A stretch of DNA of 64,000 bases from contig OZ004612.1 in NCBI GenBank assembly GCA_963924565.1, positions 6,262,001-6,326,000 on the forward strand. The letters run 5' to 3'. The translations under genes and the position numbers were made by a program. Each line of letters starts with the position of its first letter. Position 1 is the stretch's first letter. The notes beneath the pieces were generated by a model. It saw nothing but the letters and a program-made list of their open reading frames with translations. It did not search any database and was not told where the DNA came from. Shown here one piece after another: positions 1-64,000 of the stretch. Source of the DNA: Ascidiella aspersa. Its lineage: Eukaryota.

Positions 1-379
1 GTTTTGTATTGGCTCCATAATAGCAATTTGTCACAATGTTGCAATAGGGTGGAGTTTTTTAAAACAGGCAATTATGAAACTGTGCAACTTACAGCTTTAT
101 ACTGACACTAAGTTATTTTCATTATAATAATTGCTTTGAAACATCGTACAAATTATAATGGCAACGCGAATTTACATTATATTGTATGTACAACATTATA
201 TTGTATGTACAAATACGTCAGAGTGAAAACAACGTCTTTATGGCGAAGTTTCAGCGCTAAAAACACAAGAGGCAAAAAAGCAACCGAAAACTATTAAAAT
301 CACGAATCAAACTGAAAACGCGTTTCATTTCGACCACTGCACTTTAAAACGAAGTTGACGTCACAAAACTACTGTGATG

Positions 380-3300
380 TCACCGGTCGGCGGTGGTTTT
401 GATGGTGGAGCGCCTCCTGGCGTTCACAACCGCAGCTCTCGAGCTACCCCGCGCAACAGCGTCGATGTTCTTCAGCCTTGGAAGCGAGTGGTTCTTTAAA
501 ACACCACAGGCCTTGACGCAAAGCTGCTCGACGGTGGCCGAGTAGAGAAGTGGGTTAAGCACGCTGTTAATGGGAAGCAGGACGATTGCGCTGACCGCAT
601 AAGCAACGCCGGACATTTGCACGCCGCCGAGGTGGACGTAGCTCAACACACAGACCGGCACCCAGCAGCAGAAGTCGGTAAAGATGAGGCGCGCTATGCG
701 GCTCTGCAGCTTTGCGTTGCGGTCGTTCTCGCTCGACTGTACGCGCGCGCGCCCTTTGCGATAGATGTATAAGTAGGCGACCGCTATGTAGACGAACAGG
801 AGAAGGTTGAGGCTGAGAAGCGCCGTCGAAAAATGCCACGACTGGTCGGCATGCGCGCTACTGAACAGGCGCGGCATGCACACGCTGTTCTCGCCGTAGT
901 AGCCGAACTGGCCGCGAACCGCGAGACCGTGGTGCCGCAAGTACAGCAACACGCTCGACCACGAGTTTACATCCAGGCTAGCGTTGACTCGGCGACTCAA
1001 ACGCGCCGCCAACTCGCCCAACTCGGATTTGCTGAGCACTTCGGATCGTGTAAAGAGGTTCGGCATCCATACGCTAGACGTAAAGTAGCCGCCGCCAAAG
1101 TCAAGCAGTGGAACTGCTGCAAGCGCGAGAGATACCAGCCACACTGATACCAGTAGCAGGAGTGCTGTGCGCTGTCGGATGTTGGACACTCTCAGGGGTT
1201 TGCGCAGAGTGATCACGCGTAAAGTTGTGGTGACCGACATGAAAAGGATCGAAGCCTCGCTAGATAAGACAACGAGGAAGCCGAGTAAGGAACAAGTTAC
1301 GCTCAGTCGCCACTCGCGGTCGCTGCTCCAGTAGCTGCCGGAAAAACGCAGCGAAAAAGCGGCGACCGTGGCCAGGTAAACACCCAGCAGTAGGTCGGCT
1401 GCTGCCAGGTTGAGCACAAGCAGCAGGTTGAGACTGGTGAAGGGCGAGCTGTAGTTAGTGTTGCGCAGCTTCCTGCAAACGGTGAAGATCACAATGAGAT
1501 TGCCGGCTGTGGCCATGAAGGCCATGATCCAAAGAAGGGCGCGCAGGAACTCGTTGGAGATCATTTCGTACACGGAGGAGAAGACTCCGGCCTCGTCGCT
1601 CCCATCGGCGCAGTCTGCGCGTCCGTCTTTCACGGCGCTGCGGTCAACGGAAAGCGGCGTCCCGCCCCAGCAGTAAAACCTCCCGGGGCAAGCATCCTCC
1701 GCCTCGTCCGATCCTCTCTCGCAATCCACCTTACCATCACACAGCTGCTTGATGTCTATTGTAGGGGGTTTCCCAGGGTCACAGGGTACCCTCGTGGGGC
1801 AGTCCCGTTCGTCGAAGCCTTGCGGACATTGCGCCCCAATGTAGTGCCAAGCTGGGTCCGGCTCGCCGTCGCAGTAGCGCTCGCCCATGCGGAAGTGAAA
1901 GCGACAGGGGTCAGTGCAGAAGGCTGGTTGCTCCGGGCAGTTTGAACACTCGTCACTCATGTCGTCGCACTCTGGTCTTTTGTCGCACTCCGTTGCCTGA
2001 ACAGACCCGTACTTTGTACTACAGTTTACCAGTCGGCCTTCCCCAACTGCTTCCATGGCTTGACAGTGCCTCTCGTCCGCTCCGCCTTCACATTGAACCA
2101 CCCCGTTGCATATGACGTCAACCAATTTGGAGCAGTTGCTTACGTCATTGGCGCATGGCATCTCGTCCAGTTCGCACTCCGAGGTGAAATTAGCGAATAC
2201 GTCCTCGCAAATCGCCAGGCTTCGCGCGTCTTCGCAAAAGCACTCGTCCGAAAGGTCGACGCAGTCCACAACTCCGTCGCAAACCTGCGATCGACCGACA
2301 GTCGTGGAGTTGTCGAAACATCGAAAGCAGGAGTTTGCGCTACACAAGTCCGACTTGTCCTTGCACTGCGCCACTTTATCGAGCAAGTTGGCTTGGGGGA
2401 GAAGGCAAGCGACTGGTGAGTGTGCCCCGAAGCACTTGAAACCGGAAACTGTGGGTTGGAGTTCGTCACTTCCGTCCGGGCAGTGCTTCTTGCGGTCGCA
2501 AAATCCCCGCAGAGGAATAAAACTGCCGTCAAGGCATTGAAAGGGCGTCTTGCATGCCTCGTCATCACAGCCCGAAATGCAGACAGTTTTAGATGAGTTA
2601 GAACTCGTATGTGGTACAGTGACGCACGTTGCGTTCACACCAGTCAACTTGCGCTGCATCATAAACGCTTTGGTAGCGTTTTCACCTTTACATACTGACA
2701 CCCGTACGACGCAGCTCGAGCAGGGCACCAAGCTGGTGGCACACGGCTCGTCGCTTCCGTCTAAACAGTCTTTAACGCCATCGCTCAGTTTCTGAAGGTC
2801 GATACAGCGACCCTGACCCTCACACGTTCGGTTTTCATTCCCCGTACACCCGCAAAGGGCCTGGTGTTGTGAGCAGTCGCACGGGATTTCATCACTCCAA
2901 TCTCCGCAGTCGTTCAAGCCGTCGCACACCGGCTGGGCATCAATCCAGGCTCGGTGGCAGCCTGTATCAGCTGGGCTTCCGACACACTTACACGCAAAGG
3001 TGCCAACTGGCAGGCTGCAGTTGGACTCGTCGCTCCAGTCGCTGCAGTCGTTAATGCTGTCGCAGAACTTGGGCTCCAGTACACAGCCGATTTTCGCTGT
3101 TTCCGGGCAAGAGCTAGGGTCCTGGTCGTAGCAGGCGCAAGGAAGCCACCCTGCAGTACATTTGCAGCCAATCTCGTCCTCCCAGCGCCCACAGTCGTTC
3201 TCGCCGTCGCACAACCAGTACTTGCTGATGCACCTCTCCGATCCTGGGCACTGGATCCTGTCCGGAACATTACAACAGGGAGGTTCGTCAGTGGCAAGCG

Positions 3301-6135
3301 GGCAGTCGTTGAGCCCGTCGCACATTTTAAAGGAGTCGATACAGGTTAAAGTGCAGTTTGGGTTGTGTGAGGGGCAGGGGCAACGACGCTGTTCGAAGGG
3401 GCAAGCGCACTCCATTTCGTCGCTGGCGTCGGCACAGTCGTTGTCGTAGTCGCACTCCCAGGCACCGGGAATGCATTTGGGCCCATTGCCGCAGTCCTGG
3501 CCCATTCTCCCGCACGCACATTCGAACTGATCATCACCACATGTGCAGTTCTGCTCGTCGCTCCAATCGTAGCAGTCGTTACGGCCGTTGCACCTCAAGG
3601 CTGGGTCAAGGCAGCCTCTGCAGTTGTCCCAAGCGCTTCCAGGTTGGCCGTAGCAGTCGCAGGTAAATTTATCGCCCGGGCAGGTGCAGTTGAACTCGTC
3701 CAGCCCGCCCGGACAGTCCAAATAGCCGTCGCATGTTTCGTTGGCGAATATACAGTGAACGCCCTTCGCGCAGACTGTGCCCGCCTGCCAGGGACAGTCG
3801 ATTTTATCGGACGCGCAAACGCAGTCTCTTTCGTCGCTGCCGTCGCCGCACTGGTCGAAAGAGTCGCAGCGTTCCGACTGTGGGAGGCATCCATTATAGT
3901 TTGGACACGTCTTGGTCGCGTTGGCGAAGCAATCGCACTGGAACTGGTTAGGCGAGCAAGAACACCCGGCCTCGTCCTCCCAGGCATTGCAGTTGTTCTG
4001 GCCGTCGCAGAAAAACGATTTTTTGGTGCAACTGCGGTCCGCAGTCTGTCCTGTGATCGCGCATTGTATGGAGCTTTCAGGACAAGGACAGTCGGCTTCG
4101 TCGGTTCCGTTTACGCAATCCGGCACGCCGTCGCAAAAAGTGGAAAGCGGTATAAGCTTAGAGTCGACGCAACCCTCTGTATTGTTACAGGGGCAAGGTA
4201 GCCACTGTTCTTTACAGTAAAGCTCATCGGTTCCCAGCATACAGTTCTCGACTCCATCGCACGCTGCACCCCTGGGGTAGCACCCTGCCCCCCCGTAGCA
4301 TTTTGGGGCTGGAAACTTGCACCCACACTGGAGCCGGTCCCCGTCGCAGCTGCAGTAGAGCTCGTCGCTTTGGTCGTCGCAGTCCGGGACCCCATCGCAC
4401 ACCCACCCTGGGGGTATTGTGGCCCCCAATTGGATGACGGAAGCGTTGTTTCTGGGGTTTGGGTGAAGTAGGGGTCCGTCATCCATCGGGCACCCACATC
4501 GATACGGTTTTGTGCAATGTTCTGAAGGGATAACAAGGCTAGTTTTATATGTTTGTGAAAATGTATGTTGCATAAATTCACGGATAATTTTCTATTTATG
4601 CGGAATTAAAACTTGTATATTAGATAGTAATTATTATTAATCAATATACTGTTGCTGCCAGGCATTGTTTCAATTGTTCTTTCGGCAAAATTTTATTAAA
4701 ATGTCTCTCTAGATATTATTAGCGAAACAAGGCATAACTGTATTTAAAAATGGAATTTACTAAACTAATATATAGGTAACATATTTATAAATAAACCAAG
4801 TTATAAGAACCATTTCATTTATTAAGATAATTATTGTATTGTTGCATAATAATTAACCCTAAAATAAAACATTTTGAGAAGCTTCTCGGTCATGCACCAA
4901 ACAACGCCAAATACTACTTAAAAATCATTCATCAAAGTTCTTTATCGATTTAACTATATAATAAGACATCAAACCTGCGCAATCGTAGCAGCGAATTCTC
5001 TTTTCCTGAAGAGAGTCCGCGAAATCGTTGACTGACGAACACCAGTAGAAGTCTACCCCCGCTGTAGTGCAGCTGTGGTAAACCTCACCTTTATACGTGA
5101 AGGGAAACACGCAGGTCAAGGGTGACGTCGTGCACACGTGACTTGCTGCGCCTGTGACAAGGCAAGCGAAACAGTCGGTTTATAGCCAGAACTATCCAGC
5201 CTTGCCAGGGGTTTTCGTTGAAATTGCAATTTTACGATTAGTGATACGGCCTTTACAGTTATTTTCATCCTTATGACCTACGGCACCCCTAAAAGATATT
5301 AAATAGATTTTCGGCACCCCGACTGGAATTTTCGTTGAGTATTTTACTGAAATATTACTATAAATGAAACTGGAGCATCACAATCAACTTAAAACAGATA
5401 GGAAAATGTCATTTAAGATAATGGTCTCTAATCGTACACAAATAGTTGTATCAAGAAGCTTACCAACAAAGCAAAAGTCAGATTCTTAAAAATTCTCAAA
5501 TACCTATCGGCACCCTTGGACATTATAAATGGTACATCAGGGCGCCGCGGCACTCCGGTTAGAAACCACTGCTTTAGTAGGTCGTTTTTACCAGGGCTGT
5601 GGAGTCGGGGTTTGGACTCGACGGAGTCGGTTTGTTTGTCTGGAATCGGACTCGGGACTAGAGTAAGACTACATAAAACTACCCGTGTCAGAAGTCATCC
5701 ATACGTTTCGCAACACATTAAAGTTTTTGTTTCGAAAATCGGAATATATACTTTGTCGGAAATCTTGAAGGTACAGATTTATCGAATGCTATGGTTAGAT
5801 CTTTTTATTAAATCAGTGACGTTTATGACTACGTTTTGTTCAACGCGTTTTTGGACCGCGATAGATATCTAAAACAACATGTTAACACATGGAATCCATC
5901 TACAAAACAAATTCTTTGCAACAATTAGTTTAAGGTAAATATTACCCAAACTACACTAAAACAACCAAAATATATTGTGAAAACGTATGGCTTTAGATGA
6001 TTTAATAGGCCAGTGACTAACTTAAGAAAACGCAAAAGTTAAATTACAAACAGGCTTACCTGTAACCAAAAAAGCCCACGCCAGAAGGCACAGTTCGGAA
6101 TTTGACGCCATTCGGGATTTGCCGCCATTCATCAT
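380..6135 (-). CDS. LDLa-repeat LGR/RXFP-type GPCR (GRL101-like but without LRRs) with N-terminal fibronectin type II domain; 3 coding exons
   Basis: Exon 6135-6060 (MMNGGKSRMASNSELCLLAWAFLVT, G|GTAAG). Exon 5151-4975 (GAAS then FN2-like CVFPFTYKGEVYHSCTTAGVDFYWCS; phase 1-1). Exon 4521-380 (CAG acceptor; joins the 1397-aa ORF at EHCTKPY). About 20 CDGxxDCxxxSDE LDLa motifs; hinge GVFSSVYEMISNEFLR; 7TM with LAAAD, FTDFCCWVP and NPLLY as in LGR/RXFP receptors. The ORF-track start at 4573 is intronic. Confidence 0.88.
5592..5800 (+). mobile_element. Partial MITE of the CAGGGCTGCGGAGTCGG family
   Basis: Starts CAGGGCTGTGGAGTCGG with GACTCGG-rich interior matching the copies at 41248 and 59706; right end not seen. 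Confidence 0.65.
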
Positions 6136-7664
6136 CTGTTTTTGGAAACTTGTGTCTCGAAAAAAAATTGATATCAGCACAAATGTGTTAACAACAAAGC
6201 TTTAAATAAAACATTATAAGATTTCTCATTAACTCTTGCAAAAATCTATTTTTAACCTCGTTACCAAAGCGTCACAAAGCAGCTTTGAAAAACAAAATAT
6301 TCTTTTCAGCTTTTAAAAAATAAATTAGAATTTAAATTAAATCTTTTTAGTTTTTAAAACCAGATTATACATAAACCTAATTAGAAATAAAAATAAGCTA
6401 AAATCTGACTACAATTTCTAGGTAAAATCACCATGGTTTTATAGAGCAATCTTAAAAATGTGAACGGAAATATTCGTACACTAGCAAAAGCAATTATTAG
6501 GCTGAACAACACACTTGCATGACAATCGGAATTTAGACTGAAATCCAAATTAGAATACCCTAGCAACACAAAAATGGAATGTGTCAAATTAGTCAACCTT
6601 AAATATTTAGTCCTCAAAATCTTGTAATTCAACAAAAGTAATTCAATCTGACCTCCTTAACGCTTACAGACGATACGCATGACAGGTTATTGCATGCAGT
6701 TTTCGCCAAGAGTGCCAAGAATCCGTACTGGCAATTAAGTACTAATAACCTAAAAATACCCTTTTTACGGAAACCTTTGTTTTATTTTGGTACCAATTGC
6801 TACACCACAAGTTTGTAAGACAACTCCACTCAACTTCAGCTTTCCCTGTCATTCCTGTAGGTTAAATCAATTTAAATTGGGGGGAAAGTTTGAATTCTTT
6901 CCCTTCTGCTTTATATAATTCCCCGTGATTACCGATACTTTGTTGAGCTTTACTGTTGCTTCAACTTGTTTTGTGGAAAAGTGGTTAAACAGTTATAATG
7001 AAAATATTCCCATTTACCTTGTTAGCTTTTGGCCTCCATTGGTAAACCCATATAAAAGTTACGCGCCATCAAAACAGTAATATTTAGGCTTCTTTAAAAC
7101 AGACCTATACAATTACAAAAAAGACGGCCATACATTTTGCTACAAAATGCAGTCGGTTTAAATATTCCAGCGTTAGGAATAATACAGTTGAGTTTAAACC
7201 GCCATAAGAGCGATGCTTGTGGGCTAAGCGACGGACAGGCGAAACCCACAGATCACGCAAGGACCGCGGAGAGCGATCAAATTACGAATTTCTGCAAGCA
7301 CTACGTGATTTGAGCGCAACGGTCGCAAAAGACGGTGCACAATTGTGAAACGCATTAGATATTTCTTTATTTTCTTGTTGGGGCTAGGACCATTATATTG
7401 CTGAACTACTGATGTAAACAATCCAACGCTTGGTGAATTCTGCTTCACAATGATAGTAAGAGCCGACATCAAGGCGCTATGAACGCTTGGCTGCCAGAAG
7501 CCAGTTATTATGGTTATGAGCAATTAAACATTGAAATGAATTCCACTATGGGTGTCACCTCAATCCCCTACTCGATCCAGAAATCAAAGCTAACTTTCCA
7601 ATGGAGACATGCTAAATGAATTTGTTTAGCAGTTTATGCAGTATTTTACCGGCAAGGCCAAAAC

Positions 7665-7955
7665 CAGTATTTCTCAACTTTTTTTCGCGGCCCAAAATAC
7701 AGGAGTAGTTTTAAGTATATTAGTTGCGTTTAGGCGACCCTATAGACTCTTTACTGAACTCAAGCGTGTAAACATAACACATTACCATAAAAAAGTTTTT
7801 TTAATTTAAATAAGCAATGTTTTCGTACTGCTTCCACCTTTATTCAAGTATAGGAGAAATCTTGCTCAGGACCAATCTTAGTAAATCGAACCAAACAAAA
7901 ACTACTGCTAATTGCGACCCAACAAAAATCGCGACCCATGGGCAGAGAAACACTG
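7665..7955. mobile_element. hAT-like MITE
   Basis: Termini CAGTATTTCTC...GAGAAACACTG; internal GCGACCC motifs as in the 17190-17494 element; TSD decayed. Confidence 0.55.
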
Positions 7956-9125
7956 CTTAAAACGAAATGCATACTTCCGTCTGCAGTTTGGCGTAATACC
8001 AACGCCATTCATTCACCAATGGTATTTTACTTTGCTGTATCCACACCGACATTCTTAACAGTACTTCAAGTTTGTGCTTTCAGTTCGCTTCACACGTTTA
8101 TCCTCTGCTTTTCGAGCGATTAATAATTTTAGTAGGTCTACCGGTATATCATTACTTTAAAGTTCCGGTGAAGTTTGACAGGAATTGTTCATTCACCTAG
8201 GATATTTTAGAGTTCACTGTAGGCGGCTATTCACACTGACGCGCTTATCAATACTTTAAAGTTGTACTGTAAATTCGCCACAGTCATCACTCCTTCGTTT
8301 TTCGAGTGATTAAACATTGACTAGTATTATTACCTCAAAGTTCCGTCGAAGTTTTCGCGGCGGTTTCTTACGCTCTCGTAAATAAGATCACTTCTTACTG
8401 GCTACATACAATGCGCCGACCGCAAAATACACAATTGACCGATTAGGGCGACTTGACAGAGATTTCAGAGAATTCGAAACATACATGAGGACGGGTTAAA
8501 CTGGGAGAACGAAATTTATTTCGCAATTAAATCTCTCCGGGTGTAAAGACGTTACAAAAATAATTTTTTCAATGTGCTACGTATGGTGAGGCCTGCAACC
8601 CTCCGTATTTCTAAAATTTTCCCTCAATTTTGCGGTCTCCATCTGATAAAATTGTGTTGAGAAATTTGACTTAGGCCTTTATTTTTTTTAACAAAGCCAA
8701 ATTTGTAAATGGAAGTCCCCTTATATTATGCCCAATTTTATGTGATTGTTTGCTATGAAAATCATAGTTGTTTCAGGCGTCCTTATTTTGTGTGGTGTAG
8801 AATAGAGGGATGATAGGCCTGCGTCCTGCGTGCAGCGTCATGAAACAACAAAGTTACCGCAATTAGGTTACCTTTATTTTTACATTGTAAACACTTCACC
8901 TACGTTTTATTGTTAAACAAAGAGTAATTAAAAGTTTATATTCAACAAACAGCAATTGTTAAACTCTGTTAAAGTTTTACACAAGGGTCTTTTTATTAAC
9001 TAAACGTAAAAGAAAAGCGGAGATATTAAAAATTCGTTATAGTTTGAAACACTAAACGGATCTGTTATAAGTTTAATGGTGAAAATAATGGCCCAAATAG
9101 GCGTAAAAAGCAACATGCTTTATTG

Positions 9126-9164
9126 TTCAAACGTTTCGGCAAATGCTCATGCCATCATCAGTGA
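9126..9164 (-). ncRNA. Minimal type-I hammerhead ribozyme motif (Penelope-like terminus)
   Basis: Minus strand reads uca CUGAUGA u GGCA-ugagcauu-UGCC GAAA c GUU uga: intact core, 4-bp stem II, palindromic AACGUU stem III, 3-bp stem I, AATAAA just downstream. Confidence 0.65.
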
Positions 9165-10322
9165 TATGAAGGCCACATCAGTTACACCCGTTTATTTACA
9201 CTTTAGTCGCTTAAAGGAATGATCGTTATAGTTGTCTCTGAATTTGAATTATAAACTTTCCGAATTGCAGCTAACGCCAAGCTCACCTCACCAACTTGGA
9301 ACGTGGCGTTGTTTTGCACAATGTGCGAAAAAACGTGCGCACATTTTTGAGTGAGAGTTTGAGTTTGAATTGCGCTTGTATAACCTATCTCAAAATGTGA
9401 GTACATTTTCATTAAAAAATGTTGCACATGTTGTGCACATTTTGGCGTTCACATTTATGCGCACATTGTGCAAAAAATGTCCGCATCCCCGTCTCCAGCT
9501 CTCGTCCCCATTGACAGCCCAACAACAAACATTGTCAAACACGGAAGCAAAATACTTGAATCTCATGTGACCAACCTCCTTTGTTTGGTGAAATTCCGAC
9601 ACTGTGATAAGCATGGTCCTATGACCTTGACACAACAACTGGGTCAAGTGGGTAAACCCTTTGCAGGTTGCGCAGCTCTTTTTCGAATTTGTGGCAAATC
9701 AAAAAACATAAAATGTTGTAGCTTAACAACTCTTTGGTTAACTTTTGCGAAAGTGAGTGTTTTAGAAATCGTCAAAAATCGAAAAAATGTCAAGGCTATT
9801 CTGATTTGAACCAGGTTAAGGCGGCTCTAACCGGTTTCCGTTCAAATACCCGGTAAATTACAAATAAAAAGTGTCATCAAACTATATATGTTGCACTGAA
9901 TATGTTAAGAATGGAAATCACCTTGACCCTTGCAAGATAAATGTCGACCTTAATTCCTGATCAGTAACAGCAAAATAATCTAGCAAAGCTATAGCAATTC
10001 AGGTCAGACACATTAACCAGATCTTAAAAGATATATATATATATTGCCAACTAAGGCATCGTCAGTATATCTGAATAAAAACAAACGCAACAGTATAAGA
10101 AAGAGAAACGGCAATGTTTGTTGTGCCGTTGTTTTGCGTTGCCGCGTTTCTCTCGACCCGTTCTTATTGTTTCTGTACAGGGGTTGTACACATTGGATGT
10201 CACTACTATTTTAATAGCTTTTATATTTTAGTTATTTTACTTTGTTTATTTAATCTTTAATGTTTCTGACTCTTTCTATAGTTTGATATAGTTTGATAAC
10301 AGCAAAATAATCTAAAATAATC

Positions 10323-10354
<32 letters not shown>

Positions 10355-10449
10355 TTTACAAAACTGGGTCAAGTGGCTAAGCTCTTGCCAGTGCGCAGCT
10401 CTTTTTCGGCCCTTTATCTCGATCCACTTTTTTGTGGTTTGCTAAGTCA

Positions 10450-10810
10450 TAAGGATGTCTTATACTTCAAATTTTTATCCGATACCTATAACCGATATTT
10501 TGAACCAAAAGTATCGCGATACGATACCAAATGACGTCATTATGATGCTCAAACAAGCACAGTAGAAGAAATTGAGTCGTTCAAAGAAAATATTTTATAG
10601 GTTAATATGTCATAATTTTTCTTTAGTGTTTTTGGTTAGTTATGCCTAGTTGTTAACCTATTCTTATTAGATTAATTTGTGTTTTAAGATAAAATCGCCT
10701 GTTGTATCGCAAATTCAGGATGAAATTCCTAAGTTAATTTGGTATCGTATCGTCACCGATACTACCAGTCGGCGTCGTGTGTCCGATCCGATATTATCGG
10801 ACATCCCTAG
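10450..10810. mobile_element. MITE, TAGGGATGTCCGAT family
   Basis: TAAGGATGTC...TATCGGACATCCCTAG termini with CGATAC/GTATCG subterminal repeats; homologous to 54428-54820. Confidence 0.65.
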
Positions 10811-10910
10811 CAAATATTAAAAAAATAATTTGGGTACACTATGCACGGACCTGTAATGTAACTTGATAATAAATTACAAAACCAAAAGGTCGGGTATCGA
10901 CAGCATCTTG

Positions 10911-10952
10911 ATTAAGACGTTTCGATACGAGCTTGTATCATCTTCAGTTAAT
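10911..10952 (-). ncRNA. Minimal type-I hammerhead ribozyme
   Basis: AUUAA CUGAAGA u GAUAC-aagcuc-GUAUC GAAA c GUC UUAAU: canonical core, 5-bp stem I, 5-bp stem II, ACGU palindromic stem III, GUC cleavage triplet. Confidence 0.8.
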
Positions 10953-10954
10953 GT

Positions 10955-10996
10955 TAATACTGAAGATGATACAAGCTCGTATCGAAACGTCTTAAT
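10955..10996 (+). ncRNA. Minimal hammerhead ribozyme core (inverted partner; weak stem I)
   Basis: CTGAAGA 10960-10966, stem II GATAC/GTATC, GAAA 10984-10987, GTC 10989-10991; stem I pairs only 1 bp before a U-U mismatch. Confidence 0.6.
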
Positions 10997-12795
10997 CAAG
11001 ATGCTGTCGATTTACTCGACCTTTTTGGCTTTGCAAAAAAATTATTTGCAATAAAGAAAAACACGTCTGCTTTCAGAAATAGCGCGACAAATAGGTTTAT
11101 GACGCAAAATCGTGTTTGGTGTCGACCGATGCTTGAGAGTGCAGACCGTGTAAAAACGCTCATATGCAGATATCAGTGCTGGATTTTTTGTTTGTAATGT
11201 ATATTAGATCAAATGTTTCAGACACTTTCACCATTTCAGAAAAACGCTCATAATATACTACAAGGAAACTGAAACAATTTAAAATTTATGTGGAGTAGTT
11301 TTAAGTACTTTAAAGCTTAGAATGCAGTACTTTTTCTGTCAAGGAACGCCATTTTTTCAATAGCGGATAACACACAGCCGGGAATGCCAATTTGGCTCTT
11401 TGCAGCTCAATATGTGTACATATTAACCTTAAACAAACAAAAAATTGTATAATTTTCTCCTTTCATTTTGACAAATTAACAAATTCTCGCAGTTAAATCG
11501 TGTGCATAGAAAATTAAAAAAAAAGAGTAATTAGGAACTTTCGCGTAACTGTGAGATTATTTATTGACCAAACTAACAAATATTGCTGTGTCTGACTTAA
11601 CTTATCGTTTATAGTGTTTTATGAAAGCAAACTTAGATGTTTCATACTGCGAAAAAAAATATAGTAGAACATTAAATTTCAAAGAGGTAATTAGATCCTT
11701 AGAATTCGCAGCAAAACGCTTGAAAGATACGATTGTGCGATTCAAAAACAGGTTAGGGTTAACCTATAATGCTATTTACTGCAGTCAGATCAGTGGTAAA
11801 AACAGAATAATTTTCCTTTTGGAATTGCAATGACAAATTTAATACCTGAATGGGTTAAAATTATCCGAGACAACGTCATAACAGAACGCCTGAAACGAGT
11901 AACCTCAGTAAACCTGAGGTTGTCGTTAGGTTAAGTGCTCAAACGCAACTGAAGTCGTTGTTTAAATACATTTAAGCGCCTGGCGAAAAAGGTCTGGAAA
12001 AATAAGATTTGTTTTCAATTCTAACAGGTCAAAATTTTGTCAAAATAAATTATTTTTAGGTCAAAATTTGTCAAAAATTTAATTTTTCAGGTCAAAATTT
12101 CTTAATTTTTAGGTCCAAAAACCTTCGCCCTACGCAAAGCAATAACAAAGTGGCGCGAAAAAAAGAAAACACGATTTATTTTTATTTTTATTCGATAATT
12201 AAAAATGTACATTCAATTAAAACTAACGATTTATGAGTTGGATATTAAAAAGATTTTCATTATTAAGGAGATGGTTGTCCGATAATATCGGATCGGAGAC
12301 GATACTCGATACCAGGTGTATTTTTTTTATTAAGGCCAATGTACCTTGGTTAAAATTTATATTTTATGTGTCGTGATATTTTTCAAACGCTTGATAACTG
12401 AGATCAAATTACCATATTAATTTGATCTCAGTTAAAAAACGTTTGAAAGAATTGACGTCGGATTTGATGGTCGTACTTCATATACAAAATGTCGGGTAGG
12501 TCTCTGTGTATTTAAAATGACTAATATTTACAAATTTAGTTTTCCACCTTATTCTGTTTGGCTGTAATTGAGTTGTTTAATCTTGTTGGATACGTTTAAA
12601 ATTGACCGGAATCGATAAGTTCCACCACAACATTAGGCAATCGTTTACGGATTTCACATGTTTTAACAAGCAGCATAATTATCTGGTAAAATTTTTTCAA
12701 ACTAAGTATTTCTATTGTAGGAACAGGAAATGTCACAAATCACTAAATAATAGCTGTTTGAAAAATTTCGAAAGATTCGACGGGATTGCAATAAT

Positions 12796-15620
12796 TTAGC
12801 ATGTGCTGGCATATCCAAGGTGATCCATTTCACGGGCCAGCTGGCACATACCACACGGCTTCATAAAGCTGTTCATCACACAGCAGTCGCCACAGATGCT
12901 CCCCTGTTTAATAAAAATAAATTGAAAAGGACAGTTACACAGATATCTTATGAGGAACCATATCAAATACTAAATTCTAAACTGTATTAAATAGTACACA
13001 GAAAGCCAACGCAGACTCGCCGAAGTTGTCGATCAATGATGCAAGCAAGGCAGGCTATAACAAAACAACTTGTCTGCAGTGAGGTTCGTACTCACGACCT
13101 CCGGTTATACCGGGTCCGTTACTCTACCGAATGAGCTAAACAGGCTCGAATGTAAGTTCAACGCTTGTATCATTAGTGCGCCTTATAGGTATGTCAAACG
13201 CTTTTAGCATTGTAAGTTCAAACGGTTATTTTTCCAAGTCCAGTCTTTTGCAAAAAATAACAATTCAAGTTCCTTTCTAAGCCATCAATTGCCCAAGTCT
13301 GCGTCAAAGTCTGAGTGAAGTCACATTAAGAGCTATTTAACTTTATGTTCATTCATTAACATTCGAAATTAAACGTTAAACTATTAAAATCGGTAAACTC
13401 TCCCGTTTATGAGCAATAACTCAACTAAAAATAATAAAAACGTAATAGACAGAAAGCAAATTAATTTACGTGCACAATTTTAGATAAACCTAATTGTTAA
13501 AAAAAAAATAATTGATTGAAAACATTAATTTTAGCCCGAGTTTTTTGACAAAATGATTCAAGTCCAAGTCAATTTATTTGTCCGAAAGACTTAAGTCAAG
13601 TCAAATCATTTGAAAGCATTGACTGAAGTGCACTTAAGGTCAGGTCATTGACGTAAATCATTACAACCCTGAAAACAAAGGCTTCGCTGCGAAATGCCAT
13701 AAATTTCCAGCAATCGTACCGGTATGTTGTGTGTTCCGCGAAACCTTGACCTCATAGCCATGTGACCCCCAGGAACGCAGCCAGCGCCTTCACCGGAACA
13801 ACCAACACAGCAGTTTTCGTTCATTCTTACCGCCAAGGCACCAAAGTAGTTGTGGCAGCAGCAGAGGACGCAGCAACCTGTTCACACGACAGTTTAATGT
13901 TGCTTCTATATTATGTTCCGGAATAATCAGAAATGTTGTAAACAAGTCATTTTGAAATAACGTAATTCTCAGTCAAGACATTTGTGAAATAATTTAAGTC
14001 TTAGTCAAGTCCAAAATAGCAAGTCAATTCCCAGTCCAAGACAAATCTCAGTGAAATCATTAGAGCAAGTCATATTTAACTTAAACCACCATTGTAATAA
14101 TAACACAACTTACCGTGAAATTTGGTAAATTTAATAAATAATGAGCAATAATCAATTCAACTAAAAAAATAACGAAAAAACAACATGTAGCATTCTAATC
14201 GTTTTACGTGCAAAACTTGAGATAAATAGCTTTTATATTAAAATGAATTTTATATTAAAATGTTGAATGAAAACACTTGATTTTAACCCAATCAATGACT
14301 TATTTTTTTTTCATTACCAAATACGACTTGAGTCAAATCAAGTATTTTAAATACATGCTACTTAATATTTCAAATCAAGTCTAAAAGAGTTTTTTTCAAA
14401 TGTTTTCACTGGATCTTACAACACTGTATTGTTCCGTTTTATAAGTTTGAAGTGTATGAGGTTGGTTATTCCAGTTTAATTGTCTTGACGTTTTTCGTCT
14501 CGATGGCGTTTGACCAAATCAAAATTCCCTCAAAGATTTCGTTCCTGTGTTTTCACCTTTTAGTCCTACTACAAGTGGACGCGTTGATCCTAAATGAATG
14601 TCCTACTACTAAACAAACGCGTCTTTAGTGACGAAGAACCTATACAACGCGAAAGTCATAAAACGTTTTGCAACGGCCTTGGTGAAATAGTTTAAAGAGA
14701 TGGAATGCGTTTTTACTGTCTCGCTTTTATTTCTGGTTTAATAGTTCTGTAGACTGTAGGTAACAAAAAAGTTCAACAGCATTGCAATAAAAACCAAGCC
14801 CGAAACGTAAAGTTTTAAATACCGTAGTCAAACATGCCAAGTTTTACAACCGTTAGTTTCATTAAGCCAATTTGACAAAGTAAAAAACACTTGACTTGAC
14901 TTAAGTGGTTTCACAAATCACTTGATTGGGACATAGGTATTTTAAAAATGACTTGCTTAAAAACACTGTTAAATGAAATTGGTCTGCTCTTCAAAGTGAT
15001 TTGCCATTTGTTGTCACTTACAACTTTTGATGTCTTTGTAACACTCGCAGAGACCGCTGCTCCAGTCCACAACGGCAGCCTGCTGCTGTACAACCGTGGT
15101 TGTTTGGATGACAGGCTGTGCTGTTATCACTGCAGGGTTGGGCGAAATGTTGCTGAAATCTGGCGGCTGACCTTTATTCATGTAGGGTCCCTGTAGCATA
15201 AGAGTTGCGGATTCTCGGCAGGTAAAATACACGGGTCTATTAACAAGTGTAACCAAACGGGGATAACAATGGTTAATTTGGTACGAGCATGTTATTTTGA
15301 ACCAAAATTGGCGCGAAACAAACATTGTTGCGCATCTATATTTTGAATTTATATAGGCCGAGGTAATATATTGGGATTATAGTTACATAAACAAAGTAGG
15401 TCACAAATTAGGATCATCATATGATAGGCCCTACCTAAATTAATTATAAGTATTTTGTGTTCAGTATAGTCTTAAGACCTTAAGTTATGTTGATTATGAT
15501 AGCCAATTTTGATTTCGTTTAGATATAGAATCGGAGCTAATATATGGTAACTTGTACACGATATTTAAAAAAACGATAAATGGGTATATAGGCCAAATAA
15601 CTTACTCTATCCATCTCCAT
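12796..15620 (-). CDS. PLAC8/cornifelin-family Cys-rich protein, paralog 1 (4 coding exons)
   Basis: Exons 15620-15606 (MEMDR), 15190-15022 (GPYM...VITAQPV...DWSSGLCECYKDIKS), 13877-13720 (CCCVLCCCHNYFGALAVRMNENCCVG...AMRSRFRGTHNIP), 12903-12796 (GSICGDCC...PCGMCQLAREMDHLGYASTC*); all GT-AG, phases 0/1/0. Confidence 0.9.
13020..13148 (-). mobile_element. tRNA-derived SINE head
   Basis: Minus strand TAGCTCATTCGGTAGAG (A box)...GAGTACGAACCTC (degenerate B box); related to 59240-59455. Confidence 0.6.
13210..13671. mobile_element. AAGTC-repeat hAT-like MITE (decayed)
   Basis: AAGTC arrays; ends TTACAACCCTG; same family as 60119-60627. Confidence 0.65.
13932..14426. mobile_element. AAGTC-repeat hAT-like MITE
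   Basis: TGTTGTAAACAAGTC...TTACAACACTG, homologous to 60119-60627. Confidence 0.7.
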
Positions 15621-17189
15621 AGTGAATGCAGGTAAATATGCTTATAGTTCCAAACAAAACTAGCAAATAATAAATCAATTAGGTTTAAATTATGTGTGCC
15701 CAATCGGATTTAAGTAGAACCAAAGTGGTACAGGTAAAAACATGAAAAAATCAGAAAATAACAAAAACTTTGAGTCCCTTTTATGGTCTCATGGTTAATA
15801 TTGGGTAATAAACTAAGCATAAATCTTTGCTTGTCTGGTTATTTTTATTTGGAATTTTACTCTACGTTTCTAATTAGTTTTAATCATTCCAAAATCAACA
15901 AAGTTATGACAATTAAATTTTTCCATTTGAATTTTTCTAAATTTTGGTAGGAGGCCTACTGGTGAACTTCTATCACCCGAAGCGATATGGTAGATTCTAC
16001 GTGTGCTTAGCTGTGGCCATAATTGCCAATTTCGAAGTTCGACATCCAGTAAAAAAAATATTAGCAAAAAAAGCCTATAGTGATTGCATAGAGTTTTCAA
16101 CATTGCCTTCAGGACGCGTTTTTGAAAAAGCTTCATTTTAATAAAAAGGCTATTTTTTAATTGGCAACGGGAGTTTTGCTCAGCGTTCGTATAAATAAAA
16201 AACATTTTAAAACCTACATATTTTGGGCTTCAGGGTTTAGCCTACATATATTATTATGTTATTCCAGTTTGAATTTTATTTATGACTTCTGTCCTTTTTC
16301 ACATAATGTGTATTTCACAAAGGTTCGTATGATTTATTCCATTATCCACATATGTAGGCCTATTAGCTTTAGTAATTCTATAAGCGCAGGGCAATAGAAC
16401 ATCAGCAATACTGCTTAGCCCGAAAAAAAGGAATTTTAAACGGAGGCTTAAAATGCTTGCTTCCGAATTTGTCATATAGGTTAAACTTCCCAGCTTTTCG
16501 AACTATATTGAAAATAAAATTAGAACTTTTCAGTTTACCCAATTTAAGCTGAACTACGGAATTCGCGAAACCTAGAAATTTAACTCAAATTTAACCTATA
16601 AGCCTTATCAATTTAATCAATTGAAATAAAATGAACTTTATTCTTTATAAGAATGTAAACGGCTAATATTTGCACGTTAAGACTAGCGTTCGAATTAGAC
16701 AACTTTAGAACTATTAAGTATAATCCGACCTACAGTCCTCAAGAAAAAAACTTAAACTTTTCCTTAGGCCTACACCAAAAAACACCACGGTGAGTATTTT
16801 ACCCTGATTTGTTTTACGTTGATACTTTTGCTGCAATGCTACTGTTTTTACCTTGACTGCAATTGCCAAGCGAGGTAGCCGTATGAGTGGGCTGTAAAAA
16901 GTTTTCAGCGGGCAAACGCGACCGGAGTTTTACATACAACTTGTCTTTGTCGGAGAGAAGCAAGGTAAACTTTTTCGTAGAACTCATTTTTTGTGACAAA
17001 TCGATTCGGTTATTCAACTGTCTTTGTCGGAGAGAAGCAAGGTAAATATTTAACGCGAAAGCTCACAATGGAATTCACCACGCGATTCATCTGCAGGGTT
17101 TAATAGAAGTTTTTCAGCCTGCGTTGTCATGTATGGTTTTCGTCAATCGACGTGCCCGCCATTTCTATAGGGTTAATTTACATTTAAAT

Positions 17190-17494
17190 CAGTGCTTCTC
17201 AACCTATGGGTCGCTGTTTGATTTGGTTGGGAAATATTTATACTAATTGAGATTGGTACCAAGCAAAATTTCTCAATTAAGAAAATTAAGGAAGCAATAC
17301 AAATAATGTCTTATAATAACTATTAAAATTCGAAGTTCTTTATGCTAATGTCTAATTTTTCTTCGCTTACATGAACCTAGTTTTTATTTCGCTAACAAGA
17401 AAAAACAATTGGGTCGCCAAAGCTTAGGCCTACTCGTCATAATTAATTAAATCTTAATATTTGGGTTGCCGCGAAAAAAGGTTGAGAAGCACTG
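17190..17494. mobile_element. hAT-type MITE
   Basis: TIR CAGTGCTTCTCAACCT / AGGTTGAGAAGCACTG; 8-bp TSD ATTTAAAT/ATTGAAAT (7/8). Confidence 0.85.
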
Positions 17495-18123
17495 ATTGAA
17501 ATGAAGGTGCCACACCTGGTAACCGGATCTCGGATCATTATTCCACTCACTTTGTAAATTTTGGGAGTGATAGTCTGCGCCACATTTTATACGATTATTT
17601 TTTAATAATAGCCATAAATGTACAATGGAACCAAAATTAGACGACAAACAGTCAAAAGTGTAACAGATTAAGCCTGTAGAAGGTTTGCATTGAATTAGAG
17701 GAAAAATGAAAATTAATCGAGACTGCTCATAGAATTGTTGTAGGCTACCGTACTTCTAATGTACGGTAACTAACAATTACATTTTAGTGCAAATGAACAC
17801 TAGACTACGTCGCTTTACAAAAATCAGGATCATATAGTTTAGCGGCAATGCACTTAATTGTATTGTAAATACGTTGCGGAGTGACTACAGGATTAATAAA
17901 CAAAAGTAATCTATTGTACAGAGCGACAAACAAAAAAGAATAATACTGAACGGAAGCCTTGTAGGCCTACATGAAGTTCCGATACTGCTTGCCGCCATCA
18001 GGGCCTAGACTAGGCCAAACAAAAAAATATACATTCAGCTACTAAGCATTTAAAAAGGCCGCGCGACCGGGCCACGAATCTAGGCCTCAGGGAAGGTCCT
18101 AAAAAGCGGCCCGGAAGTATATT

Positions 18124-21100
18124 TTAGCAGTTGTCGGCGTATCCCAGTCTGTTCATTTCCCTGGAGAGCTGGCACATGGCACATGGCTTGCAGCAATAGA
18201 TCATGCAGCAATCGCTGCAGATGTTGCCCTGCCGAGGAAAATAGTTTTGCCTGGTGAGACAAACAATATTTTAAGTGTCATTATATGAGAGCACATTCGA
18301 ATACGCTATTTTATTACTTTTGTGATTAAAAATTCCGGGCCAAGCTTGGCTGGAGCCCTCTTTTCAGGGTCAACTGTTAGTTAAATCGGGCTTATTTCCA
18401 TGGAAAAGACAGACCAACTCGAATTATTTCATTATATTGAGGCACCAATAATTCCGTGGTGCTCCCTTTTCCTTGGTGGCCTAAGTACGTGCTTTTTTGC
18501 TTATTAAATCCAGCCCTACTGCTGTAGTTTATGTGAAAACCAAAAATAAACGCAATTCCCCGTTAACGCATAACTTTTTACGTCTAATTTCTTGTTTTAA
18601 GCTGCCATTTTTTTTTCGCAGAGTGAAACGCCTGCCGAGATAGACCGATATATCGGTTTATTGATAACATCGACGATATTTGGCTTCTACCAATATATCG
18701 GTAAATGTAGGCCGATATTTTAGTAGCCTACTAAAATATAATAGAATTTCTCCTGTACAACAAACAACCCAATTTTGATCAAAAAATTAGGTTTTAGCTA
18801 CACAGTAAGTTAATATGCAAAATATTAGTTTATATAATTAATAAAGGTATATAAACTAAACATTACTGGAATTTTATTTTTAATAATTCAAGTTTTGAAC
18901 ATTTCCCAGGTATATAAAAAAATCGGCATCTGTTAACAAAATTATAAAAAAAATCGGGTATCGGTCCAAAAAAGTGATATCGGTCGATCTCTAACAATTA
19001 CCTAACTAAAACAATAAGCAATGGTATTGCTGAGTTCTTATCTATAATATAACTGTGTTATAGTTAATAACACATCAATATACAATTTCTGAAAAATTGC
19101 GTTAAGGTAAAAGGAGTATGTAGCCTTAAGTTTTTAAGTCATATTTATCAATGAATTTAAAAAGAACGGACGAACCAAATAAAATAATAACAAAATATGA
19201 CACCAAAAATCCCACAATCGCGCAAAATTGGGCTCCCAATTTGCGTGTGTGGTACAAATTGTTAAAAAGCAATAATTATTTACCACGTCATCAGGTTATG
19301 TTTGCTAAAACAGAGCAGTTCCATGGACGTCGAAATATCTTGTTTATGTTGTTTGTTTAGATTTGTACTTTTGGTTTCTAAGCGTACCTAAACTAGCTTG
19401 ATATCTCCATCTAGCGGCAACAAAAACACAGATGTTTAACGAGATAATATGATTTTTTGGCAGTGTGAGCGATGTCGACCAAATAAAAGACATAAATAAT
19501 CTAGAAATGTAATGCTCAGATGCACACAACTGTGTTTAACGACAACGCCAAAATTTCATGGTGTTAAGTATATGCTTTTAAACTTTTAAGAGATTGTTTT
19601 TTTTGTTCAGACTTTAAAATTTACAAAGCACCAAGCCAAGCACTTCAGAATTAAAAATCATGATAAAACAACCGATATGAAAAACATAATGTTTTAAGTT
19701 TTTAAAGTATATAGGTTTGAAACAATGAATAAAAGGTCACAACAGAAAACCAAAGTGTTTAACATAGCACATACTAAAAGTTTCTACAAAGTGCAGTGTT
19801 TAAGCTAATATCTTTCACAGTTAGCAAAAGTTTGCTTTGTTCTAAATATAATATATTATACACAATGACACAGCATGTAGAGAAACAGAAAATTTCTTAA
19901 AACATATAACACGAAATAGTTTACTTTCAAGTAGCACACTTTGGAAGTACATTAGAAAAAGGCAATATGGGCTGCACCTTAAATTGAGTGTTATCCGATT
20001 GTGCAAAAGTGTTAAAAATGTTGTGCCAGCTTTGTGTATTGCAAAATGCTAATTTTGTTACTTGAATCGGAGTTACGTACAAGTTATAGAGTTTGCTACA
20101 CAACAAAAGTTGCAAGCCGGAGTACAAAAGTTGAGGTTTTAAAAGGAAACACAATGGTGTTACCGCACTTTGAATTGTGGCATTCGATACGGAAGAATGC
20201 CTCATCACTTGCACTGAAGCATATTTCACAGGCATATGTGAAACACTCAAAAAACTGCATTCATCACCATCACTCTCTTCAAACGAATTGCTTCTATTAT
20301 TCACAGATGTTGGTGGCTGGAGATATTCCATTTCCAAGCGAGTCTTCTTTGCATTTTTGTAGACAACATAGAAAGCTTGTATGGTAGAGGCAGCTGCATT
20401 TCTCTTACAAATTTCCTTTTTTCTTTTGATGCGAAGTTGAGCTTTCATCTGTCTGAGTCGCCAAGTTCTTTGAAAGCATGCAGCTGCTTCATTTCTCTGA
20501 GCTATAAGGATCGCTCTTTCTTGCCGACAAAACCACTTTGCCCTCAATGCACGCCACCAGGGAATGATTGTCTTAACACTGTCCAGCATAGCTTGAACCC
20601 TTTCCTTATGCAGGATTTCATACAACTCTGCGCTGAGGAAAACTGAAGAGCTTCCGAACTGGCAAGAGCTTGAAAAATCAATTGTCGCATAGGTGTTAGA
20701 TAGGTTTTTCATAATCAGTTCACACTTTTCAGTGGGGGACATGTGATGAAAATCCTTCGTTATGATACGATTTGTGCGCCGAGAGAGTAGAAATGAAAAG
20801 TTGTTAAAAAACTGTTGATAGCGCATTTTGTGTGGCAAAAAATGCCCACAAACCTGAATTGTTTCTATGATTCCGGAGGATTTTAACTGCTCTACAACAT
20901 GAAATGAGTCAAAGCGTTTTGGCAGCGATTCCTCATTCGGCTTGATACATCTGATGTAATGGCAATTCGTAGATGCCATTGTTTTTAACAGATTGTCTAA
21001 CGATAGCTTGAATTGTCTCAAAACGGTTTTGTTGTGTTTTCCTTTGTTTGCTTCGTGGTTTGTCTTGAGGCCTGGTTTCTGCTGCAGCAGACAATTTAAA

Positions 21101-24100
21101 AACTCGTTTTTGCTGTCAAGCAAAATCTCTACAATTTCAGCAGGCAGCTCATCCTTGTTTTTGGCGATTAAGCTGTCCGTTGTGTACTCTACCTTGTTTG
21201 CATAGTGGCTCACAACAAAACAAGGTGCTGCCTTATATTGCTTCGAAATAAATCTGTCTTTCTTAAAAGTCTGAAAGATTCTGTTCATAAGCTGAACAGC
21301 GTTTGTTGACCGGTTTAGTCTACACTCTTCATTTAACAACGAAAACAAGCTGTTTTGCGGTGATTCAAGTACCCGAAGGCATTCTATTTTATCAACAAGT
21401 TCAGACGTGTTCCAGATTATGTGCTCGTGACTTAGTTCCTCCTGCTGTTGCTTGAGAAAGTTTTCAACATAATAATGCTGAAGTTTTTCGTTTGCGTAGT
21501 TTATGCAGAGCTGCTCGAGGCCGTTTCGTTGAAAGCTCTCAAATCCGTAAATGTCAAGGAGGCCAATAAAACTTTGCACTTTATCATTGGCAGCGGAAAT
21601 TTCACTTACAATCTCAGAAACGATCCAGTGGAACAGCATCTCATAAATAGACTTCATCAAAGATTCCATACGGGCTGCACACTCCTGTTTGGTGCAGGAC
21701 TTCTTCACCACACTTCTTCTTTTTCCCTCTCGCTTTCGCCCAGCTTCTATGCGACGCACAGTAACAGATTGCACGAGGCTATTAACCGGAACAGCCAGGA
21801 TAAAAGCGGCAACCTTTAAATGCAGCTGGCAGTTTTGGCTTGGCATACAAGGATTAAAGTCGTCATCGCCTTTCAATTCAACATTACTCAGATGCAAAAG
21901 CGCAGAAAGAACCTTGAATATTTCGCACTGCTTCTGGGATGAAATTCCAATGGCCAGCATGGCTTTCTTTGTTACACTGAAGGCTGCCTCCGTTTCCATA
22001 AAGTTGTTGCCAGCAGACTGCTGAACATTGTGTTCACCTAGATTACACTGCATTGACTTTTGGAATGAAACATTGCTGTTGATATTTGAGTTGTCGCCTG
22101 CTTCAAAATGATTGATGTCCAGGCAGAATTTTGATTTTTCTTCTGGTGTGGTTCCATTAACAAGCTGATAAAAAATGTGAAAGTTTTTCTCTGCTGAATC
22201 ACGCTTTGCTACCCTTGTTTTTTCAAGCAGGTAAATTTGAAGAGTTGCACCAGCAATATGGCCAGACCTATCATACTGCAGCTGAATGTACTTCCCAAAC
22301 CGACTGCTGTTATGATTTCTCGCCGTCGCAGCATTGCCAAAGGCTTCTAGGACTGGGTTTGAACTTAAAATCCTTTTCTCGATTTGATGTTGCTTCGGAA
22401 AGTTAATGTCATATGTTGCATTACAAACAGGCTCATCTGAATGTGACATATCATTGTTATTTGTGTCTATTCCAATGTAGGTAAGGTAATGCATGAGGCA
22501 TGACACGGTCCACGTTTTACCAGCCCCGCTTTCACCGCTAATGACAATAGACTGATTAGAAAGACCAACACCAATTTCCATGTCCCTTCTGGCACGCTCA
22601 ACGACAGAAAAAACATGAGCAGGCATGGCTCCCAGTTCAGCCATCGTAGCTCGATGATAGGCAAGGATCATTTTGCGATTGAACATCTCTGTAAACTCCT
22701 GAAAGGGATTAATGGCAAGAATAGTTCCAGAACCAAGCTTGCGATAAAATACACCACATTCGTACATTGCACGTAACGAGTAGAGAACCGCCGGTGTGTT
22801 GAGCGATGTCATTTTCGATAGGTCGGAATGAAAATATTCACCCTGCATTTCTTCGTCAAAGCAATTCCAAGATGCAACTGAGTGAATATCCCTTCCGTGC
22901 AGTTTCATGGAGTTTCCGCCTAACGTAACAACTTCAAAATAATTGTCATTGTGTACTTCAGCTATTCTGACAGGACTCCAAACAGAGGTGTCATCTTTTG
23001 CCCAAACCCACATACCCTCATGGAAAGTTATACCGGATTGGGCAGCCATATTTAAAGCTGTGTTTTATAAAAATGTCAATCAGCACAGCAGGTTATTTAT
23101 GCAACTCTATTGGTAAAACTAACTTAGACAAACTAAAATCTGATGAATGATAATAGAAAATTAATGCCTGTCATTTTAATAATTACCAGTGATTAAAAAC
23201 TGGACTAAACAACTTTGAAACCTTTTAAAAACGCATAACAAATTAATAATATAATATATACCCAAAAATCATTTTGAAAAATTATGTTTACAATAAATCA
23301 CAATATTTAACACTTATATATATATATATATATATCTGAAACCCAATACCATGCAGCTAGCAAATGACCTGTCTTTTAAACTTTGCTTTAAAGGATATGT
23401 CAATCAAATAGTCACGACCCCAAAAGGATAACGTCAGAGTATAATTACTTCTCAAGCTAGTTAGTTTGGTCTACACCTCTAAACACTGAAAGTGTGCGAC
23501 AAATCGTTTGAAGTGCTATAACTTATGTATGTTTTAGCTAAAATGCAATTATGTAACATGAATTAAAAAAAATTAATGAGTTTTACGAATTTAAGTTTTA
23601 ACTTATTAAAACTAACGAAAATTACAAGCATGTAATTGTAAATTTAATAATTGTCTCTTTGCTCTACCTCAGCACGCAATTCGGCGCTGGTCTAGAATCC
23701 TACCACAACGAAACACCATTTGGATTAGGGTGCGGGTTAGCGTTTGGGTTAAGGTGGGTCAAGTATTATTATTAAACAAAGAATATAATAATACTTGACC
23801 CACCCACACCCGAACGCTAACCCGCACCCTAACTCAAATTTTGTGCGTTGATTTTAGAACTGTGGTAGGATTCTAGACCAGCGCCCGCAATTCTGCAAAT
23901 CACTCCTCAGCGCTCGATACTAATCCTAAAATTAATCCGGTGTTTTTTCTAGACTTTTTCAAAAATCTGCCCGAAGCATTTTTAAAGTTGACCTTTGCAA
24001 TTATTCGAGCGCGGCGAACCGAAGCGCAACACCTGTCCAATAACGTAACGTTTCTATTAAATTTCACGCAAACCAAAATTTTAATTAACTTGCTCTTGAT

Positions 24101-26579
24101 GCAAGCCAATTTGAGTCAGCTGAATCAGATAATTTGTGGATTCAAAATTCATGGACTGAAATGGCGCTTTTTCTGTCAAAACTATTATAAAATACTAAAC
24201 AGTTAAACATGCAAGCCTTAATAAATAGTTTCTTAACCTTTTTCTTCCTTACAACTTTTTCTTTACAACTTTTTAAAGCTAAAACCTTTACAACTATTTT
24301 CGCAGTTGATTTTAAGGGCTTTCGGTCAGCTTGTCACAGTGGCATTGTTACGGGAGTCGGTAAAAGCCCTTGTTCAAATATTGGACGTTATTTGTCACCT
24401 GTATGCCGTGAGTTGCCCGAAACCTCGACCTCATGGCAAGGTGACCGCCCGGTACACATCCGGCCGGCTCGCCAGAACAACCGACGCAGCAGTTTTCTCC
24501 CATTCTCGAAGCGATGCACGCGAAGTAGAAGTGGCAACAAAAGAATGCGAGGCAACCTTGATAAAAAAGTTTTATTTTGGTTATTTGACGAAGAACTTGG
24601 TTTTAGTCAGATTTGCCATACCATTCGCTCTGTTAACCCTATAAGCGTAAACCACCTAAACCCTATGGCTAAAGTCCCAATAAAGGTCTATTAACATGAT
24701 TTCTGGGAAAATTTCATATTATACATTTACAGAACTACAGAACAAAGGTACCGGTAGTAGGCGTTTTATTTTAACAATACAGTAAAAACAAGAGAAACTC
24801 GATAATTCTGAATCGAAGCCGATGTCCAGTACGAAGTGATGGTATTAGCGCTTGTTCGACACTATACTGGTACCGGTGCTGATCCGATACCGAAATAATT
24901 TGTGCATAACAGCCATGGCTTGCTATCCAACGTAGAGCTTTGCAAATTTTGAATAAATATTATATTTAAACTAGAAGATAAATAGGCCTCTATTTGCCAA
25001 AAGCTGATCGTTATTATTGCAGTTTTAAGTTTGGTACATTTTGCCTATTGGGCCATATAGTAATGACAACATTGGGTAGCGGAGCGGTTCCCTAAACTTT
25101 TTAACCGAAGTATATAGGCTGTCAGTATCGAGACCATTAATAGCTTTAATGCTCATGGAGTTAAAACACTTTGACGTACAGCTTTTCAAGTCGTCGAAGC
25201 AGTCGCAAGTTCCACTGCTCCAGGCTCTACCGTTCGGTCCGATCTGCTGGGTGACCACGGTCGTGTTGACTACAGGCTGGGTGGTTATAACAGTCGAACC
25301 GGCGGGCAGCTGGCCGCCGTACGAAGTGTAGGACTGGGGATGCTGGTAGGTCTGTGTCAAACAATTAGGGCAAGGTAGGACAACGCTTGAAGCATTGTTA
25401 TAAATCGCAATGCTGTAGCTAGACATTTTGAAATGACTAGTAAGTCCTAGTCAAGTCATTTGTAAAATAAGTCCAAGTCAAGTGTTTTTGAATAAATAAC
25501 AAGTCAAGTTCAAGTCAAAAGTCATTATTAGAGCAAGTCAATTACAAGTCAAGTCCTTGTCATGAAAAATTAGCTATTAAAATTAAGTAAACTAGTCCGA
25601 CTATAAGCAATACCTTAAAATACCAAAAACACAATACAGAGCAAGCAATGTACAAAAATTAGAATAAATAACCCAATTTTACCTAAAATATTTAAGAAAA
25701 GCATTTCATTTCAACCCAAGTCATTTAACCAAACGACTTAAGTCAAGACAAATTATTTGTAAACAGTGATTTAAGTGCACTTAAGTCAATGTCCAGTGAT
25801 TGACTTAAGTCATTATAACACTGATAAATCGTTATAAAAGTAGCAACGAGAACATATTAATTTACTTTGCTGATTTTGACTTGCTATAAGGTAAAGCAAA
25901 TTAAGTCACTGGAACAGTGTGCATTGTATTATTTATTAGTAAGCCTATATTCAATTAAGTGCAAAAAAGGTAGTTTGGGCCTATAGAAAAACGAAAACAG
26001 GAACATGCTGGTATCCATAGCTGAACATAACACATAATTCACGAAATAAGAAAATTGATTGCACCAAATAATATTTGAATATATTTAGAAGCATTTCGAG
26101 TCGAGTTAATGTACAAAACTTTGAAAACTGGGGACTTACGACATACACCACATTTTGGGGATTATTTTCGCACCAACACAAGTAAATTTGGAAAACGCGC
26201 CTTCGTGTTTGGACAGCTTGTATGTTGCCTATAGTCAGCCGTAAAGCGGCTTATCAAGCACAGGATCTGTAACGAGGACCATAGACTAGTTTTCGCCTAC
26301 AATTTGAAACCCGCCATAACAGATAAAGCGTTTTTGGATTTCAAGCAAACGCAAGCATTGCGTTAATGGGACAACAAAATAAATAAAAAATAAATGTGAA
26401 ATTTGCGTGATTTAAAATGTTTCTACCGAAATGTGTTGGACGTTTTCCTTCTTAAGAATTATTTTGTGCATATCCTTAAAACATCTACGCTGGAAAATAT
26501 CGGGATTAGGTGAGAAAGTAGGTGCTACAACAACAATGTTCGTCGACCAAACTTATGGACTTACCACGTTAACTGCCAT
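18124..26579 (-). CDS. PLAC8/cornifelin-family Cys-rich protein, paralog 2 (4 coding exons; last intron hosts MYO19)
   Basis: Exons 26579-26565 (MAVNV), 25351-25180 (TYQH...VITTQPV...AWSSGTCDCFDDLKS), 24556-24399 (CCLAFFCCHFYFACIASRMGENCCVG...AMRSRFRATHGIQ), 18228-18124 (GNICSDCC...PCAMCQLSREMNRLGYADNC*); same intron positions and phases as paralog 1. Confidence 0.88.
18637..18993. mobile_element. MITE
   Basis: Inverted termini GAGATAGACCGATA / TATCGGTCGATCTC with CCGATA/TATCGG subterminal repeats. Confidence 0.65.
19927..23049 (-). CDS. MYO19: Unconventional myosin-XIX, single coding exon (1040 aa)
   Basis: GESGAGKTWT P-loop, LEAFGNA..NSSRFGK, DIYGFE, LEQLCINYANEKLQ, LNEECRLNR (KTWT and EECRLNR match class XIX as I recall it), three IQ-like motifs, short tail; uninterrupted ORF. 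Confidence 0.92.
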   Translation of the reverse strand: MAAQSGITFHEGMWVWAKDDTSVWSPVRIAEVHNDNYFEVVTLGGNSMKLHGRDIHSVASWNCFDEEMQGEYFHSDLSKMTSLNTPAVLYSLRAMYECGVFYRKLGSGTILAINPFQEFTEMFNRKMILAYHRATMAELGAMPAHVFSVVERARRDMEIGVGLSNQSIVISGESGAGKTWTVSCLMHYLTYIGIDTNNNDMSHSDEPVCNATYDINFPKQHQIEKRILSSNPVLEAFGNAATARNHNSSRFGKYIQLQYDRSGHIAGATLQIYLLEKTRVAKRDSAEKNFHIFYQLVNGTTPEEKSKFCLDINHFEAGDNSNINSNVSFQKSMQCNLGEHNVQQSAGNNFMETEAAFSVTKKAMLAIGISSQKQCEIFKVLSALLHLSNVELKGDDDFNPCMPSQNCQLHLKVAAFILAVPVNSLVQSVTVRRIEAGRKREGKRRSVVKKSCTKQECAARMESLMKSIYEMLFHWIVSEIVSEISAANDKVQSFIGLLDIYGFESFQRNGLEQLCINYANEKLQHYYVENFLKQQQEELSHEHIIWNTSELVDKIECLRVLESPQNSLFSLLNEECRLNRSTNAVQLMNRIFQTFKKDRFISKQYKAAPCFVVSHYANKVEYTTDSLIAKNKDELPAEIVEILLDSKNEFLNCLLQQKPGLKTNHEANKGKHNKTVLRQFKLSLDNLLKTMASTNCHYIRCIKPNEESLPKRFDSFHVVEQLKSSGIIETIQVCGHFLPHKMRYQQFFNNFSFLLSRRTNRIITKDFHHMSPTEKCELIMKNLSNTYATIDFSSSCQFGSSSVFLSAELYEILHKERVQAMLDSVKTIIPWWRALRAKWFCRQERAILIAQRNEAAACFQRTWRLRQMKAQLRIKRKKEICKRNAAASTIQAFYVVYKNAKKTRLEMEYLQPPTSVNNRSNSFEESDGDECSFLSVSHMPVKYASVQVMRHSSVSNATIQSAVTPLCFLLKPQLLYSGLQLLLCSKLYNLYVTPIQVTKLAFCNTQSWHNIFNTFAQSDNTQFKVQPILPFSNVLPKCAT
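23683..23885. mobile_element. Foldback MITE with GG...CC ends and 8-bp TSD
   Basis: 25-bp perfect TIR GGCGCTGGTCTAGAATCCTACCACA; inner arms also inverted; exact TSD CGCAATTC at 23675-23682 and 23886-23893. Confidence 0.9.
25425..25823. mobile_element. AAGTC-repeat hAT-like MITE
   Basis: AAGTC arrays; right end TTATAACACTG; homologous to 60119-60627. Confidence 0.7.
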
Positions 26580-27245
26580 TTTCTTTAAAAGATATTTCGA
26601 TTAGTGAACACGAAATCCAAGACCCCTAAGTGTTCTAAACAGAAAAGAGAGCATTTAATTTTATCAAGTTAGAAACACGCTATTAAAGTACAAGTTTATT
26701 TAACGTTAAAGCTTTTCGAAACCTGTTTTCTTGTTAAACTGAAAGAAGCGTTCGAAACACATTAGCCTGTTTATTCTGCTGTTTTGTGGCTTTTAACCGA
26801 AGGCTTTTTAAATATCATACTCCAGATTTTTTGAGTTTCGAGACTCAAAGTTTGCGAGACTACCTGACTACACTTGTTAGGCCTTTGACGCCCAAAACTT
26901 GCTGAGAATGGAAAACTATTTGTCAGACAACTCAGCATGACCATTGTTATACACAAGGGGAAATAACGTCTTAATCTGACGGGCGACGCTCCCCTAAAGA
27001 GTGCACAACGGTTTAGCGCGCTGCTATCCTATTGCTCAGCCCTGTCACTAAGCTGTACGGGACAATAGATTCTTCAATAATATTTATTGTTGCCAAGGAG
27101 CTGTTTTCGTTTCGCGCGTACAACGCCAGAGTAAATTCACGTCCGAATTAACAATGCGCGTAGGGAGAAATTAAATAAATAAATAAATAAAACAGGAAGA
27201 GTTTAAGGGTCTTGAATTCTTTTTTTCGGGAAGCAATGGGATTGT

Positions 27246-38696
<11,451 letters not shown>

Positions 38697-39134
38697 GTTC
38701 AGACGCTGGTTGATCACTAGACTCACGACTAAATGCTGAAAGAAATATAAATCGATTACAGTGGTTTGTCTATATTATATATATCAGGAAATGAAACCAT
38801 AAAACAACTTAAAAAGTCAGACGAATTAATTCATAAATTACATAGGTTATAAGACTTAGTAACAGAAGAATATTGCTAAAATTGTTATGAATACAATCAT
38901 AAGTTATAGCATTAAATTAAAAAGTTAACTAAAGCGGACAGACAATTTTGCTGCAAAACTACCCTTTTAAATGCCTACAACTCTTCACGTCGACTCGCGT
39001 TTCTATTTTGCCAGCATGCTGCAAGGCACATTAATGCTTTTTAACACAACAACCAGTAAAGCTTTTTGATGCACAACACTCAGTGAACCGTACCTCAGTG
39101 AAGCTGCTTTTCAAGTTGTAGTTGTTGCTGCTAC

Positions 39135-39325
39135 GAAGCTCAAATGCAACTGATGAATATCTCCAAGTCAACCGTTGCTTTTATACGAGCAAGTCGCTGC
39201 CAGGCTACAGCAACTGTTGACCCCGAGTGGTACCCGCTGTGACTGGGAAGGTGACGATTGGTCACCTCTATCGGGACACTGTGACTTCGGCTAGCATCCA
39301 AGGTCGGGTCAAAAGGCCACATGGC
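39135..39325 (-). promoter_or_regulatory. SERCA copy A core promoter (TATA, Inr, E-box, T-box/CRE-like site)
   Basis: TATAAAA 39185-39179; TCATCAGT Inr-like ~30 nt downstream; CAACTG 39211-39216; AGGTGACGA 39249-39257; block conserved upstream of copy B. Confidence 0.7.
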
Positions 39326-41247
39326 GAGGCGTTAAGAAAATCTAGCGGGAATGGTTTGCAGGCTTTCGGTTACCGATGTTTTTAGGGATGCTTGCATTTG
39401 TTTGGCAGATCGTTTAAAACTGAATAATTTACGCGTGTTTGTAAAAGGGCTGGTTTGGTGTTTAATGCGCACAAGTATCAATCCCGGTTATACGTGTTAC
39501 ATCGTGCTGACAAGCGTATGTTTGGCCCTAAATCGCGAGCTGCCTTAAATAATTGACTAATATTGACGTAGGACAACACGAGGTTTCAGAATGAAAACTA
39601 CGCATATTTAGATATGGCAAATGCAATTGCAGTGTCTCTTGAATTCTAGAATGCCAATTAAGAGTTTAAACAAAATATCAATAGTCGATGATATATTTAA
39701 ACATTGGTTAAACCGCGTTGAGATGGAACATGTACGCAAAACATGCTTTTCTTTTTTGGCTAATTGTAAGGATTCTGGTTTTGTTTAATGTCAATTAAAA
39801 CACGAATAATACACTTGTGTAAAATAAATCAGCTTGGATGAATACAAAAAATGTCTCATTTTCAATTCTTATGGTCATATTATAAAGAACAAGAAAGTCA
39901 TATTAGCGACTGTTAGTAAACCAAGTTGCGAATTTGTGGTGTATCGATAAGTTTGGTCTGTATGTGAAACGCAACAAAATGGAGTAGTTCGATTATGGAA
40001 ATAATCTGTCCCCTTTGGTATTTTGTTTGAAAGTAATCAATTCAACACTCGTGTGAAATTTGGCGCTAAAAAGTGCCATTTTTTTAGTGTCGCGCGACAA
40101 GAATGTCGACAGCTGCTGTGTTACAACAACTGGGGAGATATTTGTTTGACAAAATATCGGAGTGTGTTGAAAGCTTAAATCTGCAAAAGTATTGAGCTGT
40201 GTTTAGATCCTTTTACCCCGTTTTATTGCTAGGGTCTTCCATCAAAATATTTGCTTTTGAAGCAACTATTAACTTCTTTATGTTAATCGACGGCATTATA
40301 AAACGACATGTGAACTTACGTAACGTAATATGATAATCCAAGTTGACGTCGCCCTGGCAGACTGGGTGCCAATCATTTCGGTAAATTTGGGTCAATACAC
40401 AAACTTCCACTGAAAAGAAGCTTCGAAGCTTCAAACCATCCTTGCGTTGTAACATTGTTTAATTCAAGCAACAAATTGCAATGTCACAATTTTGTTACAA
40501 CTGCCCTTATTGATGGTGAATTTAAAGAAAATAGGTTTATCTGAATCATGGATGATTTTTTTATATGTGTGACATTTTATAGTAATTTCTTATTCTTCTA
40601 AGAAAGCGTTGCTCAATAAACATTTTTGAACAAACTGAAAATATCAGTGTTGTAAAGATTTTAATAATATAATCCTACCCCAATGTAATAGCCTACAGTT
40701 TTTATTTTATTTTTTTGAAACTTACAATAGGAGTGATTTCTTTGCTTTATTAAAAAGAGTGTTTTAATCGCCAAGCTAAAGATATTTTAAAGTATATATT
40801 TGATTACTTTTAAAGAAGGATTTATACCTGATGTACTCGAACAAATCGTTTTCAATTCATGGTGATGTTGAAACATACAAATAAGCCAAAATTATTTAAA
40901 TAAATTTTGGTGTCGAACTTTATATAAAAAAACTTTATCATCTTGATTATAATTACATTTAAAAAATATAAATAACTAATTACATTGTGTTTATAAAACT
41001 GTCGATCAGTTCGAAATTTCATCAAAATGTAGTCTGCCCTGGACTGGTTGGCCTAGAATTTCCCAGTGGGCCACATTTGGCCTCGGGTTATAGTTTGTTG
41101 AGTCCTATTTTAAACTCTTGGAGCCGATTAGTGAAAATCCGTCCTACGTGTTAGGCTATGTTTCTACTTGAAAATGATTTCAACTTAACGAATCCATTTT
41201 TTTCTGACAGGGTTTTGTATTGTAATAGATACATACCTACCAACAGA

Positions 41248-41672
41248 CAGGGCTGCGGATTCGGGGTTGGACTCGGATAGCGAGATTCGACGGAGTTGGT
41301 TAATTTTGCTAGTCGGATTAGGACCCGAGACTCGAGCAAGACTATACAGAAGGTTACGAGTCTCGAGTCCTACATGCGCAGTACCAAATTTATATGCTGC
41401 TAAGACCGCAAGCTGTAGATTGTAAAGGTGGAAGAGCACGTGATGGAATATTTTCCCACAAAGTGCGTGGGTGAATTATATGACACCAATAGGAGTGAAT
41501 TGTTAAATATGCACCTTATTATAGTTACGTAAATTGGTAAAATACAAAGTTAGAGTCGGACCTGGAGTCAGAAATCGACCAAATCGATCATTTGGCCGAA
41601 GTCGAACTCGGGATTCTGGTATAATTGTTTGGTCGAAGTCCGAATCGAATTGTTTTTTCACCGAATCTGCAG
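41248..41672 (+). mobile_element. MITE, CAGGGCTGCGGAGTCGG family
   Basis: Homologous along its length to 59706-60091 in opposite orientation. Confidence 0.75.
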
Positions 41673-42608
41673 ATTAGCCAAAAAGTGACAAGAATAAAGT
41701 GACAAGAATTTAGATTTCTTGTCCGTAGGCCTAGTTGTAAGTCACGTTCTGGTTTCCAAAGCTCAGTAGTCGAATGATTTTTAAAAGCTGTAAACCATGT
41801 GATACTATTAAAATAACGATTGGGTTTTAATGCACAACCTTACACAACCGCAATAAAAACAAACCACATGAAGTCAAAAGCTGTGGCACAAACACGACAT
41901 TACGTAGACCAGCTAAAAGACGTGCGAAGTGACTCATGAGGAGCGCAAAGCACATAGAGATTTGCTTGCAACGCTAGATTAAGAGTGTTTACTATAAAAA
42001 ATCACGATGTGTAAAAGCATTTCGACTTTACTTTTTGACGGCTGTTTATAGAAATTGATATTTGATGACTGTTCATTAAATTGAAGTTTGAGTTTTGCCT
42101 TAAAGCAAACAGGTTGTAAAATAATCTTATCTGAAATATAAACTAATGCTGGACGAAATATAGTATTATTTACAAACCATTTAGATTAAAGGCCAGCTGT
42201 ACCATAAACGTCAAACCCGACATGGTTGCAATATATTTCGTTCCAGCCGAAGTAGACAAAACAAGCAGATTATTTCTAAGGCTTGGCTTTGGTAACAGCT
42301 GAAAACTTTTGACGGACGGCAAAACAAGTGCTGGGACCGAAACTATTTCTTTAAAGTATTAACTGCTAATAGGTGATGTGCCCACGGAAGTTGATTCTAT
42401 AATAAGAGAATGTTTGAGAAATTTCAGGGACCCTTTCGTATCCACAAAACACCTTAAATCGCACTACCACCTGGGTCACAACCGCAAGAAATTTATTGCA
42501 ATAACACCGACAGAATGCCTACCTGTTCGTTGATTGATACAACAGTTTGTATTTTGACATATGCCTAGCCATGGTGCTTTCACTCATGTGCATATAACAT
42601 TGAGACTA

Positions 42609-42756
42609 GGTACCTTATGCACGGATTTGTAATGTAGCTGGACAATGAATTACAAAGTCATTAGGATAATACAAGCTTGTATCGAAATGTCCCAATCAAG
42701 ATGATGTCGATCTACTTAAACTTTTGGCTTTGCAATTCATTATCAAGCTATATTAC
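42609..42756. repeat. Decayed second copy of the hammerhead foldback element
   Basis: GGTACCTTATGCACGGA...GTAATGTAGC matches 10833-10885; ATACAAGCTTGTATCGAAATGTC..AATCAAGATGATGTCGAT matches 10969-11011; outer arms 42629-42660 and 42725-42756 are inverted; inner left arm missing. Confidence 0.75.
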
Positions 42757-44022
42757 GACTAACTATATAACAAGAAAACAATTTTCTTGTTTAGCCACGC
42801 AACATGTTGAAGATAGCTTCTTTAACCAAATAACAAGCTAGACATTTGTGTGTTCAAATTCAACTGTGGTTTCCTTTTTTCTACAATTTGTTCATTTATT
42901 CATCAAGAAGAAGATTGCTTTGAGCAAACCTGCTGTCATTCATTCGTCATCATTTTGTAATCCCTGAGGCGTTCATTGAAGCTCGCAAACTGACACTGGT
43001 ATCCCACCGTTGTTGCCCTTGTCATTTTAATCAATCAAAGTTAACAAATAGCAATGCTAATTCTATCTTTTCAATGTCTTTCTGAATCAGGTTTTAGTGT
43101 CACAACCCAACAATGTGATGAGCTATATCTCAAATGACATCAGAGAATTTATCGCACAATGTTCTGTTAAGCTCAGCAATTAGCAGTGGTTCTTACACTG
43201 GGGTCGCGCCCATGTGGCAGAGCATTTTTTTACATTATAGCATTTTTTTTTTTTTACATTTATTCTAGATGGAAGTTTCCGCGTTACGGTAGCTATATGG
43301 TGAATATTAGATATTGATGTAAGAAACCAATTGAACTACCCACGCTTCGGTTAAAAATAAAAGTCCAGCCTGAAAAAGTTTAATAGTTTAATATCTGAAT
43401 GTTATCCCAGCCTCCCAGTTAAAATACACTGTTCAAGAAGAAATGAATTATTTGCCTTGTAATGCTGAGGTTCTAATTGGCCGACATAGAGACGGAAACC
43501 TCCCTACGGAAAGCAAGTCCGGAAAATTGCCTAATGTGCATTCGTAAATAACCAAATTAAGTTGCAAGGTATTTCTAATAATTTAATTGATATAAAGTGA
43601 ACTTCTGGATCGATTTAATGTCACCTTTCGGCGTATCTATTCAAACAAATCTATATTGATTACCCTAAGAAATTCTGTATTTGTTGCACTTTTATGCTAA
43701 ATCTAAGGATGATAAAAAATTAGGAATACTTTTTTTAGGTTTATTAGAAAACAAGAACACAACAACAAGGTGGAAAAATCATTTGAATCAGAGATAACCA
43801 CAATTAATTAAAAGAAGATTGCTCTCGCAGATAAGCCAATTGGGGGGCTTCTATTAGGTAAACACACAGTTGATGTAGTATACTACATTTACAAAGACAC
43901 AGCATGTTTCAAATACCACTTTAAGCACGTTTTTTTCAAACAAAAGGGCCATTAAATAAATAATAAATAAAACGAATGAGTTTAACGGCATTTGATTCCT
44001 GCGGACAAGAAAAATCTCTTGA

Positions 44023-57171
<13,149 letters not shown>

Positions 57172-57710
57172 GTTCAGACGCTGGTTGATCACTAGACTCA
57201 CGACTAAGTGCTATAGAAAGTAACTTTACTGCGAGAATCCTACAAGGCGATTCGGCGAATGCTAAATCGAACCTGAGAAAAACAAATCTTGTATGTCGTG
57301 TTTTTTTACTGTCAGTCGCACACGTATCCAGCGATAAAGAACTAGTCGGAGGATTTTTTTATTGAATAAGAAATCGAAGCCGCGCTCTGGGAAACGAACC
57401 ATTTGTAATCGGCCAGCGCTTGTACAATGTTAAATTTGTGAATGTCGTATTGAAATACTTTACAACTTTAGGTATAACTGCTGAGAAAACAACGCAGCTA
57501 AAACTCTAAAGGCTCAGCGTTATCTGGCTTGCTGTCTGTTACCAATTTACGTTCAAAGCTGTATCAACTTTACGTTCTATAAATATATTTATAAAAGCAA
57601 CTCCCGTTACGTTGCGGCTCGTCGTTCAACGTAAATCGAAAACAGACTTGATGCCTAAAGACCGCAGTAGCCTCGTGATCCGCTGACAAAACAACTAGTT
57701 GTTTCTCTTG

Positions 57711-57900
57711 TGAAGCTCAAAAGCAACTGATGAATGTGTCTCGGTTGCCGCCTGCTTTTATACGGGCAAGTCGCTCCCAGGCTGCAGCAACTGTTGAACT
57801 GTTAAACGCCGCTGAAACTGCTGTGACCCGTAAGGTGACGAGTTTTGCGCAGTTAACCGGTCAGTTAGCACCCTGGCCCGGTTCAAAAGGCAACATGTGA
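57711..57900 (-). promoter_or_regulatory. SERCA copy B core promoter
   Basis: TATAAAA 57762-57756; TCATCAGT Inr-like; CAACTG 57788-57793; AGGTGACGA 57833-57841; colinear with the copy-A block. Confidence 0.7.
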
Positions 57901-59239
57901 CAAGGCGGCAACAACGGGTTTGGGTTCGTTACGTGATCAAATTAAACTGCTGCTTACCTTGACGGTTGTACAGAAAAGAATAGTTTTGGCACGTTCCTAT
58001 ATGGACAACAGTTCCATTGATCTTGCGACCAATTTATTCAAAGAGCTTCAAAAAGTTTTCGTATCAAATTTAAGATAAACATTCAAGTCGTGAAATTGTA
58101 ATACGTAATTTAGGTCATGAAACATACTTTGCGTTTAATTGTTTTTGAAGTTGGATAAGGGTTTCACACGATAAAATTTCCATAACGGTGGTCTATAGAT
58201 TTGCGTTAAAATTGCATTTAGAAGTTAACTTACCAGAAATTGTATTTTGTAGATATTTTAGGTCCACACAGTGCTAAGTTGTGGAAACATTGAAAAAGAT
58301 GAAACAGTTTGAATTTTGATAGTTCAAGTTTGCAAAACGCATTTTTGGGGGGAGTTGATTGCGTCAGTTTGGGAAGTGTCACAGATCTTGTTTGAGAAAA
58401 TAAATTATTTTGTGTATGTTATATGACCGTAGGCAAATTTGCGTACGGAAAACAATGAGGCCTACCTTCGGGCAGACAACCAAACAAATTCATAGGGTTA
58501 ATTAAATGATATCCACGTCCTAAAAACATCTGTTACAGAGAACAAACGGCGTAAGAAGCCGACTTAAGTTGATAAAGTCTCAACTTTGGCTAAAATCCGC
58601 TGCTCTTCAAATATCTCATCGCTTTCCAATCGAAGGGAGTCAAAGACCATTGAGTTATTTGCGCTGGCGGCTTTAGCGGCTGCGAACGGTGGTAGGTTGA
58701 AAATGCTTCTGTTAGATCAGCAAACACGGGTAGGTAATTTACATATTATCGGCATGTTTTTGCATCTTGCATGAGTTGGCCAAATTTAGAACACCTTAAA
58801 ATTGCCAAATAATTTTTTAATATTTTAAGTATACGGTACCAAAATTGTATGGATATAATTAAGGTAGGCCCACTTTGGTAACAAAATTTACCTTTTGCTT
58901 CAACGTGAACAAAATTTGGACATTTACTGAAATATTCAATTTAACTCGTGGTTCGATATGTAATATAACGGCCTTTTTAACCCGCTTAGATGTGTTTCTC
59001 GTGTCTAAATACATCAAGTTTACCCACCTTTGCACATAAAGGTTTGGTGACCGTCATGGAAGCCATGAAAGAGGTTAATAGTATACTTGTTCGCAACCCT
59101 GTATTTTGCTCCGTCATTGATTCCCTAAGTTTCGTACAAAAAACGAGCAAAACAATTAAAGTGAGGTTGTTTGTACTTACCTAGGATGCAGTTTTGTACT
59201 TACCTAGGATGCAGCAGACATTGGGGATATTTTTCGACC

Positions 59240-59455
59240 ATCTCGTATATCCCGTTCAGTCGGTAGAGAGACCGTCCCGGTTTTACCGGAGGTCGTGGGT
59301 TCGAACCTCATCGCAGGAAAGATATTTTCTAACCTTGCCATGCTTGAACGATAATCCTGATTAAGCCGAATGATTTCTGTAGCCTTAATAAAGGCATCCA
59401 TGTTGGTAAGAGGTAGGATCGTCCTACACGATGCCAAGCGGCGTTTTATTCATTA
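59240..59455 (+). mobile_element. tRNA-derived SINE
   Basis: TCAGTCGGTAGAG A box, GGTTCGAACC B box, non-tRNA body ending TTTTATTCATTAC; weaker relatives near 47970 (-), 50850 and 56065. Confidence 0.7.
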
Positions 59456-59705
59456 CATAAGAACGTAGAAAAGGTGGTGTTTTTCAGGTTACTAATCTTT
59501 GTAAATGGCCGTATTTGTCTAATTCTAAATAGGGTAATCAGGTGGCACAATATAGAGACAAATTGTAAGTATCAACTTTATATAATATTTTCAGGTTAGG
59601 AAATCAATCTTAAATAGGGCGATGTAAGTTAATTCTCAGAACGGGACCGTTACCACTATAGGGTGTCCGATAGTATCGGAGCAATAAGCCCGATAAGCTA
59701 CAAAA

Positions 59706-60091
59706 TAGGGCTGCGGAGTCGGTTAAAAACGTCCGACTCCGGCCAAAAAAATACACCCGAGTCCGAATCCGGCCAAATGTAAGATTTTGCCGACTGACTC
59801 TCGAGCCTCTATTTTACCCATTTACGCAACTAAATTAAGGTGGATTTTCTGCAATCCACTCATATGGGTGTCATAATTGATCCACCCGCATTACATGGTT
59901 TAAAAATATTTCACATTTGCTATTACACTTTTACAACCTACATTTTGCCGCCTTAACAGTTTTAAAATCTGATACTGCGCATGCGCACGTCGGACTCGGG
60001 ACTCGGGTAGTTTTACGCGGTCTTACTCGAGTCCCGAGTCCGGCAAAACAAACCGACTCCGTCGAGTCCGGAGTCCGACTCCGCAGCCCTG
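59706..60091. mobile_element. hAT-type MITE
   Basis: TIR (T)AGGGCTGCGGAGTCGG / CCGACTCCGCAGCCCTG; TSD CTACAAAA/CTACAAAG. Confidence 0.88.
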
Positions 60092-60118
60092 CTACAAAGT
60101 GGCAATATCGGTAGGCCC

Positions 60119-60627
60119 CAGTGTTGTAATGACTTAAGTCATTGACTTGACTTAAGTGCACTTAAGTCACTGTTTTCAAATGACTTGACTTGACTTAAGA
60201 CCTTTGACCAAAATGACTTGACTTGACTTAAGTATTTTGGTCAAATGACTTGACTTGGACTTAAGTCATTTTGGCAAATAACTTAGGAGTAAATTAAGTG
60301 TTTTTCATTAAAACTTATCTCAAATTTTGCATATCAAACACTTTAATTGCTGTGTATTGCGTATGTGTTTTTTTAGTTAAATTGTTGCTTATAATCGGAC
60401 GATTTTACCAATTTAAATAGTTTAATAATTTACTTTTATGTCAATGACATGACTTGAAATTGACTTGCTCTCATAATGACTTGACTGGGACTTGACTTAG
60501 GCAACAGATGACTTGGACTGGGACTTGACTTGTTATTTTTGCAAAAGACTTGACTTGGACTTAAGTTATTTTTCAAATGACTTGACTTGGACTTACGTCA
60601 TTTCAAAATGACTTGTTTACAACACTG
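60119..60627. mobile_element. hAT-type AAGTC/GACTT-repeat MITE, intact
   Basis: TIR CAGTGTTGTAA / TTACAACACTG; exact 8-bp TSD GTAGGCCC. Confidence 0.92.
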
Positions 60628-60941
60628 GTAGGCCCTACTCATCTGATACTAGGCTGGTATTGGTGCCGATCTGATATGTTTTCATATAGGAATTTCAGCC
60701 TTAGTATGCGAATGACTGGTTATAAACTCAAAGTAACTAAACTTCTTAACGCAAGAGCAAATTTTGACTAAATAACTTAAATAGTTTTGAACTTTCCAGA
60801 TTTATTTATTTTACTTGTTTAGGCATTTAATGAAGTCAGCAATGGTCTTCTCTTTGTCCCAAATATCGGGCATCGGGATAAAATGTCTAGTATCGTACAT
60901 CCCAGTGTTACAAGCTTGGTATTGACAACTATACTCTACTG

Positions 60942-61567
60942 CAGGGGTCAGCAAACTTTTTTACACTGCGGACCGGTTTAAAACTGAAAATGTTTCGCGG
61001 ACCGGGCTTAAAAACAACAAATGCCCAGTAAGGGAAATTTATTACAACTTTTTTCAATAAACGAATTTAAACGCATACGTTGTTTTTAAAATCTTTCTTG
61101 CCTGAACATAAAAATAACAATTAATTTTATTGTGGGACGTTGTTTGCATAATTTGATTCTATTGCATTTTAGGGTGAACGCGGTTAAGCATAAAAAATAT
61201 ATGATATTTTGGCCCTTTTTCAAAATATTGTACACGAGGAGTTAGATTTTACAATCAAAAAAATGCATTTTAGGATAGTGCTCTATAGTCTGTATGGCCA
61301 CAGCACACTGGTTTGTTTTGCACCTCACGAGTGCTTGAGACTAATTTTGACTTTTCATATACCAATCAACCATGGAGTAGGCTATATTTAAACGAAAGTT
61401 AATGTGATTTGGATATAAAAATACTTTCAATCGTTTTTGACTTTTCCTACCCCTTTTTCGGCTTTTACGCTACGGTTTGGGTTTAAATCAAAACTTTAAT
61501 CTGGCAACTCTGCTACGGACCGGTAACGAACTCCTCGAAGACCGGCACCGGCCGTTGCCGACCACTG
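60942..61567. mobile_element. hAT-type MITE
   Basis: TIR CAGGGGTCAGCAA / TTGCCGACCACTG; exact 8-bp TSD CTCTACTG. Confidence 0.9.
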
Positions 61568-64000
61568 CTCTACTGGAACTATAACTTTGCATCGCGAATC
61601 ATTTTGATTGATAATATCGGACATCTCTCGATATGGGGCTGGCAGGAGGGCCGTACCTAGGGCTTCTACTTCAGATTGCATGGCATCTAGGCTACAACAG
61701 TGCTCCGCAACCTGTGTGCCGCGAAACCTTAGTAGGCCCGCCACGGTGTTACCGGAATAATTTTTGCACTTTCCAAAGTTACTATGCAATATCCAGTAAA
61801 ATTAAGCGGAGAAATGTAGGCTACACCAGCAGGTCAACCTTTTTGACTGTTCGCAACAATCTCGTCGAAACTTCATTCCTTTGCACCACTCATTTTTGAC
61901 TTTTTTAAAACAGAAGTTTAATTATAGAAGTCGCAATTATAAAATAATTTTAGACCAAAGGGGAAACCTGAAGACAATATCCAATATTCATCGGCCTATA
62001 GCCAGTGGGGCATCGTTGTCATTATCGCTTTGGTTTGCACAGCATAAAATAGAAACTAATCTTGGTTGGTGTCCCGGAATACAATTTAAGCAAAATAGCT
62101 GTTTTACTGTATATCCAAATTTGCCAGTGGGGATTATCATTTTGTGCCCAATGCAAACGTTTCGTGGATGGGTATTAAACACAGCTACGGAGTCGACTAT
62201 ACTTTATTTTCTAGGCCAGAGTCGGATTTGGCTAGTTTAAAACTGACTAACGCCATAAATTGAAGTATTTATCAATTGGTTTAACAAAACTTTGCTGCTT
62301 GTTTTTCCCTCTTAGATTTAATCCACAAACGTACACTGTTTCTGGTAAGAAGAAATTACTAGAACAGGTTAACGGAGACAAAATCTGAAGCAGCAGAGTG
62401 AATCTTGGAAGTATCAACGAAATAAACAATTAGATTTAGCGGTTGTCCACAACCACGGCAAAACAAACCTTTCCAGTCATATCAGTGTATTTCAACGCTT
62501 ATACAGCAAAAACAACATTATTATTATTAAAGTTTTCGATTGGTGGTAATGACTTGCCTACAAAAGGAGGGTCAATGTACATGCAAAACAATTAACGCAG
62601 CTTTGAACGTTCTTTGAATTTTGGAGACGAATAGGTTACCGTGCCATATGAAAAAAAACATTTAAAACTAAACTTCGCTGGTTGAACTTCGTTTGAAATG
62701 AGAGCTAACGAACGTAAATATGTAACACCAAACATATTTCCGTCCCAATGGGCGCAACATATAAAATGATACTTCATAGGTATAGACAGCACAGAACGCA
62801 AGATATACTTTGGAAAACGGTGCATTAAGAAAATCCTCTTAATAGCTTTTCGAAACTCTCTCCGGTTAAACATAGATTTGCTTAAAGGTGATTTGGAACA
62901 ACGCGAACTACTATTGTTCGTCTGTCAGTTTGAAAACTAAAAAAACAGGTTTTCGGCAACAAAAATGCTTTATGAAGTGTACAGGTACTCGGTATTCGCA
63001 GTGTGAGATTTACACGAAAAACTATAGGACAGCAACATATCGATGCTAGGCGAAATGACAATCTTTTTACTTACGCTTCAAAACCTCGCATACACCAGCA
63101 CACTAGTTGTTGATCTAAACGTACCCTTAAAATTATCACGATGAAATTATCAGTTCTAGTTAACAGTGAATATCGGTTTATTTCTACTGCACTGTGATTG
63201 AAAAAATAAGCGAGAGGATAGGATACGAATTTAAAATTTTAATGGGTATTTTGTTCGCTTGGTTAACAGTAACCAAAAAACGAAGCCTTTCGACTACAAA
63301 ATCAAAAGAAAGAAAAAACACGTGAACACAACTACTACAACTCTCGACAGAAGACAAACAGACAGACAGCGGACACAAACTAATACCGAGCAACTGCAGT
63401 AAAGGGCCTTTCGCGTCAAATTATGGCGCGAGAAAAAGAAAGGGAGAAGGGTAATAGGCGGAACTGACAGACTACTAAGGACTTCGCTAGAACATGGACT
63501 TTTACGGAACTAGATACTTAGATATGCCGCTTCTGTTGTGCGAAATTTTTAGAGGCAGAAAGACAGCAGCGCGTTAAAAGAAAATTGCAAGAACTCAAGT
63601 TGCAGCCATTTGCGGGAAAGAACAACCTAAACCGATGAAGGCATTTTGAACAACCTGGGAGTTTCTTTGTAAAATCGCAAACCAATTAAGGAAATTTTGT
63701 TGGAACTTTAAGCTACATTTGGGAATTTATTGGAGGACTAGAAAAAAACGTTGCTTGCACATTAAAATCTTTACCTATAGTCTTTTTTTAAATCTAAAAT
63801 ATATTGCCAAATACAGCTTTAACAGCACTTGCATTTCGATAGCTTTGAGATTATTGCGCGATATTTTACCTTTAAAAAAAAGGTTCCGTTAATAACGTCG
63901 TTTGTCTGGAATCTTTTTCGCACTTTTGAAAACAAATTTCAAGGCAGAGAACCAATTCTCTGCGAAAAAAACAACAACAACAACGAAATAACAAACGAAT

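Follow-up and report, generated by a model that had tools for sequence, protein, structure and literature searches.

Back-to-back hammerhead motifs in Ascidiella aspersa as a probable truncated insertion of an abundant Penelope-like element

Background

A 64,000-nucleotide stretch of the Ascidiella aspersa genome (assembly GCA_963924565.1, contig OZ004612.1, positions 6,262,001 to 6,326,000; this whole stretch is called the window) contains a palindrome of about 200 bp in which two hammerhead ribozyme motifs stand back to back. Is this arrangement a mobile ribozyme in its own right, an RNA kept for a function, or a piece of something larger? The initial annotation, made from the letters alone, proposed a small foldback family without an open reading frame (ORF) that moves as a unit. 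However, according to PMC8557442, an inverted 5'-truncated copy, a tail and a hammerhead within the pLTR belong to the standard scheme of Penelope-like elements (PLEs), and Cervera and De la Pena (2014, PMC4209133) described pairs of minimal hammerheads (min-HHRs) on opposite strands, 100-700 bp apart, that come from truncated PLEs. The min-HHRs of metazoan PLEs are reported there to cleave poorly.

Results

Structure of the insertion

The arms of the inverted repeat (10896-10948 and 10959-11011) are 53 nt long, 100% complementary and 10 nt apart, and each contains the hammerhead core CTGAAGA-T-stem II (5 bp, 6-nt loop)-GAAAC-GTC, a pattern found twice in the window against 0.01 times expected by shuffling. 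The minus-strand copy (10911-10952) has the features of a minimal type-I hammerhead: the conserved core, stems I and II of 5 bp each, and, where stem III would be, a palindromic ACGT as its remnant. On the plus strand, the core in the other arm (10960-10991) lacks stem I, for which only 1 bp can form. The cut is predicted 3' of 10916 on the minus strand. Below, positions in the element are numbered from this predicted cut site, the first base after the cut being 0; the core begins at -32. An Rfam scan at E<=1 returned no hammerhead family, and only miRNA-hairpin look-alikes under their thresholds.

Numbered in this way, the 204 bp at 10833-11036 are two 5'-truncated PLE ends in head-to-head order. 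The tail-bearing arm (10833-10954, minus strand) runs from -38 to +86 and is 93% identical to another copy of the family, L037; its one-sided tail, from about +60 to +86 (10833-10859, minus strand), is coding in the parent, where it corresponds to codons ~18-26 of the ORF. The start codon of that ORF is at 10904-10906 (minus strand), 9 nt past the cut site, and its frame is broken in the window copy. The tailless arm (10959-11036, plus strand) runs from -32/-33 to +45. Between the arms lies a junction of 4 nt (10955-10958) that is untemplated by the element and specific to this insertion. Copies of a 14-nt target-site duplication (TSD), matching at 13 of 14 positions, flank the whole (10819-10832 and 11035-11048, both plus strand).

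A second, older insertion of the same family, with a decayed core, is present in the window at 42609-42756; its tail arm is at 42609-42660 (to +35) and its other arm at 42665-42756 (from -26). The initial annotation had read the likeness of the two loci as a shared left flank. In fact, only 21 of 72 positions are identical beyond the element, and the sequence common to both loci is the element's own tail. Since the arms stop at +35 and -26 here, against -38 and -32 at 10833-11036, and the core is decayed, the second locus is a separate insertion event. Thus, what had been observed at the palindrome (the perfect repeat, the two cores with both stems on the minus strand, the cut position, and the distance to a PLAC8-like gene, see below) was accurate, except for this sharing of flanks.

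The parent element

An autonomous-type PLE with the same terminus, which the initial annotation had suggested looking for, exists in the genome. A reverse transcriptase (RT) domain (PF00078) was recognized by Pfam in copies L081, L101 and L103 (E 2.5e-9 and 1.2e-7). The C-terminal domain of the long copies shares 36% identity with the GIY-YIG region of the full-length homolog P0028 (E 4e-15), and it is on this identity that the assignment rests, as Pfam made no GIY-YIG call on the genome's C-terminal fragment. Walking upstream from the hammerhead end, we found the RT/GIY-YIG frame, broken but collinear with that end and on the same strand, in L090, L101, L103 and L104, and L081 likewise has broken, collinear frames; an ORF with RT and C-terminal GIY-YIG is thus linked to the terminus, as in EN+ PLEs. 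The homologs are single ORFs of ~830 aa with 28-39% identity (among the matches listed, 120 of 200). The last 78 nt of the element, including the tail, are the first ~26 codons of the ORF; in a comparison of the translated terminus with a profile of 120 homolog N-termini, this frame was the best of six (E 0.002, weak when taken alone). The hammerhead-bearing pLTR therefore holds the start of the ORF, and the inverted 5'-truncated copy, the tail at one end (~27-30 nt, slightly under the printed 30-40 bp) and the target duplication (14 bp at the window copy) are likewise those of an EN+ PLE.

The long copies are laid out like the stubs, with a short inverted arm on the 5' side and a tail on one arm, which is the long arm in L101 and the short arm in L103. 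None of the copies fetched has an intact ORF. Copies with the RT part are scarce (13 candidates), and all that were fetched are broken. Short tandem pieces occur in L085, and none of the fetched copies has a complete pLTR-ORF-pLTR structure. An extra Zn-finger-like motif between RT and EN was not seen by eye in the translations of L101 and L103. The family is real and ordinary in kind, an unnamed EN+ PLE with minimal hammerheads.

At two unrelated loci (L093:1790-1900 and L100:7740-7900) we observed the same hammerhead core with a different stem II; therefore, further PLE families are present in the genome. A sister family, ~73% identical, is found in L107. The long PLE copy in L081 is interrupted at 3222-4225 by a 1-kb element with inverted ends, and a 640-aa transposase-like frame (L102:6428-8347) adjoins another.

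Copies in the genome and the question of movement as a unit

A search of the 308-Mb genome (75 contigs) gave 3018 first-look candidates, 40 of which were scored. Exact matches number 435 for the 32-nt core and 547 for a 25-nt piece of the tail; from these counts and a decay of ~4% per base, we estimate 1,500-3,000 insertions. Rather than a self-standing mobile ribozyme, the palindrome is one of well over a thousand PLE stumps, each likely made afresh where it landed. Almost every copy is a stub between 110 and 300 bp long (median 178 bp), and when aligned the copies have sharp ends, arms of ~90 bp, a one-sided tail and a centre that is different in every copy.

We compiled two sets of insertions. 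The core-selected set, taken from the first core matches in genome order, contains 77 independent insertions; the reference L037 was left out, as were, here and in the first TSD set, six loci fetched twice or segmentally duplicated. Fifty of the 77 are inverted, and the tail is on exactly one arm in 47 of these 50 and on both arms in none. The tail-selected set, which avoids selecting on the core, was reduced from 259 matches to 152 independent insertions by collapsing those with a shared flank. It comprises 99 inverted insertions, only 8 of them with both cores, and 53 in which the inverted arm is absent. Target-site duplications were scored as well: in 55 of 98 insertions the duplication score was at least 8, compared with 8 of 400 pairs after shuffling, and in a second set, which still held segmental duplicates, the values were 47 of 53 and 24 of 400. 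Their length is 8-16 nt, mostly 11-14 nt.

It is very improbable that the palindrome is a non-autonomous foldback element of ~200 bp copied as a unit, like a MITE or a palindromic retrozyme. In favor of such an element, the target duplications enclose the whole palindrome, and the window copy's 20 top-scoring BLAST matches are all inverted and similar in size. However, those 20 matches were picked for their likeness, and the sequences of their junctions are all different. In the unbiased sets, all of the truncation pairs are distinct (99 of 99 tail-selected and 50 of 50 core-selected inverted insertions), most of the inverted copies lack one or both cores, the ends are asymmetric and the length of the target duplication varies. 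Two cores within 13 nt of each other are found at only four loci genome-wide, the window copy included, and each has its own spacer. Because of these all-different pairs and the rarity of tight pairs, the window copy is best seen as one in which both arms chanced to stop just above the core. A junction recurs only together with its flanks, in segmental duplicates (97.7-98.7% identity over 2-3 kb in the core-selected set; also L199-L202 and L203-L208). The non-LTR retrozymes (bioRxiv 10.64898/2026.07.22.740005) are likewise non-coding, derived from PLEs and provided with a type-I hammerhead, but form head-to-tail tandems in which every unit has its own hammerhead, whereas the copies here are head-to-head or single and have variable ends. 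We found neither a palindromic hammerhead MITE nor an ascidian case in the open-access literature.

The groups L199-L202 and L203-L208 (G000:C1, 37.6-38.5 Mb), in which the same insertions return with their flanks every 20-120 kb, are large tandem or segmental duplications.

Selection, transcription and the neighbouring PLAC8-like gene

The initial annotation also saw in the palindrome a self-masking ribozyme or a source of siRNA close to a PLAC8-like gene. The stop codon of a PLAC8-like last exon (12796-12798, minus strand) is indeed ~1.8 kb away. This exon has no match in Pfam, and a paralogous exon at 18127-18270 is matched at E 3e-5, under the curated cut-off. At least two PLAC8-like genes appear to be arranged in tandem at 12796-18270 (minus strand), with the Pfam match at 18127-18270 only. 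The long hairpin that a through-transcript would form was also rightly foreseen. In folding predictions, the transcript of the whole piece forms a hairpin of about -110 kcal/mol (z about -24) that would mask both motifs, the probability of stem I and of stem II being 0 inside it, and even in the single minus arm a private deletion creates a competing helix.

That the copy is kept as a functional RNA, as a masked ribozyme or siRNA source within a PLAC8 read-through transcript, is nevertheless hardly credible. In its favor are the perfect 53-bp hairpin with its extreme z and the intact core on the PLAC8 strand. However, the arms of an insertion mismatch at 255 of 4411 positions, a rate that gives an unbroken 53-mer odds of ~4%, so that such a stretch is to be expected in a family of this size, and the predicted loss of stem II in the full hairpin, together with the competing helix in the single arm, does not favor a working ribozyme. 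The conservation of the core among copies that a function would have led one to expect was absent: with 8 segmental duplicates of 70 left out, changes number 26 of 616 in the core and 208 of 5101 elsewhere (p 0.83). The arms differ by 5.8% within an insertion and by 7.9% from one insertion to another; of the rare variants, 181 are confined to one arm and 5 are shared by both. From these values, and because the cores decay like other positions, we see little evidence of either conversion or selection. In the RNA data, one run from the same species of which 6% was read, no reads fell on the unique flanks (11137-11900) or the PLAC8 exons, and the reads on the repeat come from many copies and from both strands; they neither support nor speak against PLAC8 read-through. 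With unselected cores and no reads on the unique flanks in that run, the proposed function found no support. What holds of the earlier interpretation is the assignment to minimal type-I hammerheads of the Penelope kind, in a mobile piece without an ORF whose transcript would be a long hairpin; the unit family and the function are what we abandon.

Ends of the arms

In the tail-selected set, the ends of the tailless arms lie near +56 to +62 and those of the tail arms near +87, in keeping with the two internal RT start sites demonstrated for anole Poseidon (PMC11167929). At the other end, among the inverted tail-selected insertions, it is the tailless arm that extends further upstream in 58 cases and the tail arm in 39. 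Of 112 arms that reach this far, 57 stop at -43 to -31, on both arm types, which gives 0.050 ends per nt (57 ends for 1136 nt at risk), whereas to either side of the zone the rate is 0.007-0.012 per nt (p 8e-21 and 5e-14); the zone was picked after the data were seen, and the end positions, taken from local alignments, are good to a few bases. Eleven ends at -34 may partly reflect subfamily variants at -35/-36. The mode, -39, is the A of an initiator-like TCACATT, 30 nt below a TATA-like TATAAG that is kept in both subfamilies (reference copies only). The consensus of the initiator is YYANWYY, which TCACATT fits. At the cut site there is no such excess: 13 ends lie in -5 to +4, and a comparison of 0 to 9 with its flanks gives p 0.32 in 251 arms. 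A bump of ends at the cleavage site that was present in 108 arms was gone in these 251.

Judged from the truncation points and the look of the motif, the pile-up suggests run-off at the 5' end of the RNA, that is, the start of transcription. Other causes are possible. The same spot is the foot of stem I of the hammerhead, at which RT may stall, and TTCTCAG at -42 is a good look-alike of a 3' splice site, so that a splice acceptor could be the cause; the nine arms ending above -41 have, by eye, no common upstream sequence of the kind that a spliced or trans-spliced leader would leave. An extra G derived from a cap is not enriched at the ends (8 of 21 against 18 of 70, p 0.20), and the RNA ends do not pile up in the 6% of one same-species run. 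In the open-access literature searched, we found no paper that maps stub ends to the start of transcription; the supplements of PMC11167929 and PMC4209133 may hold related end-mapping.

Discussion

With a probability of roughly 0.86, we interpret 10833-11036 as a dead insertion of an abundant PLE, two 5'-truncated hammerhead ends joined head to head with a 27-nt tail and a 14-bp target duplication, likely assembled on site in one event. In the mechanism that we propose, a protein of the element would cut an AT-rich target on each strand, with about 11-14 bp between the nicks, and reverse transcription would be primed twice, starting inside the 5' portion of the ORF at two sites, about +57-62 and +87. 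Each cDNA would head for the 5' end of the RNA and either stop early or run off at the start of transcription, ~39 nt above the cut site, and the two cDNAs would then be united by end-joining; the rare long arms might come from templates that start in an upstream copy. The motifs at the window copy would be back to back because both cDNAs chanced to pass the hammerhead. The hammerhead itself would work, if at all, in the parent RNA, as a dimer or assisted by protein, and in the window stub the hairpin would keep it from folding, while its sequence decays neutrally.

The inverted arm could instead have been made by self-priming, a fold-back of the cDNA, for instance with antisense RNA as the template, a route proposed for the Penelope elements of Adineta (PMC3846280). 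We consider this unlikely, although several observations speak for it. Both arms of an insertion are from the same subfamily (subfamily marks agree in 40 of 44 insertions at site -16, against 22 expected), and the five rare variants found on both arms point the same way; 63 of 99 junctions have 0-4 nt between the arms; and there is a weak negative correlation between the lengths of the two arms (rho -0.24, p 0.02, tail-selected set). The last observation, like the shortage of copies with both cores (14.8 were predicted by independence), is not accounted for by two fully independent primings; one guess is that long perfect palindromes are lost after insertion. However, the 181 rare variants confined to one arm, the untemplated or rearranged filler at many junctions and the -39 pile-up on both arm types do not agree with fold-back, and the tail is never on both arms, although either arm may be the longer. 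Because either arm can be longer, two primings are favored over the fold-back of one tail-primed cDNA. Fold-back on antisense RNA may be compatible with these counts.

Returning to two primings, a pile-up without an excess at the cut site suggests that both took place on an uncleaved 5' leader of the element mRNA. If so, the stubs could be a fossil record in which both arms are run-off copies of the uncleaved sense leader, primed on two nicked strands at two fixed internal sites, and the centre of the palindrome marks a start of transcription at the initiator 39 nt above the cut; we give this extended reading even odds. If it is true, it explains together the head-to-head inversion, the one-sided tail and the ~200-bp size class, as well as the need for tandem copies in making long insertions, and hammerhead cleavage plays no part in making the stubs. 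It makes exact predictions: an RNA start at -39, RT starts near +60 and +87, and no role for cleavage. The locus itself is mobile-element debris and matters little, beyond the caution that a Penelope stub can be all that lies behind back-to-back hammerheads or "palindromic MITEs" in an animal genome. The statistics of the ends are the only part worth carrying forward; they bear on how the inverted repeat and the tail of PLEs are formed, which is called undefined in PMC8557442 and was left unvalidated in PMC11167929.

Several known systems resemble the present family. In Pen2 and Pen2a of Adineta (PMC3846280), as here, the copies are 5'-truncated with an inverted copy on the 5' side and a tail at one end, the pLTR has TATA-like and Inr-like motifs, and pLTR plus tail includes the beginning of the ORF, 22 aa of it in Pen2a and about 26 here. 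However, their target duplications are 8-10 bp, against mostly 11-14 here, and the present family, of thousands, consists nearly entirely of stubs, with no intact ORF found. Penelope of D. virilis has a TATA-less internal promoter and an intron in that region (PMC2377424). The min-HHRs of metazoan PLEs (PMC4209133) have the same core boxes, an unpaired base before stem II, G10.1-C11.1, a short stem I and a palindrome in place of stem III; compared with those printed, stem II here is 5 bp, and the two predicted motifs have only 12 nt between their cores, a spacing at the low extreme of the range. The Poseidon element of Anolis carolinensis (PAc) nicks and extends both strands, hammerhead cleavage is dispensable for its insertion, and two internal RT start sites have been demonstrated in vitro (PMC11167929). 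The start of the ORF adjoins the hammerhead, two internal RT starts bound the tail and the targets are AT-rich in PAc and, as it appears, here; however, the RT starts estimated here from genomic ends would lie about 50 and 78 nt past the beginning of the ORF, the distance for the PAc stem-loop being 111-118 nt, and the ATG follows the cut site here but precedes it in PAc.

Other features of the window

An intronless frame of 1403 aa with many LDLa repeats and a 7TM domain is found at 380-4591 (minus strand), and a similar frame is present in L088. Another intronless frame, of 1045 aa with a myosin head (19927-23064, minus strand; PF00063, E 6e-165), is possibly a retrocopy. At 23713-23844 there is a hairpin element with 60-nt arms, 87% complementary, which contain GGGTTA-like units, and a 12-nt loop. 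Genes at 27880-38737 and 44657-57212 form a tandem duplication about 16-18.5 kb apart, with exon-sized blocks that are 92-99% identical and a purine-skewed repeat stretch. Two inverted copies of a tRNA-like repeat (13062-13145 and 59256-59328; Rfam, 32 bits), which has very deep contig coverage, are likely a tRNA-derived SINE.

What the first reader, a model, noticed from the sequence alone, without database searches (positions are those of the whole stretch)
18229..24398. Intronless MYO19 nested on the same strand inside the last intron of a PLAC8 gene
Seen: PLAC8-2 exon 3 ends at 24399 and the only matching terminal exon I found before PLAC8-1 is 18228-18124. The 6.2-kb intron (0.8 kb in paralog 1) therefore contains the full 3.1-kb MYO19 ORF in the same orientation. 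Known: vertebrate MYO19 has many introns, and nested genes are mostly antisense to the host. Inference: a retrogene that may have replaced its parent; host splicing must bypass the MYO19 acceptor and polyA site, so the two products may compete.
Basis: partly seen in the sequence, partly recalled or inferred. Interest (0 to 1): 0.75.

Follow-up and report, generated by a model that had tools for sequence, protein, structure and literature searches.

The report
Intronless MYO19 nested inside PLAC8 intron
In a sea-squirt genome, the only copy of the mitochondrial motor gene MYO19 has no introns and sits, on the same strand, inside the last intron of a small PLAC8/cornifelin gene; this arrangement is real on the sequence but of a kind already known to be common in sea squirts.

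Summary
A 1040-codon uninterrupted MYO19 ORF (23049-19927, minus) lies between PLAC8-2 coding exon 2 (24556-24399) and the only PLAC8-type terminal exon upstream of PLAC8-1 (18228-18124). The three PLAC8-2 exon peptides, searched separately, tile tunicate PLAC8 proteins end to end (residues 6-41, 43-94, 95-125 of 130). The window is ascidian, not vertebrate; the best MYO19 hit is Phallusia mammillata at 56% identity.

MYO19 is single-copy in this 308.6-Mb genome, while other myosins match as short exons. One stranded RNA run shows minus-strand transcription from about 23250 to about 19300 with no internal splice joints. PLAC8-2 exon 2 has zero reads. So MYO19 is expressed while the host is silent, and the 24399>18228 junction stays unproven by RNA.

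No poly(A) remnant or target-site duplication was found. Retrogene replacement is the likeliest origin, but it is inferred.

[quoted passage not shown] This scan's own unchecked notes list many intronless nested genes elsewhere in this genome. Verdict: a real, ordinary new member of a known kind.

The parts
25180..25426 (-). PLAC8-2 coding exon 1 (82 codons + 1 base; donor GTACGT at 25179)
   Evidence: Read. The peptide aligns to residues 6-41 of Clavelina PLAC8 P0127. It also matched in the own-genome search.
24399..24556 (-). PLAC8-2 coding exon 2 (158 nt, ends phase 0, donor GT 24398-24397)
   Evidence: Read. It is 67-79% identical to four tunicate PLAC8/cornifelin proteins that carry PF04749. 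It aligns to P0127 residues 43-94. RNA depth is zero in run X4.
18229..24398 (-). PLAC8-2 intron 2 (6170 nt), which contains the whole MYO19 gene
   Evidence: GT...AG ends read. The same phase-0 intron site occurs in PLAC8-1 (816 nt). It also occurs in Clavelina, where the truncated model P0122 ends ...GIQVL.
19927..23049 (-). MYO19 open reading frame, 1040 aa plus stop, no intron
   Evidence: ORF found. PF00063 myosin head, E 5.9e-165, residues 75-805. It is 56% identical over 99% of its length to Phallusia mammillata unconventional myosin-XIX. It is the only full-length copy in the genome.
19300..23250 (-). Approximate extent of the MYO19 transcript (ends known only to a 200-nt bin)
   Evidence: depth 1.2-14 in every bin from 19251-19450 to 23051-23250, all with the first mate on +. 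Depth is 0-0.09 in the adjoining bins. No joints were listed inside.
18124..18228 (-). PLAC8-2 terminal coding exon (34 codons + TAA), acceptor AG 18230-18229
   Evidence: Read. It hits PF04749 profile positions 78-101 of 101, E 1.1e-4. It aligns to P0127 residues 95-125, directly after the end of exon 2. It is the only such exon besides that of PLAC8-1.
23683..23885 (.). Palindromic multi-copy repeat (MITE-like) in the intron upstream of MYO19
   Evidence: Inverted arms of 25 nt (100% complementary) and 60 nt (87%). Both-strand RNA read pile-up with many variant letters.
12796..15199 (-). PLAC8-1, the downstream paralogue (exons 15199-15022, 13877-13720, 12903-12796), used as the un-nested comparison
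   Evidence: Read. Only the exon 2 and exon 3 sequences align to the corresponding PLAC8-2 exons (72% and 70% nt identity). The other matches are short dispersed repeats lying upstream of and at the start of PLAC8-2.

Best explanation
This is an ascidian locus. A functional, single-copy, single-exon MYO19 gene (class XIX myosin, the actin motor of the mitochondrial outer membrane) lies on the same strand inside the 6.17-kb last intron of a three-coding-exon PLAC8/cornifelin-like gene, PLAC8-2.

Shown: MYO19 is transcribed as its own unspliced message of about 4 kb that starts and ends inside the intron. It is made in a sample where the host exon has no reads at all. It therefore most likely has its own promoter and 3'-end signal.

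Inferred: to make PLAC8-2 protein, RNA polymerase must read through the whole MYO19 unit, and the spliceosome must join 24399 to 18228. Because MYO19 has no introns it offers no competing splice sites. Only its 3'-end signal can cut host transcripts short.

Inferred, about even odds: MYO19 became intronless by retroposition of its mRNA followed by loss of the intron-bearing parent (retrogene replacement), a route reported as common in Ciona. The event is old enough that poly(A) and target-site traces are gone.
For: - ORF and domain.
- Best hits: by my count, 106 of the 120 listed hits are named myosin-XIX/MYO19, 9 are unnamed and 5 carry a generic or other name. Tunicate MYO19s rank first.
- Start Met and N-terminus are conserved in 9 of 9 aligned tunicate sequences.
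- Single copy: of 31 six-frame matches in the 308.6-Mb genome, 1 is full-length (this one). The other 30 are stretches of 34-85 residues at 29-62% identity in conserved motor motifs, meaning other myosins split into exons.
- Host gene: canonical GT/AG sites and compatible phases. Exon peptides, searched separately, tile P0127 at 6-41, 43-94 and 95-125.
- PLAC8-2 exon 2 is closer than PLAC8-1 exon 2 to all four outgroup proteins: 41, 35, 37 and 38 identical residues against 33, 31, 35 and 35. For exon 3, alignment scores favour PLAC8-2 against three of the four (138/117/140 v 111/104/123) and are level against the fourth (122 v 123); counts of identical residues are mixed.
- There is no other terminal exon.
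- The same intron position occurs in PLAC8-1 and in Clavelina.
- RNA: 818 reads laid from about 6% of run X4. Depth over MYO19 is on one strand only, depth is zero at 24051-24650 and 23251-23650, and no joints fall inside MYO19.
- Literature: PMC2760879, PMC5803294, PMC5408686 and PMC3814207 (passages read).
Against: - The 24399>18228 junction was not observed. PLAC8-2 exon 2 had zero reads, and the terminal exon lay outside the 6000 letters I was allowed to lay.
- Only one RNA run was available, its tissue is unknown, and about 6% of it was read.
- The exact 5' and 3' ends of MYO19 were not resolved. Table 6 was empty, and 63 loose-end rows were not shown. A non-coding 5' exon further upstream, or spliced-leader trans-splicing, cannot be excluded.
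- No canonical AATAAA or ATTAAA lies between the stop codon and 18884, although coverage ends near 19300.
- No poly(A) remnant or flanking direct repeat supports retroposition.
- Pfam finds no IQ motif in the neck.
Confidence: 0.7

Rival explanations
1. The nest did not arise by retroposition. MYO19 lost its introns in place, for example by recombination with its own cDNA or by stepwise loss. Alternatively it was moved as DNA, and the PLAC8 gene came to span it through local rearrangement or loss of intervening exons in the tandem PLAC8 array.
For: No poly(A) remnant or target-site duplication was found. In Clavelina both MYO19 (CAK8692984/5, XP_076816378) and the closest PLAC8 (CAK8692178, XP_076817467) sit on one contig in both assemblies (11.5 Mb and 20.8 Mb). 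This hints that the two genes were already on one chromosome before the nest formed. PLAC8 genes here form a tandem array of at least three copies on this contig.
Against: Losing every intron of a roughly 3.1-kb coding sequence one at a time is less parsimonious than a single cDNA-mediated event. No relic PLAC8 exons lie between MYO19 and the flanking PLAC8-2 exons. Sharing a chromosome is weak evidence: it rests on contig lengths and accession numbers only, and those numbers are about 800-1,100 apart.
Confidence: 0.25
2. PLAC8-2 is a dead or dying gene. The arrival of MYO19 split it, exons 1-2 and the 18228 exon are no longer joined, and the 'nest' is a relic.
For: RNA depth over exon 2 is zero in the one RNA run. 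The intron is 7.6 times longer than in PLAC8-1 (6170 v 816 nt). Paralogues exist that could cover the function.
Against: All three exons keep open frames, canonical splice sites and compatible phases. Exon 2 is closer to all four outgroup PLAC8 proteins than the PLAC8-1 exon 2, and exon 3 scores higher against three of the four. The cysteine pattern of exon 3 matches the outgroups where PLAC8-1 has lost two cysteines. Silence in one sample of unknown tissue is weak evidence.
Confidence: 0.12
3. MYO19 has no promoter of its own. It is cut out of the PLAC8-2 primary transcript, for example by spliced-leader trans-splicing at an acceptor upstream of its ATG, in an operon-like way.
For: Ascidians use spliced-leader trans-splicing and operons, and single-exon genes are enriched in Ciona operons (PMC2760879). 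Coverage starts abruptly within 200 nt of the ATG, and AG acceptor-like sites lie there.
Against: No reads at all fall on PLAC8-2 exon 2 or on the unique intron sequence at 23251-23650 and 24051-24398, while MYO19 has depth 4-14. A shared primary transcript should also yield some PLAC8-2 mRNA.
Confidence: 0.07
4. An assembly artefact placed MYO19 between PLAC8-2 exons.
For: No DNA reads were laid across the joins. Reads were laid on RNA.
Against: The window has no N and lies in a 75-contig, chromosome-scale assembly. Three runs of one study hold 75-94% of the sampled words of 18000-25500. The exon order and phases give a clean gene.
Confidence: 0.03

Closest known systems
Retrogene replacement ('orphan retrogenes'), e.g. 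amphioxus and Ciona SYCP1; reported as common in Ciona (Kim et al. 2014, seen only as cited in PMC5803294 and PMC5408686)
   Same: The gene has a single coding exon of about 3.1 kb, and its family is multi-exonic in vertebrates (recalled, not tested here). It is the only copy in the genome, it is expressed, and it sits in an unrelated gene's territory.
   Different: No retroposition hallmark was found. The ancestral locus and the date are unknown because relatives' genomes could not be read. I could not see whether MYO19 is on Kim et al.'s list, since neither the paper nor its supplements are held.
Same-strand host/nested gene pairs, as catalogued in Drosophila (PMC3814207) and mammals (PMC11694760, search listing only)
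   Same: The nested gene lies wholly inside one intron, on the same strand, and is single-exon. That is the typical form of same-strand nested genes: 72.5% are single-exon in Drosophila. Expression is not coupled to the host in the one sample.
   Different: The nested gene here is a long, conserved housekeeping-type motor gene. Drosophila nested genes tend to be short, young and testis-biased. The host is a tiny gene of about 170 codons whose locus is mostly the guest.
Class XIX myosins (MYO19) of deuterostomes
   Same: It has a motor domain, is about 1000 aa long with a short tail, and its best hits across tunicates, echinoderms, amphioxus and vertebrates are MYO19.
   Different: The tail is conserved only among tunicates. 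Pfam detects no IQ motif. Mitochondrial targeting is untested.
PLAC8 / cornifelin family (PF04749)
   Same: The host has the cysteine-rich domain, and exon 3 matches profile positions 78-101. Exons 2 and 3 are 67-79% and about 60-74% identical to tunicate cornifelin/PLAC8 proteins.
   Different: The last intron is 6.17 kb. In the other four three-exon PLAC8 loci of this genome it is about 0.6, 0.8, 0.8 and 4.3 kb.

Membership tests
Class XIX myosin (MYO19) | Myosin motor domain | tested here: met
   PF00063 E 5.9e-165, residues 75-805, profile positions 2-678 of 679. The P-loop GESGAGKT and switch motifs are invariant in the 9-sequence tunicate alignment.
Class XIX myosin (MYO19) | Closest relatives over the whole length are MYO19 orthologues | tested here: met
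   Phallusia MYO19 at 56% identity and 99% coverage. By my count 106 of 120 listed hits are named myosin-XIX/MYO19, 9 are unnamed and 5 carry a generic or other name (one is labelled MYO5B). No class tree was built.
Class XIX myosin (MYO19) | Neck with IQ motifs | tested here: inconclusive
   Pfam PF00612 was not reported for the whole protein or for residues 800-1040 at E up to 10. IQ-like stretches are visible by eye. Many orthologues also lack a precomputed PF00612 hit.
Class XIX myosin (MYO19) | Short tail that binds the mitochondrial outer membrane (MyMOMA region; name recalled) | not testable with these tools
   No profile exists for it. The tail aligns only among tunicates, with a conserved C-terminal ILPF motif.
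PLAC8 / cornifelin (PF04749) | Complete cysteine-rich PLAC8 domain | tested here: inconclusive
   Only exon 3 reaches Pfam (E 1.1e-4, 23.5 bits, below the 34.4-bit cut-off for a whole protein). Exon 2 is 67-79% identical to four proteins carrying PF04749. The three exon peptides tile P0127 without gap. The joined protein was not scanned.
Host/nested gene pair | Nested gene lies wholly within one intron of the host transcript | tested here: inconclusive
   Met on sequence: splice sites, phases, exon tiling and the absence of any other terminal exon. The host junction was not seen in RNA, because the host is silent in run X4 and the two exon ends are 6172 nt apart, beyond the 6000-letter limit.
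Host/nested gene pair | Nested gene is an independent transcription unit | tested here: met
   Strand-specific depth of 1.2-14 over 19251-23250, with zero depth on host exon 2 and on unique intron sequence upstream. Exact ends were not mapped.
Retrogene that replaced its parent | No introns where the ancestral gene had them | tested here: inconclusive
   The coding sequence is intronless and no splice joints occur in the RNA. Other myosins of this genome match exon by exon. I know the intron-rich state of MYO19 in vertebrates only from recall. Relatives' gene structures could not be fetched.
Retrogene that replaced its parent | Parental copy absent from the genome | tested here: met
   1 full-length match out of 31. 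The other 30 are short motor-motif exons at 29-62% identity, and no match falls outside the conserved motor motifs (query residues about 170-310, 480-580 and 667-760).
Retrogene that replaced its parent | Poly(A) remnant and target-site duplication at the flanks | tested here: not met
   One search lists no flanking direct repeat beyond chance-level AT-rich 16-22-mers. Only short A-rich runs lie in the 3' region. This is expected if the event is old.
Retrogene that replaced its parent | Sits at a locus different from the ancestral one | tested here: inconclusive
   In Clavelina, MYO19 and the closest PLAC8 share a contig, but their accession numbers are about 800 (CAK) and about 1,090 (XP) apart. 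They are probably not nested there. In Styela they are on different contigs. This is a proxy only.

The most novel reading that the evidence does not exclude
The same-strand nest acts as a switch. Where MYO19 is transcribed from its intronic promoter, or where its 3'-end signal is recognised, PLAC8-2 transcripts are blocked or cut short. Full PLAC8-2 mRNA would then be made only where that signal is suppressed in the context of the host intron. Expression of a ubiquitous mitochondrial motor and a PLAC8 protein would be mutually exclusive by architecture. The single RNA sample (MYO19 on, host exon at zero) is compatible with this but does not test it.
Probability: 0.1. Interest if true: 0.45.

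Novelty: new member of a known kind. Interest (0 to 1): 0.25.

Why it matters
It gives a clean, checkable annotation of a locus that gene predictors may truncate. A Clavelina PLAC8 model that stops at the same exon-2 boundary (P0122) shows such truncation does occur.

It also adds MYO19 to the candidate retrogene replacements in tunicates. That bears on how fast tunicate genomes reshuffle gene structure while keeping gene content.

As a test case for interference between same-strand host and guest genes it is usable but not special. Neither the gene family, the origin mechanism nor the architecture is new.

Tried and rejected
As a proxy I used contig lengths and accession numbers. This is weak evidence.
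- Metagenome scan with a tunicate MYO19 alignment: 115 of 565 candidate stretches encoded a relative, and 80 were kept. The best were only 38% identical and none was clearly tunicate. Nothing came of it and the loci were not analysed further.
- Intron homology between the two PLAC8 paralogues, to find an 'empty site': only exons 2 and 3 and short dispersed repeats align, so no breakpoints could be defined.
- Search for flanking repeats or a composite element around MYO19: none found.
- Pfam on single exons: 1 of 6 exon peptides hit PLAC8. Pfam on the MYO19 tail: nothing meaningful.
- Rfam and ARAGORN on the window: nothing in the intron.
- Paper searches: 'Myo19' + 'Ciona' gave 1 irrelevant paper. 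The key paper, Kim et al. 2014, is not held. I saw it only as cited, and its gene lists and supplements could bear on whether MYO19 is already listed.
- In one search my exon-2 query was one base out of frame through my own slip. The correct frame was used.
- I did not use the big representative search, structure prediction or the Atlas. The proteins were not left open by the cheaper searches.
Full report
**What is there.** On the minus strand the window carries, in order:
- PLAC8-2 coding exon 1 (25426-25180).
- PLAC8-2 coding exon 2 (24556-24399).
- A 1040-codon uninterrupted ORF (23049-19927).
- A 34-codon PLAC8-type terminal exon (18228-18124).
- A second PLAC8 gene, PLAC8-1 (15199-15022, 13877-13720, 12903-12796).

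These were read. Splice sites are canonical: GTACGT and GTGACA donors, and AG acceptors after pyrimidine-rich runs. Phases match: phase 1 after exon 1 and phase 0 after exon 2 in both paralogues, and exon 2 is 158 nt in both. The intron between 24399 and 18228 is 6170 nt. The matching intron of PLAC8-1 is 816 nt.

**The big ORF is MYO19, and the genome is an ascidian.**
- Pfam gives a myosin head at E 5.9e-165 over residues 75-805.
- In the word search, tunicate proteins come first: Phallusia mammillata unconventional myosin-XIX at 56% identity and 99% coverage, then Clavelina at 47% and Ciona at 42%.
- MYO19 of echinoderms, amphioxus and vertebrates follow at 34-40%.
- By my count 106 of the 120 listed hits are named myosin-XIX/MYO19, 9 have no name and 5 have a generic or other name.
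- An alignment with eight tunicate relatives keeps the start Met and the motor motifs invariant.
- Pfam reports no IQ motif. The mitochondrial tail function cannot be tested here.

**Single copy, no parent.** A six-frame search of the whole 308.6-Mb, 75-contig genome gave 31 matches. One is this ORF at 100% over 1-1040. The other 30 are stretches of 34-85 residues at 29-62% identity in the conserved motor motifs, which means other myosins split into exons. There is no intron-bearing MYO19 and no detectable relic of one.

**The 18228 exon belongs to PLAC8-2.**
- A tblastn of the terminal-exon peptide on the window finds only itself and the PLAC8-1 terminal exon. The next hit has E 0.12 and lies elsewhere.
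- The exon hits the last 24 positions (78-101 of 101) of Pfam PLAC8.
- Exon 2 finds four tunicate PLAC8/cornifelin proteins at 67-79% identity. All full-length ones continue after '...HGIQ' with a sequence like the 18228 exon.
- Aligned separately, the three exon peptides cover residues 6-41, 43-94 and 95-125 of the 130-aa Clavelina protein P0127. They tile it without gap or overlap.
- A truncated Clavelina model of the same gene ends '...GIQVL', so it runs into an intron at the same phase-0 site.
- PLAC8-2 exon 2 is closer than PLAC8-1 exon 2 to all four outgroup proteins. Exon 3 scores higher against three of the four and level against the fourth. This fits one gene under steady constraint.

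**PLAC8 family context.** The genome has five three-exon loci of this type. Their last introns are about 0.6, 0.8, 0.8, 4.3 and 6.2 kb.

**RNA.** One RNA-seq run of the same species label was on offer (X4). The operators cap the stretch at 6000 letters and the two exon ends are 6172 nt apart. I therefore laid 18651-24650, which holds exon 2, the upstream intron, MYO19 and about 1.3 kb beyond its stop. About 6% of the run was read and 818 reads were laid.
- Every 200-nt bin from 19251-19450 to 23051-23250 has depth 1.2-14, all with the first mate on +. In the usual stranded library this means RNA of the minus strand.
- The adjoining bins have 0-0.09.
- No joints fall inside MYO19.
- Unique intron sequence at 23251-23650 and 24051-24398, and exon 2 itself, have zero depth.
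- Both-strand pile-ups at 23651-24050 and 18851-19050 are multi-copy repeats. The first is a palindromic MITE-like element.

MYO19 is therefore expressed as an unspliced unit of about 4 kb inside the intron while the host is silent. The host junction remains untested. The exact ends were not resolved. No canonical poly(A) signal lies between the stop and 18884.

**Origin.** No flanking direct repeats or poly(A) remnant were found (and my reading). The paralogues' introns share no alignable sequence that would mark an insertion site.

As a proxy:
- In Clavelina, MYO19 and the closest PLAC8 lie on the same contig in two assemblies. Their accession numbers are about 800 and about 1,090 apart, so they are probably not nested there.
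- In Styela they are on different contigs.
- A Ciona model that lacks the P-loop exactly where another model has it hints at an intron there in Ciona. This is only a hint.

Retro-replacement is the most economical reading, but it is inferred. The alternatives, in-place cDNA-mediated intron loss or DNA-level relocation, stay open.

**Comparison with what is known.**
- In Ciona, single-exon genes make up 15% of non-operon genes and 38% of operon genes (PMC2760879, passages read).
- Retrogene replacement is described for amphioxus and Ciona SYCP1 and called relatively common in Ciona (PMC5803294, passages; PMC5408686, passages). Both cite Kim et al. 2014, which I could not read.
- In Drosophila 71% of nested genes are antisense to the host, and 72.5% of same-strand nested genes are single-exon. 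This is explained by selection against mis-splicing (PMC3814207, passages).
- This locus fits that pattern exactly.
- This scan's own unchecked notes list 108 entries on intronless, nested or retrogene-like genes elsewhere in this genome, including a same-strand case. I treat these as a lead only.

**Verdict.** This is a real but ordinary feature for an ascidian: a new member of known kinds (orphan retrogene candidate, same-strand nested pair). Interest is low to moderate.

Noticed in passing
window 27880-39220 and 44657-57797 (minus strand): There are two tandem SERCA-type P-type ATPase genes. Twenty exon-sized blocks match at 80-99% nt identity (most at 90-99%), while the introns do not align at all. 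This suggests strong constraint or exon-limited gene conversion.
   Followed up: partly
window 380-4573 (minus strand): A 1397-aa single ORF has 8 LDL-receptor class A repeats plus a rhodopsin-type 7TM. Its G+C is 54-57%, against about 35% around it.
   Followed up: no
window 13071-13145 (minus strand), inside PLAC8-1 intron 2: Rfam gives a tRNA hit at 32.1 bits (gathering score 29), but ARAGORN calls no tRNA. It is probably a tRNA-derived repeat or a decayed tRNA gene.
   Followed up: partly
window 23683-23885 and about 18851-19050: A palindromic element of about 200 nt has perfect 25-nt terminal inverted arms. It and a second repeat draw RNA reads from both strands at depths up to 62, with many variant letters, so they are expressed multi-copy MITE-like repeats. 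They flank MYO19 but the repeat search did not pair them with each other.
   Followed up: partly
G000:C6:6241750-6244075 (about 18 kb before the window's start): A third PLAC8 copy scores the same as PLAC8-1 and lies 33 kb from it. This suggests a recent segmental duplication that would also span the LDLa-7TM gene.
   Followed up: no
window 25409-25830, 14957-13932, 13675-13233: A dispersed 'GACTTGACTT'-rich repeat occurs upstream of PLAC8-2 and in both PLAC8-1 introns. One copy overlaps the PLAC8-2 start codon.
   Followed up: no
proteins P0134 v P0003 (Ciona MYO19 models): The newer Ciona intestinalis model replaces the P-loop GESGAGK with 21 unrelated residues. This is likely a mis-spliced model and hints at an intron at that spot in Ciona.
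   Followed up: no
window 34001-36000 and 52001-54000: There is strong purine skew (GC skew 0.34-0.50, AT skew 0.28-0.31) at matching places in the two ATPase gene copies.
   Followed up: no
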